IMG/VR virus record: IMGVR_UViG_3300011270_000003
Span: 1-51,669 of that record
Reading direction: 5' to 3' (one strand)
Source of the DNA: a virus
Taxonomy: Duplodnaviria; Caudoviricetes
DNA length: 51,669 bases
How positions within the stretch are numbered: position 1 is the stretch's first letter; the number at the start of each line of letters is the position of its first letter. Of the stretch, positions 1 to 51,669 are shown in pieces. The position numbers were made by a program, and so were the translations under genes. A model generated the notes under the pieces. That model saw only the letters and a program-made list of their open reading frames with translations, was not told where the DNA came from and did no database searches.

Positions 1-123
1 ACTTCCCAGTAGTGCTCCACAATCAGCTAGAACTCTGGCCAAGAGGATACTATTCGAAGCTAGACGTAGGACGCTCACCGAGTGGATTAAACTTTATGAT
101 CCCAATACCGGAAGAATTCACGG
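1..123. repeat. Circular-assembly overlap, identical to 51547-51669
   Basis: The first 123 nt match the last 123 nt exactly and fall mid-gene in the DNA polymerase, whose frame continues across the join. Confidence 0.95.
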
Positions 124-1093
124 GAGGTTTATTGCTATCGGTGCATGGACACATAGGATGGCGCATCAAGCCCCTAATATGGCCAATATTCCCAACGAAC
201 TTGACATTCAGGGAAAAGTCAAGCTCTTGGGAGGAGAAATGCGTTCTTGTTTCTCAATCCCTAAGGGTCACTTGCTCGTTGGCGTTGACGCAGAAGGTAT
301 TCAGCTTAGAATATTTGCTCATTACTTAAATGATCCTGTCCTAATAAAAGCTATTGTGGAAGGACGTAAAGATGACAAGACTGATCCACATTCGTTCAAT
401 CAACGGGTGCTTGGTAGTGTATGTCGAAGCAGGCAAGCTGCCAAAAGATTTCTATATGCTCTTTTCTTGGGTGCAGGACTTTCTAAACTGGCTGAAATTC
501 TTGAGTGTAAAGTACCCCAAGCGGAAGAAGCACTTAGTAGGCTTATGGGCCAGTACACCGCCTGGACCGAACTTAAGCAAGGGCAAATTCAGAAAGATGC
601 TAGGCGCGGCTACTTTATTGGATTGGACGGTCGTCACGTCAGGGTACCTGGTGAAACAGTATCAGAACGTAGACACTTGATGATGAGTGGCTATCTTCAG
701 AACGGTGAATCAGTAGTAATGAAACACGCCACAATACTGTGGCTGGATAAAGTGTCGAAGCGTTTACGCGAGACGGAGGAGAAGCGATATGGACACATAC
801 CACTCTCTAATGATGTGGCAGGGAATATCGAAAGTAATATTCGCAGTGGCTATTATCCTTCTGCTGAATTATTTATCTCATCTGATAAACCGATCCTAGT
901 CAACTTAGTTCATGATGAATGGCAAATAGAAATGCCCACCAATGATCTAGAAGAAGCTCGTTGGATGGCTGAAACAGCGTCAGACTCGCTGAGAAAGGTA
1001 GGTGAAATGTTCGGACTTAAGTGTCCTCTAGCAGGAAGTTATATGAATGATGGTAAAGAAACAATAGGAACAAATTGGAAGGTAACTCATTGA
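2..1093 (+). CDS. polA: Family A DNA polymerase, C-terminal polymerase domain (continues from 50624; about 671 aa in total)
   Basis: Motif A LVGVDAEGIQLRIFAHY, motif B RQAAKRFLYALFLGAG, motif C VHDEWQ, C-terminal IGTNWKVTH; in frame with the ATG at 50624. Confidence 0.95.
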   Translation, partial: LPSSAPQSARTLAKRILFEARRRTLTEWIKLYDPNTGRIHGRFIAIGAWTHRMAHQAPNMANIPNELDIQGKVKLLGGEMRSCFSIPKGHLLVGVDAEGIQLRIFAHYLNDPVLIKAIVEGRKDDKTDPHSFNQRVLGSVCRSRQAAKRFLYALFLGAGLSKLAEILECKVPQAEEALSRLMGQYTAWTELKQGQIQKDARRGYFIGLDGRHVRVPGETVSERRHLMMSGYLQNGESVVMKHATILWLDKVSKRLRETEEKRYGHIPLSNDVAGNIESNIRSGYYPSAELFISSDKPILVNLVHDEWQIEMPTNDLEEARWMAETASDSLRKVGEMFGLKCPLAGSYMNDGKETIGTNWKVTH

Positions 1094-1644
1094 TAGAACT
1101 TTATAAAGAAGATGCCCCCAGAGGTGCAAAAAAGACCAGAGAAAGATTTATTAAACGCTATCCATATTTGAAAAGTCGTTTAGAAAAAGCAAACTGTTAT
1201 CTTTTACATGAAGAAAAACTAACACCTATATTCACCACAGCCGTACTAAACCTAGCAAAAAGCAATGATAATTGGTTTTGTGTAATATCTTCAGGACTAT
1301 CTGCTGCAACAGGATACCCCACTATAACAGGAGATGGAACTAATAACCGAGTTATACTAGCAGTGGCTGAAGACTCTGCAAATCTTGGAGAATTGGCAAT
1401 TTATCGTTTAGATACTCCCATTGCTTTATCGAGAGCTGCAGCTTTATTTGATGAAGGAGATCCAAATAACGAAGCAAGAGATACCTTTTTAAATTGGAAA
1501 GAACCTTTAATTAGTCCAGTAGAGTCACGTGGTCGGGAATATAGAAAGGAAACAAAAGGAACAGGAAAACCTACTGGAAAACGTGAGCCTAGAATTAAGA
1601 AACTTCGACCTACAATAATAGATTTAGATGAGGAGAATAAATAA
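1090..1644 (+). CDS. Hypothetical protein
   Basis: Long ORF; the TTG at 1090 overlaps the polymerase stop (TTGA). Confidence 0.7.
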   Translation: MIELYKEDAPRGAKKTRERFIKRYPYLKSRLEKANCYLLHEEKLTPIFTTAVLNLAKSNDNWFCVISSGLSAATGYPTITGDGTNNRVILAVAEDSANLGELAIYRLDTPIALSRAAALFDEGDPNNEARDTFLNWKEPLISPVESRGREYRKETKGTGKPTGKREPRIKKLRPTIIDLDEENK

Positions 1645-1808
1645 TGAAGTACAGAGTACATATTGAATATGAAGTACCTATGTTTGCTGAAGTAGATGTA
1701 GATGGTTATCATGTAGATGACGCAGCTAAGTTAGCTATTAAAGAATTCGAGGACAATAATCCAGAGGCTCTTGAAGCTACGGTAGTTCGAGTTGAAGAAC
1801 TCCGATAA
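1644..1808 (+). CDS. Small acidic hypothetical protein (54 aa, MKYRVHIEYEVP...)
   Basis: GAGGAG RBS and TAATG coupling at both ends; not in the ORF track. Confidence 0.75.
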   Translation: MKYRVHIEYEVPMFAEVDVDGYHVDDAAKLAIKEFEDNNPEALEATVVRVEELR

Positions 1809-2323
1809 TGGCTACTGATAACGTTTACCTACAGGGTAAAGCTAAATGGGTTAGAGTTTCTGTACCAGACATGTACGGTAAGTATGCTATGGTACTTTAT
1901 CCTAACGAAGAGTCTTTAAATAAGATCAAGAAATTGAAGGAGATTAAGACTGTAAACGGAAAACAATATGAAGGTATTAAGAATAGATTAAGACGAGATG
2001 AAGATGGAGATAGTATGTCTTTCTCTTGTCCTTCAGAGAAGATGGTCAAAGGTGTACGTAGATTATATGCTGCACCTATGATACTTGATGAAAACAATCT
2101 ACCGATAAGTACTGGCGTAGGTAATGGTTCTGAAGTTACTATTAAATTAGAAACCTATAGTTACAATCCTCCTGGTAATAAGATGGGAGGAACAGCAGCT
2201 AGGTTAGTTTCTGTTAGAGTAGATAAATTAGTCCCTTACGATCCGAAGATATCGGATAATTTGAGAGACCCGAAGGAAATCAGAGGCTTCAATAAGGTGC
2301 CTGCTGATAACCCTTTATTCTAG
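1808..2323 (+). CDS. Single-stranded DNA-binding protein (T7 gp2.5-like)
   Basis: GKAKW..PDMYGKY, VGNGSEVTI and RLVSVRV patterns, C-terminal Phe, position downstream of the polymerase. Confidence 0.8.
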   Translation: MATDNVYLQGKAKWVRVSVPDMYGKYAMVLYPNEESLNKIKKLKEIKTVNGKQYEGIKNRLRRDEDGDSMSFSCPSEKMVKGVRRLYAAPMILDENNLPISTGVGNGSEVTIKLETYSYNPPGNKMGGTAARLVSVRVDKLVPYDPKISDNLRDPKEIRGFNKVPADNPLF

Positions 2324-2332
2324 GAGTTAAAG

Positions 2333-2635
2333 ATGAATAAGTTCTGGTTAGCTTATGACCCCAGCTACGGTTATATCCGTGGTGGGGAGAAGATTACTGA
2401 TGATCTGAATGGCTGGAAGACGTTAGATGCAGTCGTAACTTCTGCTAAGAAGCATTCTTCTAAGCATCGTAATGATGTCTTCATTCTAGAAGCGACTAAG
2501 TTAGTCTCCTTTCCGTTCCCGACGGATATGTTGGTTACCGACTTGGTTGTTGCGAATGATAACTCATCGACGCCTACACAGACCGACGGTGACGGTACTG
2601 GCGTAGTTACTATGAAGACTACACTAGCTGCCTAA
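2333..2635 (+). CDS. Hypothetical protein
   Basis: AGGAG RBS; 100 aa ORF. Confidence 0.8.
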   Translation: MNKFWLAYDPSYGYIRGGEKITDDLNGWKTLDAVVTSAKKHSSKHRNDVFILEATKLVSFPFPTDMLVTDLVVANDNSSTPTQTDGDGTGVVTMKTTLAA

Positions 2636-2669
2636 TCTTACAACAGTTGAACTAAGAAGTTCAACAAAA

Positions 2670-2709
2670 GGAAAGGGAACTCTTATCTCCGTGGGAGTTC
2701 CCTATTCCT
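2670..2709 (+). terminator. Hairpin, possible weak terminator or processing site
   Basis: AGGGAACTC...GAGTTCCCT stem; no clear U-tract. Confidence 0.4.
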
Positions 2710-2724
2710 ACCAAGGAGGATAAT

Positions 2725-2922
2725 ATGAAAAGACCTCCCATCGATAACAAGGTAAAGAAATCTGATGGTCCTTTACCAATGACTTATCATCAGAGAATGA
2801 TTGAACGTCAGACTAAATTAAATATTCAACGTAGATTTGAATATGATAATTTACAAGAATTCTATGCTCAACGGAGAAAGCTATGTCCAAACGTAAACAT
2901 ACATACGAATGGAGATATTTAG
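2725..2922 (+). CDS. Hypothetical protein
   Basis: AAGGAGG RBS. Confidence 0.7.
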   Translation: MKRPPIDNKVKKSDGPLPMTYHQRMIERQTKLNIQRRFEYDNLQEFYAQRRKLCPNVNIHTNGDI

Positions 2923-3041
2923 ATTTCGCTAGACCTACAAAAATAATCAGGTCTTCAGGAAAAGGAAGAAAGAAAAGAATTAAAGTTATCTTCAGATATT
3001 CCAGGGATTGGTTTAAAGTTCCTATTTACGAGGTAATGTAA
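2883..3041 (+). CDS. Small basic hypothetical protein (52 aa)
   Basis: GGAG RBS and ATG at 2883; TAATG coupling to the next ORF. Confidence 0.6.
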   Translation: MSKRKHTYEWRYLDFARPTKIIRSSGKGRKKRIKVIFRYSRDWFKVPIYEVM

Positions 3042-3172
3042 TGACTAACGTAGAAGTTAAACATCCAGGCATCTATGAGAATAGATGGAAAACTAAGTAC
3101 CATTTCTTAGATCTTACGATCAAACGAACTAACAGACGTAATAAATACGTCATATCTAAAGGTGATCTATGA
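3041..3172 (+). CDS. Small hypothetical protein (43 aa)
   Basis: GAGGT RBS; coupled at both ends. Confidence 0.55.
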   Translation: MTNVEVKHPGIYENRWKTKYHFLDLTIKRTNRRNKYVISKGDL

Positions 3173-3480
3173 ACGAGAAATTCTATGCTGCAATCAACAT
3201 TAAAACACCTAGTATTAAAGACTCAACAGGTATTCCTGGAAACTGTAAAGCAACGTTAGCAGATATTCATGCATACGCAGCTAAACAGTTGTCATCAGAT
3301 CATCTCATTACTAAGGTGATGATTTGTGAAGTAATTGAAGTAGTAGAACGAGCTTCTCCTCCAATTACTATTCGACCTGCAGTCGAAAGAGCTACAGATA
3401 ATACTGGCAGAGAATGGCCAGCAGATCAATCCGAGAAGAGTGAAACCTCCACTACCGATAGGGACTATTCCCACGGATGA
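3169..3480 (+). CDS. Hypothetical protein, possible paralog of 2333-2635
   Basis: ATGA coupling; similar residue pattern to the 2333 protein. Confidence 0.75.
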   Translation: MNEKFYAAINIKTPSIKDSTGIPGNCKATLADIHAYAAKQLSSDHLITKVMICEVIEVVERASPPITIRPAVERATDNTGREWPADQSEKSETSTTDRDYSHG

Positions 3481-3576
3481 GGATAAATGATCTCTTTCGT
3501 GATAAGCGATCCTATGTGAAAGATGTACGGAAGGGTCTGGGTACAGAGGCAAGCATCTGCCAGGTAGTAACGTACT

Positions 3577-4487
3577 AGTCATTCGGACAGCATAGTCGGA
3601 GCGCTAAGCAGGCCCGTGTATCCTTACATGGAGGCTAAAACATAAGGAAGTAGGACTGAACCGATATCAAATCTAGTCCTCCGGTGACAGACGTGATCAG
3701 TCAGCTTAGTCTCTACAACCAGGATATCAGGATCAGAGTCCAATCTGATGAGACGGCAAAGGATTAGTGGAATATCCGTAGTCATCTATCTAATAGATAG
3801 AGAAACAAAAGCAGGACTAATATTAGTATCCTAAGGAGATGTGTAACTCCTTACAGTAACTCAGACTTAATTGGTATAAATAGAAGGTTCAAATCCTTCC
3901 TGAGTGAAAGTACGATCTAGTATTAGGACAAGTAGGATCTAAACCTTGATATGGCCACGGTGGCAGACAAACAACGGTACGCTCATGAGGACACCAGATA
4001 GGTGTCGAACTCGGAATTGGTTTAGAGCGAGTACCATGTGATCGGATGCGCTGGATTGCAACTCCAGAGATGTTGTAAGACCGAACAACCTGTGGTCTGT
4101 ATTCAACAAGGATGTTGATCTGAAAAGACTGAGCAATAGCATCATTAACTAAGTAGACACTCTTCTGAAGAGTTGATCTTAGACTGTTTGACTAGCGCTT
4201 CCATTAGGCGTGAAAATGTCATCTGGAATGATGTCTCAGTATCGAAGACTCTACAGAGATCGCCGATCTGTGATGAACAGATGAATGATCTAAAGAGATG
4301 CAGTGGTTAAGTACACTGGTATAACCGGGGACTGGGAAACGAACCAGCCGGAACGCCCGTTATAAAACTACTCAACGGGAGTAAACCTGGAACAAACACA
4401 TCAGACCTCTCGATGTAGAGAAATAAGAACCAAGGTCTCGACGGTTGTCTACCGTAGGGAGACTTCTAGAGTCTCATGTCCGAGACT
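3577..4487 (+). ncRNA. Candidate giant structured ncRNA (GOLLD/ROOL-like size class)
   Basis: About 1.1 kb with no credible gene, more than 15 hairpins, closing helix AGTC-at-TCGGACA (3577-3589) with TGTCCGA-GACT (4477-4487), tRNA-like subdomain. Strand inferred from flanking genes and T-loop orientation. Confidence 0.75.
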
Positions 4488-4602
4488 TTAACTAATGGAG
4501 GTGCAATCGTGTTACATGATGTGCACTCTGGACAAATCAAACAACCGCCTTAAGTTTGGGGGCACATATGCCCCCGTTAGTCCATTTATAATGGAGGTTA
4601 CA

Positions 4603-4860
4603 ATGTATCATGGATACCCTCCTTTCGGACCTCAATCCAACCCTCTGGCAGATTTAAGAGCTGCCATAGACTACTACAAAGGTTTAGAAAAGGAGTTGAA
4701 GGATCAGAATAAGAAACCAGAACCACCTAAGAAGAAGGATAAGTGGTTGGAAGTAGCACAGACATTTGTAACAATGGCTGCATTCGCTCCAATCGTAGGT
4801 TTTGGACAACTAATATTATACTTACAACTTGCACATCAAGTAAAAGGAATGATACCATAA
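4603..4860 (+). CDS. Small membrane protein
   Basis: GGAGGT RBS before the ATG at 4603; C-terminal hydrophobic helix. Confidence 0.75.
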   Translation: MYHGYPPFGPQSNPLADLRAAIDYYKGLEKELKDQNKKPEPPKKKDKWLEVAQTFVTMAAFAPIVGFGQLILYLQLAHQVKGMIP

Positions 4861-5714
4861 AAACAATCTATACTCTGGTTACCGATATACAGTATTTATT
4901 GACGACCAGAGGCTGGTTCACAGATGAGCTAGCCCTGGATTTATCTAATAACATAACCAAAAGATTACAATCTCAATATAACGATATCGATAAACCATCT
5001 TTAAGAATGTCTAAACTAGGACCTGTCTGTCCTAAAGCTTTATGGCATTCGATACATACACCAGAGTTAGCCGAGCCTCTACCACCATGGGCAGAGTTCA
5101 AATACTCCTTTGGACATATAATAGAGGCTCAGGCTATATCTCTTGCCAAAGCTTCAGGACATACAGTTACGGGAGAGCAGGATGAACTTGTTCTCGATGA
5201 TATCCGCGGTCATAGAGACTGCATTATCGACGGCTACATTGTTGATGTTAAATCTTCCTCTAGCCGTGGGATGGACAAATTCAAAAGGAAATATCAAACA
5301 ACGCTTGACGATTGGGGCTATCTATCTCAACTTGACGCTTATATGGGCGCTAGTGCTAACGACGATCTGGTATTGGTAAAAGACACAGCATATATATTAG
5401 CTATTGACAAACAATTAGGACACATGGTATTATATGAACATTCATTTAGAAAAGAGCATATCCATCAAAGGATTAGATCGTGCAAAGAAACAATTGGACT
5501 TAGCAGAGCTCCGTCTTGTACATGTGGAATATTACCTGAGGGAAAGTCAGGCAATTATAAACTCGATGTTAAAGCTAGCTACAGTCAATACAAACACTGT
5601 TGTTTCCCAAGACTACGAACTTTCCTCTACTCAGATGGACCAAGATACCTTAGTCACGTAGAAAGGAAACCTGATGTCATCGAGATTAACAGAACTGGAC
5701 AAGTCATACACTGA
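4857..5714 (+). CDS. Cas4-like PD-(D/E)xK exonuclease (probable ATA start)
   Basis: LRMSKLG.VCPKALW, FGHIIE, GHRDCIIDGYIVDVKS and GYLSQLDAY motifs. Confidence 0.8.
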   Translation: MKTIYTLVTDIQYLLTTRGWFTDELALDLSNNITKRLQSQYNDIDKPSLRMSKLGPVCPKALWHSIHTPELAEPLPPWAEFKYSFGHIIEAQAISLAKASGHTVTGEQDELVLDDIRGHRDCIIDGYIVDVKSSSSRGMDKFKRKYQTTLDDWGYLSQLDAYMGASANDDLVLVKDTAYILAIDKQLGHMVLYEHSFRKEHIHQRIRSCKETIGLSRAPSCTCGILPEGKSGNYKLDVKASYSQYKHCCFPRLRTFLYSDGPRYLSHVERKPDVIEINRTGQVIH

Positions 5715-5862
5715 CTTCTTGCTTCAACCTAAGTCTACACAGAGCGATCCTCTTGTGGACAGAGATTGTGTTTTATTAGATGGTTCTTGTGACTGTCCTA
5801 AACCTATTAGAGATTGTAAATATTTACAAGATATAGAAGAGAACGAGGAAGAAGATATCTAA
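5674..5862 (+). CDS. Small Cys-containing hypothetical protein
   Basis: AAGGA RBS; four Cys and an acidic tail. Confidence 0.55.
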   Translation: MSSRLTELDKSYTDFLLQPKSTQSDPLVDRDCVLLDGSCDCPKPIRDCKYLQDIEENEEEDI

Positions 5863-6202
5863 GAAAACGAGAAATAAATCTGAAGAGAATATAGCCAATC
5901 AGTTACGTCGAGCTAGGATTACATTTGAATACGAAACTGAAAAGATTCCTTATGTCTTAGCTCGACACTATCTTATAGACTTTAAACTATATACCCCTCT
6001 GGGAAAGATATATATTGAATATAAAGGCTATCTAAGACCAGAGGATAAATGCAAATTAATAGCAGTTAAGAAACAGCATCCTAATATGGATCTAAGAATA
6101 GTCTTTTATGAATATAAAGAGAAACAAGTTAAGTGGGCTATGAAGAATGGATTTAGATATGCCATCGGGAATATTCCAGAGGAGTGGTTACTAGGCTTAT
6201 GA
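5855..6202 (+). CDS. T7 endonuclease I-like Holliday junction resolvase (ATA start; missed by the ORF track)
   Basis: Manual translation: RNKSEENIANQL..FEYETEKIPY..YLIDF..IEYKGYLRPEDKCKLIAVKKQHPNMDLRIVF..WAMKNGF..IPEEWL. Confidence 0.9.
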   Translation: MSKKTRNKSEENIANQLRRARITFEYETEKIPYVLARHYLIDFKLYTPLGKIYIEYKGYLRPEDKCKLIAVKKQHPNMDLRIVFYEYKEKQVKWAMKNGFRYAIGNIPEEWLLGL

Positions 6203-6375
6203 GGTATGTTATGGCTATAATAGATATTGTAGATAGATTCCTTCATAGACTTATATGGTTTAGTTTAGGTATTATCACAGCATTAATATATGTTAATAGT
6301 ATGTCTACTTGTTTAGGTAGAGCCTGTGTCTTAATGTACTCAACTCCATTTTACATTCATAAGTTATTACGATGA
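6199..6375 (+). CDS. Small membrane protein
   Basis: ATGA coupling; hydrophobic segment. Confidence 0.55.
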   Translation: MRYVMAIIDIVDRFLHRLIWFSLGIITALIYVNSMSTCLGRACVLMYSTPFYIHKLLR

Positions 6376-6506
6376 GCAAGAACAGACACCCAACTAATAA
6401 ATTAGAAAGATTAAAGATAAATGAGAAGAAGAAAGTCCGGCGAGAGAGGCGCTTCCACCTCCAGCGACCCTCGACAGGAGAAGAAGATGACCAAGCCCTT
6501 GTCTAG
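6372..6506 (+). CDS. Small basic hypothetical protein (44 aa)
   Basis: ATGA coupling; fills the gap between neighbours. Confidence 0.45.
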   Translation: MSKNRHPTNKLERLKINEKKKVRRERRFHLQRPSTGEEDDQALV

Positions 6507-6798
6507 AGAAGATGTCATTGCGGTTAAATACGAAGATTCTAGAAAAGAATATCCTAAACAATTAGAGTTAAAGACGACTGTAGGACATCTTAAAGATCTA
6601 TTACTTCAAGAGATGATGCTGAATAACTGGATTACAGATGATGAAGAAGTAGTTCATTTTGTATTTGGAAAGATAGCTCCTATGTGGGAGAATGCTAAAT
6701 CTCTTAATGGATATTTAAACTTGGAGATACCTTTTACAATTACATTAAACAAACAAGAACAAAAGAAATCAGAGGTTAAGTTTAGAACATATGAGTAG
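6487..6798 (+). CDS. Hypothetical protein
   Basis: AGGAG RBS before the ATG at 6487. Confidence 0.7.
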   Translation: MTKPLSREDVIAVKYEDSRKEYPKQLELKTTVGHLKDLLLQEMMLNNWITDDEEVVHFVFGKIAPMWENAKSLNGYLNLEIPFTITLNKQEQKKSEVKFRTYE

Positions 6799-7024
6799 AA
6801 ACTATGCAAAAGAAACAAGATGGGAAGATAGTCCAGCACAAGTTAGACGCCGTGAAGCTCGTAATCAAGCTAGAACGCATGCTGAACGACTTGGAAGAGT
6901 TACAAAAGGCGATCATAGAGAACTGGACCATATTGGGTTCCACCGCACGGGATCGCTTGATGATGTACCGACCAAGGTGGTTTCTCGTCACGCCAATAGA
7001 ATACGGCAACCACCTAGACATTAA
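6791..7024 (+). CDS. Small HNH-like protein (degenerate)
   Basis: RNYAKE..RREARNQAR..GRVTKGDHRELDH..VVSRHANR resembles the short HNH-type proteins of T7-supergroup phages. Confidence 0.65.
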   Translation: MSRNYAKETRWEDSPAQVRRREARNQARTHAERLGRVTKGDHRELDHIGFHRTGSLDDVPTKVVSRHANRIRQPPRH

Positions 7025-7076
7025 ATTAGTTCCTTTAAATAGCACTCGCACAAGTGCTCGTGCACAGGAGACTACC

Positions 7077-7586
7077 ATGTGGTACAATAACGAAGAAGAT
7101 GTCACTGCTCAGAGCAAGAACTACTTCCTCCGAGAGATCAACACTATCGTTACTAAGAAGCAGGAAGAAGCTGCTAAGCGTTTTGGACTGAACGATCCTA
7201 AGCCTAAGACTCTGGCTGAAGCTGTAGAATGGTTGAAGACTGGTAAGTTTCGTATTGGAGATGAAGATCACGACCTGAATGATTTTTATTACCACAGTGC
7301 TTACCAGTTAACTGACTGGTTACATTGGATCGATCCTACTGTAGTCCGAGATGAGGATGGTTACAATCAGTACGTAGCTAAACTTAGTGAAGAGACTAAG
7401 AGGATTGAACGTATCGTTGTAGCCTGTCGTTTAGACGCAGAAGGTTATGATTACGACAGAGATAACGGTGCTGATTACAATGTCATCATCGATGCAATCG
7501 AAGAGTTAGAGAAGTGGGACTGGACTCCTCCGGCTAAGGTGATTCCTCTGGTGGCCACATCTGATGATATTGCAGAAGCAGCTTAA
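7077..7586 (+). CDS. Acidic hypothetical protein, last gene of the + arm
   Basis: CAGGAG RBS before the ATG at 7077; followed by a terminator. Confidence 0.8.
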   Translation: MWYNNEEDVTAQSKNYFLREINTIVTKKQEEAAKRFGLNDPKPKTLAEAVEWLKTGKFRIGDEDHDLNDFYYHSAYQLTDWLHWIDPTVVRDEDGYNQYVAKLSEETKRIERIVVACRLDAEGYDYDRDNGADYNVIIDAIEELEKWDWTPPAKVIPLVATSDDIAEAA

Positions 7587-7678
7587 ACTATCTTCGTCGA
7601 GAGAAGATCATCAGGCCAGGCCCCTGATGTAAGAAACGTACAAGGGGTTATGTAAGCCGCACACATCCCACATGACTA

Positions 7679-7714
7679 AGCCTCGGTAAGCGAAAGCCTA
7701 CCGAGGCTATTTTT
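7679..7714 (+). terminator. Rho-independent terminator where the two arms converge
   Basis: AGCCTCGGTAAGC-GAAA-GCCTACCGAGGCT followed by ATTTTT. Confidence 0.85.
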
Positions 7715-7755
7715 ATGTCTAAATGAGATTTTAACTCTTATTTCTGTTGTGAACG

Positions 7756-9879
7756 TTATTTCAATTTACTTAACCTCTCTGCAGCTTCTCTAGCATTCTT
7801 AGTCATAGTTCTCATTTCATTTGGCCGTAACTGACTTTTATAATTTCGAACTGTTCCTACGCCTAATCCAAAATAATCTGCAATCTCTTCTACACTTTTT
7901 CCTGAGTCTAACATTTTAGTAAATTCTCCTTGACGACTACCAATAGAAGCCATAGCAGGAGAAGTATCTATTTTATTACCTTTCTCATCAAAGATAAGTT
8001 GATAAGATCTAGGTATATCTTCTGTCTTTGTAGCAAGAGATACACGTCTTTCTAACTCAGACATACCTGCTCTCTTCTGAGTATTTCTAGCTTCTACTTC
8101 CGATGCTAATTGTCTATATATTCTTTCTTTAGGAGATTCTGTAACTCCTTCCTTACGCATTCTAGCTGCGAATGCTTTTACAAATGATGCAGGAGCATCA
8201 GAAGGAACATTGAAAGCAAACCCTTCTTTGTTCTGAACCCAGTGTTGTAATTCATGAAGAATAGCGTCATGAACTTCTGTAGCATCTATAAGATTTTTAT
8301 TTAATTTAATAGTATTTTGACCACTCATAAATCTAGCTTCTGTAGTATCACTTACAAGATTTCTTTCAACTTTTATATTTTTAGCTTCTGGATATACTTT
8401 ATAAAATTCAGGATGATCTAATACATCGCCTAGTTTGGCTATATTCCAACTACTCTTATTTTTAAAAGCATTTAAATTTACAGAAGAAGGTAAATCACTA
8501 ACTTCTTGTCTAAGCATTCCTTCAGCACCATGTTCTACTCCAGTCAAAACTTTAACTTCTCCAGGAGATAAACCTTGTTTAAGAAGACCCTGAGCATATA
8601 ACTTCTTACCTAGAGAAGGAGCTACAAACATTCCTAAAGTATTAGGAATTGGACGAGCGGGAGTATTAAGCATTGAAGTAAAATCAAATAACTTAGGAGC
8701 TATTGTTTCAATCTCTTCATCTGTCAAAGCACCTTCATGACCTCTATCTGAGATCATTTTAAGAGCTCCCATTAAATTTTGAGCACCACGTAATAACGGT
8801 TCACCGATTGTTCTTACCGGAGATGTTCCAATAGCTTCACCAGCTCTTGTTGCCATTCCTTCCTGTCTACTACCACGATAATTACTTATATCTTTTCCAG
8901 TTCTTTCTGTATAACTCAGATGTCCTGTTACACCTGGTTTAACAGCTTCACGTTGACGTCTAGCTGCTTGTTCAAATGGATCAGACATAATAGTACTATC
9001 AGGTTCCATAGTCATCTTACGTACAGAACCTGGTTGGTCTGTATCTTCAAACAACTTAGATAGATCTAGACTAGGATTATCTTGTCCAGTCTTCTCCCAA
9101 CCTTCTAAAGAACTCTCGACCATATGGTGGGTAACTATACCTAACTTCTTATCTTTGTTAGCTAAGATCGCTTCTCTGATACCTTCGAATGCTCTGTCTT
9201 TAAATTGATTATATGATTCTCCACCAGGCACTACTTCATCTGGTTTCTTTTCTGCATAGTTCTGCAGAATATCATTATTACCTTCACAAGGTTTACCTTC
9301 GAAATTACCTACATTCCAAGTCTTTAATTTATCACTTATCGTGATAGGTATTCCAAGCTCTTTACCGATGATCTGGGATGTCTCTTTAGCTCTAGCTAGG
9401 GGAGATGATACCAGAGCCTCTAAACCTTTACCACGGAGCTCCTCAGCAGCTTCTAGGGCATGTTTACGGCCTTCGGCGCTTAACTTAACATCATCATTAG
9501 TTCCACGAATCTTGTCTTCTTCATTCTCTTCCGTAGTACCATGACGTATAATATGGATATCTTTAGGTTCTTCTAAATGTGTTTTATAACCTAGAACATT
9601 ACCTTTTTGTTTATCTGTAGCTCTTTGTAAAACATCAGACATCCCTTCTGCATAAAAAGGATATTCATTACGTCTATCTTCAACTTCACCCTGAAGATTA
9701 AAATCCAGACTTTCTTTATTTAATTTACCAGGTAAACCTGCATAATAATCATTTGGACTAATTTGGTAGACATCTGTCTTAGGATCATAATTAGGACTTT
9801 GAATTAATTTATGACTGTCTGCGACAGCTTCATATTCATTATCAAACCAACGACCATCACCGTAAGAAATACCCATCAT
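7756..9879 (-). CDS. Polyvalent protein: histidine phosphatase + LPD23-like zincin + C-terminal HTH
   Basis: IIRHG..SSPLARAKET..GGES..VTHH; LGDVLDHPEFYKVYP..ILHELQHWVQNKEGF..EVEARNTQKR; GKSVEEIADYFGLGVGTVRNY. Confidence 0.8.
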   Translation of the reverse strand: MMGISYGDGRWFDNEYEAVADSHKLIQSPNYDPKTDVYQISPNDYYAGLPGKLNKESLDFNLQGEVEDRRNEYPFYAEGMSDVLQRATDKQKGNVLGYKTHLEEPKDIHIIRHGTTEENEEDKIRGTNDDVKLSAEGRKHALEAAEELRGKGLEALVSSPLARAKETSQIIGKELGIPITISDKLKTWNVGNFEGKPCEGNNDILQNYAEKKPDEVVPGGESYNQFKDRAFEGIREAILANKDKKLGIVTHHMVESSLEGWEKTGQDNPSLDLSKLFEDTDQPGSVRKMTMEPDSTIMSDPFEQAARRQREAVKPGVTGHLSYTERTGKDISNYRGSRQEGMATRAGEAIGTSPVRTIGEPLLRGAQNLMGALKMISDRGHEGALTDEEIETIAPKLFDFTSMLNTPARPIPNTLGMFVAPSLGKKLYAQGLLKQGLSPGEVKVLTGVEHGAEGMLRQEVSDLPSSVNLNAFKNKSSWNIAKLGDVLDHPEFYKVYPEAKNIKVERNLVSDTTEARFMSGQNTIKLNKNLIDATEVHDAILHELQHWVQNKEGFAFNVPSDAPASFVKAFAARMRKEGVTESPKERIYRQLASEVEARNTQKRAGMSELERRVSLATKTEDIPRSYQLIFDEKGNKIDTSPAMASIGSRQGEFTKMLDSGKSVEEIADYFGLGVGTVRNYKSQLRPNEMRTMTKNAREAAERLSKLK

Positions 9880-11993
9880 TCAGGCTTTCTAGTCTTATAC
9901 TTTTCTTTGACTGCTGCTTTAAAAGCATCTTCATTCTGTTTCTGTTTAGCTATGGAATCATACATCTGTTGAGGTAAACCCTTCATAACTTCCGGATTAA
10001 GAGCTCCAAACTTCTGTAATTCACCTAACATATATGAGTTAATATCTGTACCTTCAGTCTCAGCTATAGATTTAATATTATGGAGACCATAGTTAATTCG
10101 GTTAACGTTCTTTCTAATACTATCGAATGCACTTACATTAGGAAAGTCAGCTACAAGCCTATGATTGACGGTATCCCAGCCAATAGATCCTTGTCCTGTC
10201 CCGCCTATACCTCCTCGTTCAAAATGAGGAGTTACTCCTAATGCTGTTTGAGCAGCAGATAACTGTCTAAGTTCCCCTGCAAATATCTCTTGACCGAAAG
10301 ATTGTGTAGCCCAAGATCTATAGTTCTGCCACAAAGGATTATTAACACTACTTCCAGACAATCTCCATATCTCTTTAGCCATATCTGTAGAAGTCATTCT
10401 ACCGAAGACAGATAAATTAGATCCATTCTCTTTCTCAAACTTAGATACTAAACCTAAGTTTTGAGAACTATAAGCATCTCTAATAAGATTTACTTTAACA
10501 TTATCGGGAGTCTTAGGATCAGCAATACGTTCTACATTATGAATCATCTCATCTATAGTCTTAGCTTTAGTAGCTGCAGGAATATCTTTAGCAGCATTAA
10601 CCTGATCTACACCAACTTTCATATTAGTGGTAGAAGTTCCAGTCATCTGTTTACCTGCAAAATCTTCTAACCAAGTCTTAACTCCAGGAGAACCGCCTAA
10701 GTTCTTATTTATAAAATATTGAGATACTTCTTTAGCGAAAGGATCTCCACCTACAGCTACAAGAGCAGACTGAGTTCTGAAGAATCCTCCCATAGTAGTA
10801 TCATTCATAAGACTAAGTTTAGACGTAGATGTAATAGCATTATAAGCATTAGTAGCTGAATGTATTTGACCATATTGACCATTAGACAATAGATCAGATA
10901 TACGATCAAAGTATTCTAGTTTAGAATTAACTCTCTTTCCTGCATCGTCTGGACCTAATATAGTGAATAAAGATTTACCATTGATACCTAATTTAGGATC
11001 ATTGATATCTCTTTCCATAGATGTCTTAGCAGCATTCTTAAGTAACTGTATCTTTTGTAAAGCTACTTGAGCTTGTTCAGGAGTAAGAGTTGCATTCTGA
11101 AGAGACTTCAGAACTGTGTCTGAAGCTTCAGGCTGAGAAATAGAATGTGCATAAGTATCTGATGCTTTATGTAGAAGTTTATCAGCTAAATCAGGAGCAG
11201 TTTCTTTCTCATCTTTTATAGTCCATTCTTTACGCTGGTTCTGTTGTTGGTCTACTGTGTAATTATACTTATAAGCATTTAATCTAGCTGCTGACACTCT
11301 ACCTTCATCATCAGATATCTCACCTCTGAGTAATCTATTCTTAAGAAAAGCTGCCTGTTCATTTCCAGATCTAATTTCTTGTTCTAAAGTAGAAAGTAAT
11401 TCATCATGTTGTTTCTGTTTACCTGCGTTAGCAGCATTTAGATCTCCTATAAGAGAGTTAGCATAAGCATTGGCTACATTCTTACCAGTAATACGTTCAG
11501 ACTCTCTATCTATATAATCTCTATATTGAGGCCACTGTTGTCTAATATCTTTAAGAACTTTAAACTGTCTACCTAACTTATCTGATTCAGTTATTTTTCC
11601 ATTGTTTCTTACATCTTGAAACATCTGAATAGCATTAATACCTTGATGAATATCAGAAGGAACTGCAGCACTACCTTGTGCTGTTAAAACATCTGTAGAT
11701 TGATTACCTTGAGTGTTCTGAGCTACTTGAGTACCACCTTCAATAGCCGCCTTAGTAGATTCTAAACCAGAGATATTTTCTTCGTCGATAGAAGTCATCT
11801 GTTTAGTTATGTCATCTTTAATATACCCCTTAATACCAGTATCAGCTAACTTACCAGTATCTTCTAAAGCAGTTCCTATTGTTTTGAAAAGAGTACCTCC
11901 AGACTTATCAGGAGTAGGTTCTTGAGCAGGTCTAGATAAATGAAGATAAAAAGGATCTGAAACCTGAGGTACTTGTGGATTAACAGGAGCCAT
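9876..11993 (-). CDS. Putative internal virion (ejection) protein
   Basis: 705 aa, helical-looking, in the run of genes after tail tubular protein B. Confidence 0.65.
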   Translation of the reverse strand: MAPVNPQVPQVSDPFYLHLSRPAQEPTPDKSGGTLFKTIGTALEDTGKLADTGIKGYIKDDITKQMTSIDEENISGLESTKAAIEGGTQVAQNTQGNQSTDVLTAQGSAAVPSDIHQGINAIQMFQDVRNNGKITESDKLGRQFKVLKDIRQQWPQYRDYIDRESERITGKNVANAYANSLIGDLNAANAGKQKQHDELLSTLEQEIRSGNEQAAFLKNRLLRGEISDDEGRVSAARLNAYKYNYTVDQQQNQRKEWTIKDEKETAPDLADKLLHKASDTYAHSISQPEASDTVLKSLQNATLTPEQAQVALQKIQLLKNAAKTSMERDINDPKLGINGKSLFTILGPDDAGKRVNSKLEYFDRISDLLSNGQYGQIHSATNAYNAITSTSKLSLMNDTTMGGFFRTQSALVAVGGDPFAKEVSQYFINKNLGGSPGVKTWLEDFAGKQMTGTSTTNMKVGVDQVNAAKDIPAATKAKTIDEMIHNVERIADPKTPDNVKVNLIRDAYSSQNLGLVSKFEKENGSNLSVFGRMTSTDMAKEIWRLSGSSVNNPLWQNYRSWATQSFGQEIFAGELRQLSAAQTALGVTPHFERGGIGGTGQGSIGWDTVNHRLVADFPNVSAFDSIRKNVNRINYGLHNIKSIAETEGTDINSYMLGELQKFGALNPEVMKGLPQQMYDSIAKQKQNEDAFKAAVKEKYKTRKPE

Positions 11994-14900
11994 TACCTAC
12001 CTCTTCCTTGATATAGTTGAGTAGTAGAATTGTATGCACGCATATAGTTCTCTTTCTGAGAGTAGGGAATATCTTTAAGATAGAAATCCCAATTAAGACG
12101 TTCTATTAATGTTTCATTATCTTTTGCAGCTTCAGCTATAGCCTCATGATACTTCTCTTCTGGATATCCAGATATAACTAAATAAGCATTAGCTTGAGCA
12201 AACTCTGATCTAGCTAATTCAGGATTCATTTCTTGATCTCTTAAAGCTCTGTGAAAGTATCTAATAAATTCTTTCTTACCCGTATCTTCCAAAGCTTTCT
12301 TATCTTTCAAAGACCACGTTACTCTTTGAATATCTGCAGCTTGTTGAGATTGCAATCCAGATAAACCCATAAATATAGCATTAGCAGGAGATGTACGATC
12401 TATGAAGGTTTCATTACGAGACATCCATCTACCTGTATTAATAGCTGCCATTGTCTTCCAAGCAGCACTATAAGAAGATATAATTTTAAGAGGTTCTGTA
12501 AATGTTTCCATAGTCATAGGAAATGCTTCATTATCTTGTCTAATCATAGACATCATAGCAGTTCTGAAACCATTAGAATATTGAAATGCTCCTGCTAGCG
12601 TAGAGAAGGAAGCACCGCCTAACATATTCCACCATGGTTTATCGCCTGTAAAGACGTCTCTGAAGACATCCATTCCAGGAGCACCATATCTCTGACCTAC
12701 GTCATAAACATTACCAGTGGCCATCTGTCCTAGCGCTGCAGGCAATCCTTCCATGAAAGTAGTCTGCCACCATTTATCTCCTACAACATAACCATTCTCT
12801 AGAGCTGTCTTTCTAAAGTATTGATCAAATGGAATAGTTGTAATACCAGTAGCTGTGGGAACACCAAAGGCAATAGCAAATGTACCAAATAATCTAGCTC
12901 TATTAATAGCAGCTTCAGTACCTGTACCCCCCATACGACTGCCAGTAAATAGTTCTGCTAATCTAAGTTGATAACCCATAAATTGAGACGGGAAAGAACC
13001 TATACCATACTGTATTCTAGACTTAGAAGCTCTGGACATATTACCCGATAGTAAGTCAGCTCTGTCCAGGATGGCTGCCCTATCCGCATTTGTAATACGT
13101 CCAGTAGGATTTCTATCTCTGAATTCTTTATAAGCTATGTAGTGAGCTCCGAATCTAGAATGTTGTTCTGATCCTCTGAAGAAGGCTGTACCTAAGTCTA
13201 AGAACTGTTGAGCACCATTAGATATTAACTTAGGAGCATAATGATTATCATATAAGATATGAGAAGAACCGACATTAAACATACCAGACTGGTTGCCTAA
13301 CATTCTAGCTTCTGTAAACTCACCTGGTTTAAACCCAAACTTAGAAGCTATACTATCAAGCTTGGCTATCCAATCAGGATATTCATTAAGTCGACCAAAC
13401 TGATGTAATAAAGCTGCTACACCTCCTTGAGTCGCTCTACCCCAACCAGCAATACCAGCCATAGTCACATAATTCATAGATTGAACTAATATTTGAGCAG
13501 GAGAGAATAGACCAATCACAGCATTGTAAGTTACATAATGCATAAGATCTATAGGTTTAGTTAAATTGGCTACTGTCCAAGATGGAGCTAGAATAAGACC
13601 TCTTGTCAGTTGATTACCACCTGGACCAAACTTCTTATACATAGCATCTGCTAAATCCTGAGACATTCGATCTAACATATTTTGTACTTTAGACGGAGTA
13701 CCTATAAATTGTTTAATCTTAAATCTAGCATCTTCTAATTGTCTTACTTGAAGTATATCAGCATCATTCTTAAATTCAGCATGATTGAAATGCCAGAAAG
13801 GAGAAGACTTCCAGGAATCTGGATTATCTAATTTAAGTAAAGACTCTGCTTGCTTAAGCCAATGTTCTACAGAAAAGATCTTATAATCATCCATAAATGT
13901 AGAATTAACTATATCTTTAATACCTCTATTAAGAGTAGGAATAGGATCTACTAACTGAGCAGGTTCGTATTTCCATAGAGGATTACCATGAGTTCCTTCA
14001 TCTCGCATAGTATAAAGATCATAAGCATCTCGCTCTTGAGTATATTTAATTTGATGTACTCTAGCATCTGAACCTTCTCTAGTACCATCCTTAAACCTAG
14101 GACCACCTGTTTTAGTCGTACCGTAGTAGTCTCTTTTAAACAAACCAGGATCTTGACTAGCTATAGTACTTCCTTTGGGAATTACTTGAATAGGTTCTCT
14201 TTTATTAAGACGAGCAGGAATTAATTCACCTTCTGGAGTACGTGTAGGATTAAACCAACTTTGTATCTCTTTCCAAGGTATAGCTGGTATACGAGACTCA
14301 GCTACAGTTTTAGCTGCTGTGGAATCTCTGTTAAGTAAAGCTATCCTGACTTCATCTAAAGCTTGAGCTACATCTCTACCCATTGCTCTATTGAGCATAG
14401 GCATAATGGTAGAATCTCCTTCATAAATAAACTTTTTATAGGCATTATCCCAACCTACTCTAGCCTGTTTAATATAGTGATCGTAATCATAATCAAAATG
14501 ACCGCCTCCACGACGTGATAGATTACTAAATGGTAATGGATTATTTTCAGCTCCTCTTACGTTAGAAGTAATTATGTATCTAATACGGGAGTTATCTCCA
14601 TTAAGAAATCCTTTTAGAGGTCTAGACTCAGGATCCCATATTCTAAAGACAGATCTAGTACCTGCAGCAATATCATCTCTAACTTGATTGACGAACTTAG
14701 GATTAAAACCTCTTCCACCTACAACACCAATCTTCTCTTCACCTAAAGAAGTCCCTAATATTAGAATAGAATCAGAACCTATAGGAAAGATATTCTGTTT
14801 AATAGCTGGGAAGAAACCTGATTTAATCTCTTCTCCACCTTGATTTAACATAGAGACTTGCCAGTGTTCAGTACCTAGACGAGACATATTTCTATATAGA

Positions 14901-16981
14901 CCTATATCACGTAAGACAGCATCCATTTCAACTAGACGTACAAATGAAAAGTAAGCCTGTATTTCTCCATCTGATGGAGGTCTGCCAAAGAAAGTCTGAT
15001 AATGATCGCCTACCTCAGCAGGAGATTGATAGAAATATCCTCTTTCTCCAGTTAAAGGATCATTAGCACGTCGACTGTAATTAACAACACTAGCCCACTG
15101 ATCATATTGTTGTCTTTTAGTAGTACCTGAAATACTCCATTTAGCTAAAGCTCTAATACTTTTCATCTCTTCTTTAGCAACTGCCATCAAATTAGCACCA
15201 CCATAAGCAGCTACTTTACGATTAAGTCTCTGTTCTAAAGACAGAGTTTCATCTGGAGTTCTTAAGAATCCCAAGAAAGCATTAACATAACTATCTGGAG
15301 CTTTAGATACGGTAGTAGACATTAAAAAATCTCTAGATACTTGAGATGTCTCATTAAGGGGTTTACTTAATTCAATGTAATATCCAAATCCTTGTTGTTT
15401 AATCTGAGGATTGATAAGACCATACATTCTAGCAAAGCCTTCAGCTTCTTCTTTATTAACAAAATACTCTGCGGTATGTCTACCTACTTGTAAAACAATA
15501 TCATGTACGTTAGGGACTTGTCTTCCTAACTGAACTACTATCTCTCTGGTTCCCGTTATTTCATTATATCTTAATCCTTCTAAATTTAAGAAAGAATTAA
15601 TATTTATAATAGAACTATCTATTCCTGGATAATCATTTAAAAACTCTTGTTTGACAGCTCTAATAGCATCTTGAGTAGCTACTACCTCAGGTATACGTTC
15701 TACTTTCATACGAGTACGTATAGCTTCTTCAAGATTAGCTCTAAATGTTCTAGCTCTCTCTAATACACGATTAACTATCTCTTGACCGTAACGACCATGA
15801 GTAGCTCTCATATTATCTTCTTGAGCTTTAAGATGAGATGTTAACTCATCTAATGCCTGGGCTTCTGGAGCTCCTGCTCCAATCCTAGCAGCCATTACAT
15901 CTGCAGTAGCTTGGTGTACTGCTGCTTCTCCTAAATCACCTGCAGCAGCATTAGCGACTACTTGTGGAGGAGCTTTCTCAGTTCCTATAGAAGATTGAGC
16001 TAACTTCTTAGTTATATCTTGTAACTCTCTTCGATCTAGTTCTTTAGTAGCTAGACCTCGTACAATCTTTACAGTTCCTTTGCCAACGCCATAAATACCT
16101 GAAATATCTCCTAAAGTAAAAGCATTACTGAGAACAGTATCTGTTAAAGATTGACCTTCCACAGCATGAGCAAACTGTACAGCAAGACCAGGATCTTTAT
16201 TTCCTAATCTTTCCATATTAGAATCAAACCATTCTTTAAATTGTGGTAAAGGTAACCTTAATCCTTCAGTAGCTAATTGATTTAACTGAGTTCCCAGTAA
16301 TCCTTGAAACATAGATTCTCCAGATGGAGTAGCCATCCTAAGATTATACTCTACATAACCAGGTATAAATTCTTTAGCTCTATCTATTATATCTCCAAAG
16401 TAAGATTGAGATTTAGATCTACCTTCTGCATTCTCTCTACCAGTCCTAGCATACTCTTTCTTAGTTAGATATTCACTACCTACTGCTTCAGTAGCTTCTA
16501 CTAATTCAGGTTGCTGTTGATAAACAGTATCATACCATGAACCAGGAAAGCCTGGAGCTTGACGTAAAGTATCCATATATTTCTTAGAATAATTAACTTC
16601 AAAGACAGATCTAGGATCTGCAGGAGGAACATTAATGAAGTTCTGTAGCTTATCTAAATCTTCAGAAGTTAAAGCACTACCTTTAGATCTAGCTAAGTCT
16701 TGAATACGATCATACTTTTGCATAGTACGTTGATAATCTAAAGTAGACGCAATCTCTCTACGAGTTTGATTCTCTTGACCATTAAGTATAGACCTATAGT
16801 AAGTATCATAAGGTTTATTAGGAACTTGGTCTAATAAACCAAATGTAGCTTTAGAAGCTCTTTTAGTTACTACATCATCAGGAAGATTAGGCTGAGGATC
16901 TCTAGCTAAAGATAAATCAATTAAAGGAGCTTGTTGATCTTGACCAGTATCTTGTAGAGAGATGGGAGCTGTTTCAGCCAT
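11993..16981 (-). CDS. Large internal virion (ejection) protein
   Basis: 1662 aa; size and position typical of podovirus core proteins. Confidence 0.75.
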   Translation of the reverse strand: MAETAPISLQDTGQDQQAPLIDLSLARDPQPNLPDDVVTKRASKATFGLLDQVPNKPYDTYYRSILNGQENQTRREIASTLDYQRTMQKYDRIQDLARSKGSALTSEDLDKLQNFINVPPADPRSVFEVNYSKKYMDTLRQAPGFPGSWYDTVYQQQPELVEATEAVGSEYLTKKEYARTGRENAEGRSKSQSYFGDIIDRAKEFIPGYVEYNLRMATPSGESMFQGLLGTQLNQLATEGLRLPLPQFKEWFDSNMERLGNKDPGLAVQFAHAVEGQSLTDTVLSNAFTLGDISGIYGVGKGTVKIVRGLATKELDRRELQDITKKLAQSSIGTEKAPPQVVANAAAGDLGEAAVHQATADVMAARIGAGAPEAQALDELTSHLKAQEDNMRATHGRYGQEIVNRVLERARTFRANLEEAIRTRMKVERIPEVVATQDAIRAVKQEFLNDYPGIDSSIININSFLNLEGLRYNEITGTREIVVQLGRQVPNVHDIVLQVGRHTAEYFVNKEEAEGFARMYGLINPQIKQQGFGYYIELSKPLNETSQVSRDFLMSTTVSKAPDSYVNAFLGFLRTPDETLSLEQRLNRKVAAYGGANLMAVAKEEMKSIRALAKWSISGTTKRQQYDQWASVVNYSRRANDPLTGERGYFYQSPAEVGDHYQTFFGRPPSDGEIQAYFSFVRLVEMDAVLRDIGLYRNMSRLGTEHWQVSMLNQGGEEIKSGFFPAIKQNIFPIGSDSILILGTSLGEEKIGVVGGRGFNPKFVNQVRDDIAAGTRSVFRIWDPESRPLKGFLNGDNSRIRYIITSNVRGAENNPLPFSNLSRRGGGHFDYDYDHYIKQARVGWDNAYKKFIYEGDSTIMPMLNRAMGRDVAQALDEVRIALLNRDSTAAKTVAESRIPAIPWKEIQSWFNPTRTPEGELIPARLNKREPIQVIPKGSTIASQDPGLFKRDYYGTTKTGGPRFKDGTREGSDARVHQIKYTQERDAYDLYTMRDEGTHGNPLWKYEPAQLVDPIPTLNRGIKDIVNSTFMDDYKIFSVEHWLKQAESLLKLDNPDSWKSSPFWHFNHAEFKNDADILQVRQLEDARFKIKQFIGTPSKVQNMLDRMSQDLADAMYKKFGPGGNQLTRGLILAPSWTVANLTKPIDLMHYVTYNAVIGLFSPAQILVQSMNYVTMAGIAGWGRATQGGVAALLHQFGRLNEYPDWIAKLDSIASKFGFKPGEFTEARMLGNQSGMFNVGSSHILYDNHYAPKLISNGAQQFLDLGTAFFRGSEQHSRFGAHYIAYKEFRDRNPTGRITNADRAAILDRADLLSGNMSRASKSRIQYGIGSFPSQFMGYQLRLAELFTGSRMGGTGTEAAINRARLFGTFAIAFGVPTATGITTIPFDQYFRKTALENGYVVGDKWWQTTFMEGLPAALGQMATGNVYDVGQRYGAPGMDVFRDVFTGDKPWWNMLGGASFSTLAGAFQYSNGFRTAMMSMIRQDNEAFPMTMETFTEPLKIISSYSAAWKTMAAINTGRWMSRNETFIDRTSPANAIFMGLSGLQSQQAADIQRVTWSLKDKKALEDTGKKEFIRYFHRALRDQEMNPELARSEFAQANAYLVISGYPEEKYHEAIAEAAKDNETLIERLNWDFYLKDIPYSQKENYMRAYNSTTQLYQGRGR

Positions 16982-17478
16982 TATCCGCCCGTACCCATTC
17001 CCATACCCATACTCCCTAATTTAGAAATACTTGAACCAAAACTGGAGATACCTAGAGCAGTAGCTTCTTTACCTTTAGCATTAGCTTCAGCAATTCTAGC
17101 AGCACTTATATCCATATTAATATCAAATATATTTCTACCAATCTGAAGATTCTGACTAATACCTAACTGATTAGTCGTTGCTTGTCCCTGTACCTGTGCT
17201 AAACCTCCTTGTAAACCTGATCCGAATTGAGCCCCTGAAACTGTAGCATTTTCAAGACCCATGGATCGAGCTCTTTGAGCATTACGAGTTACTTCTAAAG
17301 AAGATCTCTGAGCACTTAATTCCATGGCTTGTCTACGCTGTTGATCAGCTTTCATTTCAAGCATGGTTATTCCTTTGGATGCTTCAGCTTCTTCTTTCTG
17401 AGCATGCATAGCATTTAAACCACCAATTACCTGTAATCCTGTTCCTATTGCCTGTGCACCAAATGCTGCCATTAACAT
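16981..17478 (-). CDS. Small internal virion protein (T7 gp14-like)
   Basis: Gly/Ala-rich hydrophobic termini with a Gln/Ala-rich helical middle, directly after tubular B. Confidence 0.7.
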   Translation of the reverse strand: MLMAAFGAQAIGTGLQVIGGLNAMHAQKEEAEASKGITMLEMKADQQRRQAMELSAQRSSLEVTRNAQRARSMGLENATVSGAQFGSGLQGGLAQVQGQATTNQLGISQNLQIGRNIFDINMDISAARIAEANAKGKEATALGISSFGSSISKLGSMGMGMGTGG

Positions 17479-19929
17479 TTACATTCTTTCCTGTGTGTTA
17501 TCCATTACAGTCCAACCCATTATATCGAATGGTTTTCCATCTACGGATATAACTTGAAACTGTAAAATTAATCCTTTACCTCTTATTTTATGTTTACGAA
17601 ACAACTTACTAAAGTTAAGAGTATTAAGAAAATTATTAATTGTTTGAGGGACTCCCCATCTATGAGAGTCTCTACTTATAGCATAATCCCAGATACCTTG
17701 TATCTTATAGGCAGTATTATTAACATTATTAGAATAGACATAAACATAAGTAGGTTGAAACTTAACTATACCTTTACCACTTAACTTATATCCAGTAATA
17801 AAATTACTTACATAATTCAAAGGAAATCCCGAAGTATTCCAATCTACAAATGTAGTATCTCTTTCTTCGGAGAAGGTAAAGAAGTAATTATTCTGACTAG
17901 GATTAGCTTGCGAAGTTATATATTTAAATACAGGAGTGGGAGATGTACTACCTCCTGGACCAGCTACATAATTTATACCATGTATGTATGGAGAAGTAGA
18001 AGACGTAGCTATCTGATATGGATAGAAAGCTTGAGTAGCTATATTAAAATTAATAATACTGTCGAACTGATATCTATCAGTTATACTAGATTCGTTTGTA
18101 CTTCTGAAACAGAATTGAACTATGTAATCTAAAGGATGATAGTCTCCTCTTGCAAACTTCTTGCTTTGCAGAGGTATGTTTGCGTAGAAGGATAGAATAG
18201 TTCCTAGACATAGATTTCTAACGTCCAGATTAATATCAGGGCTACGAATAGAACTGGAGTTTTGTCTGACTGTAACATAGTAGATACCTTCTTCATTCCA
18301 GAACATAGGCCAACCTTGAACATTAACGGATTTAGTTGAGGATATACTCTGGATGCTAGATATCTTACTTACAGAGTAATCATTAGCTTGGAAGGCTACT
18401 CCTGATCCTCCGGATATAAAATATACACCATTAGAAGCCCTAACAATAAGACCAGTTTGAATAGGGAATAATTCGTATATAGCTCCAGCACCTTGTATAG
18501 TTATAACACCTCCATCTGTAGGTAATATATCAAATAATGTTTGAGAAGTAGGATCATTAACTTGATAACACTTACCGAATTGAGTTGGATTAGTTACTGT
18601 CTGAGAGAAATAAATATTCTCTGTCCAAGTATAGTAGGGCTCATCTCCAGCCGATTGTTGAGAAGCATTTACTCCTGTGTAGAATATTCTACCTTGAAAC
18701 CATGCGCCTGTAGACGGTCTTACAGTTGTTATTACATCAGTTAGACTAGGAATACTGGATACTTGAGCTCGTAATTGTTTAAATGCGTTTAATATATATG
18801 TACCTTTTGGAGCCGCATCTACGTTCTGTTGAACATTCTGGAATGTAGACGAAGGAGTAAAAGCATTATTAATATCTTTATATAGCCACCATATATCTGA
18901 ATTAGATGGATAATTACCTAGAGCAGAAAACCAAGTATTTATAAAACCAACATTAACTAAAGATAATGATATGGTCTGATTAGGAGCTGGAAAGAAATTA
19001 CCTCCTGACCAAGATCCTGCATTTGTTCTATGACAATCATAATCTATATGCCCAACTTGAATAGTTACTGTAGTAAACGGAGTTACGTAAGAACTGACAA
19101 TACCCTGTACAGTAGCAGTAAGATTAACATTTCCATTATTATCTCCTACAATACCCGCTTGATAAGAGAATTGAATTACACTTCCATTTGTAACTGCTGT
19201 TGTATTAACTTGAGAAGTAATAGCTAAAACGATAGTATCACCTATACATATAGTACTATGATTATTTAACTTACCTGTAGCAGTCCAAGCAGAGCCTGTC
19301 GTCCATCCTTGATTAGTAAGATTGTATTGATGTTCAGGATTTAGTACAGTAGGTCTGAAATTATCTGCTACCCCAATTTCAGGAATACCAAATACATCTC
19401 TAATCCTAAGATTAATTATAGTCGGTGTTATAAATGAATTTACAGAATTATACGTACAGAATAGAGTATCTATTGCAGGATGAAATATAAACAAATAACC
19501 ATTACCATCTGTAAATTGACATTCTACTTGACCTACTTGGGTAGTAGTTAATGTATTTCCTGCAGATAGAAAAGGATATATACTAAAAGTAGACGCCAAT
19601 TTAGTTGAAGATAATGGATTAGTTAAAGTAGCGCTAGTAGATCTAAAGAAGAATATATTAACACCTACTTGTAGAACTATTATCTGAGTAAGACCATCTC
19701 CACCTACATTATTCCACTTATAAGTATTAACAGCAGCATTAGTTCTATCGATACCAGAACCTATAGCATTTGCTTCAAAATCAAAACCTTCTCTACGTAA
19801 GACATCTCCGATAATAGTAAAAACGCAGTTCTCGGTTTGAGTACATGCGTTTTCAGGAAAGTTCAAACCAGTAAATTCAGTCTTAAGACCGCCAGTAAAG
19901 TTATTCTGTACGCTAGGATTTATTGCCAT
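17479..19929 (-). CDS. Tail tubular protein B (nozzle)
   Basis: N-terminal NNFTGGLKTE, WFQGRIFYTG, C-terminal KIRGKGLILQF..GKPFDIMGW; 816 aa. Confidence 0.85.
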   Translation of the reverse strand: MAINPSVQNNFTGGLKTEFTGLNFPENACTQTENCVFTIIGDVLRREGFDFEANAIGSGIDRTNAAVNTYKWNNVGGDGLTQIIVLQVGVNIFFFRSTSATLTNPLSSTKLASTFSIYPFLSAGNTLTTTQVGQVECQFTDGNGYLFIFHPAIDTLFCTYNSVNSFITPTIINLRIRDVFGIPEIGVADNFRPTVLNPEHQYNLTNQGWTTGSAWTATGKLNNHSTICIGDTIVLAITSQVNTTAVTNGSVIQFSYQAGIVGDNNGNVNLTATVQGIVSSYVTPFTTVTIQVGHIDYDCHRTNAGSWSGGNFFPAPNQTISLSLVNVGFINTWFSALGNYPSNSDIWWLYKDINNAFTPSSTFQNVQQNVDAAPKGTYILNAFKQLRAQVSSIPSLTDVITTVRPSTGAWFQGRIFYTGVNASQQSAGDEPYYTWTENIYFSQTVTNPTQFGKCYQVNDPTSQTLFDILPTDGGVITIQGAGAIYELFPIQTGLIVRASNGVYFISGGSGVAFQANDYSVSKISSIQSISSTKSVNVQGWPMFWNEEGIYYVTVRQNSSSIRSPDINLDVRNLCLGTILSFYANIPLQSKKFARGDYHPLDYIVQFCFRSTNESSITDRYQFDSIINFNIATQAFYPYQIATSSTSPYIHGINYVAGPGGSTSPTPVFKYITSQANPSQNNYFFTFSEERDTTFVDWNTSGFPLNYVSNFITGYKLSGKGIVKFQPTYVYVYSNNVNNTAYKIQGIWDYAISRDSHRWGVPQTINNFLNTLNFSKLFRKHKIRGKGLILQFQVISVDGKPFDIMGWTVMDNTQERM

Positions 19930-20222
19930 ACATCAACGATTTCTTTAACTTTCATACCTCTTCGTTCAACATATTCTTTAACATGCTTTATAAGAAGATT
20001 AAAATTAGTAAAAGATAGACCTTTAAGAGGACCAGGTAAGAAGCCATGTTCATACTTTAGAGTCCATAGATTGTTCTGAAGTAAGACAGCATGAAGATTA
20101 TTATTAGCATCCACTAGGCTATCATTAGCTTTCTTTCCATCTGTTATTTCTAACACCAGAATTCTATCATCTGATGTCATCTTAGTTCTATCCGGCGAGA
20201 TAGCCGCCAAGGAAGCGATCAT
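19920..20222 (-). CDS. Hypothetical protein between the tail tubular genes (start may be the internal Met of MTSDD)
   Basis: ORF coupled to both neighbours. Confidence 0.6.
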   Translation of the reverse strand: MIASLAAISPDRTKMTSDDRILVLEITDGKKANDSLVDANNNLHAVLLQNNLWTLKYEHGFLPGPLKGLSFTNFNLLIKHVKEYVERRGMKVKEIVDVWQ

Positions 20223-21333
20223 TTGTATCCCTCATTCCTGAATATCCACCTGTTCCAGCACGTCTACCGAAGTTAGGCAATTGATTAAAATACGTAGGTT
20301 TACCTGTTAAAGATTTAGTCTTCTCTACATTAACCCATTGACGCTTAGACTCTTGCTCAGCCTTTTGATGAGGCATCTGCTTAAGTTCATAGAAAGCTAG
20401 AGACTTAGCTTCATTTAGTAATAGTTGGAATTGTTTACCATCCATCACAGGAATAAAGTTATCTTCCATTAAGAAAGTAGGGACTAACTGACCATAACCT
20501 TGAGTCTTAGATGCTTGTAAAGTACTATCTTGTGAATCATCGAAAGAATCAAAGACTACATAGAAATTCTCTAACACAGTACAATACTGAGGTTGATGAT
20601 CATTTCTATAATAAAATAAGAAGTTCTGTTCATTAACTCTAAAGTCAAAAGAATTAACATTAGTATCTGTAGGATTGAAACTACTAGTCATATCTAAGAA
20701 CTGTTTAACTGGAACTATAGTTACATATTGATAACCAGGAATAGCTCCTAGACCTGCTGTAGACTGTATATTCCATGCACTAAATGTACCTGAACCACCT
20801 ATAGTAGTCACATTAACAATCAAAGTAGTTCCTATATAACTGAATACAGTACCAGCCATTACATTAACACCTCCATTAGCTATACCTACTTGTTGTCCTG
20901 CAAATGCTGGTAAAGTACTAGAAGCGACTGTAAAAGTCTTTAAACCTGTACCGACAGTATTAGAAGTTGTAGATGTAGTCTTCCAAACATTAGTAATTAG
21001 ATCTGTATTAAGTCCATGACTAAAAGCCCCGAACTGACTTGTAAACTGAGTACCTTGAAAAGGATTAGTATTGAAATACTTAATCCATTCCATTTTAGCA
21101 ATGTTATCAGGTCTAGTCATCATGACTGGTTGAGTAGCATCAGTAAATGGATTTAACTGAAATAACTCACATTGATCAGGTAGACCAGCTCTATTAATTA
21201 CATTGAAGTAAGTAGTCTCAACTATAGTCGCTACTTGCATAGCTTCAGTAGTATCTCCTATAGAGTTCACCTCATCAGAAGACATAGCACTTAATATATT
21301 CTGCACTAATTGAAGTAGAGTCATCTTTTGCAT
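20188..21333 (-). CDS. Tail tubular protein A (adaptor) with an inserted beta domain
   Basis: MTLLQLVQNILSAMSSDEVNSIGDTTEAMQVA N-terminus; LLNEAKSLAF and PNFGRR C-terminus. Confidence 0.85.
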   Translation of the reverse strand: MQKMTLLQLVQNILSAMSSDEVNSIGDTTEAMQVATIVETTYFNVINRAGLPDQCELFQLNPFTDATQPVMMTRPDNIAKMEWIKYFNTNPFQGTQFTSQFGAFSHGLNTDLITNVWKTTSTTSNTVGTGLKTFTVASSTLPAFAGQQVGIANGGVNVMAGTVFSYIGTTLIVNVTTIGGSGTFSAWNIQSTAGLGAIPGYQYVTIVPVKQFLDMTSSFNPTDTNVNSFDFRVNEQNFLFYYRNDHQPQYCTVLENFYVVFDSFDDSQDSTLQASKTQGYGQLVPTFLMEDNFIPVMDGKQFQLLLNEAKSLAFYELKQMPHQKAEQESKRQWVNVEKTKSLTGKPTYFNQLPNFGRRAGTGGYSGMRDTNDRFLGGYLAG

Positions 21334-21722
21334 TATGATTTAAATATCCTTGCTACAGATACTGCACCTGAATAGATGAAGTAGAATCCTACTACAGCCA
21401 TTAAGACTTGCCATTGATCTGGAGTGACAGGATCAGTAACTCCCATCTTTAATACTTTATCCCAAAGAAAGATCTTAGTAATGTAGGCAGCAGGACCTAC
21501 TGCTAGACCTGCTCTGACCCACATATCTAAACTACTATGTTGACTATCTGCCAACAGAGCAGCTCTTTTAGCTTCGAGAGTATTTATTCTTTCCTGAGCA
21601 GCAGTCTTATCTTCTTCAGTCTGAGCTTTAAGAAGAGCTATCTTCTCGTTAGCAATAGCATTAGTTACAGTGCTAATCGTAGTAAATAAGCCAGGAAGGA
21701 TTAAACCGAGTAAGCTCAACAT
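21333..21722 (-). CDS. Membrane protein of the lysis module (holin-like)
   Basis: Several hydrophobic segments ending VVGFYF; near the endolysin. Confidence 0.6.
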   Translation of the reverse strand: MLSLLGLILPGLFTTISTVTNAIANEKIALLKAQTEEDKTAAQERINTLEAKRAALLADSQHSSLDMWVRAGLAVGPAAYITKIFLWDKVLKMGVTDPVTPDQWQVLMAVVGFYFIYSGAVSVARIFKS

Positions 21723-21955
21723 TAGGTTGAAGCAGGAGCGGTAGTGACTGCTACCTTAGACAGAGATGACCATAAGCCGACAACTACGGCAGAAGCAGCA
21801 GTACCGATGCCACTGATTACAGCATCACCATTCCAATATTGCATTCCGTAATGAGCGACTAAGAAGCCACCTGCAGCAGCAATAGCAGCTCTAACCCAAC
21901 CACCAAGCTGAGTAGGACCTACTAGACTAGAGAGAACGTTAAGTACATTGTTCAT
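21722..21955 (-). CDS. Putative holin
   Basis: 77 aa with two TM segments (GWVRAAIAAAGGFLV; VVVGLWS). Confidence 0.7.
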   Translation of the reverse strand: MNNVLNVLSSLVGPTQLGGWVRAAIAAAGGFLVAHYGMQYWNGDAVISGIGTAASAVVVGLWSSLSKVAVTTAPAST

Positions 21956-22534
21956 TTATTTTCCTTTTCTAAATATTCTTGTTAGTATGCTAATAAAAGT
22001 ACTCCAGAAGCTCGTAGGAAGCTCACTGGTAGGTTTTTTAGAGGTGTCAGGTAGGGTAGTAGCCGGAGATAAGAAAAGCTTCTCCTCGGCCTTCCTACGT
22101 CGAATTAGACCTGCTAGAACTTTTCCACCTGCTTTGTTGTACAAAAGAAGATGATCCGCAGCTTCTGTATACTTACCTTTGTTAAGAAGAGTAAGAACAG
22201 AAGAGTGTCCTAAAGCTCCAGTATTAAAATGGAAAGAAACAAGAGCATCGAACTGATTTTGATTAAGAGGAACTTTAACAAGATTACTTACTTCTTGTTC
22301 GACTCGTCCGAGATCTTGTCCGAGGATTGCATCTGCCTCTTCTTTCGTAACTCGCATTCCCAGAAACACACTGGGAGGACCAGCAGCACTAGTATGCCCA
22401 ATACCGATAGTAAGAGTACCATGAACTGTATCTCCTATATCTACCACATGATCGTTATAATCATCGTACGATTGAAGAATTATACCTTCAAAAGGTTCAA
22501 TCAGATTTAGACGACCGTTTAGACTTGTCTTCAT
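21956..22534 (-). CDS. Endolysin, GH24 lysozyme
   Basis: FEG..TIGIGHT, LNQNQFDALVSFHFNTG, GLIRRRKAE; amphipathic C-terminal tail. Confidence 0.92.
   Translation of the reverse strand: MKTSLNGRLNLIEPFEGIILQSYDDYNDHVVDIGDTVHGTLTIGIGHTSAAGPPSVFLGMRVTKEEADAILGQDLGRVEQEVSNLVKVPLNQNQFDALVSFHFNTGALGHSSVLTLLNKGKYTEAADHLLLYNKAGGKVLAGLIRRRKAEEKLFLSPATTLPDTSKKPTSELPTSFWSTFISILTRIFRKGK
22013..22099 (-). repeat. Dispersed element, copy B (inside the endolysin 3' end)
   Basis: 18/18 identity to copy A at the 3' end and 13/13 in the core. Confidence 0.85.
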
Positions 22535-22634
22535 TTAGTTTCTTTATTTCCTCTTGTAATTTCTCTACTTGAGCCATTAGAGCTGCTATTTGAAATGCAT
22601 ACTCACCTAATAATGCTTTGACTTTCTGTTCCAT
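22497..22634 (-). CDS. Small coiled-coil protein (45 aa), possible fibre chaperone
   Basis: MEQKVKALLGEYAFQIAALMAQVEKLQEEIKKL, coupled to the fibre stop codon. Confidence 0.6.
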   Translation of the reverse strand: MEQKVKALLGEYAFQIAALMAQVEKLQEEIKKLNEDKSKRSSKSD

Positions 22635-24160
22635 TAAGCAGCACTCGTAAAGTTAGTCCAAGTAGTAGAACCAGTCGTATTGACATATAAACGAGTAGAA
22701 GTAGAAGAACCTGTAGTATTAAGATATATAGATCCTTGAGCAGCACTTATAGTAGGAGCACCTGCACCAAAATATATACCAAAGTTTGAACCACTTCCGT
22801 ATAGATAAGAATTAGTTGAATCGCCTCCAGATACTGGAGCAGTAGTACTACCAATTTTAGATTTACCAGTAGTTGTTAGATTACCACTAGCATCGATAGT
22901 AAGATTGCCAGCGCCTAATTGAAGAGTTCCACCAGTTGCAGAAGAACTAAGTTGAGCAGAGCCACTTGTAGCACCTGCGAGATTTAAAGTACCTGCTGTA
23001 GTTCCAATAACACCTATTTGAACAGGTTGGGTAATAGTTAGTAAAGTAGCTGTGGAATTTGATTGCAATCCCAGAGAACCACTGGTTATACCGTTTAAAG
23101 AGATATTCCCACTTGATACTGCCGTAGCTCCTGAAACAATAGTTCCAGTATTTCCTATGCCAAACCCTGGAGATGCAAACGCATTTCCACTAAATGTTGT
23201 AGCAGAGAAATCAACACCAGATGTAACAGAACCACTTACTGTTTTAATAAGAGTACCTGAACTCTTAACAGGGAATTGATTAATACCATCCCCGAATTGA
23301 ATCCCTCTATTCCAACCTATAGCTCCACCTTGATTAACTATACGGACAGCAGAATCATTACGTGAACCTGAAACTGCATCATTACTCGGTTGTACAATTG
23401 ACATGCCCCATTTATCTAAGACAGTGGAGCCTGCTACGGCGGTTACATTAAATTCATGTCCACATACCTCTCCTATGTTAGTAGCAGCCGCGTTTAAAAT
23501 GGCTACTGAATTACCACCAAAGAAGGAACCTTTCTCGGTACCTATTCCTCCACCATCGCTAGAAACAGCTTGCATTGTAAATGAACCACCAACATAAAAT
23601 CTACTTGTATTTGTAGCTGAAGTCGGTGAAGTTAATTGACCAACTACTGTAAGAGATTGACGAGACCCTTTAGTAACAGACCCACCAAAATTATGATAGA
23701 AGTTAAAAGCAGTTGCTAGATTACCTATACCGCTTGCATCTAGATTATCCACACCAACGGATAAAGAATTAAAAGTATTAGATGTAGTAAAAACTGAAGG
23801 ACTTGTAAGAACTTCTATTATACCTGCATTGAAATTCTGTATTCCAGACCAAGTATTAACTCCGTCTAGAAATGGAACAGTATGTCCAGATGTACCTGTA
23901 AGAGCAGTAACTATAGTTATAGTTCCTGGAGTTGTAACATCAACTAACCTAGCTGGAGAATTGATTGTACTGGGGAAAGGAAGATTAACTATCTGAAAGT
24001 TATTCATATCCAGAGTAGCTAACATCTGATTAGGAGTAGTGCCATCTCTAGATAATGTATTATTAATAGCAGTAGTAGTTAGAGCATTATTATTATTTAT
24101 GGTAGCGAGTAGACTATTATCTATATTAGCTACACTACCTAGAGTGACTTTATCTGTCAT
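22634..24160 (-). CDS. Tail fibre protein
   Basis: N-terminal NNTLSRDGTTPNQMLATLDMNN..IVNLP anchor; Gly/Ser/Thr-rich shaft; GAGAP..GSIYL tip. Confidence 0.85.
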   Translation of the reverse strand: MTDKVTLGSVANIDNSLLATINNNNALTTTAINNTLSRDGTTPNQMLATLDMNNFQIVNLPFPSTINSPARLVDVTTPGTITIVTALTGTSGHTVPFLDGVNTWSGIQNFNAGIIEVLTSPSVFTTSNTFNSLSVGVDNLDASGIGNLATAFNFYHNFGGSVTKGSRQSLTVVGQLTSPTSATNTSRFYVGGSFTMQAVSSDGGGIGTEKGSFFGGNSVAILNAAATNIGEVCGHEFNVTAVAGSTVLDKWGMSIVQPSNDAVSGSRNDSAVRIVNQGGAIGWNRGIQFGDGINQFPVKSSGTLIKTVSGSVTSGVDFSATTFSGNAFASPGFGIGNTGTIVSGATAVSSGNISLNGITSGSLGLQSNSTATLLTITQPVQIGVIGTTAGTLNLAGATSGSAQLSSSATGGTLQLGAGNLTIDASGNLTTTGKSKIGSTTAPVSGGDSTNSYLYGSGSNFGIYFGAGAPTISAAQGSIYLNTTGSSTSTRLYVNTTGSTTWTNFTSAA

Positions 24161-24663
24161 TAGAAATATATCACATAAGATTCGGAGCCAGACGTAACGT
24201 TAGTTAACCTGACCCAAACATATTTAGAAGTACCAGTAGTGATCGTTCTACTTGCTTGTGCAGTATCAAAACTACCACCTGAACCCGCAGCTAAAGTAAC
24301 TGTACTAGCTCCACCACTACAAATAAGAGTAGTAATATAATCACCTACGACAGCTCCAGCAGTCACTAAATTTACCCCTGCTACGATATTAGCAGCCGTA
24401 TCAAATGTAGCCGTAAGACCAGTAGAAGTGCTTATAGTGATGATTCCCGTTAGAAGTCGTTCTGCTGTAAGCGTTTGAGCAGCATTAGACGTAATACTGA
24501 TGGGCGCACCTGCACCTTCAATGTAGTTAGTTCCCAAAGGATTAGAAGGGAAGGTAATTGCTCCTACTGTAATAGGAGTCTTTGTGGCACGAACTCTAGT
24601 ATTGTTGATACTATCGTCCAATCCTGCCATATCGATAAGTCGAGCTTGATCAACAACAGCCAT
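24160..24663 (-). CDS. Putative virion structural protein
   Basis: Thr/Ala/Gly-rich beta-type sequence in the structural operon. Confidence 0.65.
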   Translation of the reverse strand: MAVVDQARLIDMAGLDDSINNTRVRATKTPITVGAITFPSNPLGTNYIEGAGAPISITSNAAQTLTAERLLTGIITISTSTGLTATFDTAANIVAGVNLVTAGAVVGDYITTLICSGGASTVTLAAGSGGSFDTAQASRTITTGTSKYVWVRLTNVTSGSESYVIYF

Positions 24664-24680
24664 TTATATTCCTTTCAATA

Positions 24681-24707
24681 TAGTGGGGGTCCGAAGACCC
24701 CACACTA
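24681..24707 (-). terminator. cUUCGg hairpin after the head genes (attenuator or stabiliser)
   Basis: On the - strand GTGGGGTC-TTCG-GACCCCCAC; poor U-tract. Confidence 0.55.
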
Positions 24708-24718
24708 CGTTATTATAT

Positions 24719-25432
24719 TTAGAAACTAATGTTTCCATAGATTGTGTACCTAAGACGAAGCTTAAGTAATCCATTAGTAAATGCACCTGTAGCAATAGTG
24801 CTAATCCATGCCGAATTAGGCAGTGGAGTAATAGCATTAGTCACTAAAGGAACATTGCCTAACCAAGCACCGCTAGTACCTACTGCAGTTGCAGTATCCC
24901 ATCGCAGACCGGTAGTAGAAGGTACAGTAAATGTAACCCTCTGACCAGCGACCATATTAGCGATAGCTAGAGTGGTGATTAATTGAGCACCTGCATTAGG
25001 AGTAGCCTGTACAAACGTAGAATTAGGAGTACCTGGTGAGGTGACTGCTAATCCGACTGCAATGCTAGTACCACCTGTAGCTGTAATTAAGTTTTCAACA
25101 GTAACTTCCTCAAAGAAGATGTTAGTATTGGTAAAGACTAAATTACCGCCAGTTGTAGTAACAATCGGAGCAGAGATTTGTAAAGGAATTTGAACGTTGG
25201 GAGAAGTGATTCCCGCTGCAGCAAACGTACTCGTTCCTACGAACGAAGTAGGTGGAGCTGCAATGAGAGGAGTATTACCAGAGCCCTGTTGCATAGGGAC
25301 TAAGGGAATTAACTGTTCAACTTCTCTAGTTTCACCGTAGACGAGATAATCACCTCCAGTGTCAGATACGGCCTTCTGAGTGCCGTATTGGATGGGAAGA
25401 CCATCCTGATTATACCAAAAGCCAGCAACCAT
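24719..25432 (-). CDS. Putative capsid decoration or minor capsid protein
   Basis: Directly after the major capsid gene with a strong AAGGAGGT RBS; WYNQDGL N-terminus. Confidence 0.65.
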   Translation of the reverse strand: MVAGFWYNQDGLPIQYGTQKAVSDTGGDYLVYGETREVEQLIPLVPMQQGSGNTPLIAAPPTSFVGTSTFAAAGITSPNVQIPLQISAPIVTTTGGNLVFTNTNIFFEEVTVENLITATGGTSIAVGLAVTSPGTPNSTFVQATPNAGAQLITTLAIANMVAGQRVTFTVPSTTGLRWDTATAVGTSGAWLGNVPLVTNAITPLPNSAWISTIATGAFTNGLLKLRLRYTIYGNISF

Positions 25433-25447
25433 GATGTTACCTCCTTG

Positions 25448-26407
25448 TTAGCTCGGCACGACGCCGGTAGCGGTTAAGATGGTGACCATGTTTTCAGGCC
25501 GGTAGAGCTTGAATCCATACTCGGTGATAGTCAGATATTCCTCTTGCTGGAGATCTTTATTGAACTCCGAGTAGACGGTAGGCATCTGTCTGAAACCTCC
25601 AACCCATGGTAACGTATCACCAGGAGCTGCGGAGAAGAAGTAATTAGCAACACCACTGGTTACAGCAGTACCACTAATTGTTTCTGAAGCGATAGAGGGA
25701 AGATAGTTAGATACGTAGAGATCGAATCCATAAAGATTAAACCTAAACTTAAATCCACTAACTGCACCTTCTTTCACTACACCTTCCCACATAGGCATCG
25801 GGGAGAGTAAGTTAACAAGATTGGCTTGAGTCTGAATCGTATAAGCGACACTAGGATCAATAATACCTACTAAGTTAGTAAGCGGCACGTTAGCCTTGGT
25901 TAAGGCATACTGTGCACGAGCGAAGTCTGGTAGAGCCAGACCAGTATTGACACCTGTGGCGACGAAACGATGGTCAGCCAAGTTGATGATGTTGGGGTTA
26001 GAAGCAGTCTGTCCGTTATTAGCCTGAGCGAGAATACGTGTTTCCACGCCTTCCATTAAGACTCGATGTTGTCGAGGCACGAAGGCAGCGATAACATCAG
26101 CAGCATAGTAGCTGTCTCTCTTAAACTTCTCTGAGATGGCATTAGCAGAATATTTATACTGATCGAAGGAGAAGGTAAAATTACCAGTATCCATCGCAGA
26201 GTATTTAATTGCTTGACCTTCAGTAAAGTCTTGTTCAGTAGCTTCACCAATCGACGGAATATTTAATGTATAGCCATCGGGGAAGTCAGATAAAATACGG
26301 ACAAACTTCATAGCATTCAGTTCATCTAGTAAGAGCTCTTTGATCTGACGAGACCAAAGATTAGTTCTAACTAGGAACTGAGTATTGGCATCCATAAAAC
26401 CTGCCAT
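25448..26407 (-). CDS. Major capsid protein
   Basis: 319 aa after the scaffold gene; DFPDG.TLNIPSIG and C-terminal YGFKLYRPEN. Confidence 0.9.
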   Translation of the reverse strand: MAGFMDANTQFLVRTNLWSRQIKELLLDELNAMKFVRILSDFPDGYTLNIPSIGEATEQDFTEGQAIKYSAMDTGNFTFSFDQYKYSANAISEKFKRDSYYAADVIAAFVPRQHRVLMEGVETRILAQANNGQTASNPNIINLADHRFVATGVNTGLALPDFARAQYALTKANVPLTNLVGIIDPSVAYTIQTQANLVNLLSPMPMWEGVVKEGAVSGFKFRFNLYGFDLYVSNYLPSIASETISGTAVTSGVANYFFSAAPGDTLPWVGGFRQMPTVYSEFNKDLQQEEYLTITEYGFKLYRPENMVTILTATGVVPS

Positions 26408-26438
26408 ATGAGTTTGTTCCTTTTAGTTTTAGTTATGT

Positions 26439-27197
26439 TTATCCAAATCTATGATAATCTCCATCTTTAAATTCTTCACCTAAAGCTTGAGCATCATTAT
26501 GCATTTGGACGGCTATGTCTTTAGTAAACCAACTACTAGGATTTTTCTTCTTCAAATCTTGATAGTAAGCCCAAGTACGTTTTTCTACTGTAGGTCCAGT
26601 CGTAGTTGTTCTCTGTTGAGATTGAGGAGGAGCACGAAAAGGATCTTGCCTAATCTGTTCGTCTAGACCTAGAGATCTAAGTAAGACCTTAGGTTGAGTG
26701 CGAGCCATACTATTGAATTCCTCTCTAGTGAGTCCTAGTTCATTTATTTGTCTATTGACTGTGTTCTGATAATCAGAACCATATTCTTTTATAATTTTAT
26801 CCTTTACAAAGTTAGCATTATCTTGCTGACGTTTAGTTGTCTCATTCTCTAAGATTTTATTAGAAATGAGAACATCTAACTGTTTAGGATCAAATTGGGG
26901 CTGTATTTTATCGTCTTTCACTATGGGTTGTTCGCTACTTGAACGTTGAACTGACATTTGGTCTAACAGTTCTTCTATCTTAGCCCTAGCATTATACTGC
27001 TGGTTAAGATCCATATATTCTTGTCTAGAAGCATCTAAACGCTTCTCTAATATAGATATATAAGAATCTGATACATGTTTACTTTTAGCCAGGTCTTCCT
27101 TGGTCTTGAATTTCCTGTTTTCTCCTACCAATTCTTGATAATAATCTTTAGTATCATCAATTGCTGGAAGGCTTGTCTCGTCTAGAATATCGGTCAT
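26439..27197 (-). CDS. Capsid scaffolding protein
   Basis: LVGENRKFKTKEDLAKS, charged and helical, between portal and capsid. Confidence 0.8.
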   Translation of the reverse strand: MTDILDETSLPAIDDTKDYYQELVGENRKFKTKEDLAKSKHVSDSYISILEKRLDASRQEYMDLNQQYNARAKIEELLDQMSVQRSSSEQPIVKDDKIQPQFDPKQLDVLISNKILENETTKRQQDNANFVKDKIIKEYGSDYQNTVNRQINELGLTREEFNSMARTQPKVLLRSLGLDEQIRQDPFRAPPQSQQRTTTTGPTVEKRTWAYYQDLKKKNPSSWFTKDIAVQMHNDAQALGEEFKDGDYHRFG

Positions 27198-27349
27198 TAT
27201 TCTCTCCTAGGTAGGGTCGTACCTTTTATGTAATCTTGAAACTCTAATGCGAAATAAATGAAACCAATAAGGAATGTTTTATCTTCGTAGGTTAGAGGTT
27301 CTCTGCTGTGTATTAATTTCTCCGCAATTTTCAATGCTTCGGTCTTCAT
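27197..27349 (-). CDS. Small hypothetical protein (50 aa)
   Basis: Coupled ATGA and TAATG between portal and scaffold. Confidence 0.6.
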   Translation of the reverse strand: MKTEALKIAEKLIHSREPLTYEDKTFLIGFIYFALEFQDYIKGTTLPRRE

Positions 27350-29157
27350 TGAGGTTGTCCTTGAGGTTGAACTTGAGGTGGATTCTGTCCCATATCGAAG
27401 TCGTTACCTAAACCTGTTGCAGTCATGGTAGACTGATGCATCTGCTCTTCTAGAGCTTGAGCTTGCTTCTGACCATCTGCTTGTTCAGCGAGAGCTACGT
27501 AGGGGGTTACTACTTCGAAGTCTTCTAAATTAAATGTCTTTTCTAATATCTTAGCAAGTTTAACTCCTGAGAAGTGAGGTTGAACTGTAGGCCATAGATT
27601 GGATTGAGTGAGATTAGTAAGATTCTGAATAAGCTCTGCTTGTTCTGCGAAGTGTCTCGCAGCTACAGGTTTAATTCGTCCTATGCCTGTTATATCGTCG
27701 ACTGTAAGGGTCTGGAAGGTAGCTAATTTAAACTCGTCATCAAATACCTTAATCGTCGTAGCACCTACCATATTGCGTCTAGCGAGCTCTAAGAGGGCAT
27801 TTAAAAGAGGTTCTTCCTCTTGTTCCTCGAACTGTTTAATCTTGTTTTGATAGATACGTGCAGAAGCATTCTCTAAACGTTGTACTTCGTATTTAGTTTT
27901 TTCTCCTGGACTTCGGAACCCCATTGCTTCTCGTGGAGCTCCTGCCATCTGTTCCATGAGCTGTTCTAGACGTTCTATCTTCATGTCGCTTTGCATTACG
28001 TTGACTTCGGGTACTAATAGCTCTACGTCTCCTTCATCAGATACAAATATCTTTTCACCTGGTTGCCATGTAAAATCTTCTACGAATCCTTTAACCTTCT
28101 GTACCGGGAATGTAACTAAATCCCAGACATCTGCTCCCATGTTTTCAATATGATCCATTCGATACTGCATACCGACTAGATTATCTAATGGTCCCATACC
28201 CCATAGGTTATCTTGCTTCTTACGCCACGGAACATGAAATATAGGAGCATAACCGAAGTATGATGGACCTGGTTCGTTCGATATTAACTTATGGCGATCT
28301 ATTACTGTAATTACCCTATTCTTTTCGAATATGTCATTGATGTAATCATAATAATCGCCGTAGAAAGTTAATATCTCTACGAAATCTTGTAATAAATAAG
28401 CTCTGAATGAAGTAAATCCATCCATTGCATAGAGATGATCTCTCTGGATCCAATCTCCTTGGAACGTTCTAGCATGGAATCTAATGTTCTTAAGATAATC
28501 AAATAACTCCATGTAACGCTGTCTATTTTCATCAGTAGATACCCTCTGGAGATAATCTCTTAATTCTCCCATAGATATGATACTACGAACAAGCTTAGGA
28601 GATTGATAGAAGTTCTCTGCTGTAGGATTGAAGACAATATCAAGAGGAGAGATCCGTCTGACTGCTGGACCTACGTATCCTACTTGTGTCTTATCTGGTA
28701 GTTGTACTCTTTGGTCTACCCATTCGACAGTACCAAAGCAATTACCAAAATCTATATAATCCATGATAATCTTATCCATCTCATGCTTAAAAGATGGTTG
28801 AGAGACTACCCAAGCCATGTAGTTGGTTATAGCATCTCGTTTATCTCTGGAGTTAGAATCTCGTTCATTTGCTTCCCACGTTAACCATTTACGTTGGGGA
28901 AAGAGGGTCGCTGTATAATTGCTGTACAAGTTATCTCTAATCTGACATAACTTCGGTACAGTCGTTTTGTTCTTCCACGGTAGTTGATTATTAGTGGTTT
29001 GGGTTGTATCCGTGGCATAAACATATCGACGAACCTCTTCCCAGTCATTCTTCTTTACCTGACGTAATGTCTCCCATTGTACCCACTTCTCAGTGATACG
29101 GGTAGCTAACATATCTGGTTGTATTACATTATGAAGTTCTAGTACTTTACCAGTCAA
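27346..29157 (-). CDS. Portal protein
   Basis: 603 aa directly after TerL; RISPLDIVFNP and WGMGPL motifs; Gln-rich tail. Confidence 0.9.
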   Translation of the reverse strand: MTGKVLELHNVIQPDMLATRITEKWVQWETLRQVKKNDWEEVRRYVYATDTTQTTNNQLPWKNKTTVPKLCQIRDNLYSNYTATLFPQRKWLTWEANERDSNSRDKRDAITNYMAWVVSQPSFKHEMDKIIMDYIDFGNCFGTVEWVDQRVQLPDKTQVGYVGPAVRRISPLDIVFNPTAENFYQSPKLVRSIISMGELRDYLQRVSTDENRQRYMELFDYLKNIRFHARTFQGDWIQRDHLYAMDGFTSFRAYLLQDFVEILTFYGDYYDYINDIFEKNRVITVIDRHKLISNEPGPSYFGYAPIFHVPWRKKQDNLWGMGPLDNLVGMQYRMDHIENMGADVWDLVTFPVQKVKGFVEDFTWQPGEKIFVSDEGDVELLVPEVNVMQSDMKIERLEQLMEQMAGAPREAMGFRSPGEKTKYEVQRLENASARIYQNKIKQFEEQEEEPLLNALLELARRNMVGATTIKVFDDEFKLATFQTLTVDDITGIGRIKPVAARHFAEQAELIQNLTNLTQSNLWPTVQPHFSGVKLAKILEKTFNLEDFEVVTPYVALAEQADGQKQAQALEEQMHQSTMTATGLGNDFDMGQNPPQVQPQGQPQ

Positions 29158-30740
29158 GTCACACCACCGAACTTACTATGAAATTGAAACACTATTTGAG
29201 CATCTTTCTTCATTCTAAATATATCTAAGGGAACTACAGCAAAGTCTACGGCTGCAGCTAAGGCATCTTTTATGTCATCGTGAGCAGGATTAGTAAATAT
29301 AAGCTCTTCTTCTAATGTTTGACAATTACCTCCGGCATAATGCCACATTTGAAGATTAGAATACTTAGGCTCTAAAGTAGCTTGTATTCTTTCTTCTTTA
29401 GATCCTTGCCATCGGCTAGGACGATATTCTTCTACAGAGAGAGACAAACCAAAAGGTCTAATATAATTGTCTTTAAGATCTCTTACTATGACTTGTTGAG
29501 CGACAGAGACTTCTGCTCTTAGTTTATGAAAAGCCCACTTCTCATGTAGTTTTAATATTCTGTTAAAGTAATCAGATATCTTATCTGTCTTAAATCTGTC
29601 TATATCTAGGATGTAGTAGTTGCCTTTACCATCTACTCCTACGACTACTATCGCTGAGTGATCCGCCCTTTTCCCAGACGAATACGCGAAATCGACGGCT
29701 GCGACGACGTTGAGACGTTCGTTCTTAAAGAACCATCTTCCATCTTTCTGTCCGAGGAAGGCTGGGTTGTAGTACTGGAACAAATCTCGTTTAATTGCGG
29801 ACGAATCGATGTCGTGCGGATCGTTATAGTATTGGGCCCTAAAGTGTACCTTGTTGATGTACTGTGCTCTTTTTGTGGCCAGGATTTTACTGTCGAAGCC
29901 AAACCAGCGTCCGTCTGTTCTTTGCTGTCTAGGCCATAGGAATTCGCCAGTGCCGTCGCCCACTGATTCAACCTGTCGTTCAAATACCTCGAATAAAGGT
30001 GTTGCGTTGGAAACATTGCCCAATTCATCGTAATCTTCAATCTCCATATCTTGTAGACTAGAATATAAATCTTTAGGATGGTATCTAGTCCCGACCACCC
30101 ATTCTCTTGCATTTACTGTTTCAATAGATGATAACAGTGAATATTGACTTTGTACTTTCTCTCGGCCATCTTCTAAGTAAGCGTTAGACTCTACAACCAC
30201 GTCATCAAGAGCAGCAATGTCGCAATGTAAACCGACAATGTTACTAGTAAGACCTGCAGTAAAGATCGAAGGATCTCTGACCGATTCGGCTCTTCTAAGA
30301 GGATGGTCAATAGAGATTTCTCTTTCTGTCCATTTCTCACGTTTAGCTTCCTCTTTCTCGACCATATCTGGCCAATAGATTCTATACGTATCGTTAGTTA
30401 GAATATCTTTAATAAACTTAAGTTGTTTAATAGCTAAGTTAGAAGTACTAGATATTAATAGAATTCTTAGAGTAGGGTCTTTAGTTAATTCCCAGACTAA
30501 TCTATAAGCTAAAAGAGTAGACTTCATATGATCTCTAGGTAAGAGTAGAAGCTGATGAGACTTAGATTCTTGTTTACACCACCAACTAATTACTTCTCTA
30601 TGAACGTTACCTAAGACTCTCTTAGGATGGACTAACTTAATAAACTCTTCTAAAGAAGACTCAGCAAGGAACTTACGATCTGCTCTTACGTCAGATAACT
30701 TAACCTTAGATTTATTTAGACTACCTTTAGGTCTACCCAT
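29154..30740 (-). CDS. terL: Terminase large subunit
   Basis: LLLLPRDHMKST (Walker A variant), GLHCDIAALDDVV (Walker B), VGTRYH, AVDFA and HDDIKDAL nuclease motifs. Confidence 0.93.
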   Translation of the reverse strand: MGRPKGSLNKSKVKLSDVRADRKFLAESSLEEFIKLVHPKRVLGNVHREVISWWCKQESKSHQLLLLPRDHMKSTLLAYRLVWELTKDPTLRILLISSTSNLAIKQLKFIKDILTNDTYRIYWPDMVEKEEAKREKWTEREISIDHPLRRAESVRDPSIFTAGLTSNIVGLHCDIAALDDVVVESNAYLEDGREKVQSQYSLLSSIETVNAREWVVGTRYHPKDLYSSLQDMEIEDYDELGNVSNATPLFEVFERQVESVGDGTGEFLWPRQQRTDGRWFGFDSKILATKRAQYINKVHFRAQYYNDPHDIDSSAIKRDLFQYYNPAFLGQKDGRWFFKNERLNVVAAVDFAYSSGKRADHSAIVVVGVDGKGNYYILDIDRFKTDKISDYFNRILKLHEKWAFHKLRAEVSVAQQVIVRDLKDNYIRPFGLSLSVEEYRPSRWQGSKEERIQATLEPKYSNLQMWHYAGGNCQTLEEELIFTNPAHDDIKDALAAAVDFAVVPLDIFRMKKDAQIVFQFHSKFGGVT

Positions 30741-31018
30741 TAATCTACCGACATGCCATGTATTTTAATATATTCAAGAACCTTATCAAATCTACGTTCA
30801 AATAAAGTAAGACGTTCTGCTTGATTATCTAACCGTTGAGTTTGTACAGCCATGTCAATTACTACTTTATTTAAGCCTTTTAATTCTGTTTTTATATCGT
30901 GCACATCTTCTTTAATTTGTGCAGCATCTATAGTTTGTTTCCAATAGAAACCTGCTACAGTAAACAAAATAGTAGCTGTGGTTACTATAGTCCCTAGACT
31001 TATTTCCCAGACAATCAT
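30740..31018 (-). CDS. Membrane-anchored coiled-coil protein
   Basis: N-terminal TM helix followed by heptad pattern. Confidence 0.7.
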   Translation of the reverse strand: MIVWEISLGTIVTTATILFTVAGFYWKQTIDAAQIKEDVHDIKTELKGLNKVVIDMAVQTQRLDNQAERLTLFERRFDKVLEYIKIHGMSVD

Positions 31019-31021
31019 AGA

Positions 31022-31336
31022 TCAAGTAAATTTACCTACTGCTATAGCAGATACGTTAGCACCTGTGGTAATAGACCAAGCTCCTGATTTAGAATACATT
31101 CTGAAAAACAAAGTAGTTGTTGAAGATGGTGTTATCGTTGCTGTTATTAAAGTTGTAGCTCCATCTATAAGCGCTAATGTAGTTGCTGCTGCTGCACCGC
31201 TGACTGTAATACTATCAAGGTAATCACCTACTTTACCAGTAGTATTACCTTGAGTAGCAGAAAGTACAACGGTAGCCCCTGCACCTATAGTATTAAAAAA
31301 CCCCGGCACACTAGGATCTGACATATATTGAACCAT
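31022..31336 (-). CDS. Putative small virion protein
   Basis: Thr/Ala/Gly-rich; GAWSITTGANVSAIAVGKFT. Confidence 0.7.
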   Translation of the reverse strand: MVQYMSDPSVPGFFNTIGAGATVVLSATQGNTTGKVGDYLDSITVSGAAAATTLALIDGATTLITATITPSSTTTLFFRMYSKSGAWSITTGANVSAIAVGKFT

Positions 31337-31342
31337 TAGATA

Positions 31343-31477
31343 TTATTTTCCTCTTCCGACAGCTTGACTGCCTTTATGTTTTGAATTCCAAATTCGAGCT
31401 GCTTTACCTTGTGCAGCCTTACGAGACATACCTTTACGAATAAAGGAGTCTCTTATCTTCTCATACCCCGCGGGCAT
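31343..31477 (-). CDS. Small basic protein (44 aa, MPAGYEKIRDSF...)
   Basis: Manual translation; AAGG RBS. Confidence 0.65.
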   Translation of the reverse strand: MPAGYEKIRDSFIRKGMSRKAAQGKAARIWNSKHKGSQAVGRGK

Positions 31478-31619
31478 GCATACGCCTTGCTTGCGGCTTC
31501 TCTATGCTATTCCACCTAGTGCTTGCGGCTTTGACTGCTATTGCAGATCTATGCTTTCGGCTTAATTTAGCTGCTCTAGCATAACCTCCTATACTATGAA
31601 TGTTTTCTTGGTCTGCCAC
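31461..31619 (-). CDS. Small basic protein with a GGxARAAKLSxxxRSxIAxKAAxxRW motif (52 aa, GTG start)
   Basis: Manual translation; not in the ORF track. Confidence 0.65.
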   Translation of the reverse strand: MADQENIHSIGGYARAAKLSRKHRSAIAVKAASTRWNSIEKPQARRMHARGV

Positions 31620-33699
31620 CCATTTTCCCCATATCACTGAATGTTAATAATTTAGGTTTACTAGCTGCTTCTTGTCTCTTCCACCACTGAGCTACTTCTG
31701 CACTAACTTCTGCTTCAGTTATATATCTACCAGAAGATATAATTGCAGGAGGTGCAGGAGGTATTGGTAGATTAAGAACTAAAGCTTGAAACCATTGCTG
31801 ATCTATTGGTTTAAAAGTTCCAGGCAATGGCCAATCAGATTGATTGAACGGTTTAATCCCTACCGGAAGATAGATTACTAAATTCTGATTATGATCTCTA
31901 AACCAGTAAACTGGATAAGGATTTTTCCAATCTGTCTGAGAGAAGGGAAATGTATTGGATTGGAAGAAAGATAGAAGATTTTGTAACCATGTCTGATCGA
32001 TAGGTTTACTAACCACAGGAGTCGGAAAGTCCACATTCTGAAAGAATGGTGTCGGAAATGGTAACTGTACATTACCTGCTTCTGCCCAGAATTGTTGTAT
32101 TGGCTGATATGTTCTGGGTAAAGGCCAGTCCGTCTGAAAGAACGGAGGTGCCGTTGGCCCCATTAATATAGTTGGATTATAAATCCAAGTATATATCAAT
32201 CCAGGAAGTTGAGGTGGATTTCTCCAATCGAACTGTGCTTCAACAACTGTTGCAGTTAAAGTAGTTCCTAATAGATTTTGAATATTAGGATCTAAATACC
32301 AATACATAAATTTAGGATTGGGCCATTCAGTCTGAAAGAAAGGAACTCCTACAACAGGCTGAGCTGGACCTTGAGACCAGAAACGATCCCAGACTATTCG
32401 TTGTGGGTTGGGCCAATCATTCTGGACAAACGGGAAAGTTTCTGATTGATAAAATATGTTTAGACTTTGAGACCAAGTTTGTAATAGTGGCTGATAAGTC
32501 TTTGGTAATGACCAATCCGTCTGTTTAAAGGGTATTACTTGTTGAAAGCTTTGAGTCCAAGATTGATACCATATAACAGGAGAAGATAGAGGCCAATTAC
32601 TTTGTATAAATGGATTCTGAGTAATTGCAGTTAAAGAATTACCAGACCAAGTCCAAGTTTGATACCAAGTAAGATTCGGTATGTTATTCTGACTTAAATC
32701 TAAACCAAATGGTTGACCTTGAGGAGTCAGAGGTATTGGAAGACTGTTATTGCCTGTTTCCTGCCAAATATTAACATTGTAATATATTGGTGGAAATGCA
32801 TATGTATCTATCGGTCTAAACGGAGTAGGACGAGGTAATAAAACATTACCACGATCTTCTACACTTTGATACCAATAAGTTCTAGGAGGATTAGACCACG
32901 ATTGTTGAACACGTAAAGTCTGAGTTAATACTCTAGGAATAGGAAGAGTAGTTAATCCATTTTGTGTCCATTTCTGCCATTCTGAATAAGTAGTCCCTCT
33001 AGGAGGTAAATCAGATATGTTAGAAACAACTGGAGCAGTAGCTGCACCACTATTTGGTTTTAAAGCTAGAACATTAGCTATCCAACTATTAGTAGAACCA
33101 GAATTATTAACCCAAGTTCCTTGAATTGAGCCTGCTGAAGTTTGTGTTTGTTTCTCTGATCCTTCTGCTGAACTATTAGGATTAGGATTAAGACTATTAG
33201 TAAACCCACTACCAGCAGTAGCTGAACTACCAGCAGTAGAACAAGAATAAGCAGACCAAATAAGATCGCCATTGACGGTAGTTGTAATACCCGTACCAGC
33301 ATTAAAACTACCCGTATTAATTACATTAACTGTAGCTTTACCTTGATGCCCGTCTAATCCGGCTGATGGACCTCCTGTAGTACTCCATTCTTCTACCTGT
33401 ATAGCTCTGAATGATGTAGCAGGTGAATTATTTAGAGTAAATATCTTAGGACCATTAGTTATATTTACTGTAGCACAGACGGCTGCGGATTGTCCGCCTC
33501 CAGTTTCATCAGTATTATCTAAAACAGTATAGGTATTACCGCCAACATCATCTGTAATGCTAGGAGTAGATGTATCTCCCCAAGTAAAAGCAATTAATAC
33601 TGCATTACCCGATGTAACTGGATTAGTTAGTGTTGCAGTTAAAGTAGCTCCAGAAGCTGAATTTCCAGACCCAACGGATTGAACTAATGTCCATGTCAT
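31594..33699 (-). CDS. Putative virion protein: N-terminal beta domain plus PFxQxDWPxP repeats
   Basis: 701 aa; about nine Trp/Pro/Gln-rich repeats. Confidence 0.7.
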   Translation of the reverse strand: MTWTLVQSVGSGNSASGATLTATLTNPVTSGNAVLIAFTWGDTSTPSITDDVGGNTYTVLDNTDETGGGQSAAVCATVNITNGPKIFTLNNSPATSFRAIQVEEWSTTGGPSAGLDGHQGKATVNVINTGSFNAGTGITTTVNGDLIWSAYSCSTAGSSATAGSGFTNSLNPNPNSSAEGSEKQTQTSAGSIQGTWVNNSGSTNSWIANVLALKPNSGAATAPVVSNISDLPPRGTTYSEWQKWTQNGLTTLPIPRVLTQTLRVQQSWSNPPRTYWYQSVEDRGNVLLPRPTPFRPIDTYAFPPIYYNVNIWQETGNNSLPIPLTPQGQPFGLDLSQNNIPNLTWYQTWTWSGNSLTAITQNPFIQSNWPLSSPVIWYQSWTQSFQQVIPFKQTDWSLPKTYQPLLQTWSQSLNIFYQSETFPFVQNDWPNPQRIVWDRFWSQGPAQPVVGVPFFQTEWPNPKFMYWYLDPNIQNLLGTTLTATVVEAQFDWRNPPQLPGLIYTWIYNPTILMGPTAPPFFQTDWPLPRTYQPIQQFWAEAGNVQLPFPTPFFQNVDFPTPVVSKPIDQTWLQNLLSFFQSNTFPFSQTDWKNPYPVYWFRDHNQNLVIYLPVGIKPFNQSDWPLPGTFKPIDQQWFQALVLNLPIPPAPPAIISSGRYITEAEVSAEVAQWWKRQEAASKPKLLTFSDMGKMGGRPRKHS

Positions 33700-35840
33700 T
33701 ATTGATTTCCTGGAGGTATCGGAGAAAGACCAGCTATAATTTCAAATCTAGCTTTAGCAGGTAAAGTATATGTAGCTCCTGTTGAGGGATCAATCCAAGG
33801 CCATTGAGTATAGCCCCAAAATGCTGGTTTAGAAGTTAAATATAATGATGCAGGAATAGGAAACGGACGTGTATTATCATTAGGACCTGAACCACTTATA
33901 CCATGCCAGCGTTGTTGCTGTGTAAACCAATCCCAATTACCTTGACGTAATTGACCATTTTCTGTACCTGGAGTGAATACAACTCCACCGGCTGCTACTT
34001 GAGTTTTACCAAAACACCACATATTGACTTCATTACCTTGAAGACTAGTAAGTTGTTCATATTGAAAACTTGTTTGTGTCTCTCCTGAAGGAGGATCATT
34101 GAACAATACTTGGCCATTAAAACCGAGTACACAACCTACAACATTGTTGTATTTGCTAAACCCTTGAATATTAGCAGGATCACGGTCTCCAAAATCTTTA
34201 TAAGGAAAGACACCAGAAGTATAAGTACGAAGAGGACCTGCAGCAGCTCTAAGACCAGTCAACCAACATCTAAAGACAGTAATATAAATCTGATTACCCC
34301 AGTAAGTATCGCAATTATAGTTTTGTGTATAATTACCTTCAAATAATTCCATATGTCCTGTTGTCATATGGCCTGCATTCATACCAGCTTCACCAAGACT
34401 CGGATAATTAGATCCAAATGAATCATCCATATAACAATATGCTATAACGTTACCTCCGCCGGAGGCTCGCATAACAATCTGTTTATTTCCAAACCAATGG
34501 ATATTGTTCTCTAGAAGATTATCAGCAGAACCATTATCTATTGAGAAAAGATAACCACCACCGCCAGGATTTACATCTGGTGATTCATGCATAAAAGAAT
34601 CACGTACTTCACATCGATAAGAGTTAACAAAACGAACCGAAGGACCATTTGCCCAGCAAGAATCTATATTTTTAACCCAACAATAAGATGCTAATCCTAC
34701 TATAAGATTTCCTTGACCATTAAGACCACCCCATATAAATAAATCTTCAACACCTGTATTAGTAGCAAAACCACTATTAGCTAAGTCCCAAGGTGTAAAT
34801 TGAGCAAGATATTGAGTACCATATGTAACATGGAATGGTGTTTTGAATGTAACTGTATTACCGACGACTGATTGAACTTCCATTACTTGACTTAAGGAAC
34901 GGTCAAGACGACAGAAGTAGCTTCTTGTGCCACCTGGAGTATTAGGAGCATTGTTATTTGGTCCCCAATATACATCTGGATGTTGGGGACAACCCACAGC
35001 CGAGGTATTAATATCTATTAAAGCAAGATCTCCAGGACTTACGCTAGGTGCACTAGCTAATGTACATGAAAATGCATCTTTTACGGCATCAGTAGTTAAG
35101 TTTATAGATGTTCCAAGTTGACTGGGATCACCGCCTAAACTCAGAATACCGAATTGGTTACCAAATGTATCTGCACGATCTGCTTTAACAAGTTGAGTAG
35201 CAGCAACATCTACTGCGTAAGAACCGGCTAAGCCTGATTGAAGAGTAGTATTAACTCCATTAATGCCGAAGTTTGCTGTTCCTGAACCTGGACCAGATCC
35301 TCTTAGAGTAATATTGGATACTCTCATACGAAGACCACCAACTGAAATACGGAAGACACCTGTATTTAATTTGACTACTTGATCAGATGTACAAGTATTA
35401 ATAGCATTTTGTATTACTGCTGTATCATCCAATCCTATACTTTGAGTACCTGATTGAGTTCCTGAAGTATTAACAGATGTTCCACTAGAAGAACCACTAC
35501 CATTATCAGCACAGAACTGGAATGAACTTCCTGATAGACCTGTAACAGAGACATAATAGTTAGTATTTTTACTAATTCCTGTTGGTAAAGCACCTGTTGT
35601 CTGGAAAGTGAATCTTTCACCACCAACAAAGGTATTAGTCATATGGACTAAACCAGGGGTTGCAATATCAATGGTGACAGTGGTCCCCGCTGCTGGAGAC
35701 AACGGAGACAGTGTTGTAAAAATAGTATTTCTAGTCGGAATACCTCCGTTGTAAGTTACACCTGGTTTCCATATAATTCTTCTATCAGATGGTATTATAG
35801 GTGGATTAGACGGAGCATATCTGAAAGTACTGGTGGGCAC
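33699..35840 (-). CDS. Pectate-lyase-like beta-helix protein (putative depolymerase or spike)
   Basis: DDTAVIQNAIN..VVKLNTGVFRIS..SNITLRGSG entry motif; NLLENNI and GNVIAY Asn-ladder repeats. Confidence 0.75.
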   Translation of the reverse strand: MPTSTFRYAPSNPPIIPSDRRIIWKPGVTYNGGIPTRNTIFTTLSPLSPAAGTTVTIDIATPGLVHMTNTFVGGERFTFQTTGALPTGISKNTNYYVSVTGLSGSSFQFCADNGSGSSSGTSVNTSGTQSGTQSIGLDDTAVIQNAINTCTSDQVVKLNTGVFRISVGGLRMRVSNITLRGSGPGSGTANFGINGVNTTLQSGLAGSYAVDVAATQLVKADRADTFGNQFGILSLGGDPSQLGTSINLTTDAVKDAFSCTLASAPSVSPGDLALIDINTSAVGCPQHPDVYWGPNNNAPNTPGGTRSYFCRLDRSLSQVMEVQSVVGNTVTFKTPFHVTYGTQYLAQFTPWDLANSGFATNTGVEDLFIWGGLNGQGNLIVGLASYCWVKNIDSCWANGPSVRFVNSYRCEVRDSFMHESPDVNPGGGGYLFSIDNGSADNLLENNIHWFGNKQIVMRASGGGNVIAYCYMDDSFGSNYPSLGEAGMNAGHMTTGHMELFEGNYTQNYNCDTYWGNQIYITVFRCWLTGLRAAAGPLRTYTSGVFPYKDFGDRDPANIQGFSKYNNVVGCVLGFNGQVLFNDPPSGETQTSFQYEQLTSLQGNEVNMWCFGKTQVAAGGVVFTPGTENGQLRQGNWDWFTQQQRWHGISGSGPNDNTRPFPIPASLYLTSKPAFWGYTQWPWIDPSTGATYTLPAKARFEIIAGLSPIPPGNQ

Positions 35841-36214
35841 TAAATATCAGGTTCTCTAATATAACCGTTAAATTGAGAAGCTACTGCATTAGAGATGTGT
35901 GTATCTGTTACCAAAAGACCTTGAGCAGCCCTATTGGCTGTTGTTAAAGGAATTGTCCCTGATACTGTAGCATCAGCTATTACGGTAGTATCTGTAGCTA
36001 CTGAATTTGAAAATATCAATGTCCAGGGATTTACTCCTTGAGCATTTAGTGGAGATGTGAATATTTGTACTGCGAAATTAGCACGTTCCCTGTGAAAAGG
36101 GACAGTAGCTGGATTCTCAGTAGCAACTACCTGAGCATACGTAAGTAAAGCAGCTCCAACTCTACCTTGGAAAGTAGGATCTCCAGTTAGAACTGCGGCA
36201 TCACTAAAGGCCAT
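35840..36214 (-). CDS. Hypothetical protein (probably virion-associated)
   Basis: Coupled ORF in the late operon. Confidence 0.7.
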   Translation of the reverse strand: MAFSDAAVLTGDPTFQGRVGAALLTYAQVVATENPATVPFHRERANFAVQIFTSPLNAQGVNPWTLIFSNSVATDTTVIADATVSGTIPLTTANRAAQGLLVTDTHISNAVASQFNGYIREPDI

Positions 36215-36750
36215 TAGTACGGCTCGTAGATAATATGCACGTTAGCAGTAGTAGACGCACCGGTACCGGCAGACATGTTCAGAAGAATAGCCTGACCGAA
36301 GGTAACAGGAGGACCAGCAGCAAAGATAGCATTACCTATGAGGGTAAACTGCTGAGTAGGTGCTGCATTCCATCGTATGATACCACCGAAGGTGTTTAGA
36401 CCGACGTTGATCTTAGGAGATGTAATAGCATTAGATGCTTGAGGCTGAGTAGTAACAGCAGCAATAAAGGTAGTATTGATTGTAGGAGTAGCGTTAGACT
36501 GCATAGGACCGTCTGAATTAGGGGCAGCTAGAGCAGATGCACCGCCTGTCTGAGCAGTACTAATAGGGATATATGCAAATGCACCAATGGTAGATGCTGA
36601 TGCTGTACCTGAGATTAAGATTTCATTGATATCGGTGACTTGTGTAGTACTAGATCCGACCATAGCCATATAGCCTGAGGTAGTCGCTGCAGTAGCTAAA
36701 GCAGTAGCTGGGAAGGTTACACCGAATGTATTAAACGATCGTTTAGCCAT
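36214..36750 (-). CDS. Putative virion structural protein
   Basis: Ala/Thr-rich beta-type sequence. Confidence 0.7.
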   Translation of the reverse strand: MAKRSFNTFGVTFPATALATAATTSGYMAMVGSSTTQVTDINEILISGTASASTIGAFAYIPISTAQTGGASALAAPNSDGPMQSNATPTINTTFIAAVTTQPQASNAITSPKINVGLNTFGGIIRWNAAPTQQFTLIGNAIFAAGPPVTFGQAILLNMSAGTGASTTANVHIIYEPY

Positions 36751-37088
36751 TAATAATTATTTCCTTGATTTGAATAGAAGGTCAGACCTTCTTCTTGTTG
36801 TTGAATATAAGTTTTATGTACATAATCTGGTAGTTTTGAACTGATACCACAGTTATCACAAATATATTTATCACAGTAAGAGCAGTAACTACGTTCTCTC
36901 GTACGAAGAGGATTTATAATTACTACTGTTCCACAGTGATTACAGTGATTAGTTTTAGTCTCGAATAGTTGACCCTCTCCGACAAGACCAGGAGAATAAC
37001 CTAGTCTTACAGCTTCTTCTGGAGTTAGACCAGGAGAAGCTCTATGGTCGACCATTAGATAGCCTTCATGAATCTGTTTCTGTCTCAT
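36750..37088 (-). CDS. Zinc-finger protein
   Basis: CNHC..CSYC..CDNC. Confidence 0.75.
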   Translation of the reverse strand: MRQKQIHEGYLMVDHRASPGLTPEEAVRLGYSPGLVGEGQLFETKTNHCNHCGTVVIINPLRTRERSYCSYCDKYICDNCGISSKLPDYVHKTYIQQQEEGLTFYSNQGNNY

Positions 37089-37211
37089 CTTTAATAATTT
37101 CTAAATGAGTTAGATTGTGATTCTTTAAATTCTCTTTTCCCCAAGAGAAGACCCAATCTAATTCTTCAAATACGATAGGAACTTTATAACCGTCTGTTAT
37201 AAGACTCCAAG

Positions 37212-37571
37212 TCATCTACTACGACCTAAGGCTTTAATAGAACCTACGGTACCAGCTTTACTTCTAGAGGCGTTCTTATAGGCTTTGTAGGTCTTGGTGT
37301 AGCCTCCACCTGACTGACCGAACTCTCCTGAGGGTTTACCATAGGCTGAGCCATGTGATTCTGCATCTGTGTCTGTAGTTCCTTCAGTATCTCCGGACTG
37401 AATGTCTTGTAACGTGAAGTATTGGTTGACTTCATAGCAGGGGAAATTCCTTCTTTGTTTATCTACATCGACTATAGGAAGTTTGTAACTATCGATACTA
37501 ACTCCAGATACTTTAGATAGACCTAAACTAGGAGGACTATCTCCGTATTCTTGTCCTGTTGAGTATGTCAT
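37212..37571 (-). CDS. Hypothetical protein
   Basis: TAATG-coupled ORF. Confidence 0.7.
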   Translation of the reverse strand: MTYSTGQEYGDSPPSLGLSKVSGVSIDSYKLPIVDVDKQRRNFPCYEVNQYFTLQDIQSGDTEGTTDTDAESHGSAYGKPSGEFGQSGGGYTKTYKAYKNASRSKAGTVGSIKALGRSR

Positions 37572-37798
37572 TAGTAGGCATCCTGAGCTGAAGAGTAATT
37601 ACCTCCAGAGTATCCTGAGTAGGATCCTGGATTAGTTAGACCCTGATTAGGATCTTGATTGACTGCGGGAGTCATTCCTCTACCTTCCTTACCAGGAGGC
37701 ATACTCATAGAACTAGGAGGAGCTGTCTCTGATCCTTGAGCAGGGAATGAAGAATGAATATTATTATGTTGTACTTTAGCTCCTCTAGATTTCTTCAT
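37571..37798 (-). CDS. Small low-complexity protein
   Basis: TAATG-coupled; Ser/Gly/Pro-rich. Confidence 0.65.
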   Translation of the reverse strand: MKKSRGAKVQHNNIHSSFPAQGSETAPPSSMSMPPGKEGRGMTPAVNQDPNQGLTNPGSYSGYSGGNYSSAQDAY

Positions 37799-38019
37799 TA
37801 CATAGGCATCCCAGAAGGACTACCACTGTCTGCTTGTCCTTGAAGAAGAGGAGATCCTATAGAAGATCTACCATGAGAGTTATCATGGGAACCTACGTCA
37901 GGTAGAGTTCCATGATTACCATGAGGATGAGAGATCTTATGGGCAGGATGTTTCTTAGCATCCATAGGAGAACCCATTATTCCATTATAACTATCTTGTT
38001 TGTTATGATCATAATTCAT
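37798..38019 (-). CDS. Small His/Gly/Ser-rich protein, first gene of the late arm
   Basis: AAGGA upstream; follows the predicted late promoter. Confidence 0.65.
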   Translation of the reverse strand: MNYDHNKQDSYNGIMGSPMDAKKHPAHKISHPHGNHGTLPDVGSHDNSHGRSSIGSPLLQGQADSGSPSGMPM

Positions 38020-38081
38020 ATTGATTAATATATCCTTTTATGTTATATTAAGTTTAATTAATACCTTGGCCAGGTCTTATC

Positions 38082-38110
38082 TCTATAACATACTTTAAAC
38101 CTAATGTCAA
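38082..38110 (-). promoter_or_regulatory. Sigma70-like promoter for the structural arm
   Basis: TTGACA-17 nt-TATAGA with an extended -10 TG. Confidence 0.6.
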
Positions 38111-38179
38111 GTTTTATTTTAATATATTATATAAAAAATACTCCGAGATATATTTTAGGTGTAATTCGTTGCTGCTTTG

Positions 38180-38275
38180 CCCACCCCCGACCCCCTATGG
38201 AGGGTTCGAAGAGGACTATCGATAGGATACTAATAGGATAATAATAGGATAATGGTAGGATACTTAGTAAGATCC
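38180..38275. repeat. C-tract followed by ~10-bp-periodic TAGGATA repeats; candidate genome end or packaging region
   Basis: CCCACCCCCGACCCCC, then GAGGACTA and four TAGGATA copies in a very AT-rich non-coding stretch. Confidence 0.55.
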
Positions 38276-38462
38276 TTATCTCGCTTAATATACCTTAATA
38301 TACTACGATAGTATACATACTAATATCCATTAAGTATCCTTATTAGTTACTATAATACTTAGTATACTATGAATATAATGTATACTATTAGTATCTTAAT
38401 GTCATAGATTAAGATTATTATGTATACACCGTAATATATGATTAGATATAACGATAGACAAT

Positions 38463-38496
38463 AAAAAACCCCTAGATCATTTAAGACCTAGGGGTT
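38463..38496 (-). terminator. Rho-independent terminator of the leftward operon
   Basis: AACCCCTAG/CTAGGGGTT stem with a U-tract on the - strand. Confidence 0.8.
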
Positions 38497-38514
38497 ATTA
38501 GTTTGGAGTAGAGA

Positions 38515-39855
38515 TTACTTCATTAGAGAGGCTAGATTAGTCTTAGGTGCTTTAACCTCAACAGGCTTAGCTTGTTGCTTGACCTGTTCGTTGTGTTTCT
38601 CTGCTAGTTTCTTAGCCTTCTCTTTCCTATCATTAGCCTCTGCTCGGATGTCCTCTTGGATGAGTGCATCGTAGAGAGGCTGTATGACCTTCCATATTCC
38701 ATCAGTCGCCATCTGAACATTGCCAAATGATCTGATGGCATGTGGATCAACTCGGAGAGCAGCAATGATGGCTGTCTCTCTTTTACGCCAATCAGAATGA
38801 CGTTGATCCATGAATGCTGCCTCGACTGCCCAGTGAGTAGTTAGCTCCTCGGGTGTCTTGATCTCAGGCAGAGTAGTCGTTGGTTTCTTAGGTGCTCTTG
38901 CTATTGTGGCAATGAGAGCATCGTAAGTTCCACCGTTTAGATTAGCCTGTAATGGATCAAGTCTAAGGAACTCCGATACCGTGTAAGTATCCACATTAGC
39001 AGGGTTGTTCTTATCCTGTATCCAATACGGAGTATTAACCTCATCTAGATCGACACGCTCTACATTATCGACCATGTGAGTAGTCGAGTTATAACCAACG
39101 AGTATCTTATCCATACTAGATAAGGTCTCATATTGGAAATAACACTGCATCGCCTGCTTAGCTAGGTTTGGAAGGCGAGACTTACGTACCTTCCATTTGT
39201 TGGTCTCGCTAAGTCTCTTAGTCGCTGACATAGAACGATAAGGTTCTTTCGCATTGGTGCGAGTAGTCTTATCGTTAGCCAAGGTCAGTTGATCAAGTAT
39301 CTCGACGATCTGCCGACCTTGCTTAGTATCCAAGGCTAGTTCTTTATAGAATGAACGGGGCTGGTCTTTAGTCTCAGCATCATTCACCTTAACACTAACC
39401 TTATACTTATCAGGCTTACGTTGAACATTGCCCTGACTGATGGGTCTTTCATCAGCATCGAGCAACACGCCATCTTTGATGAATGATCCAGGTATCGGAA
39501 ACTGAGATACCTTCTCATCACCAAAGACACGCTTGAAGTCCCACAACATGACGACTGGAGCACGCTTGATAACTTCGTATGCTTCGAGAGCAGCACGAGT
39601 ATGCTTATCAAACTCCACATCTGCGTCGAGTTCTCTTGCCAGTGTAGAGGCAAGAGAAGCAATGTGAATGCTACCTATCACGTCTGTCGTGTCGCCGCTC
39701 GACGGTTCCATATCCATGAGAGCAGCGAAAACATCATCTAAGTCAGATCCCGGTTCCATCAAATCAAGCTGTTCGGATATCTCAACATCCGACAGATTGA
39801 GTAAACGTCCACGAGATACCTGAAACTCAGACTTAACCTGTTCTACTGTAAACAT
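38515..39855 (-). CDS. Large hypothetical early protein (446 aa)
   Basis: ACGGAG RBS and its own terminator; no family recognised. Confidence 0.85.
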   Translation of the reverse strand: MFTVEQVKSEFQVSRGRLLNLSDVEISEQLDLMEPGSDLDDVFAALMDMEPSSGDTTDVIGSIHIASLASTLARELDADVEFDKHTRAALEAYEVIKRAPVVMLWDFKRVFGDEKVSQFPIPGSFIKDGVLLDADERPISQGNVQRKPDKYKVSVKVNDAETKDQPRSFYKELALDTKQGRQIVEILDQLTLANDKTTRTNAKEPYRSMSATKRLSETNKWKVRKSRLPNLAKQAMQCYFQYETLSSMDKILVGYNSTTHMVDNVERVDLDEVNTPYWIQDKNNPANVDTYTVSEFLRLDPLQANLNGGTYDALIATIARAPKKPTTTLPEIKTPEELTTHWAVEAAFMDQRHSDWRKRETAIIAALRVDPHAIRSFGNVQMATDGIWKVIQPLYDALIQEDIRAEANDRKEKAKKLAEKHNEQVKQQAKPVEVKAPKTNLASLMK

Positions 39856-39917
39856 AGCAGTAACTCCGTTGATTGTGGATCGTCAGCATTGCCCTCATCT
39901 TGCCCGCAGTATGTTGG

Positions 39918-40121
39918 TTATTTGTTATGCCAAACTCTAATCCATCCGTATCCACGTTTTACCCATATACTCCAGAATACTCCTCCATATACAACGACTG
40001 TTTGAATTGCAGGGACGGGATAGTGAGGTTCCTCTAGCCCTGATTGGTAGTAATAACAATCAGAACATTGAACATTACAACTAGGATATCCTAGTGTTTG
40101 ACATAAACACATGTCTTTCAT
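39918..40121 (-). CDS. Cys-rich small protein
   Basis: Five Cys in the N-terminal part; RBS present. Confidence 0.55.
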   Translation of the reverse strand: MKDMCLCQTLGYPSCNVQCSDCYYYQSGLEEPHYPVPAIQTVVVYGGVFWSIWVKRGYGWIRVWHNK

Positions 40122-40125
40122 TGCC

Positions 40126-40305
40126 TTATCCTTTCCATATTGATTGAAAGACAGAAGTTAATTCAGACCATTGTTCCTCTACTTCAAAAGAGGAACGTCG
40201 ATCATTGATCAACTCTTCTGTCTCAACCATGATGGTTGATAAAGCTAAAGCAGCACGGGCAATGGCACGTAACTGCTCAACAGATGCACTATTGATATCA
40301 TACAT
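40126..40305 (-). CDS. Small hypothetical protein (MYDINSAS..., 59 aa)
   Basis: AAGGA RBS; the longer start at 40434 lies inside the -10 box. Confidence 0.7.
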   Translation of the reverse strand: MYDINSASVEQLRAIARAALALSTIMVETEELINDRRSSFEVEEQWSELTSVFQSIWKG

Positions 40306-40432
40306 TGCTCTTTCCTTTGCCTGGACGGGCAAGGTGGCGGCAATGCCTTCGATCCGATTAACGATGAGAAACAACGGGTTGTGTCTGAGACACAGCCATA
40401 TTCCAATGTGCTCGTTTCTTCTTATTGTCCCC

Positions 40433-40460
40433 ATTATAGACCAGCTAATTACTATGTCAA
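40433..40460 (-). promoter_or_regulatory. Sigma70 promoter of the leftward operon
   Basis: Perfect TTGACA-16 nt-TATAAT. Confidence 0.8.
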
Positions 40461-40884
40461 GTGCAAATAGTCCTTATCTATCAATGATTTAACATGATGT
40501 GCTGTTCTGTCGCACATAAGACTTATATCACATCCATTCATCTGTTCTCTGTTTGAGCGTTACCGCTGTAACGTACAAACCATGAACAAGAGTTCAAACC
40601 ATGAACAGAGGTTGTGACAACCATAGGTTGATAGTCCTATTATAGTCCTACGATAGTCCTCCTTCGCTTACGCGAAGTATGATAGGTCGCATTGGTTCGC
40701 ACGTCATGGTCAGACTATACACATATGTACTACGTACTACTTAATCTAAGCTAACTAAGAGACGTGGTTACTATATGTAGGTGTATATGCAGGGCTGTCT
40801 TATCTATATATAGTAAGAAATAAGGCTTGTCAAGCTTTATTTTACATATAATGTAATAAAAGTTAAGATAGTCGAGTCATAGCC

Positions 40885-40912
40885 TTGACTTAACTATTAG
40901 TTGTGTTACAAT
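40885..40912 (+). promoter_or_regulatory. Sigma70 early promoter
   Basis: TTGACT-16 nt-TACAAT with TGn; shares CTTGACTTAACTAT with the 43353 promoter. Confidence 0.75.
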
Positions 40913-40958
40913 AGTCATACTGGGAAAGCAATTGCTACTCAGGAACATGGAGAGAAAG

Positions 40959-41204
40959 ATGGCGGACGAGAGATTACCAGGATACATCAAGCTAGACTCA
41001 GTCACATGTAGGCGAGGTAGGCTAGGTGAGGCTACCTATGATGCTGAGGTAGTGTTACACCATACACATTACTTCATCAGTTCAGGCCATACTGATTACA
41101 AAGAGGCTAAAGCAGCAGCACAGAAGGTCATAGACGAGATAGAGCCTGCACTGTTGGAGTGTGGGCGTACTCTATTGAGTCAATACCCCGAAGCAAAGGA
41201 ATAG
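40959..41204 (+). CDS. Early hypothetical protein
   Basis: GGAG RBS; first gene after the promoter. Confidence 0.75.
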   Translation: MADERLPGYIKLDSVTCRRGRLGEATYDAEVVLHHTHYFISSGHTDYKEAKAAAQKVIDEIEPALLECGRTLLSQYPEAKE

Positions 41205-41241
41205 TATTTCTTCAACTAAGCTGAATGTGGGAGTTACAACT

Positions 41242-41562
41242 ATGTTAGCATATGTATCTGAGGTAGGTCGTAGACCTAGAAGACTTAACTACATCATCTT
41301 ACATCCGATTTCACGTGTAGTCACTAGATCACGTGGAGTAATACCTGGTTGTATTAAACCAGAGTATCAGAAGACATTCTTAGAAGAACATAATCTTAAG
41401 CAATGGCCTAAGTTTTTGAACGGTGACTACGATACAAATTTCTACTTTGATCAATACACAGAGATAACTAGGCATTACATAACTCAGAAACCTACTGCTC
41501 TGAGTTATGATCAGTTCAAACGTAAGAGAGATAATATAGGTCTTATTAGACCAATCTCTTAG
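41242..41562 (+). CDS. Early hypothetical protein
   Basis: GGGAG RBS. Confidence 0.7.
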   Translation: MLAYVSEVGRRPRRLNYIILHPISRVVTRSRGVIPGCIKPEYQKTFLEEHNLKQWPKFLNGDYDTNFYFDQYTEITRHYITQKPTALSYDQFKRKRDNIGLIRPIS

Positions 41563-41624
41563 GTTGTTCTCGACACTGTGCATCTACATGGTGCACAGTA
41601 CGGGGCTAACTACGAGAGGTGATC

Positions 41625-42017
41625 ATGAACGAAAGGCTTAAGCAAAGACGAGCAAGAGCTAGAGATATTCAAGAGTATCATCTTGCGAGAGCATGGGAAA
41701 AGATTTTCGAAAGACAGAAACAAGGTGATCGAACTCTAGCAGCTAAGACTACACGTGCTGCTAAGTCACAATGTAAACGTTTATTCACCTCAGGTTGTAT
41801 GATTAAAGGTTATCGTCTAGTAACTAATATTGATTTAACTGATCCATATCCTGAGTGTATTTATGAATGCGTAATCTTACCTCAAGGTGAGAAACAACCA
41901 GGAGGTAGATCAGCATTCAGCAATAGAGAAGAAACACATCGTTTAAATCATGGTCTTAGAGGTAGACCTCATGTCTTTATCAAACCTGAATGGTTTGAAG
42001 TAGAGATGTATAACTAA
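41625..42017 (+). CDS. Early hypothetical protein
   Basis: GAGGTG RBS. Confidence 0.7.
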   Translation: MNERLKQRRARARDIQEYHLARAWEKIFERQKQGDRTLAAKTTRAAKSQCKRLFTSGCMIKGYRLVTNIDLTDPYPECIYECVILPQGEKQPGGRSAFSNREETHRLNHGLRGRPHVFIKPEWFEVEMYN

Positions 42018-42186
42018 TTAGAATAACCTAACAGGTTATATAGGATAACCTACGGCTGATGATCTAAGACCCCCTTCAGTTAGTAGGTTATTGGCTGTAC
42101 GGGCCGCCATAAGGAGAGATCAGAGCTACTCTGGATGCTGCCTCTGTGCGTACTCTCCACCTGTACTTACAAACACGGAGAATGTC

Positions 42187-42609
42187 ATGTCTTGGAAAGA
42201 TAATCTATCTGAGGTATCTTATTGGATATTTCTTACTCTAGCTGTAGCTCTAATATTTTCTATTACATATTCGTGTGCCGGAGCTTCTACATGTTGGTCT
42301 GATCCACATTCAGCAACAGATAAATATACGCGTAGGAACCCCAACCATGTGGGTGAAATGTGTTGGCACCCTACCTACCAGAAGAATAAAATAACTTACC
42401 AGCGAGCTTCCTACGGGCATGGCGAGCCCACCTACAAGCAGTCCTCCAATGCTGCTCTTACGATCTTAGCCAAACCTGTATTAAGACCAGCTACGATGAA
42501 AGCAATCAATGACTTTCTATTGATGCAAGGACTACAGAATGATCCAATGTTGAAAGACTATCTAATCAGAAAGATGCTTGAGATCCAACAGAGGAACATA
42601 GAACCATGA
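42187..42609 (+). CDS. Early membrane-anchored protein (contains a copy of the 86-bp element)
   Basis: ACGGAG RBS; N-terminal TM segment. Confidence 0.7.
   Translation: MSWKDNLSEVSYWIFLTLAVALIFSITYSCAGASTCWSDPHSATDKYTRRNPNHVGEMCWHPTYQKNKITYQRASYGHGEPTYKQSSNAALTILAKPVLRPATMKAINDFLLMQGLQNDPMLKDYLIRKMLEIQQRNIEP
42331..42415 (+). repeat. Dispersed element, copy C (inside an early CDS)
   Basis: CGTAGGAAC...GGCACCCTACCTACC...TAAAATAACTTACCAGCGAGCTTCCTACG. Confidence 0.8.
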
Positions 42610-43049
42610 GCAGCATTAACCCTTACTACTGTATGCAAGCTAACAAAGGCACGCATTGTTCTCTCAGTCAAGACGCAAGCAATAGACAACAGTGTGCGAC
42701 CTGTCATGACTATGAGCGTGAGCAAGCTGCTGATAAGGCTAGTCTATATGCTAAGAAGAATCTTTCATCTCCCATGGATCAAGATCCCTTAGCGATAATA
42801 GCCAATATATGTCTTTCACTCACCTATGGTGAGATGATTGAATTAGGTAAACAAATCTACAGTTGGTCTACTACTGAAGTAAGTGGTAAACCAATCAATG
42901 AAGAAGCTTTAGTTAAACTAATACATGAATGGAGTAAGAATTATGGGATGGATAATAACGTTAGTAGTAATAGCAACGCTCTTACCAATACTGTGTCTAT
43001 TATTGATGATCTTATTGAGTCCGAAGAACGAACAGGTGGAAGCTCCTAA
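42606..43049 (+). CDS. Early hypothetical protein
   Basis: ATGA coupling; N-terminal Cys cluster. Confidence 0.7.
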   Translation: MSSINPYYCMQANKGTHCSLSQDASNRQQCATCHDYEREQAADKASLYAKKNLSSPMDQDPLAIIANICLSLTYGEMIELGKQIYSWSTTEVSGKPINEEALVKLIHEWSKNYGMDNNVSSNSNALTNTVSIIDDLIESEERTGGSS

Positions 43050-43070
43050 GCCATATGGAAGCAATCAACA

Positions 43071-43304
43071 ATGGCAAGATCAAGACCACAAAAAGGACAC
43101 TACGTAAACATCTCTGGTAAAGGGAACTATACTATCACCAGAGTCTTCTGGGACGAAGGAGAACAGATATGTGTCATAGAAAATATGTGTCCTCCGGATA
43201 ATATAGAACCAGAGAGACATCGTAGAATATCTGCTGACATAATGGAAAGAACTAGGAAGTTCTGGCCTGAAGGTGGTTGGTTAGTCGATGGAGATTATAT
43301 CTAG
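43071..43304 (+). CDS. Early hypothetical protein
   Basis: 77 aa ORF. Confidence 0.65.
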   Translation: MARSRPQKGHYVNISGKGNYTITRVFWDEGEQICVIENMCPPDNIEPERHRRISADIMERTRKFWPEGGWLVDGDYI

Positions 43305-43352
43305 ATTATTTACATAAGTTGCAATAAAACCTACGATAAGAAGCTCTGACTC

Positions 43353-43380
43353 TTGACTTAACTATCTACTATGTTATAAT
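43353..43380 (+). promoter_or_regulatory. Sigma70 promoter
   Basis: TTGACT-16 nt-TATAAT with TGn. Confidence 0.8.
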
Positions 43381-43401
43381 ATTGACAATGGGAGAAGCAA
43401 G

Positions 43402-43575
43402 ATGGGTAAAGCAAGCAGACTGAAGTGGGAAGATATGTTGGATCATAGATGTCCTACTTGTTCATCCAGTCAGGGTTTCATGTGTGTTAATCCTGATGGC
43501 CTGGCAGTTAAGTACGTTCATCCAGAAAGGTTCAAACTCTATGAGCAAGAACAAGACAGACGAAAACAAGACTGA
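43402..43575 (+). CDS. Small zinc-finger protein (57 aa; CPTC..C..HPER)
   Basis: GGGAG RBS just after the promoter; not in the ORF track. Confidence 0.7.
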   Translation: MGKASRLKWEDMLDHRCPTCSSSQGFMCVNPDGLAVKYVHPERFKLYEQEQDRRKQD

Positions 43576-43687
43576 AGGTCTAATCTTAGGAACAGTTTCT
43601 CCTGAAAAGGAATGGTTGAAACAGAATCCTTCAAAGAAAGACAAACCAAATGTCCAAAAGAAGGAGACCAGTAAAACAAGCAAGTAG
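43541..43687 (+). CDS. Small Lys-rich hypothetical protein
   Basis: AAGGT RBS; overlaps both neighbours. Confidence 0.4.
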   Translation: MSKNKTDENKTEGLILGTVSPEKEWLKQNPSKKDKPNVQKKETSKTSK

Positions 43688-44033
43688 AAGAGCTTATCTT
43701 AAGAAGCATTCTACTAGATTTAATCCTATATGGAGGAAAATAGCTAACGACATTCCATTCGATCCTACATCTCTCAACATTAGAGAGAATGAGACGACAT
43801 GGAAGTCTGACTTTGCTCAAGGTATTGATGAATGGTATACCGTCAACTTAGGAAGCGGTAAATATAATCAAACAGTAATGAAATTTTCAGGTAATAAATT
43901 CTTCTTTGAAAACTATTATCAATCTAGTTTAGGAGTTATTAAACAAGTCAGCATAGTCTATCCTAATAGGGATATGGCTATGTTAAGATACAATACCAAC
44001 ACAATACACTGGCAGGGGGATACGACGGAGTAA
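43650..44033 (+). CDS. Hypothetical protein
   Basis: 127 aa ORF. Confidence 0.65.
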   Translation: MSKRRRPVKQASRRAYLKKHSTRFNPIWRKIANDIPFDPTSLNIRENETTWKSDFAQGIDEWYTVNLGSGKYNQTVMKFSGNKFFFENYYQSSLGVIKQVSIVYPNRDMAMLRYNTNTIHWQGDTTE

Positions 44034-44038
44034 ACCTA

Positions 44039-44254
44039 ATGGCTATTGGCATTTGTAAATGCGGACGTAGAACTGTCAAACACGACAACTGTGCATATAC
44101 TTTTAGATGGTTATGTGAAACATGTCGTTCAGATATTAATAAGAGAGAAGTTTGTACTTGTTGTCCTATAAATGTTTATCGTTGGTGTGATGGCGGAGAA
44201 AACTGTAAGAAAACTCTATTATATTTATTCAATTCACTGAAACGTAGTGCATGA
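44039..44254 (+). CDS. Cys-rich small protein
   Basis: ACGGAG RBS; ten Cys. Confidence 0.6.
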   Translation: MAIGICKCGRRTVKHDNCAYTFRWLCETCRSDINKREVCTCCPINVYRWCDGGENCKKTLLYLFNSLKRSA

Positions 44255-44422
44255 TCCTCAGATACCGTGCACTACGTTAGTCTCCTACAAACCCACATGT
44301 AGGAGCAGACTCCGGTGGGTTGAGTAATGCAGGTTACTCCCCACCGGAGTTCTTATTCCAGACTACCACGTACTAATTGCGTGAGGGTTGCCAAGCTTCC
44401 CGTGTAGTCTGGTTTTCTTTCT

Positions 44423-44499
44423 GCCCATATAGGCCAATCGGTAGAGTCAGGGGACTTAAAATCCCCACAGTGTCAGTTCGAGTCTGACTATGGGCACCA
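44423..44499 (+). tRNA. tRNA-Leu(UAA) with a short variable loop and encoded CCA
   Basis: Acceptor GCCCATA/TATGGGC, anticodon arm GGGGA-CTTAAAA-TCCCC, T arm GTCAG-TTCGAGT-CTGAC, ACCA end. Confidence 0.92.
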
Positions 44500-44623
44500 C
44501 ACCGACTATAAGCGGACCGCTGTACCCTCTCAGACCAATCCTAGTACGAGTTGGTGTTGGTACTTGGATGTTGCTGATAGAAAGGTAAACACCCAGCGGT
44601 CCACCTATATACGGAGAATTAAC

Positions 44624-45004
44624 ATGCGTGAAGAATACGGACTAATAGTAGCCTTCGGCATGTTAGCTATACTTGTCTACTATATGATTAGAAACATTGT
44701 ATCTTATTATCAATTCATTCCTTACTTTTACAGGAAGAGACTTAAGAGGAAATATAATATGACCCCGGAAAGAGATAAAGAATTAGAGACTATCGTAGCT
44801 GATCTATTCCTCGAACAGGTAGATAAGACTTACCTAGAAGGGAAGATAACCAACGACGAACGATACTATCTATATGAAAAGTATGCTAAGGTGTGGTCTA
44901 TCGATGACCTTATACCACGTACAAAAGATAAACCTCCCTGGGATGAGGTATCTGTTCCTGAAGAACCAAAGAGAAAGTCTCTACAGGAACTATTCAACCA
45001 ATAA
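44624..45004 (+). CDS. Membrane-anchored hypothetical protein
   Basis: ACGGAG RBS before the ATG at 44624; N-terminal TM. Confidence 0.7.
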   Translation: MREEYGLIVAFGMLAILVYYMIRNIVSYYQFIPYFYRKRLKRKYNMTPERDKELETIVADLFLEQVDKTYLEGKITNDERYYLYEKYAKVWSIDDLIPRTKDKPPWDEVSVPEEPKRKSLQELFNQ

Positions 45005-45077
45005 TGACAGGTCTTACAACGCTCGCTCGCAAGAGTTCGCGAACAACGTCTCGTTAACACTCGACACGGAGAATACC

Positions 45078-46505
45078 ATGGCTACGGATTTACACAGAGG
45101 TTCACTTTTAGTCAAAGAGGCTACTTGGATCATACCAGAGGCTATGATGAAGATCCAAGTAGAGAAAAATAAAGGTGGTGCTGGAGCCATCATACATACT
45201 GGAACTGAACTTCAACTGGTCAGTTCTGATCATCTTACTATCGATAAGTGGATGAACCTTCAGAGCCAACTAAAGGATCAGAAGGCTATTTTCTATCTGT
45301 CTAATATCACCAACACTATTCCAGAGGAAGATAAACAGCCCATTGTGTTGTTAGCGGATACTGAGAATAATCCTCTTATTGTAGGCGTATTAGAAGGAGA
45401 ATTCCCTTCTTCTAATGATAGTTCTGCTCACACTCCTGAGTATAGAGCAGCACAGAAACTCATGCTCCGGTTCAAGAAAACATACAAACTCTTAGAAGGA
45501 GATATGACTAAAGTATGGGAAGATCTTAAGGATCCTTCCACTCACGAAGAGATTGTCTCGGGTCTTATTGGGCATCGTGGTGCTATTGGCTTGTTCCTTT
45601 CTACAGGTAATGCTATTTCCTTTGACAAAGATAATGGTTTAGGCGGTGATTTTAGATGGGGTTATGCTTCAAATGCATTCGGTTATACCGAACAGAATGA
45701 AGCAATGACCGACGGTATTAGAACTACTCCTAGAAATTTAGAAGCTAAGAATAAGTTAGCAGCTATTCTTGGGCATACTACTTCTATAACTCCACCTAAA
45801 GTAGAAGAAAAGGTGGAGAATGAGGAGTTTGAGTTAGTAGAACCTGGAGTTAATATCCAAGGTAAGAACAGTCTCAGAAACTTTTACGATAAGTTAGTCA
45901 GAGAAGGTAGAATTGCTGCTATTCCTGCTAACTTCAAAGATAGACCGAAGGTCCGAGCTAAGAAGATTGAAGGTAAACAGACAGCTAAGACTTTCGAAGA
46001 TGCTGCGAGGATGCTTCAAGATAAGAAACCTGTCGGACCTTCATCTCCTATCTCTAGCGCTACTGATACCAAAACAGAAGGAGAGACCTTACTCAAAGAT
46101 TCTCCGACAATCATCCCGACCATAGACGCAGAACAACGTCAAGACTTCTTGGATAACTTCATGAAAACCATCGATGTCAACAATCTAGAAATCATGGATA
46201 CACAGCAAGTAGCTGACTTCGAGAAAGACTGGCCTAGTCTGTCTCAACAGACGGGTATTCCTGAAGAGTTAGCTAATGGTCTGAGGATGACATTTGCAAA
46301 GAAGTGTGATCTTGCAGATACATATCCTAAGATTGCTGCTGTCGGTTGGCAGAACTTAGTTAATCACCATATTCGTTTATTAGCAGCCTACAACAAGGCT
46401 ACAGCAGATCTTAAAGCTGCTGAGGAATTACTTACTAAACCTGCTGATAAGGCTACTACTTCTGTTCCTGCTACAGGAGGAACTAAGAAGTTCGGTATTA
46501 AGTAG
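45078..46505 (+). CDS. Hypothetical protein; N-terminal half may be a degenerate class II glutamine amidotransferase fold
   Basis: ACGGAG RBS; spacing of NKGGAG..DKQPI..VLEG..TPEY echoes NxDGxG..HPF..HNG..DSE, but the catalytic residues are absent. Confidence 0.6.
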   Translation: MATDLHRGSLLVKEATWIIPEAMMKIQVEKNKGGAGAIIHTGTELQLVSSDHLTIDKWMNLQSQLKDQKAIFYLSNITNTIPEEDKQPIVLLADTENNPLIVGVLEGEFPSSNDSSAHTPEYRAAQKLMLRFKKTYKLLEGDMTKVWEDLKDPSTHEEIVSGLIGHRGAIGLFLSTGNAISFDKDNGLGGDFRWGYASNAFGYTEQNEAMTDGIRTTPRNLEAKNKLAAILGHTTSITPPKVEEKVENEEFELVEPGVNIQGKNSLRNFYDKLVREGRIAAIPANFKDRPKVRAKKIEGKQTAKTFEDAARMLQDKKPVGPSSPISSATDTKTEGETLLKDSPTIIPTIDAEQRQDFLDNFMKTIDVNNLEIMDTQQVADFEKDWPSLSQQTGIPEELANGLRMTFAKKCDLADTYPKIAAVGWQNLVNHHIRLLAAYNKATADLKAAEELLTKPADKATTSVPATGGTKKFGIK

Positions 46506-46733
46506 GCTTGAGGGCCGTTACCTGTGTAACCAATGCAGTGCAGACACAGGTCTGGGTAACCAGATTATAGAGCTGCATTTCAAATCAGGTCTACTTATAG
46601 GAGAGTGGTAGCCGTCTATCACTACCACTCTCCGGCTACTTATAAGCGGACACTATAGGGACCGAGGTCAGGCAATTACAGACCAAGGGTAACACTTTGC
46701 CTTATAGTGTCCACCTATAAGCAGGAGTCTAAT

Positions 46734-47453
46734 ATGTTAGAAATGTTCAAGCCGAAACAGACAACTATTCAAACATTGGACATGAGATCTCCTGCTGAGA
46801 TTAACTGGCATAAGTTAGGAGCTAAGCCATCATCTGCATGGTGGAAACTTGCAGAAAGAGAATGGCGAATTGAAGGCATGTATTGTACTCCTGACATCAG
46901 TACAATTGAAGATAACATGTATAATCTTCTATTCGTATGTGATGCTTTAATACAAGGAGAAAAGAAATTTAAACAGATAGAAGACAACTGCATCTTAGTA
47001 GCTAATTGTTTTACAGTTAACAACTTCGAATTCTGGTCTAAGGATTTAGGGACTGAAACGTTCCCCATTCCTTTAGAAACAGACAAGAAAGCTGTATTCG
47101 AAGAATGGGCTGATCTTAATACTAGTAGGTTAGCTCAACCTGCTAAGATCAAAGGACAATTATTAGCAGTCAGAGGAAATACTTTAATTTCTCTTGACAA
47201 AGACTATTCAAATACTATAATATATGAACGTAAGAAAGTACATATACACATACCTAATAGACAAATACATTATCTGGACAATGGTCACACAGATATTAAG
47301 ATGTGTGACATGGGTATGTGGGTATGGATGTATGTTGGAATACCTGCCTATTGGTCTGATATAATTGACATTGGATTTAGGTGTAAACCTGTCACGATTT
47401 ATAAGTCAAAAGCAATGATGAAGGAGCCATATTATTACTTCCCGACTAGTTGA
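46734..47453 (+). CDS. Gamma-glutamylcyclotransferase-like protein (degenerate)
   Basis: LLFVCDALIQG (compare LFVYGTLxxG), IKGQLLAV, LISLD, YERKKV, WMYV. Confidence 0.6.
   Translation: MLEMFKPKQTTIQTLDMRSPAEINWHKLGAKPSSAWWKLAEREWRIEGMYCTPDISTIEDNMYNLLFVCDALIQGEKKFKQIEDNCILVANCFTVNNFEFWSKDLGTETFPIPLETDKKAVFEEWADLNTSRLAQPAKIKGQLLAVRGNTLISLDKDYSNTIIYERKKVHIHIPNRQIHYLDNGHTDIKMCDMGMWVWMYVGIPAYWSDIIDIGFRCKPVTIYKSKAMMKEPYYYFPTS
47194..47221 (+). promoter_or_regulatory. Internal sigma70 promoter upstream of primase
   Basis: Perfect TTGACA-16 nt-TATAAT inside a CDS. Confidence 0.75.
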
Positions 47454-49005
47454 AGTTCACATTCCATGTGAAGTCTGTGGTAGTTCTGATGCTAAGTCTA
47501 CCTTTGATGATGGACATGGGTTTTGTTTTTCATGTAATCATTATTTTCCGCCATTAACCTCTCCTTCAACCAAGGAGTTTACCTATGAATATTGTCCATG
47601 GCGTGGCGTCAATGCGGAAACTTTCCGCTTCTATGACGTCAAAACTAAGATCGATTCCGACGGTAAGCCGGTCTCGATTGGCTATCGCTATCCGAACGGT
47701 AGCTACAAAGTTAGACAGCTTGGCAGCAAAGATTTCTCCAGCCTAGGAGAGATTAGCAAAGCAGGTCTATTCGGATCAGATAAGTTCAACGCTGGTCAAC
47801 ATAAATATGTGACCATCACCGAAGGAGAACAAGATGCGTGTTCCCTTTACCAAGTACTACATCAACCTGTGGTTTCTATCCAGTCTGCTGTTACTAGCGT
47901 ACGTGATTGCACAGCATGTAGATCCTGGCTTAGTAGCTTCGATCGAATCTACCTCTGTTTCGACAGCGATGCAGTGGGGCGAGAAGCTACAGCAGCAGTT
48001 TCTAAGCTTTTCGACTATGGCAAAGTCTTTGATGTAAAACTAACATCAAGGAAAGATGCCAATGAATACCTTCAGAATGGTGAAGGTGAAGTACTCAGGA
48101 ACACATGGTTTAATTCCCGCAAATACTTGCCCGAGACCATAGTCTCTTCCTTCGACGACTTCAAAACTATTCTGAAAGGTAAAGTACGACACGGTATCCC
48201 CTATCCGTTCCCTACCTTAACCGAAAAGACGTATGGAATACGAACAGGGGAAATCGTTCTAATCACTGCTCCTGAAGGAGTAGGTAAGACTGAATTAATG
48301 TACAACCTCGAACATCATTTGTTAAAGGTAACAGATGATAACATAGGATGTATTCTCCATGAAGAAAGCCCTAGAAGGCACCTCCAAGCTATTGCTGGAC
48401 TTGAGCTCCAAAGACCCGCGCACCTTCCCGACAGCGGTCTCGAAGAAGATGAAATCTTTTCTGCTGTCTCCAAGGTTATTCGCATGGATGAGCGGTTGTA
48501 CCTTCATTCTAGCTTTGGGGGCGACTCTGCAGAGACACTCTGCGACACTATTAGGTTTCTCGTTTCTGCCTGTGGCTGTCGTTTTATTCTTTTCGGTAAC
48601 ATTTGCATGGCCATTCCTCTCTTGGCGGGAGAGAATGAAAGACAAGCTCTCGACCAAATCTCTACCAGATTAGAGATGATGGTCAAGGAATTAGATTTTG
48701 GATTAATAGTAGTAAGCCATGTCAATGATTTTGGACAAACAAGAAGCAGTAGGGCCATTGGGAAAGTATCCGATATTAGGATCGATCTTTCTCGCGATGT
48801 TACACAAGGAAGCAGAGAAACTTACATCACAGTCTCTAAAAATAGGTACTGCGGTAAAACAGGATCAGCAGGCATACTTACGTTTGATCCTGGAACATAT
48901 ACTCTATCAGAATTAAAAGCTGATAACGATAATGAAGTTCAGACGTCATCACAACAACAAAGGTCTTCGCCAGATAAGACGTGGGAAGACATACGAGCAG
49001 CTTAA
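47434..49005 (+). CDS. T7 gp4-like primase-helicase (ATT start)
   Basis: Zinc ribbon HIPCEVCGSSDA..GFCFSC, TOPRIM TEGEQDA..CFDSD..KDANEYL, Walker A APEGVGKT, VVSH and KNRYCG; frame open from 47422. Confidence 0.93.
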   Translation: MTSRLVEVHIPCEVCGSSDAKSTFDDGHGFCFSCNHYFPPLTSPSTKEFTYEYCPWRGVNAETFRFYDVKTKIDSDGKPVSIGYRYPNGSYKVRQLGSKDFSSLGEISKAGLFGSDKFNAGQHKYVTITEGEQDACSLYQVLHQPVVSIQSAVTSVRDCTACRSWLSSFDRIYLCFDSDAVGREATAAVSKLFDYGKVFDVKLTSRKDANEYLQNGEGEVLRNTWFNSRKYLPETIVSSFDDFKTILKGKVRHGIPYPFPTLTEKTYGIRTGEIVLITAPEGVGKTELMYNLEHHLLKVTDDNIGCILHEESPRRHLQAIAGLELQRPAHLPDSGLEEDEIFSAVSKVIRMDERLYLHSSFGGDSAETLCDTIRFLVSACGCRFILFGNICMAIPLLAGENERQALDQISTRLEMMVKELDFGLIVVSHVNDFGQTRSSRAIGKVSDIRIDLSRDVTQGSRETYITVSKNRYCGKTGSAGILTFDPGTYTLSELKADNDNEVQTSSQQQRSSPDKTWEDIRAA

Positions 49006-49032
49006 ACATATTATTAGAAGGTTGAGGGGGAA

Positions 49033-49746
49033 ATGAATGAAATAGACACTTGGGAAGATTTAGATTTCTGGAGATCAAAGGAGTGGGAAGATGTTCAGAC
49101 CAGATTGGATAGACTTGATATGGAACGTACATTCTATTGCCCAGGACGTTCTAATCTGTTTGCAAGCTTGGATCTTACTCCGTTTGAGCAAGTCAAAGTA
49201 GCAATCATAGGTCAAGATCCTTATCCTAATCCTCAATATTCCACAGGACTAGCCTTTAGTACTCCTAAGGATTGTATAAATAGGAAGGAATATCCGTTCC
49301 CTCCTACATTAGTTAATATTTTCAAAGAGTTACATAACGATCTTCACTATGAATATTTTGATAAAGAAGGAAAGAAATCTATCTTTCCTAAGTCTGGTAA
49401 TCTAGAGCCATGGGTTGAACAGGGAGTCTTACTGTGGAACGCGATACCGACGTGTCTACAATTCTTATCACTCTCACATCTTCACTGGCAGGAATGGCGG
49501 TCTCTTACGATAGAGGTAATCACTCGCCTGAACAGAAAAGGCATCTGCTTCGTACTATGCGGAGGTATAGCAAGAGAATTGACAGAGTTTGTGAACGAGG
49601 ATTACTCAGACTTGATAGAAGTAAGTCATCCTAGTCCTAGAGGTTTCTGTTCTGGAGAACATCCATTCTCTGGAAGTAGAGTCTTTAGTAGAGTTAATGC
49701 ATTTTTAGCTAAAGATAAGTTAGATCCTATAGATTGGAAACTATAG
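49033..49746 (+). CDS. ung: Uracil-DNA glycosylase, family 1
   Basis: VKVAIIGQDPY, GLAFS, PPTLVNIFKEL, QGVLLWN, SHPSP, PFSGS..FS, IDW. Confidence 0.9.
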   Translation: MNEIDTWEDLDFWRSKEWEDVQTRLDRLDMERTFYCPGRSNLFASLDLTPFEQVKVAIIGQDPYPNPQYSTGLAFSTPKDCINRKEYPFPPTLVNIFKELHNDLHYEYFDKEGKKSIFPKSGNLEPWVEQGVLLWNAIPTCLQFLSLSHLHWQEWRSLTIEVITRLNRKGICFVLCGGIARELTEFVNEDYSDLIEVSHPSPRGFCSGEHPFSGSRVFSRVNAFLAKDKLDPIDWKL

Positions 49747-49748
49747 CT

Positions 49749-49834
49749 CGTAGGAAGGTCCGTAGTAAGTTTTATACATTTTGGCTACTACCCTAGCGGG
49801 GTATATAAAATAATTCACCAGTGAGCTTCCTACG
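49749..49834 (+). repeat. Dispersed 86-bp element with terminal inverted repeats (copy A, intergenic)
   Basis: CGTAGGAAG...GGCTACTACCCTA...ACCAGTGAGCTTCCTACG; homologous to 22013-22099 (-) and 42331-42415 (+). Confidence 0.85.
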
Positions 49835-49852
49835 CAGTCCTGGAGGCATTCT

Positions 49853-50149
49853 ATGAGATGTCCTACACTAATATGGTTAGGTGTTCCTAACCTTGGAGTT
49901 CTTAAATATGAAATAGATATAAATAAAGATGGAGATTGTGAAGCTCTAGATAAGAATATAGCTGATGGATGTTATTTATTAAGATTTGAAGTTTCAACTA
50001 AAGTAAATGTAAATACTTTATGGAAATTATTTCAATCTGGTATTAAGTATAGAATTCTAAGAATAGATCAAGAACTTGATGGTTTAATTTATTACTTAGT
50101 ACAAAGAAATACGGAGGAAGAAGAAACATATGTCTATGACCACTACTGA
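49853..50149 (+). CDS. Hypothetical protein
   Basis: GGAGG RBS. Confidence 0.7.
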   Translation: MRCPTLIWLGVPNLGVLKYEIDINKDGDCEALDKNIADGCYLLRFEVSTKVNVNTLWKLFQSGIKYRILRIDQELDGLIYYLVQRNTEEEETYVYDHY

Positions 50150-50477
50150 AGATGAAAGACTAGATAAGGAAGAGGAAGTACGTAAGAGACGTAAGTCTTT
50201 AAAAGTAGTCATAGGAGGTAAAGAACCACCTGATAATGGAGAACCTAAAGTAGAAGATTGGTTGACCCCTATGAAGAGATTTACTATATTCTTAGCCTCT
50301 TCACCTAAGTTAGGTCTTGACTTATTAGAGTATCATGTTATAGTTAAGACTAAGAAATCAATTAAAGTAGCTGTCAACGAAGGACAAATAATACGTTGGG
50401 TAGACCCTAAGAAGTTCTGCAGAGATTTTGTTCTCCATGAAATTATCCAAATACCAGTAGAGGAGAAAGATGAGTAA
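50130..50477 (+). CDS. Hypothetical protein
   Basis: GGAGG RBS. Confidence 0.75.
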   Translation: MSMTTTEDERLDKEEEVRKRRKSLKVVIGGKEPPDNGEPKVEDWLTPMKRFTIFLASSPKLGLDLLEYHVIVKTKKSIKVAVNEGQIIRWVDPKKFCRDFVLHEIIQIPVEEKDE

Positions 50478-50640
50478 CGTTATTGGACCTATTAATTCAA
50501 ATGATTGGTATACTATGCGACAATTACTTAGTGATGTTAAATGGATGAAGAACAGAGATTCTAATAAGTTTAAGTCTGCAATAGACAAGGAGAGTAATTA
50601 TTATAATAAATTAAAATCTCAATATGCAATTAATAATTGA
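50470..50640 (+). CDS. Small hypothetical protein (56 aa)
   Basis: GAGGAG RBS; overlaps the polymerase start. Confidence 0.65.
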   Translation: MSNVIGPINSNDWYTMRQLLSDVKWMKNRDSNKFKSAIDKESNYYNKLKSQYAINN

Positions 50641-51669
50641 TATTGAAGCAGATAAATTAGAAAATCCTACTAAGATATGGTGTGTCGTTCTAAAAGACAT
50701 AGCTACGGGGGAATATTATGTATTTAGAAATCTCCACGAAGATCAAACAGAAGTGGAGAAGTTTAAAGATTTGGTTAAAAAGTGTAAAAGATTGGTCGGT
50801 CACAACATTCTTGGTTATGATTACCCTGTCTTGTGTAATCTTATTCAGTTTTATGATTGCATTAATGTTACCGATATTATTGATACCTTTATTATTTCTA
50901 AGTTATGTAACTATTCGCGCAAGGGACATGGAATAGAAGATTACGGTCTTGAATTTAACTTACCTAAAGGAGAATTCAATGATTGGTCTAGACTTACTGA
51001 AGAAATGGTTACGTATTGTATTAGAGACGTCGATATCTGTGAGCGTATTTACCTTAGCTATCTTAGTGACATCGATAATCCTAAGTATAGGAATGCTATT
51101 ACTTGTGAACACAAGTTCCAAATCATTGCTAATTCTCTTCACGATAATGGGTTCTATTTTGATATTAAAAAGTGTAATAAACTACTTGAGAAAGTAACTT
51201 TAGAATTAAAGAATTTAGATGAAGATATACTTAAATCCTTTCCTCCTCATCTCACTTTAATTAGAGAGATTAATCCAGAGTTGACCAAACATGGGACTCT
51301 TCATAGAAAAGACTTCCGCTGGGTACAGAGTAACGATCTTTCGGAATACAATGGGGGATCTTTTTGTAGATGTATCTACCAAGAGTTCAATCCATCCTCA
51401 CATAGACAAATTGTGGATGTTCTTTCTAAGGCTGGCTGGAGACCAAGCGACAAAACCAAGACACACGTTGAAGCCAACAGACAAGGAATAGTTAGAGAAG
51501 ATCTTAGTAAATATGGGTGGAAGATCAATGAAGCGAATATCTCTTCACTTCCCAGTAGTGCTCCACAATCAGCTAGAACTCTGGCCAAGAGGATACTATT
51601 CGAAGCTAGACGTAGGACGCTCACCGAGTGGATTAAACTTTATGATCCCAATACCGGAAGAATTCACGG
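50624..51669 (+). CDS. polA: Family A DNA polymerase, N-terminal 3'-5' exonuclease half (wraps to 1093)
   Basis: Manual translation: IIDIEAD (Exo I), GHNILGYD (Exo II), YCIRDV (Exo III), FNPSSHRQI; missed by the ORF track because it runs off the window end. Confidence 0.93.
   Translation, partial: MQLIIDIEADKLENPTKIWCVVLKDIATGEYYVFRNLHEDQTEVEKFKDLVKKCKRLVGHNILGYDYPVLCNLIQFYDCINVTDIIDTFIISKLCNYSRKGHGIEDYGLEFNLPKGEFNDWSRLTEEMVTYCIRDVDICERIYLSYLSDIDNPKYRNAITCEHKFQIIANSLHDNGFYFDIKKCNKLLEKVTLELKNLDEDILKSFPPHLTLIREINPELTKHGTLHRKDFRWVQSNDLSEYNGGSFCRCIYQEFNPSSHRQIVDVLSKAGWRPSDKTKTHVEANRQGIVREDLSKYGWKINEANISSLPSSAPQSARTLAKRILFEARRRTLTEWIKLYDPNTGRIH

Follow-up and report, generated by a model that had tools for sequence, protein, structure and literature searches.

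The window analysed here is the whole 51,669-nt stretch of a complete virus record (51.7 kb), the end of which repeats its beginning within the DNA polymerase gene. It encodes Pol A, a gp2.5-like SSB, a primase/helicase, a Cas4-domain exonuclease, terminase, portal, capsid and lysozyme, and neither an RNA polymerase nor an integrase appeared in the part of the ORF set that we scanned. The gp2.5-like SSB gene (1808-2323, + strand) and the Cas4-domain exonuclease gene (4851-5714, + strand) form the 5' anchor and the 3' flank of a cassette with the order SSB – RNA – mini-ORF – small membrane protein – Cas4-like nuclease. The whole conserved RNA unit, with its ends placed by conservation, spans 3500-4575 (+ strand) and comprises a structured domain, a mini-ORF and a 3' hairpin; no sigma-70 promoter was found directly upstream. 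An initial annotation had described a stretch at 3481-4602 with no credible gene and, within it, a candidate giant structured RNA at 3577-4487. The first claim holds for 3481-4494, which has no + strand ORF of at least 70 aa, but not for the 3' end, where a conserved 14-codon ORF lies at 4509-4553, and the conserved unit is wider than the RNA proposed. The features that define the element, namely anticodon-arm hairpins, T-arms, a Pro-Pro-stop mini-ORF and a conserved membrane-protein gene, had gone unnoticed.

To judge from sequence relationships, the giant RNA belongs to a clade of ~50-kb Zobellviridae-like soil phages. The window capsid is 45-48% identical to those of SIO1-like phages, one close record is classed under Zobellviridae, and 9 of the 10 sequencing runs that hold all or part of the stretch are labelled soil metagenome. 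No RNA run is listed among these runs, so the list is silent on expression, and contigs from 4 sequencing runs yielded repeats of known variants and nothing more. Two GTDB matches (L120, L121) are clade members, cassette included, that are binned in unrelated GTDB MAGs, one of them as a 50.8-kb contig; both were rejected as a guide to the host, which is left unassigned because they look like misplaced phage contigs.

An alignment search with the nuclease gave 80 loci, and all 78 with upstream DNA show a gap of at least 350 nt before the nuclease without a + strand ORF of at least 70 aa. Together, the nuclease-derived loci, the window and 8 loci found by motif make up 87 regions, and the 82 of these with a mini-ORF fall into 49 clusters that have <200 alignable nt in common. 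A further 12 in-family loci were held out; 5 of them lie near training loci, and 2 have one and the same sequence. The RNA gap is absent in five more distant annotated relatives (four cultured, one metagenomic), and BLASTN against cultured phages returned chance matches of 24-38 nt and nothing else. Twelve loci outside the phage family with a 16-mer or gapped pattern were dismissed as chance, with 0 core-model matches. The companion membrane protein has matches in 755 protein clusters (50% identity) at E <= 0.001, by which the phage clade carrying the element is large.

Several other features of the genome deserve mention. A 707-aa late-arm protein (7756-9879, - strand) has a histidine phosphatase domain at residues 108-254 fused to regions like large virion proteins, and a replication-arm protein of the uracil-DNA-glycosylase superfamily is encoded at 49033-49746 (+ strand). 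Compared with L001, the polymerase C-terminus (158-1093) has a short insertion, and the 189-aa ORF after the polymerase (1075-1644) is not present in L001 and L002. One full tRNA gene with anticodon UAA (Leu, which is not represented among the displayed arms) lies at 44423-44496 (+ strand); 2 out of 5 complete relatives carry one tRNA (range 0-1). Long hairpins are found between small ORFs 5' of the RNA (2669-2709, -24.5 kcal/mol, local z -4.5), which may mark a site of processing, and within the nuclease CDS (5068-5136, -28.4 kcal/mol, local z -5.7); in L006, a nuclease segment reaches a local folding z of -7.6.

Fold and conserved core of the RNA

On the + strand, 3577-4487 folds better than shuffled sequence (z = -4.93, 0/20 shuffles as good), with z = -2.60 for the - strand and z = -3.53 for 3600-4575. 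Four close relatives align across the whole gap at 73-90% local identity without a common long ORF; short ORFs vary from one of the 5 close relatives to the next, and the longest stop-free frame in them has 69-121 codons. With these four relatives, 50 of 298 consensus pairs are compensatory, and in a second clade of 7 sequences 110 of 282, both as raw counts that ignore phylogeny. Whole hairpins have been gained or lost between the window and its close relatives. Across 25 family members local folding is weak (mean z -1.1 sense, -1.0 antisense and -0.7 in the nuclease CDS), and therefore the case for the family rests on covariation and motifs rather than on stability. GNRA loops are in slight excess over shuffles (57 vs 44.5 of 72).

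The complementary pairs and hairpin intervals (14) listed in the initial annotation all occur in the sequence at the coordinates given there. Since complementarity in one sequence does not equal structure, we judged the six long-range helices across relatives, and two of them survive in the four close relatives: GGTAC/GTACC is kept in 5/5 rows with compensation and ACTGAG/CTCAGT likewise in 5/5. The others do not, as CAAACA/TGTTTG and CTAGT/ACTAG are kept in 2/5 rows each, and CCAGG/CCTGG and the supposed closing stem between 3577 and 4487 in 1/5 each; five rows for alternative helices were out of register and were discarded. The place of this end pairing is taken by a local hairpin (3563-3576) and a helix (3512-3517/3577-3582) with 2 compensatory pairs each, where covariation outlines a 5' multi-stem domain of the window clade (3505-3605, + strand).

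The core includes an H-type pseudoknot (3613-3648, + strand), in which stem 1 (3614-3620/3625-3631) is followed by a conserved A-rich linker, AGGCUAAAA (3632-3640, + strand), and the loop 3621-3625 pairs with 3644-3648. The pseudoknot is marked by the motif GGAGGCUAAAA, and among 35 distinct sequences, one of them mis-sited, the stem-1 loop pairs with the strand 3' of the A-rich linker; loops form more stable duplexes with their own partners than with crossed ones (-6.3 vs -3.1 kcal/mol; 0/10000 permutations). A conserved junction at 3680-3762 (+ strand), recognised by motif conservation and a covarying pair, combines motif B (UCCGGUGRCAGAC...CAGYC, with an A-U/G-C covarying pair) and motif C (GACGGCAAA or GUGAGCAAA); B followed by C occurs in 27/87 regions vs 0.03 in shuffles. 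Pairing in stem 1 and the B hairpin reaches 94% over 18 sequences with 5/10 pairs compensatory, the structure having been drawn from the same 18 sequences. The resulting core model matches 40/100 sources (18 of them training sequences), all of them family loci, and 0/12 chance-motif loci. It covers 26/49 clusters, and in a clade that it misses, four members (three of the second clade, plus L041/L042) still show a B+C junction in diverged form.

Some loci contain a ~60-nt module, not present in the window, with an invariant AGGAAGAC...AAGCUAYACC and covarying outer stems. Its site varies between close relatives (136 nt before the mini-ORF in L005 and the same in L007, 675 nt in L008); the module, which is without Rfam match, is a candidate for an aptamer or small ribozyme that moves.

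For the giant phage RNAs known so far there are structures, but no function. GOLLD (RF02032) and ROOL (RF03087) resemble the RNA described here in being large, phage-encoded and pseudoknotted, with a conserved part and variable insertions, and the initial annotation had offered a divergent member of these classes as one reading. This part of the claim falls. No Rfam family matches the RNA in the window (at 3300-4800, sub-threshold chance matches at E <= 10), none reaches gathering in 18 related loci, and a scan of 12 loci at E <= 1 gives just a tRNA. The GOLLD model finds 0/5 related records at E <= 10, and the ROOL model equally 0/5, a result that is weak alone as its controls did not ring. 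Likewise, OLE, raiA, RNase P, group I and II introns and the other Rfam 15 families gave no model match. GOLLD and ROOL are often near tRNAs, and GOLLD linkers sometimes include whole tRNAs, as PMC12286853 describes; the word anticodon is absent from the main text of that paper. Unlike them, the present RNA has isolated anticodon arms instead of tRNA genes and ends in a Pro-Pro-stop ORF, and the tRNA-island setting of GOLLD is not found, the single tRNA of the window being distant at 44423 and 5 complete relatives having 0-1 tRNA.

A self-splicing intron, which would split a gene into two flanking halves, was rejected: the upstream ORF is not conserved across the family, and in CRP-13, CRP-9 and T5S1 no more than 80 nt separate the nuclease from the gene before it. 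Likenesses to motifs of 16S, 23S, c-di-GMP-I and group II domain V are without Rfam support. Our literature search, with most subscription papers outside its scope, found no description of the element; the 29-151 nt IMG/VR candidates in PMC10690425 or COMPASS clusters may include fragments such as the pseudoknot. With covariation in two separate clades, a covarying pseudoknot and a fixed position, the proposal of a new giant structured RNA stands: the element is real and represents a class of giant phage RNA not described before, whose function is a prediction.

Anticodon arms and T-arms

By loop and stem sequence, peripheral hairpins resemble tRNA anticodon arms with real anticodons, in an order shuffled between lineages. 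They carry a triplet at positions 3-5 of a 7-nt loop on a stem of 4-6 bp, the criterion used for an arm. All on the + strand, the window has hairpins of Trp type (3733-3748, CCA; loop GUCCAAU, in relatives GUCCAAA), Ile type (3990-4006, GAU; loop CAGAUAG, triplet kept in 3/5 relatives), Cys type (4051-4068, GCA; loop UUGCAAC, GAA for Phe in L004), Gln type (4159-4173, CUG; loop UUCUGAA, synonymous UUG in L004), Met type (4195-4211, CAU; loop UCCAUUA) and Asp type (4441-4455; loop UUGUCUA). In the last of these, GUC is kept in 5/5 relatives while the flanking loop bases and the stem vary. A hairpin of the His-type loop family (4266-4282, + strand) has drifted to UGAUGAA, elsewhere UGGUGAA, with 4 compensatory pairs in its stem. 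In the window, Cys, Met and Asp pass the strict filter; Ile, Gln and Trp are read from the alignment. A tRNA-elbow-like module at 3857-3907 (+ strand), found in 3/5 close relatives, includes a T-arm (3883-3899, + strand; loop UUCAAAU).

Across the 49 sequence-independent clusters, YU-NNN-RA loops (40 vs 3.8 in shuffles), YU-NNN-UA loops (26 vs 1.8) and T-loops (73 vs 0.5) are all in excess, and T-arms are present in 42/49 clusters. Against an expectation of ~2-3 clusters, we counted GAU in 21, GUC in 19, CAU in 18, CUG in 16, CCA in 14, GUG in 13, GUU in 12, GUA in 11, CUC, GAC and GAA in 8 each, UGC and UAC in 7 each and GCA in 6; CGA (18 clusters) was set aside as mostly T-loop variants. The enriched triplets, which we take to be normal bacterial anticodons, read Ile, Asp, Met, Gln, Trp, His, Asn, Tyr, Glu, Val, Phe, Ala and Cys, and loops such as CUCCAAA, CUCUGAA, CUGAUAA and CUCAUAA are presumably typical of tRNAs. 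Arg, Leu, non-CGA Ser and the U34 forms are near background, Thr, Gly, Pro, Arg and Lys triplets show no enrichment in the 49 clusters, and Lys-UUU, the target of PrrC, occurs in 0/49.

The 13 top enriched non-T-loop triplets include no ANN and no stop triplet, a pattern with a chance figure of 0.005 for a set that had GCA and UAC in place of UGC; an a-priori split into used and unused triplets gave P = 0.015. Because the triplet set was picked from the same data, it was checked in two ways: a split-half comparison gave 43% where 16% is expected, and the 12 new in-family loci, scored with the unchanged set, have 39 loops vs 7.4. The 19 outgroup loci, which are redundant, have 21 loops vs 8.8 in shuffles, so the background is not zero. 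Arm density per kb is 2.79 sense, 0.97 antisense, 0.36 downstream and 0.35 upstream, and the triplet enrichment is register-specific (240 vs 93 and 109). An RNA shows on average 3.5 different enriched triplets vs 0.6 in shuffles (CGA included), and repeats the same anticodon more rarely than expected by chance (12 vs 21, P = 0.0045).

In homologous hairpins the stem can covary around a fixed triplet, as for Met in 7/7 sequences of the second clade and Asp in 5/5 of the window clade, or the anticodon can switch (Asp/Asn, Cys/Phe, Gln CUG/UUG). Module order varies from lineage to lineage (125/185 consistent). This, together with the finding that 1/173 anticodon arms has a T-loop at tRNA spacing (20-38 nt downstream), points to re-arranged display modules and not to tRNA genes. 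U33 is present in 83/173 loops and U37 in 66/173. ARAGORN called one gene in 79 regions (L082) and, at a relaxed score, one pseudogene-level call in 87 regions; 256 implausible calls from the relaxed setting with introns were discarded. The RNA region of L112 includes a near-complete tRNA (36 bits) at 946-1012, and near it a T-arm comes immediately after an anticodon arm, which may be a relic of module acquisition.

The Pro-Pro-stop mini-ORF and the membrane-protein gene

At the 3' end of the window RNA, a three-strand switch (4459-4487, + strand) allows 4470-4475 to pair with 4459-4464 or 4482-4487, both pairings being kept in five relatives. The SD GGAGGU (4497-4502, + strand) then leads a mini-ORF of 14 aa (4509-4553, + strand) that ends in Lys-Gln-Pro-Pro-UAA and is followed by a GC-rich hairpin without U-tract (4558-4575, + strand). 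In the window clade the Met loop can pair with 4492-4499, over the mini-ORF SD (8/8 bp in 4 rows, 7/8 in 1); among the family loci no consistent general partner for the Met loop was found inside the RNA.

The motif CCNCCUUAA represents the Pro-Pro-stop that closes an SD-led ORF of 11-33 aa. An X-Pro-Pro-stop mini-ORF is found in 82/87 regions, 12/12 hold-out loci and 0/19 outgroups, with 2/87 on the reverse strand and a mean of 1.5 in shuffles. The misses are four short or cut contigs and L082, which has the motif without an SD start. The body is hypervariable, and X-Pro-Pro-stop is the conserved part, with X being Gln in 30 and Arg in 28 of 72 unique copies. In these copies the first Pro codon is used as in the background, which indicates selection on the peptide, while the second is CCU in 62/72 (38% background) and the stop UAA in 70/72 (49% background). 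Asn, Met, Gln, Phe and Trp are over- and Asp, Tyr, Cys and Glu under-represented in the mini-ORFs, a composition without clear match to the displayed anticodons. The family thus has an SD-led ORF with a conserved C-terminal Pro-Pro under protein-level selection, our criterion for termination arrest, and the mini-ORF is predicted to encode a termination-stalling peptide. In E. coli, stalling and SsrA tagging are strongest with DP-stop and PP-stop according to work cited in PMC7246954, which also reports that a C-terminal Pro in Mycoplasma brings no expression change. The mini-ORF shares with TnaC and PP-stop stalling (Hayes et al. 2002) a Pro before the stop and a position upstream of another gene; unlike TnaC, it conserves just X-Pro-Pro-stop and is joined to a giant tRNA-mimic phage RNA.

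Within one ribosome-engaging RNA, tmRNA also combines a tRNA-like domain, an H-type pseudoknot and a short ORF, and the present RNA is alike in these parts. We rejected tmRNA, as there is no Rfam match and the ORF, with an SD and a start codon of its own, closes with Pro-Pro instead of a degradation tag. Frameshifting or readthrough into the membrane protein was rejected too, because frames 0, +1 and +2 are mixed (22, 29, 20) and open in 23/71.

A stable hairpin 3' of the mini-ORF is present in 49/49 clusters, with a U-tract in 2/49. The downstream SD is paired with the Pro-Pro-stop codons at a probability > 0.5 in 41/71 cases, and a modelled ribosome footprint raises its opening from 0.25 to 0.54. 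Pro codons and the downstream SD do not covary (4163/5000 permutations as good), and native codons pair with the SD no better than synonymous ones (P = 0.68).

The gene that follows encodes in the window an 85-aa protein of no known family (4603-4860, + strand) with a Pro-rich N-terminus, a Lys/Glu-rich helix and a hydrophobic C-terminal helix. Its homologues are mostly 83-118 aa long, 62/74 members have a hydrophobic segment, and none of the Pfam or PHROG families matches. AlphaFold gives two helices (pLDDT 78, pTM 0.31), and the best ESM Atlas score, 0.75, is uninformative. Pro-Pro occurs in the first 25 residues of 40/74 members, a hint that membrane protein and mini-ORF may share EF-P dependence. 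OLE RNA is adjacent in its gene order to OapA, and the present RNA is similarly a large structured RNA tied to a membrane protein; unlike OLE/OapA, it has no Rfam OLE match, and its protein is ~100 aa with one hydrophobic segment and no family.

Possible functions of the element

Taken together, we incline slightly towards regarding the element as a novel type of viral RNA machine of 1-1.6 kb that would display an evolving panel of anticodon arms and T-arms, load itself on ribosomes by way of the Pro-Pro-stop mini-ORF and have a membrane-protein partner, and that would intercept or reprogram readers of tRNA identity, be they anticodon nucleases or synthetases. As its more specific form we tentatively put forward, with somewhat less than even confidence, a polyvalent anticodon decoy parked on the ribosome and directed against tRNA-targeting host effectors. 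The pseudoknotted core would scaffold the peripheral hairpins with their several anticodon loops and T-arms, as comparison of the loci shows. A ribosome would start at the strong SD of the mini-ORF and, going by the E. coli work, pause at Pro-Pro-UAA, and this pause would keep the RNA at the site of tRNA use, protect its 3' end and make the SD of the following gene accessible. The arms would bind host proteins that read anticodon arms, most likely anticodon nucleases or other tRNA-attacking defence toxins, which would spare the real tRNAs during infection. Changes at loop positions 33 and 37 would bar the arms from decoding and may make them poor cleavage substrates. Judging by gene order, the downstream membrane protein is probably a partner, or its gene is co-regulated.

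Anticodon nucleases are among the weapons of hosts against phage, and tRNA destruction is a recognised antiphage strategy, to which replacement tRNAs and repair ligases are described as counters (PMC10264068); a multi-anticodon decoy RNA was not found in the literature searched. The same source describes phage tRNAs whose anticodon loops deviate from those of the host and are linked to anticodon nucleases, but these are full tRNAs replacing cleaved ones, whereas the arms here have neither acceptor ends nor tRNA spacing and cannot undergo charging. Anticodon switches and shuffled order are what an arms race would lead one to expect. Loop mutations are reported there to render phage tRNAs insensitive to anticodon nucleases (PMC10264068), an effect that could also stop a decoy from binding, and its nuclease-target tables bear on the decoy model. 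Against a decoy count the absence of Lys-UUU, Arg near background, U33 in no more than 83/173 loops with U37 in 66, the weak local folding across 25 family members, the outgroup loops above shuffles, the hold-out loci that are close to training loci or identical, and a core model that reaches 26/49 clusters.

Instead of nucleases, the arms may be ligands for many aminoacyl-tRNA synthetases in the manner of thrS, a less probable reading that we still take seriously, in which the RNA is bait that gathers synthetases near the parked ribosome and the membrane protein, or a sensor that takes free synthetase as a measure of the host's capacity for translation and gates the downstream genes. The thrS operator of E. 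coli, too, places anticodon-arm mimics without acceptor arm upstream of a translation start, and the present RNA has the thrS-type loop/stem geometry; thrS has one specificity and a short leader, in contrast to several anticodons on a 1-kb phage scaffold. According to PMC9976931, the operator binds via its anticodon arms, and like the yeast aaRS mRNA mimics it binds an anticodon-reading protein. LeuRS and SerRS ignore the anticodon (PMC9976931), which would better explain why Leu and non-CGA Ser stay at background. In addition, the enriched triplets are mostly those of split-box amino acids, there is one of each anticodon per RNA, and the C34 forms CUG and CUC are preferred over U34, whose recognition needs modification (PMC9976931); if the RNA is unmodified, decoy and synthetase readings would both explain the lack of U34. 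However, Thr, Gly, Pro, Arg and Lys are not enriched. The synthetases for the first four read the anticodon. That for Lys does so as well, and bacterial IleRS needs t6A37 (both PMC9976931), yet the commonest Ile loop has U37. Close relatives also show different anticodon sets, as one would expect of variable defence proteins more than of conserved synthetases, and this quick turnover of the panel favours the decoy over synthetase bait or sensor.

The remaining readings account for parts of the element. It is improbable that the whole is a giant cis-acting leader or attenuator, in which the Pro-Pro-stop pause unmasks the membrane-protein SD, the fold gates entry to the mini-ORF, the Met loop with 4492-4499 and the switch at 4459-4487 are control elements, and the tRNA-like arms are of local importance only. 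The fixed position upstream of the same gene, the missing terminator between RNA and gene (U-tract 2/49), the pairing and footprint opening of the SD and the bias to CCU and UAA all fit such a leader, but codons and SD do not covary, synonymous codons pair equally well, Met-loop pairing near the SD occurs chiefly in the window clade, plus a few other loci, and a 1-kb variable anticodon array goes far beyond the needs of attenuation. An RNA-only multimeric cage like GOLLD and ROOL, with loops making intermolecular kissing or A-minor contacts and an incidental anticodon likeness, would agree with a size close to theirs, the phage origin, the pseudoknots and a core that is conserved while insertions vary; we consider it unlikely, as the loop triplets are specifically anticodons, non-redundant and switching between anticodons, the Met loop has no consistent internal partner, and the GOLLD and ROOL models do not match. 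Stalling of this kind, or sequestering, is how lambda bar minigenes inhibit. Here, repeated stalling on the mini-ORF could flood tmRNA tagging or sequester release factors or tRNA-Pro, with the RNA as a stable carrier. Near-universal X-Pro-Pro-UAA, a strong SD, a hypervariable body, the SsrA tagging induced by PP-stop (PMC7246954) and the minigene inhibition cited in the reference list of PMC8012679 speak for this effector, though it leaves anticodon arms and conserved core unexplained and we rate it as very unlikely. Finally, tRNA-like parts, the near-complete tRNA in L112 and the ARAGORN call in L082 could be taken as traces of a decayed tRNA gene array without present function, but this is scarcely credible and is largely refuted by stems that covary while the anticodons stay. 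Moreover, just 1/173 arms has a T-loop at tRNA spacing, 49 divergent clusters have kept the element, and U34 anticodons, common in phage tRNA arrays, are at background.

If the proposed RNA machine is real, it would be a programmable all-RNA device for counter-defence or translation control across a large clade of uncultured soil phages. Since the RNA carries readable clues in its anticodons, its ribosome stop and the next gene, a direct test is possible of whether phages use RNA mimicry of tRNA for counter-defence or for steering host translation. The modular arms also hint at a natural scaffold for RNA ligand display.

Follow-up and report, generated by a model that had tools for sequence, protein, structure and literature searches.

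At the locus considered here, a gene for an endonuclease I of the T7 gene 3 type lies on the plus strand behind a small cysteine-rich open reading frame (ORF), and its own frame appears to be opened by an ATA codon. Coordinates are those of the window, by which is meant the whole 51,669-nucleotide stretch of DNA that was analysed.

5674..5862, plus strand: Cys-rich 62-codon ORF with an ATG start; its TAA (5860-5862) lies within endonuclease I codons 2-3 (ATATCTAA)
5834..5836, plus strand: upstream in-frame TAG, which closes the endonuclease I frame on its 5' side
5845..5849, plus strand: Shine-Dalgarno-like GAGGA, 5-6 nt before the ATA (GAGG at 5845-5848, with a 6-nt spacer)
5855..5857, plus strand: ATA, putative endonuclease I initiation codon, judged from its position, the lack of an alternative and the related phage sequence L004
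5855..6202, plus strand: gene for endonuclease I, a Holliday-junction resolvase of the T7 gene 3 type; 115 codons and a TGA stop

The frame is open from stop to stop over 121 codons (5837-6202, plus strand). After the TAG it reads AAG AGA ACG AGG AAG AAG and then ATA TCT AAG AAA ACG AGA AAT AAA TCT GAA GAG, and every detail reported for this site in an earlier note on the same DNA, namely the TAG at 5834, the six codons, the ATA at 5855 and the GAGG 6 nt upstream, holds in the sequence. A canonical codon (ATG, GTG or TTG) first appears in the frame at codon 84, an ATG at nt 6086 that lies 69% of the way along and after all catalytic motifs, in agreement with the earlier placing of the first ATG about two-thirds into the nuclease. 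Apart from the ATA at 5855, no AUH or CUG codon occurs between the TAG at 5834 and the catalytic Glu. Initiation further along the frame, at ATA 5891 or ATT 5918, was rejected, since it would delete the aligned catalytic Glu.

Judged by its sequence, the product is a typical endonuclease I of the T7 family. It matches Pfam PF05367 (Phage_endo_I) over residues 8-118 of the frame (E 3.5e-17, 62.9 bits against a cut-off of 29.1), so that homology begins one codon past the ATA, and it also matches PHROG 945 (E 8.7e-27) and the T7 endonuclease I structures 1M0D, 1FZR and 2PFJ (E 2.9e-13 for 1M0D). In the 1M0D alignment the catalytic Glu, Asp and Glu-x-Lys motifs are all paired: E10, nine residues past the ATA, the D of 'IDF', and 'IEYKG' align with the E, PDF and VETKG of the T7 enzyme. 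The T7 catalytic residues are Glu20, Asp55, Glu65 and Lys67, with Glu20 corresponding to residue 10 here. As in T7-like phages, the gene lies in a replication and recombination module beside an exonuclease and a primase/helicase. The two genes differ at their 5' ends, where T7 gene 3 has an ATG behind GGGAGG, whereas the window gene has ATA and an N-terminal tail shorter by about 10 residues.

The Shine-Dalgarno (SD) duplex, computed against the anti-SD motif, has a free energy of -5.9 kcal/mol and ranks 20th among the 67 gene starts of the window (median -4.3). The SD is thus moderate, above the median and in the upper third, and the GAGG sits in a purine-rich, Glu-coding stretch and may be a by-product of coding. 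The start region forms no stable RNA structure (z -0.02). Downstream, the 3' neighbour begins with an ATGA overlap at 6199-6202, placing endonuclease I in a tight operon. A promoter directly upstream was rejected on a consensus scan that returned 7 sites against a shuffled mean of 11.9, none of them adjoining the start; a match to 11 of 12 promoter-consensus positions lies at 5404-5433, within the Cas4-like gene. The 62-codon Cys-rich ORF at 5674-5862 has no Pfam or PHROG match and is conserved in two related loci, L001 and L003.

The window itself is a complete, circularly permuted soil phage genome of ~51.5 kb with a GC content of 38.8%. The 123 nt at its two ends (1-123 and 51547-51669) are identical repeats, and the DNA polymerase gene continues across them, from which it follows that the record represents a circular or permuted assembly and that the true genome ends are not at these positions. 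Early and replication genes form a plus-strand block that runs from 40.9 kb through the end to 7.6 kb, while terminase, portal, capsid, tail and lysis genes form a minus-strand block at 7.7-40.4 kb. Megablast found no cultured phage close to the window, and among 1462 matching phage records the best identity to its endonuclease I was 43%, all cultured phages falling below 60%. Contigs from four soil-metagenome runs, drawn from three studies and perhaps in part the origin of this DNA, show 0 differences from the window over 4700-6300, and the ATA is therefore no one-off assembly error. A look for expression data gave no RNA run among those listed as carrying this sequence.

Endonuclease I start codons in related phages

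The relatives of the gene comprised 8 loci from IMG/VR and 72 from metagenome contigs, together with those of four related complete genomes. Of the 85 loci examined, 80 had a complete 5' end and 67 were distinct, 59 of these being at least 50% identical to the window protein. Canonical starts are found 19-33 codons before the conserved Phe of FEYETE in 56 of the 59, with a mode of 23, and the window ATA lies at 23. Under a tally rule that favours ATG where several starts are available, 10 sequences have an ATG available, 19 have GTG as the sole choice, 27 have TTG as the sole choice, and the remaining 3 have none of these codons. The survey of orthologous starts, which the earlier note had proposed with uniform ATG as the outcome that would speak against its reading, gave anything but uniform ATG. 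The sequences that have no canonical start are the window (ATA), L004 (ATA) and L036 (CTG at position 23).

The position and type of the start vary even among closely related proteins. The five closest endonuclease I sequences (at least 90% identity) display four solutions: ATG at -21, GTG at -21, ATG at -27, and ATA at -23 twice. The second ATA belongs to L004 (the same sequence as L023), whose endonuclease I is 90% identical to that of the window, shares the ATA TCT AA and has no canonical start. The ORF upstream in L004 is unrelated to that of the window (best local score 22), and ATATCTAA is still present. Anchored on the ATA, the nucleotide identity between the two is 14, 5 and 15 of 30 in successive upstream blocks and 26, 27 and 28 of 30 in the downstream blocks. 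This jump in identity indicates that the module common to both phages begins at the ATA and brings along its own stop for any upstream gene. L003 has this ATA as well, but there it codes for an internal Ile, five codons past an ATG.

Across all 10 pairs of the five close sequences dN/dS is 0.045-0.127, the value for the window and L004 being 0.127 at a dS of 0.34, and these low ratios place endonuclease I under purifying selection. On a gene tree from which the start region was left out, the distinction between ATG and not-ATG needs at least seven changes. The ATA-only state occurs in only two distinct sequences (window and L004/L023) and, taken with L036, accounts for a minimum of two changes on the tree. 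Endonuclease I of T7, CRP-6 and WH11-B starts at ATG (three of three readable annotated starts among four cultured-phage records); given these ATG starts in cultured phages, the bias toward weak starts would belong to the soil clade and not to the endonuclease I family as a whole.

Taken alone, an ATA behind a GAGG in a purine-rich stretch is unremarkable. What lifts it beyond chance is the match to the start positions of relatives, the second phage with ATA as its only choice and the purifying selection on the ORF. The features expected of a natural AUH start are found here, with no canonical start before the first essential residue, an orthologous position and an SD at working distance, and AUA at 5855 is, on this sequence evidence, very probably the true endonuclease I start.

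Companion genes and the clade-wide background

Two further genes for DNA-processing enzymes in the window lack a canonical start at their conserved N-terminus, as the earlier note had stated in grouping them with endonuclease I.

4857..5714, plus strand: Cas4-domain (PD-(D/E)XK) exonuclease gene, ATA start at 4857-4859; PHROG 1990, E 1.3e-20
47434..49005, plus strand: primase/helicase gene, start ATT at 47434 (another ATT at 47431); PHROG 239, E 8e-113

The ATA of the Cas4-like gene overlaps the stop of the upstream ORF (ATAA) and is preceded by AAGGA at 4844-4848. It lies 19 codons before a conserved Trp, at the exact site where relatives have TTG, ATG or GTG. No canonical start is present in 5 of 34 distinct Cas4-like sequences, of which the window, L004 and G008 have ATA while L036 and G006 have CTG, and the gene tree requires at least five changes between canonical starts and none.

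The primase frame opens past a TGA (47419-21) and reads AGG AGC CAT ATT ATT, with AAGGAG at 47421-47426. Its zinc ribbon starts at frame residue 13, and no canonical codon occurs before codon 130. In the alignment the ATG of L104 and L112 (M-T-S-R/K) falls on the second ATT, and the ATT ATT is also found in three further close records. Independent lineages have ATA (L101, in G006), ATT (L115), or ATT or a distant GTG (L113); the ATA of L101 is preceded by TAG TGA and CAAGGAAG. In all, 7 of 34 distinct primase sequences have no canonical start, and the tree needs at least four changes.

By SD strength the primase and Cas4-like starts rank 7th and 21st among the 67 gene starts. The three AUH starts of the window all overlap the 3' end of an upstream ORF, and RNA structure that would hide or expose them was not detected at any of the three (z -0.02, +0.46 and +0.89). 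The minimum number of switches between canonical and no canonical start on the gene trees is 2 for endonuclease I, 5 for the Cas4-like nuclease and 4 for primase, for a total of at least 11. The earlier description of a non-AUG feature shared by DNA-processing genes is borne out by these repeated, independent losses of canonical starts in relatives.

The weight of these cases depends on how other genes of the clade begin. Starts called in the window (n=67) comprise 52 ATG, 7 GTG, 5 TTG, 2 ATA and 1 ATT, consistent with the earlier remark that most neighbours use ATG. For a wider background, nine related complete genomes (the window, G001-G003 and G006-G010) supplied 295 ORFs that are conserved in at least two other genomes, with shadow frames removed. 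A canonical first start fits the conserved N-terminus in 264 of these 295 (ATG 201, TTG 36, GTG 27). Use of ATG in endonuclease I (10 of 59) differs from this background (201 of 264) with a Fisher p of 2e-17, a value that overstates the difference because the rows are related.

A refined screen of the nine genomes, blind to non-canonical starts wherever the N-terminus is not conserved, flagged 46 of the 295 ORFs, and 12 of them were judged by eye to be clearly non-canonical; in the other 34, conservation begins deep within the protein or an ATG lies just past the margin. Ten of the 12 clear cases fall in the endonuclease I, Cas4-like and primase families, which make up 26 of the 295 conserved ORFs. 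The remaining two appear to be ATC starts. One, in G006, belongs to a protein of unknown family (orthologue of window 9879-11993, 705 aa) and aligns with the ATG or GTG of the others behind GAGGAGG; the 705-aa protein family has no PHROG or Pfam match. The other, in G007, belongs to the terminase large subunit (orthologue of window 29157-30740), whose first 81 codons include no ATG, GTG or TTG. AUH starts are thus not confined to DNA enzymes. Weak starts in the three genes recur across the clade and are no accident of the window genome.

The metagenome contig L036 carries CTG at the orthologous start of both endonuclease I (-23) and the Cas4-like gene (-19) with no canonical start nearby, and an ATG 42 codons upstream of the anchor offers an alternative start for its endonuclease I.

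Probable weak initiation, proposed dosage limitation and competing explanations

T7 endonuclease I is toxic when over-expressed. The reading that we regard as probable is that the window gene has a real but weak AUA start, which limits a potentially toxic nuclease. Initiator tRNA would read the AUA with a third-position mismatch, and the GAGGA 5-6 nt upstream would bring ribosomes to it. Re-initiation would probably add ribosomes, as the upstream ORF, whichever it is, terminates at the TAA inside endonuclease I codons 2-3 (ATA TCT AAG). The yield would be low, from a few percent up to ~30% of AUG by published values from other bacteria, and scarcity of a potentially toxic nuclease would be the outcome. 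The AUA may be seen as the far end of a clade-wide continuum of weak starts, toward which the primase and Cas4-like genes lean alike. As to the parts of this reading, selection of the weak endonuclease I start to limit dosage seems somewhat favoured, and the case for a contribution from translational coupling is evenly balanced.

Published yields for such starts cover a wide range. In Escherichia coli, AUA, AUC, AUU and CUG initiate at 1-2% of AUG (bioRxiv 10.1101/063800). A study of Staphylococcus aureus gives ~10-30% of AUG for the natural AUA starts of infC, ccpN and citZ, which were mapped by Ribo-RET, and reports that the ccpN yield rises from ~10% to ~30% of AUG in rich medium (PMC13009471). 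Another source gives 7.5% for HB-3 hydrolase with AUA and reports a loss of ~85% for an AUG-to-AUA mutant of T4 rIIB (PMC5499595).

Several known systems resemble the endonuclease I start in part. The E. coli genes pcnB and infC (AUU) likewise have a near-cognate AUH behind an SD instead of AUG; the AUU of pcnB limits expression, and low yield is its accepted function (cited in PMC3592434). These are single cellular genes that have been proven experimentally, whereas the window start belongs to a phage nuclease, is AUA and is known here from its sequence, and any link to IF3 is hypothetical. The natural AUH starts of S. aureus infC, ccpN and citZ (AUA) and cvfC1 (AUU), for which the authors propose dosage tuning (PMC13009471), have strong extended SDs, while endonuclease I has a moderate SD and a start that overlaps the end of an upstream ORF. 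That overlap recalls AUGA-type coupling: stop/start overlaps occur at the Cas4-like gene (ATAA), at endonuclease I (ATATCTAA; TAA at 5860-5862, ATA at 5855-5857) and at the gene after it (ATGA), although AUGA-type coupling uses an AUG for restart and the restart codon of endonuclease I would be AUA. In E. coli reporters with stop/start overlaps, re-initiation contributes about as much as de novo initiation (PMC3592434).

Other explanations differ in how much of this evidence they account for. The absence of a canonical start, on account of which standard gene callers would pass over endonuclease I, might indicate a dead or untranslated gene or a sequencing error that turned ATG into ATA. This is very improbable in view of the intact frame with all catalytic motifs, dN/dS of 0.05-0.13, and the presence of the same ATA in four run assemblies, L003 and L004; the dN/dS values and the identical run assemblies led to its rejection. 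Fusion to the upstream 62-codon ORF by a +1 frameshift, taking place in the overlap at 5837-5862, is barely credible. The endonuclease I frame is indeed +1 relative to that ORF, and the overlap ends in ATC TAA with GAGG upstream, which we take to be loosely like the prfB arrangement. An Ile tRNA on AUC would presumably be unable to re-pair on UCU, however, the upstream ORF is not conserved in L004 while the same ATA is kept, and 56 of 59 relatives have a canonical start of their own at the matching place, so that a prfB-type frameshift was set aside. A phage tRNA that reads AUA as a start was likewise rejected, the sole tRNA of the window having the anticodon UAA and a paired 1:72 end (G-C), which is not initiator-like.

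In an unlikely alternative, AUA is the start but is simply unselected, either because the host tolerates AUH and CUG or because coupling suffices, the starts of tightly packed genes then being free to drift. The rapid turnover of start type and position among the five closest endonuclease I sequences fits such drift, overlap with an upstream ORF at all three AUH starts of the window suits drift with coupling, and the ATC starts of the unknown-family protein in G006 and the terminase in G007 fit a permissive host as well as they fit gene-specific selection. Translation from AUA at about the level of AUG, reported for an optimised context in a rich-medium extract (PMC5499595), would also suit permissive reading. 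Drift alone does not predict the concentration of 10 of the 12 clear cases in three families, or the availability of ATG in 10 of 59 endonuclease I sequences against 201 of 264 background ORFs.

The earlier note had gone further and proposed a coordinated, IF3-sensitive timing switch, perhaps relieved by a phage factor. In its general form, in which AUH starts respond to IF3 or to the physiological state of the host and so time or gate the enzymes of replication and recombination, this is distinctly unlikely. It is favoured by the repeated and independent absence of canonical starts in the same three genes and by precedents in other bacteria: IF3 discriminates against AUU, by which means infC is autoregulated (PMC5499595 and PMC3592434), nutrient limitation and ppGpp depress non-AUG mRNAs (PMC5499595), and rich medium raises the ccpN yield. 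Against it, PMC5499595 reports that excess IF3 in vitro lowers AUU translation by more than 60% but AUA translation by only 20-25%. No translation factor or other translation-related match was found among 71 ORFs searched with PHROGs and the 41 of those searched with Pfam, the sole new match being a histidine phosphatase domain, and no gene family tracks AUH use among the nine genomes, which is a weak test. The DNA polymerase gene and a UDG-like gene start at ATG, and close relatives trade ATG, GTG, TTG and AUH freely in the three genes, the mixture of ATG, GTG and TTG showing no visible compensation. A related proposal, quite unlikely in our estimate, is that near-cognate starts (AUA, AUU, AUC and CUG) on the primase, Cas4-like and endonuclease I genes are a selected and repeatedly re-invented device that ties enzyme supply to host start-codon fidelity, as set by the IF3:ribosome ratio, ppGpp and nutrients. 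If this were true, DNA processing would be gated by host physiology or infection stage, beyond mere low dosage, and a switch of the kind proposed earlier would give a phage a new means of sensing the physiological state of its host. The simpler reading, which explains the data and is the best supported, is that dosage is limited along a continuum of weak starts. Nothing so far supports an IF3 timing switch, a relieving phage factor or a connection to the adjoining RNA-like region.

AUH-limited expression is itself known; what is new is this instance and its clade-level recurrence in three linked phage genes. No papers reporting AUA or AUU starts for phage endonuclease I, Cas4-like or primase genes were found in a search that covered few subscription journals. 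Gene callers restricted to ATG, GTG and TTG would miss endonuclease I, of which just 38 codons remain from the first ATG, without the catalytic Glu, Asp and Glu-x-Lys motifs, and the same callers would clip the primase zinc ribbon and the start of its TOPRIM domain. Phages of the clade would then seem to have absent or broken key DNA enzymes. The starts found across the clade form a natural series for studying start-codon choice against enzyme dosage in phages.

Other features of the genome

Just upstream of the operon lies a kilobase that is free of ORFs (3481-4494, plus strand), presumably the 'giant RNA' of the earlier note. Its GC content is 44%, against 38.8% for the genome, and its predicted fold has a z of -3.96 (20 shuffles). 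Identity is 94% to its counterpart in G001 and 75% to that in G002, blastn did not find it in six more distant genomes, and no Rfam family matches it, whether at the gathering threshold or with E relaxed to 1. A T-loop-like GGTTCAAATCC hairpin is located within it at 3886-3896. By its predicted fold the region is a candidate large structured RNA, and no link between it and the AUH starts was seen. On the minus strand, a 100-codon open frame at 3889-4191 inside the region, without any ATG, GTG or TTG, is probably a by-product of regional composition.

The sole tRNA of the window (44423-44499, plus strand) is 77 nt long and has the anticodon UAA, which would make it a Leu tRNA, together with a variable region of 5 nt, although a long variable arm is usual for Leu tRNAs of bacteria.

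Downstream of endonuclease I, a 91-codon ORF (6749-7024, plus strand, with an ATG at 6791) is matched in each of the eight other genomes and has no Pfam match. It overlaps, in a different frame, the first third of a 263-codon ORF (6795-7586, plus strand) that has matches in only four other genomes, and the true start of the longer ORF is probably further downstream, at an ATG near 7077.

The histidine phosphatase domain (His_Phos_1) occupies residues 108-254 (E 3e-32) of a 707-aa protein encoded at 7759-9879 on the minus strand. This gene sits at the end of the minus-strand structural block, where a histidine phosphatase is unusual cargo.

Follow-up and report, generated by a model that had tools for sequence, protein, structure and literature searches.

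A primase-helicase gene of a soil phage probably translated from an AUU codon

How does translation of a gene begin when its reading frame opens without a canonical start codon? This question is raised by the primase-helicase gene of a 51.7-kb soil phage, which was analysed within the whole 51,669-nucleotide stretch of DNA (the window; features are collected in Table 1). The initial annotation had read TGA TGA AGG AGC CAT ATT ATT ACT TCC ahead of the zinc ribbon and concluded that the gene lacks an ATG, GTG or TTG start. Both the letters and the conclusion were confirmed: the sequence after the two stops runs into H-I-P-C-E-V-C, with the codon of the first zinc Cys at 47467, and no ATG, GTG or TTG occurs in the primase frame between TGA TGA (47416-47421) and the GTG at 47809, which lies beyond the zinc ribbon. 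The window has 31 stop-to-stop frames that reach 150 codons or more; in the other 30 the first canonical start comes at most 52 codons in, in the primase frame 129. The open reading frame from that GTG (47809..49005, 398 aa) would lack the zinc ribbon and an N-terminal part of the primase domain, and would begin at the edge of TOPRIM. The loss of the zinc ribbon from such a product had been foreseen correctly, whereas a cut through TOPRIM was not borne out, since the Pfam match to Toprim_2 starts at residue 132 and that to Toprim at residue 131. An extension of the frame upstream by recoding of TGA, in the style of code 4 or 25, was rejected, because 10 of the 44 gene calls terminate at TGA and the frame also meets a TAA at 47362; in addition, the sequence further upstream belongs to a conserved gene read in a different frame.

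Table 1. Features of the start region and the primase-helicase gene, in window coordinates
Feature	Position	Strand	Remarks
Conserved upstream gene of unknown function	46707..47453	+	GTG 46707, or ATG 46734 as in the ESM Atlas record
Two in-frame TGA stops closing the primase frame upstream	47416..47421	+	Invariant in five clade haplotypes
AAGGAG, Shine-Dalgarno-like hexamer	47421..47426	+	Lys-Glu codons of the upstream gene; invariant in the clade
TAT TAT TAC TTC	47430..47441	+	Y-Y-Y-F codons of the upstream gene; +1 reading is ATT ATT ACT
First ATT, alternative start	47431..47433	+	Shine-Dalgarno spacing 4 nt; second ATG position in L068, L069 and L077
Second ATT, favoured start	47434..47436	+	Shine-Dalgarno spacing 7 nt; ATG position of the M-T-S homologues
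Primase-helicase coding sequence as proposed	47434..49005	+	523 aa plus stop; zinc ribbon, TOPRIM, DnaB-like helicase
Zinc-ribbon Cys codons, C-x2-C ... C-x2-C	47467..47535	+	From translation; Pfam Zn_Ribbon_Prim
GTG, first canonical start in frame	47809..47811	+	Residue 130; without Shine-Dalgarno; used by public calls (398 aa)

Judged by domain content, the predicted product is a T7 gp4-like bifunctional primase-helicase. The open frame matches the Pfam profiles Toprim_2 (33.4 bits, cut-off 22.1) and DnaB_C (34 bits, cut-off 27), while Zn_Ribbon_Prim matches residues 13-39 with 21.7 bits, slightly below the 23-bit cut-off; the four zinc Cys (residues 16, 19, 35 and 38 of the open frame) form an N-terminal Cys4 set. 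The TOPRIM domain is followed by the DnaB-like helicase, the translation contains a Walker A motif G-x-G-K-T, and a match to PHROG 239 (DNA primase/helicase; E 8e-113) spans residues 12-514. With T7 gene 4 the gene thus shares zinc ribbon, TOPRIM and DnaB-like helicase, and the H-I-P-C entry to the zinc ribbon lies about 12-16 residues from the N-terminus in both. Its identity to any isolated phage is at most ~39%: phage primase/helicases were matched by tblastn at 30-39% identity, all tblastn relatives were below 60%, and megablast of 46700-49010 against isolated phages gave no match. T7 gene 4 has an ATG start and a second internal start that yields gp4B, which lacks the zinc ribbon. In the window, no gp4B-like internal start with a Shine-Dalgarno (SD) sequence was found just after the zinc ribbon, the first canonical codon being the GTG at residue 130, which has none.

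On the basis of sequence comparison, we consider it probable that the primase-helicase is translated in full length (523 or 524 aa) from the AUU at 47434 or that at 47431. The former is most likely the start, and the latter could be an alternative or second site. The AAGGAG hexamer (47421-47426) lies 7 nt ahead of the ATT at 47434, the distance originally given, and 4 nt ahead of the ATT at 47431. The five window genes with an SD of at least 5 nt show spacings of 6, 7, 6, 6 and 12 nt, so the 7-nt spacing is typical of the strongest SDs of this genome and supports the ATT at 47434. The hexamer by itself says little, because SD use is moderate (any 4-mer SD in 19 of 44 gene calls, a 5-mer in 5 of 44) and AAGGAG is a common Lys-Glu word, counted 41 times on both strands of the window (~0.4 per kb per strand). 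Nevertheless, ATT is the sole good near-cognate among the eight codons that separate the stops from the conserved N-terminal pattern. No RNA structure that might gate the start was found in the start region, which folds no better than shuffled sequences (z +1.27). A special initiator tRNA encoded by the phage was considered and rejected, as the tRNA search of the phage returned tRNA-Leu(TAA) alone. A lookup of runs containing the stretch listed no RNA runs.

The start positions of homologues and the overlap with the preceding gene place these ATT codons in context. Homologues at 55-63% identity carry ATG where the window has its ATTs. In four of them (L032, L055, L056 and L025) the protein begins with M-T-S, its start being 11 codons ahead of the first zinc Cys like the ATT at 47434, and L068, L069 and L077 have ATG ATG 13 and 12 codons before it, the window having ATT ATT at 12 and 11. 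The preceding gene, for which the label 'GGCT-like' proved unsupported in Pfam, PHROGs and the ESM Atlas, encodes a protein ending in K-E-P-Y-Y-Y-F-P-T-S and shares its last 20 nt with the proposed primase coding sequence; its stop overlapping or nearly abutting the primase start is the rule in the family. Its Y-Y motif is conserved, with Tyr in 54 and 56 of 61 distinct relatives at the two positions, and the ATTs are the +1 reading of these Tyr codons, so that part of the reason for this codon lies in the overlap. With ATG at 47431 the conserved second Tyr (56/61) would be lost, while an ATG at 47434 would alter only the variable third residue of the motif (Asp in 1/61, Glu in 5/61). The idea that the overlap forces ATT was therefore upheld only in part. 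ATT ATT also occurs upstream of the true ATG in L068, L074, L079, L032 and L106; being dictated by the upstream Tyr codons and recurring in this way, the doublet is not selected for initiation as such. A prophage and host scan of genome contigs returned one 3.6-kb contig from a MAG labelled Thaumarchaeota, which was uninformative about the host.

An assembly or sequencing error, in which a true ATG or an indel was misread, is the first suspicion with a single metagenome contig, and no sign in support of it was found. Alignment of the start region in relatives yielded five clade haplotypes from separate assemblies (the window; L002, L062; L003, L060, L061, L064; L004, which contains Ns; L007, L059), with 91-96% protein identity among them, which share the arrangement of TGA TGA, AAGGAG and ATT ATT ACT TCC. 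Four have the intact ATT doublet; L004, the fifth, retains the second ATT and has ANT in place of the first. Because the clade is shallow, with protein divergence of no more than ~8%, this conservation has little statistical weight as regards the ATTs, and a DNA-pattern scan of viral contigs for further members retrieved only the same four contigs. Logan contigs of three runs (possibly the source) are identical over 47200-47700, and a relative in the contigs of a fourth run, with 15 differences, shows neither a change at 47431-47436 nor an indel. With five haplotypes in agreement and neither ATG nor indel at the site in the contigs of four runs, the probability of such an error is practically negligible. 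The codon preceding the ATTs (47428-47430) varies among CAT, CTT and CGT, that is, His, Leu and Arg in the primase frame and silent Pro codons in the upstream frame, as expected for a codon outside the primase coding sequence. It could also be supposed that the gene of this clade is N-terminally defective, and that its product, TOPRIM and helicase without the zinc ribbon, is made only from the GTG at 47809 or later. The gp4B of T7 offers a precedent, and all 15 public protein-cluster members of the clade are called at 329-398 aa. Such short calls, however, are what is expected from gene finders that accept only ATG, GTG and TTG, and the frame ahead of the GTG, which has no SD, is free of interrupting stops. 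The 125 codons before the GTG are more conserved than the remainder of the gene: 22 sites vary in the 355 nt of 47454-47808 (6.2%), 14 of them at third codon positions, against 134 in 1092 nt after 47809 (12.3%). Amino-acid identity over these first 125 codons is 114-120 of 125 among the haplotypes, and all four zinc Cys are retained in the five. This indicates that the N-terminal 125 codons are under purifying selection and hence translated, and the defective-gene reading is very improbable. Owing to the limited set of start codons that gene finders accept, the public calls thus lose the zinc ribbon together with the N-terminal primase subdomain, and an intact essential enzyme comes to look truncated, or like a helicase without a primase.

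Two further routes would have the N-terminal region translated without the AUU behind AAGGAG. In a programmed +1 frameshift, which the initial annotation had named as an alternative, ribosomes from the upstream gene, or those starting at the ATG ATG of its frame (47415-47420, Met-Met), would slip within 47422-47453 and produce a fusion or a form beginning with M-M-K-E. The upstream frame indeed overlaps the primase frame and lies one base behind it, and the ATG pair immediately precedes AAGGAG; in prfB, a +1 shift is stimulated by an SD-like element 3 nt before the slip codon. However, the ATG pair has no SD of its own, and the relation between upstream and primase frames is 0, +1 and +2 in 4, 17 and 30 of the 51 rows compared, in all of which the upstream gene is ended by its own stop, with no natural fusion seen. 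Read in the upstream frame, the Y-Y-x-aromatic motif forms the conserved C-terminal end of the upstream protein also where the primase of relatives has its own ATG. There is neither a slippery nor a hungry codon, and the clade has more than one stop context (AGT TGA A versus AGT TAA T). Since the primase-frame pattern of a hydrophobic residue, Val, two variable positions and His is conserved back to 47446, only ~25 nt would be left for the shift, and these contain no slip motif; transcriptional slippage is also unlikely, the longest homopolymer being 4 nt. Neither a conserved slip codon beside a stop or hungry codon nor a conserved frame relation, as in prfB, was thus found among relatives, and frameshifting is most improbable. 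Alternatively, translation could start or re-initiate at another non-canonical codon independently of the SD, chiefly the ATT at 47461-47463. Located 8 nt beyond the upstream UGA and two codons short of the zinc ribbon, it would be reached by ribosomes that have just terminated. The overlap or near-abutment of upstream stop and primase start that is usual in the family accords with re-initiation, by which about half of second-cistron initiation can arise in E. coli reporters (PMC3592434). On the other hand, this ATT encodes the conserved Ile of H-I-P-C, written ATT, ATC or ATA in homologues, and so appears to be kept for its amino acid rather than for initiation. The five residues preceding it conform to the family pattern in every haplotype and homologue and so appear translated, and there is no SD ahead of it. 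A start of this kind carries little probability. The proposal that the gene begins at ATT behind AAGGAG is accordingly well supported by comparison, through the haplotypes, the ATG positions of homologues and the selection on the N-terminal codons.

AUU is a proven bacterial start codon in infC and pcnB, and its strength has been put at ~1-3% that of AUG in one system and at a level 6-8 times lower than AUG in a second (bioRxiv 10.1101/063800; PMC3592434). Like these two E. coli genes, the phage gene has its putative AUU start behind an SD and offers no canonical alternative (bioRxiv 10.1101/063800; PMC3592434; PMC5499595): no canonical start was found upstream of the conserved, selected coding sequence, and the AUU is properly spaced from the SD and conserved among relatives, albeit in a shallow clade. 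It also resembles infC in its close coupling to the preceding gene, and reduced, IF3-sensitive initiation would be expected here. It differs from infC and pcnB in that it is a phage replication enzyme known here from its sequence, whose product is not IF3 and lacks an autoregulatory logic, and in that its AUU lies inside an overlapping gene as the +1 reading of Tyr codons. Streptomyces sigR likewise has a conserved non-canonical start in a coupled gene pair, where it sets the ratio of the two proteins of the pair; the start there is GTC and IF3 repression was established by experiment (PMC5472188), whereas codon and organism differ in the phage and regulation would be by analogy. The locus resembles prfB in its SD-like element and in having an overlapping +1 frame that is closed by UGA. 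It has no slip codon, its stop context is not conserved and its frame relation is variable, and a prfB-type mechanism was rejected. T4 gene 26 has an internal AUU start, for which our literature searches gave no confirmation; these searches found no description of an ATT/AUU start in phage or primase genes.

Initiation at the AUU could be pictured as follows. AAGGAG would place the 30S subunit on an unstructured stretch, and fMet-tRNA would pair with AUU; initiation would be less efficient than from an AUG and exposed to IF3 discrimination. The UGA of the upstream gene (47451-47453) lies 17 nt beyond the AUU, and ribosomes that terminate at it may start again at the AUU; such translational coupling would partly offset the weak codon. 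The AUU probably exists because the primase start of this clade sits atop the Tyr-Tyr-Tyr codons of the overlapping gene, which gives the start a clear structural reason, and it probably originated in a past deletion that removed the ancestral start. The suggestion that the primase-helicase is deliberately down-tuned through IF3 discrimination may be set against the partial origin of the codon in the overlap and against the family at large. Non-ATG starts occur in 27 of its 70 distinct proteins, among them 19 with UUG or GUG and a second clade with L041, L046 and L058 (clades are those of a quick tree) in which ACG replaces ATG directly after the UAA of the upstream gene. This recurrence of weak starts could reflect tolerance of low initiation as well as selection for it. 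That weak, IF3-discriminated starts are a selected recurrent trait of the primase-helicase in this family of roughly 50-kb soil phages seems rather unlikely. The observations on which such a reading draws are the AUU clade, the ACG clade, the UUG and GUG starts and the near-universal overlap with the upstream gene. If it were true, the start would act as a translational throttle that fixes the helicase-primase dose relative to the co-translated neighbour, or replication would be tied to the translational state of the host (IF3 level, ppGpp, temperature).

The locus adds to the natural AUU-start genes a well-supported candidate, recognised by comparative analysis, in the replication module of an uncultured soil-phage clade. 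Together with the ACG clade and the relatives with TTG or GTG starts, the AUU clade could serve as a natural series for the effects of start codon, SD and coupling on replisome dose.

The open frame following TGA TGA encodes a T7 gp4-like primase-helicase with the expected domain set (see table), and it matches PHROG 239 'DNA primase/helicase' (E 8e-113). An ORF scan upheld the initial annotation in finding no ATG, GTG or TTG in this frame before 47809, and the bases it had described, including AAGGAG and the gap between this hexamer and ATT 47434, proved exact. The window has 31 stop-to-stop frames that reach 150 codons or more, and only the primase frame runs for more than 52 codons before meeting a canonical start. 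Initiation at 47809 would, as had been proposed, cost the protein its zinc ribbon and also the N-terminal primase subdomain, but it would not cut TOPRIM, at the edge of which the protein would begin. The part so deleted is the best conserved of the gene, because it carries only 22 variable sites within the window's clade in the 355 nt of 47454-47808 (14 of them at third codon positions), versus 134 in the 1092 nt of the remainder, and because the first 125 residues are identical at 114-120 of 125 positions, with the zinc cysteines retained.

Coordinates of features in the window (residues are those of the primase open frame)
Feature	Position (strand)	Remark
Perfect TTGACA-16-TATAAT	40460-40433 (-)	divergent intergenic region between structural and replication blocks
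11/12 match to TTGACA-16-TATAAT	43353-43380 (+)	in gap 43049-43650
tRNA-Leu(TAA)	44423-44499 (+)	replication-module region; sole tRNA gene found in the window
Upstream gene ORF	46707-47453 (+)	
Perfect sigma-70 consensus TTGACA-16 nt-TATAAT	47194-47221 (+)	within upstream gene, about 210 nt 5' of primase start
TAA in primase frame	47362	
ATG ATG	47415-47420	Met-Met of upstream gene; no SD of its own
TGA TGA in primase frame	47416-47421	followed by 527 open codons ending at 49005
AAGGAG	47421-47426	SD (Shine-Dalgarno)-like; 7 nt before ATT 47434
ATT	47431	possible second start site
ATT	47434	favoured start; predicted 523-aa product
Cys4 zinc ribbon	residues 16, 19, 35, 38	
GTG	47809	residue 130; earliest canonical codon in primase frame
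TOPRIM	residues 132-217	Toprim_2 match
DnaB-like helicase domain	residues 258-453	

The missing canonical start of the primase-helicase gene is genuine. Scanning IMG/VR with the protein as guide turned up 57 loci, and 80 of 149 relatives were kept when JGI and other metagenomes were scanned. The window's clade comprises five haplotypes of 91-96% protein identity (the window; L002 and L062; L003, L060, L061 and L064; L004; L007 and L059), and TGA TGA, AAGGAG and ATT ATT ACT TCC are common to all five, L004 containing Ns; a DNA-pattern scan of IMG/VR found no further clade members. Logan contigs from three possible source runs were identical to the window over 47200-47700, and a fourth run held an L007-like relative with 15 differences, no indels and an unchanged 47431-47436. 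The misassembled ATG that the initial annotation had allowed for was thus not seen at 47431-47436, in either the clade haplotypes or the run contigs. Recoding of TGA, which would extend the primase frame upstream, was rejected: TGA is an ordinary stop here, ending 10 of the 44 gene calls, and an in-frame TAA lies further up.

Initiation at AUU is the best-supported explanation, and we consider it likely from the comparison of relatives. Eight codons separate TGA TGA from a conserved N-terminal pattern (hydrophobic, Val, x, x, His-Ile-Pro-Cys), and the only good near-cognates of ATG among them are the two ATTs. Homologues of 55-63% identity have their ATG at these very places: in L032, L055, L056 and L025 the protein starts M-T-S 11 codons ahead of the first Cys, the spot of ATT 47434-ACT-TCC, and L068, L069 and L077 have ATG ATG 13 and 12 codons ahead, versus 12 and 11 for the ATT pair. 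The codon preceding the ATTs is CAT, CTT or CGT across the clade, a change that is radical in the primase frame (His, Leu, Arg) and silent (Pro) in the upstream frame, as expected if the primase CDS begins after it. The AAGGAG spacing falls among those of the window's five genes with an SD of at least 5 bases (6, 7, 6, 6 and 12 nt), and RNA structure over 47385-47500 is not above that of shuffled sequence (z +1.27). Taken together, these homologue positions, codon variation, spacing and open structure favour ATT 47434. SD use in the genome is moderate, 19 of 44 gene calls having any 4-mer, and as a Lys-Glu word AAGGAG is common (41 copies, about 0.4 per kb per strand); we estimate that it would turn up by chance in any one 7-nt range about 0.3% of the time, which is suggestive but not compelling. 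The shallowness of the clade likewise limits the weight of the conserved ATTs.

The upstream gene is conserved across the whole phage family. In nearly every relative it lies 5' of the primase gene, and with few exceptions it overlaps the start of the latter, its stop falling 7-37 nt ahead of the zinc Cys, within or adjoining that start. The label 'GGCT-like' given to it initially is unsupported, as searches of Pfam, PHROG and Atlas found no matching family; its C-terminal region reads W-M-Y-V-G-I-P-x-Y-W ... Y-Y-x-[FY], and its product might work together with the primase-helicase. The initial annotation had raised frameshifting from this gene as the alternative source of the primase protein. 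Comparison of relatives makes that very improbable, because the relation of the two frames varies (0 in 4, +1 in 17 and +2 in 30 of the 51 rows, which include two doubtful upstream ORFs), none of the 51 rows has a fusion of the two genes, the stop context is unconserved within the clade (TGA A vs TAA T), and neither a slip motif nor a long homopolymer was found at the overlap. Both the window and L007 carry the sigma-70 consensus inside the upstream gene; in L002, L003 and L062 the -10 hexamer is altered. Were this promoter active, the primase would be transcribed with no translation of the upstream gene and hence without coupling. The phage appears to depend on sigma-70-type promoters read by its host.

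The overlap accounts for the origin of the ATTs. Among 61 distinct C-termini, the upstream protein ends in a conserved Y-Y-x-aromatic motif, with Tyr at position 1 in 54, Tyr at position 2 in 56, a variable position 3, and Phe, Tyr or Trp at position 4 in 55; the tail beyond it has only 3 residues in the window's clade, 6-12 being usual. The start of the primase gene lies over this motif, so that a shift of the reading by one base turns TAT TAT TAC into ATT ATT ACT. With an ATG at 47431 the conserved second Tyr would become Asp, and with one at 47434 only the variable third residue would change, also to Asp (Asp in 1 and Glu in 5 of the 61). The overlap thus narrows the options, yet does not forbid ATG. 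A plausible history would be that a deletion took out the ancestral SD and ATG and that AAGGAG and ATT were then recruited; in the five shallow haplotypes, ATT may persist through selection for weak initiation, through constraint or for want of time.

AUU is a proven start codon in E. coli, in infC and pcnB (bioRxiv 10.1101/063800; PMC3592434). Its reported output is about 1-3% of that of AUG (bioRxiv 10.1101/063800), or 6-8 times below AUG in other reporters (PMC3592434); it is described as context-dependent, infC being well expressed all the same, and non-AUG starts are said to compete worse under low temperature, nutrient limitation and ppGpp (PMC5499595). In Streptomyces sigR-rsrA, protein ratios are reportedly set via IF3-dependent repression of a non-canonical start (PMC5472188). 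By analogy, output of the primase-helicase should be reduced and IF3-sensitive, and the weak AUU might be partly offset by the strong SD and open structure, and by re-initiation of ribosomes finishing the upstream gene 17 nt downstream. The deliberate down-tuning initially proposed is possible but unproven.

To assign starts across the family, canonical codons were considered if they followed the last in-frame stop and stood 9 or more codons ahead of the first Cys, and the one furthest downstream was taken. The 70 distinct full-length proteins then had ATG in 43, TTG in 13, GTG in 6 and none in 8, and the last form two clades (each 100% SH-aLRT in a quick IQ-TREE tree): the window's (5 rows) and that of L041, L046 and L058 (2970-3040 in each; also L135). 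In these three loci the upstream gene ends in the primase frame, with GGAGGA, 4 nt, an in-frame TAA and then directly ACG. This ACG lines up with the codon, ATG or TTG, at which L010 and L106 start, and may itself serve as a start or as a site of termination-reinitiation. Two losses of the canonical start are required on the best tree, the well-supported branches alone forcing no more than one; codon and position differ between the clades, which argues for separate events. Any 'enrichment' of weak starts in this family is an observation on the primase gene, not a test against other genes of these phages. The ATG, GTG, TTG, ATT and ACG starts form a small natural series usable for experiments.

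The window is a complete 51,669 bp virus with direct terminal repeats (IMG/VR), derived from soil metagenomes; megablast of 46700-49010 against isolated phages gave no match, and in the primase-helicase protein the closest of them, Pelagibacter, Sinorhizobium and Rhizobium phages, are only 30-39% identical. A public protein collection contains an exact copy of the 398-aa product from GTG 47809, and its 90% cluster (window 47809-49002) comprises 15 proteins of 329-398 aa, of which two bear the name 'twinkle protein' and none (0/15) is full length against about 523 aa; the clade's public primase-helicase calls are thus all N-terminally truncated, a lesson for annotation. A scan of 185,579 species genomes gave a sole match of 53% identity, L139, a 3,650-bp contig in a MAG labelled Thaumarchaeota, which is probably a mis-binned phage contig.

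Follow-up and report, generated by a model that had tools for sequence, protein, structure and literature searches.

What is the short sequence that stands between two rightward genes near one end of a phage record, and why does it recur twice within reading frames of the same genome? A first-pass annotation had described it as a dispersed element of 85-87 bp with inverted-repeat ends, and had proposed several functions for it, including a symmetric DNA-wrapping site, a small structured RNA and a MITE-like element. The window, meaning the whole stretch of DNA that was analyzed, is a complete IMG/VR virus record of 51,669 bp. Our analysis indicates that the element is an undescribed, direction-specific cis signal of a large group of uncultured soil phages. 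We tentatively favor the view that it is an expression cassette of the promoter or leader type, located at gene junctions and read by a protein, that also serves as a recombination junction. No description of the element was found in Rfam or in literature searches by exact string and by topic; the topic searches led to papers on the PeSL cassettes of T4-type phages and to general surveys of MITEs. The exact-string literature matches that were listed are eukaryote studies, mostly human, and apparently represent primers.

The 123-bp "direct terminal repeat" of the record (positions 1-123 and 51547-51669) represents an exact overlap of its ends. The DNA polymerase gene crosses the record ends (50624-51667 with 2-1093). 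The map is therefore circular, and the assembly is circularly closed. In Pfam and PHROG scans of the window ORFs, the gene set is that of a T7-like podovirus without a recognizable RNA polymerase. It includes genes for primase/helicase, a family A polymerase, a gp2.5-like SSB, portal, large terminase, major head protein, internal virion protein, and lysozyme. Rightward genes occupy the map from approximately 40.9 kb across the record ends up to 7.6 kb, and leftward genes lie from 40.4 to 7.8 kb. A perfect 12/12 sigma-70 consensus (TTGACA-16-TATAAT) is located at the head of the leftward gene block (40460-40433, minus strand). A second perfect 12/12 site (47194-47221, plus strand) lies within ORF 46707-47453, upstream of primase/helicase. 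The named phage collection, when searched with window positions 49000-51000, gave no match.

Several other features of this genome can be recorded here. At the end of the virion gene block, a 707-aa protein (7756-9879, minus strand) has a histidine-phosphatase domain (PF00300, E 3e-32) and, near residue 545, an HELQH motif of the HExxH type. A tRNA gene is found in the early region (44423-44496, plus strand; Rfam RF00005, 56.5 bits), and 35 nt of it are matched by contigs of another organism (runs X1-X3). Three large ORFs (701, 713, and 543 aa; 31594-35840, minus strand, and 44874-46505, plus strand) have no Pfam, PHROG, or PDB sequence match, and for the 543-aa ORF the Atlas has a low-confidence model.

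All three copies of the element are present at the positions and on the strands originally assigned to them (Table 1). The 18-mer ACCAGYGAGCTTCCTACG, which is common to the three, occurs 3 times in the window versus 0.06 expected; none of 100 shuffles reaches 3, and the number of occurrences is still 3 when up to 3 mismatches are allowed. The 8-mer arm CGTAGGAA occurs 8 times versus 0.89 expected, and 6 of these 8 are the arms of the three copies. Arms are 9-10 nt long in copies A and C, 8 nt in copy B, and about 19 nt in a related locus (L107). The GGCtaC block begins 34-35 nt into the copies, and all three copies are co-oriented with the local genes, both as the first-pass annotation had reported. 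Two of its other claims hold in part. The arms are indeed inverted repeats, but similarity extends approximately 19 nt beyond the 3' arm, so the unit does not end at the inverted repeats. Similarly, two copies do lie inside open frames, but both occupy the last part of their frame, 58-81 nt before the next start. Taken over all three window copies, the distance from the end of the element to a start codon is about 18-81 nt.

Table 1. Positions of the three copies, the parts of copy A, and the adjacent genes in the window
Feature	Position	Strand	Description
Copy A	49749-49834	+	Intergenic, 86 nt; starts 2 nt past the stop of ORF 49033-49746
Copy A, 5' arm CGTAGGAAGG	49749-49758	+	
Copy A, variable part	49759-49782	+	
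Copy A, GGCTAC-TACCC-TAGC boxes	49783-49797	+	
Copy A, A-rich box	about 49803-49814	+	
Copy A, core (TC)ACCAGTGAGCTTCCTACG	49815-49834	+	
Copy A, leader CAGTCCTGGAGGCATTCT	49835-49855	+	GGAGG ribosome-binding site, then ATG of ORF 49853-50149
Copy B	42331-42415	+	85 nt, within ORF 42091-42609
Copy C	22013-22099	-	87 nt, 3' end of lysozyme ORF 21956-22534; encodes RRKAEEKLFLSPATTLPDTSKKPTSELPT
77-aa hydrophobic protein gene	21722-21955	-	Start 58 nt downstream of copy C
UDG-superfamily gene	49033-49746	+	PF03167, phrog_12143; precedes copy A
98-aa ORF	49853-50149	+	Directly behind copy A
115-aa ORF (p115)	50130-50477	+	Function unassigned; homologues behind element

Exact-word scans for the 18-mer returned 16 viral, 75 metagenome, and 11 genome loci, and a second viral scan, anchored on the A-rich box plus core, returned 38 loci. 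Because each scan of a collection is expected to produce tens of random matches (a rough estimate), a locus was counted as a member only if it also has the A-rich box, immediately 5' of the core, or the upstream boxes. By this rule 39 of 74 rows are members, two of which (L056 and L129) resemble coding chance matches. In L078, L094, L106, L118, L119, L127, and L128, the 18-mer is a chance coding match (PTSELPT) within related aldolase-like bacterial genes. The idea that the 18-mer might represent an attB site or a tRNA fragment was rejected: in one genome per species for 185,579 species, it occurs only 11 times, mostly in what look like chance or coding matches. Given this rarity and the apparent chance nature of most genome matches, the 18-mer is not a conserved host gene.

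Across the family, the conserved unit is the 3' half of the element. It comprises moderately conserved G-TAC/TA-C columns, the A-rich box, and a near-invariant core, AAC-N-CACCAGYGAGC. The spacing of these parts is fixed, and 62 sequences align gap-free across 58 columns. The best-kept columns of this alignment are A38-A40, A42, A43, C44, and C46, followed by ACCAGYGAGC. Farther upstream, the kept columns are G14 (49/62), T16, A17, C18, T24, A25, and C27 (54/62). Central 4-nt units are CTAC in part of the family and, within identical columns, its complement GTAG in other members. The 5' arm is an optional part of the element. In 12 of 75 distinct sequences, the 3' end of the element is matched by its reverse complement 85-88 nt upstream of that end, and TAGGAAG (with at most one mismatch) is located 65-68 nt before ACCAG in 20 of 80 sequences. 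An inverted copy of the A-rich box plus core takes the place of the arm in L134, L136, and L057, and an inverted core duplicate is seen in L134, L136, G018, and G024. In phages that share the portal gene with the window, a leader of constant length (about 30 nt) runs to ...GGCATTCTA and a ribosome-binding site or ATG. This fixed-length leader into the ribosome-binding site of the next gene is a property of the A-type copies.

The first-pass annotation had recommended that a profile be built and scanned against related genomes, and had held that absence from related phages, together with a lack of effect of recoding, would refute its proposal. The element is found in the relatives, so it is not refuted in this way, and such a profile has matches in 22 of 23 virus records. 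The sequence-only model R1 (58 columns) gives 1-4 matches per record at E up to 1. It finds three matches in the window, including copy A at 49772-49828 (E 1.1e-11), four in G002, three in G003, one or two in most records, and none at this threshold in G001. A portal 57-99% identical to that of the window is encoded by 13 of the 30 carrier records; of the 12 records with a completeness of 90% or higher, 9 encode it.

Carriers comprise podophages of approximately 50 kb as well as unrelated, higher-GC phage and mobile-element contigs, and their GC content is about 28-64%. When six higher-GC carriers (G011, G015, G016, G019, G026, and G027; 54-64% GC) were compared with the window proteins (tblastn, E 0.01), nothing was common to them except for the lysozyme of G011 and two very short matches. 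High-GC metagenome members adjoin integrase genes (L093 and L069), an IS21 IstB gene (L068), or an HTH gene (L102). One alphaproteobacterial MAG has a repeat of approximately 250 nt on two large contigs (L120 and L123), which includes the 18-mer and a terminator-like hairpin. A separate observation concerns L122, a 50,792-bp contig from genome_contigs whose element sequence is the same as that of the 50.8-kb record G001. This contig is binned in a Rhabdochlamydiaceae MAG, which is possibly a hint to the host and possibly a binning artefact.

In the portal-sharing phages, the element is usually located at the copy A site. Searches with tblastn place a UDG-like gene upstream of the element in 22 loci and p115 homologues downstream in 24 loci, at identities down to 34-37%; among the downstream ORFs, the largest cluster numbers 17. 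A homologue search with p115 found 8 close relatives and no Pfam family. The order primase/helicase, UDG-like gene, sometimes a small ORF, element, p115-like gene, and DNA polymerase is present in G010, G013, and G022. G014 has the first four of primase/helicase, UDG-like gene, element, p115-like gene, and DNA polymerase in that order. By manual count, 15 of the 19 matches in portal-sharing relatives are clearly co-oriented with the next gene, and four are ambiguous (G009, G012, G017, and G021). The single copy in G012 and in G017 lies several hundred nucleotides upstream of two small genes and terminase, and the ORF tables of these two records list no clear co-oriented ORF immediately downstream of the element. 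In two high-GC records, the element adjoins an exonuclease gene (G016) or a primase gene (G026).

The sequence directly behind the element varies. Copies A, B, and C are present at matching places in G002 and G003, and copy C also in G004. At the A site, homology between the window and G002 or G003 stops just after ...GGCATTCTA and resumes at the p115 start. The 98-aa ORF (about 290 nt) is missing there in G002, G003, and a relative from run X5, and the content of the slot behind the leader thus varies. The contig of the run X5 relative joins position 49853 to position 50144 via 28 other letters. L090 has a homologue of the 98-aa ORF (68% protein identity), L110 has a different ORF of 58 codons in the slot, and L099 and L016 have other sequence. 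On the other side of the element, G003 has about 170 extra nucleotides just 5' of it. G004 has no scoring copy at the A site; the preceding ORF has a degenerate core (17/21 by hand count) within its 3' end, 26-47 nt ahead of the ATG of the p115 homologue.

Copies inside genes make it possible to compare selection on nucleotides with selection on protein. Copy C corresponds to codons 146-174 of the 192-residue lysozyme and is present in all seven lysozyme orthologs, namely, those of G002, G003, G004, and four metagenome loci. In these orthologs, the 3' 55 nt of copy C are 89-98% identical to the window (49-54/55), versus 65-83% for the catalytic domain. Third codon positions agree with the window at 16-19 of 19 sites in copy C versus 49-71% in the lysozyme domain. 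The 58 nt that follow copy C are 53-62% identical to the window across orthologs, and 100% in G003. The 3' part of copy C thus outlasts the lysozyme domain, third codon positions included, and the earlier proposal of a function at the nucleic-acid level is supported. The Pfam Phage_lysozyme match covers residues 15-150, and the arm of copy C (CGT AGG AAG) encodes R146, R147, and K148. This arm consists of lysozyme-domain codons and is therefore native coding sequence, not an inserted end. A peculiarity of G003 is recorded separately: a 1-nt insertion in its copy C (L038, G003:C1:14292-14515) causes a frameshift and an early end of the lysozyme (...ATTPTWHL), which thereby lacks the C-terminal hydrophobic tail that is present in the window, G002, and G004.

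The frame that contains copy B has 172 codons. An in-frame ATG (MKAINDF...) 81 nt past copy B is the start of a separate small gene in L053, where a stop codon splits the two frames. A comparison of the window with G003 shows differences at 15 of the 50 codons counted from the element start (12 non-synonymous and 3 synonymous) and identity at codons 20-30, which correspond to the A-rich box and core. The core of copy B has decayed in G002. The pattern of codon changes and the stop codon in L053 show a frame that is open and unlike a constrained protein. Inside genes, therefore, the element is under nucleotide-level selection.

In the cassette that we propose, the working part would be an array of boxes in double-stranded DNA, at fixed spacing. 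A protein would read this array and thereby start or re-start expression of the downstream gene; we infer both a transcription start at the element and the nature of this reader. The element would then be an internal promoter-type signal plus a 5' leader, which may overlap the 3' end of the upstream frame, as in copies B and C. In members that have a 5' arm, the arm and the 3' end of the core are complementary, so a hairpin could form in read-through RNA or in unwound DNA, and perhaps this hairpin insulates or tunes the junction. Recombination may also use the cassette: as a block of identical sequence it would act as a junction, which would account for the variable small genes directly behind it. 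In favor of the cassette are the position and direction of the copies, the recurrent site among the replication genes, the fixed geometry without a shared RNA fold, the nucleotide-level selection inside genes, and the breaks in homology at the junction.

The searches made for a reader did not find one. Six-frame searches with PF00940 (T7-type RNA polymerase) matched 0 of 1 and 0 of 21 records; the control genomes gave no match either, so this negative result is weak. RNA polymerase motif patterns revealed nothing relevant, and PDB sequence searches of four large unassigned ORFs for a phage RNA polymerase, like the Atlas model of the 543-aa ORF, were negative or uninformative. No sigma factor was found in the Pfam or PHROG scans of the window ORFs. 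Sigma-70 was rejected as the reader for the family because the hexamer before AAC begins with TA, CG, TG, or AG and no -10 element is kept; a fit is found only in copy B (TTGGCA-18-TAAAAT, 10/12). Sigma-54 was also rejected, as a GG/GC pair at -24/-12 spacing occurs in only 11 of 62 sequences. These results argue against a promoter-type cassette, as does the terminator-like U-run in several high-GC members. Also, with 1-4 copies per record, the element is too infrequent to be a general phage promoter.

Some resemblances to known signals were seen. In its commonest form among the relatives, the A-rich box plus core agrees with the promoter consensus of T7 class III at 13 of 23 positions without gaps, which serves as a lead only. 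An 8-mer in relatives, absent from the copies in the window itself, may resemble the operator loop of T4 gene 43. Further possible resemblances are to XerCD dif arms, RfaH ops, lambda boxA, and the 340 region of 16S rRNA.

The alternative that survives best, although we judge it unlikely, is that the element acts as RNA. It might be an intercistronic element that couples or gates translation of the next gene, or else an RNase III-type processing site or a terminator. The arm UAGGAAGG is Shine-Dalgarno-like and would pair with the 3' end of the core (CUUCCUA), which is anti-Shine-Dalgarno-like; the alternative partner would be the downstream ribosome-binding site, and in copy A, GCUUCC can indeed pair with GGAGGC of that site. 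Complementarity between arm and core recurs in the lysozyme codons, in the copy B ORF, at intergenic sites, and in the high-GC loci L136, L134, and L057, whose arms are 15-17 nt long. Two-sided changes can be seen by eye, as in CGTAGG/CCTACG versus TCTAGG/CCTAGA (L151) and in GCGAGC/GCTCGC versus GTGAGC/GCTTAC (L059 and L092). The flanks of A-type copies, as read, place the upstream stop codon about 2-8 nt before the arm. Several high-GC members have a hairpin and a U-run after the core, and in these the A-rich box is able to pair with the U-run in a terminator-like arrangement. The recurrent arm complementarity points to some role for a hairpin.

However, the expected signs of a conserved RNA fold are lacking. 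Single-sequence folds close the arms, but the z-scores of the three copies are modest, and the sense strand (-2.5, -1.0, and -1.5) does no better than the antisense strand (-3.9, -2.0, and -0.8). RNAalifold, applied to 32 ungapped sequences of 98 columns, predicts no consensus pair on either strand. The arms pair with differing parts of the core in different members, and most members have no arm. Local hairpins occur, some with two-sided changes, and their register varies between members. A small hairpin (TACCC-N4-5-GGGTA, or TAGGG...CCCTA in L019) precedes the A-rich box in some members and is absent in copies B and C. The Rfam gathering scan of the window finds the tRNA alone and nothing at the element, and E-value scans of 51 loci (20, 17, and 14) gave no Rfam match at the element. 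A hammerhead ribozyme was considered, given the sequence CTGATGA in some relatives, and the Rfam scans showed nothing of the kind. The idea of a small structured RNA in the first-pass annotation is thus not upheld. Moreover, the swap of CTAC and GTAG within identical columns argues against an RNA, because these units are one motif in duplex DNA and different sequences in RNA. The fixed spacing, the lack of a shared fold, and the strand-symmetric central units together indicate recognition of duplex DNA. We therefore rank the DNA reading first and retain both.

A related possibility, which we also consider unlikely, is that conserved host machinery, and not any phage protein, recognizes the box array. 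The element might then represent a new promoter class, or a site at which RNA polymerase is modified, as in processive antitermination or pausing. Such a reading would explain why a core of approximately 20 nt is kept in carriers that are unrelated in their proteins and that range from approximately 28% to 64% GC. As tblastn finds no protein common to the window and the six higher-GC carriers, apart from the G011 lysozyme and the two very short matches, a common phage-encoded reader is unlikely and a host partner is likelier.

It is improbable that the element is an origin of replication or a loading site for a primosome or helicase. Such a site could use the A-rich box for unwinding, together with the short repeated units and the inverted arms. 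The commonest location, between primase/helicase and DNA polymerase, is consistent with this function, as are the exonuclease and primase neighbors in unrelated high-GC records (G016 and G026) and the usual number of one or two copies per record. The inverted core duplicate of L134, L136, G018, and G024 would suit loading in two directions. However, an origin would not explain the tight, constant spacing to the ribosome-binding site of the next gene, the retention of copy C in a late-region lysozyme gene of eight phages, or the position upstream of terminase genes in G012 and G017. Also, the carriers have no initiator protein in common.

We assign an equally small chance to a MITE-like mobile element, or a horizontally spread cassette with its own regulatory signal. 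The inverted arms, the dispersed copies in unrelated phages, the contigs with integrase or IS21 IstB genes, the two copies of approximately 250 nt in a single alphaproteobacterial MAG, and the insertions or replacements at element borders all resemble mobility. But no target-site duplication is evident by eye at the four flank pairs compared, which read CT/CA, CG/GG, and GA/AG for the three window copies and CA/CA for G003. Nor was a clean empty site seen, as G004 keeps its degenerate core at the A site. Conservation differs between the two arms, and phages whose portals are only 57-75% identical have the element at the same sites. In high-GC members, the variable positions are GC-rich and the boxes are kept, which we read as long residence rather than recent transfer. 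Pfam and PHROG scans of the window ORFs found no transposase. With only 1-4 copies per record and an arm of copy C that consists of lysozyme codons, the MITE interpretation offered earlier is not sustained.

A strong gyrase site or other symmetric DNA-wrapping site, proposed in the same annotation, is very improbable, for only the size of roughly 85 bp and the inverted arms suggest it, whereas the element is asymmetric, direction-specific, and tied to gene starts, with conservation across the family limited to the 3' half and the arm optional.

The proposed cassette can be compared with several known systems. Promoters of T7-group single-subunit RNA polymerases have approximately 20 conserved base pairs, with an A/T-rich 5' part and a CAC-containing center. 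The element resembles them in having such a block, behind which come a short leader and then a ribosome-binding site, in a phage whose replication and virion genes are T7-like. It differs in that the polymerase gene was not found, the copies are too few, and the main operons start at perfect sigma-70 sites. T7 RNase III processing sites are dispersed, related, irregular hairpins located between genes along the direction of transcription. Unlike these, the element keeps its primary sequence and not a helix, and it has no consensus structure. MITEs and palindromic repeats, such as Correia elements, Rickettsia palindromic elements, and the MITEs reported in viral genomes, have inverted arms, are approximately 100 bp long, and in some cases lie in reading frames. 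In contrast to them, no target duplication or clean empty site was seen for the element, and its arms are unequal, one of them being lysozyme coding sequence.

The closest parallel may be the PeSL (promoter-early stem-loop) sequences of T4-type phages. As described in two papers (PMC2839356, PMC4122927), PeSLs are small, composite, intergenic cassettes that are repeated within a genome and oriented with transcription. Each consists of a stem-loop, an A/T-rich stretch, and an expression signal, and they lie beside variable small genes, where they act as points of exchange. PeSLs also include exact matches to the sigma-70 consensus and a terminator stem of the form GGGG...CCCC, and a genome has many of them. 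Measured against that description, the element is likewise composite and oriented with genes, and it behaves as an exchange junction at the A site, where at least three different sequences follow the leader. It differs in that its family has no sigma-70 fit, there are 1-4 copies per record, copies may lie in coding sequence, and its carriers are unrelated.

If the element is an expression signal, it would define a small regulon, with 1-4 units in each genome, for soil podophages of approximately 50 kb that form a large, uncultured group. It would then offer a handle on how these phages, without a polymerase of their own, time their replication and lysis genes. A core that is kept across carriers of diverse base composition without a detectable common protein is unusual for a phage regulatory site. 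This conservation points to a conserved host partner, for which the element could be used as bait. In metagenomes, this phage group can also be readily recognized by the element. Finally, it represents a case of a regulatory signal that is under strong selection within coding sequence.
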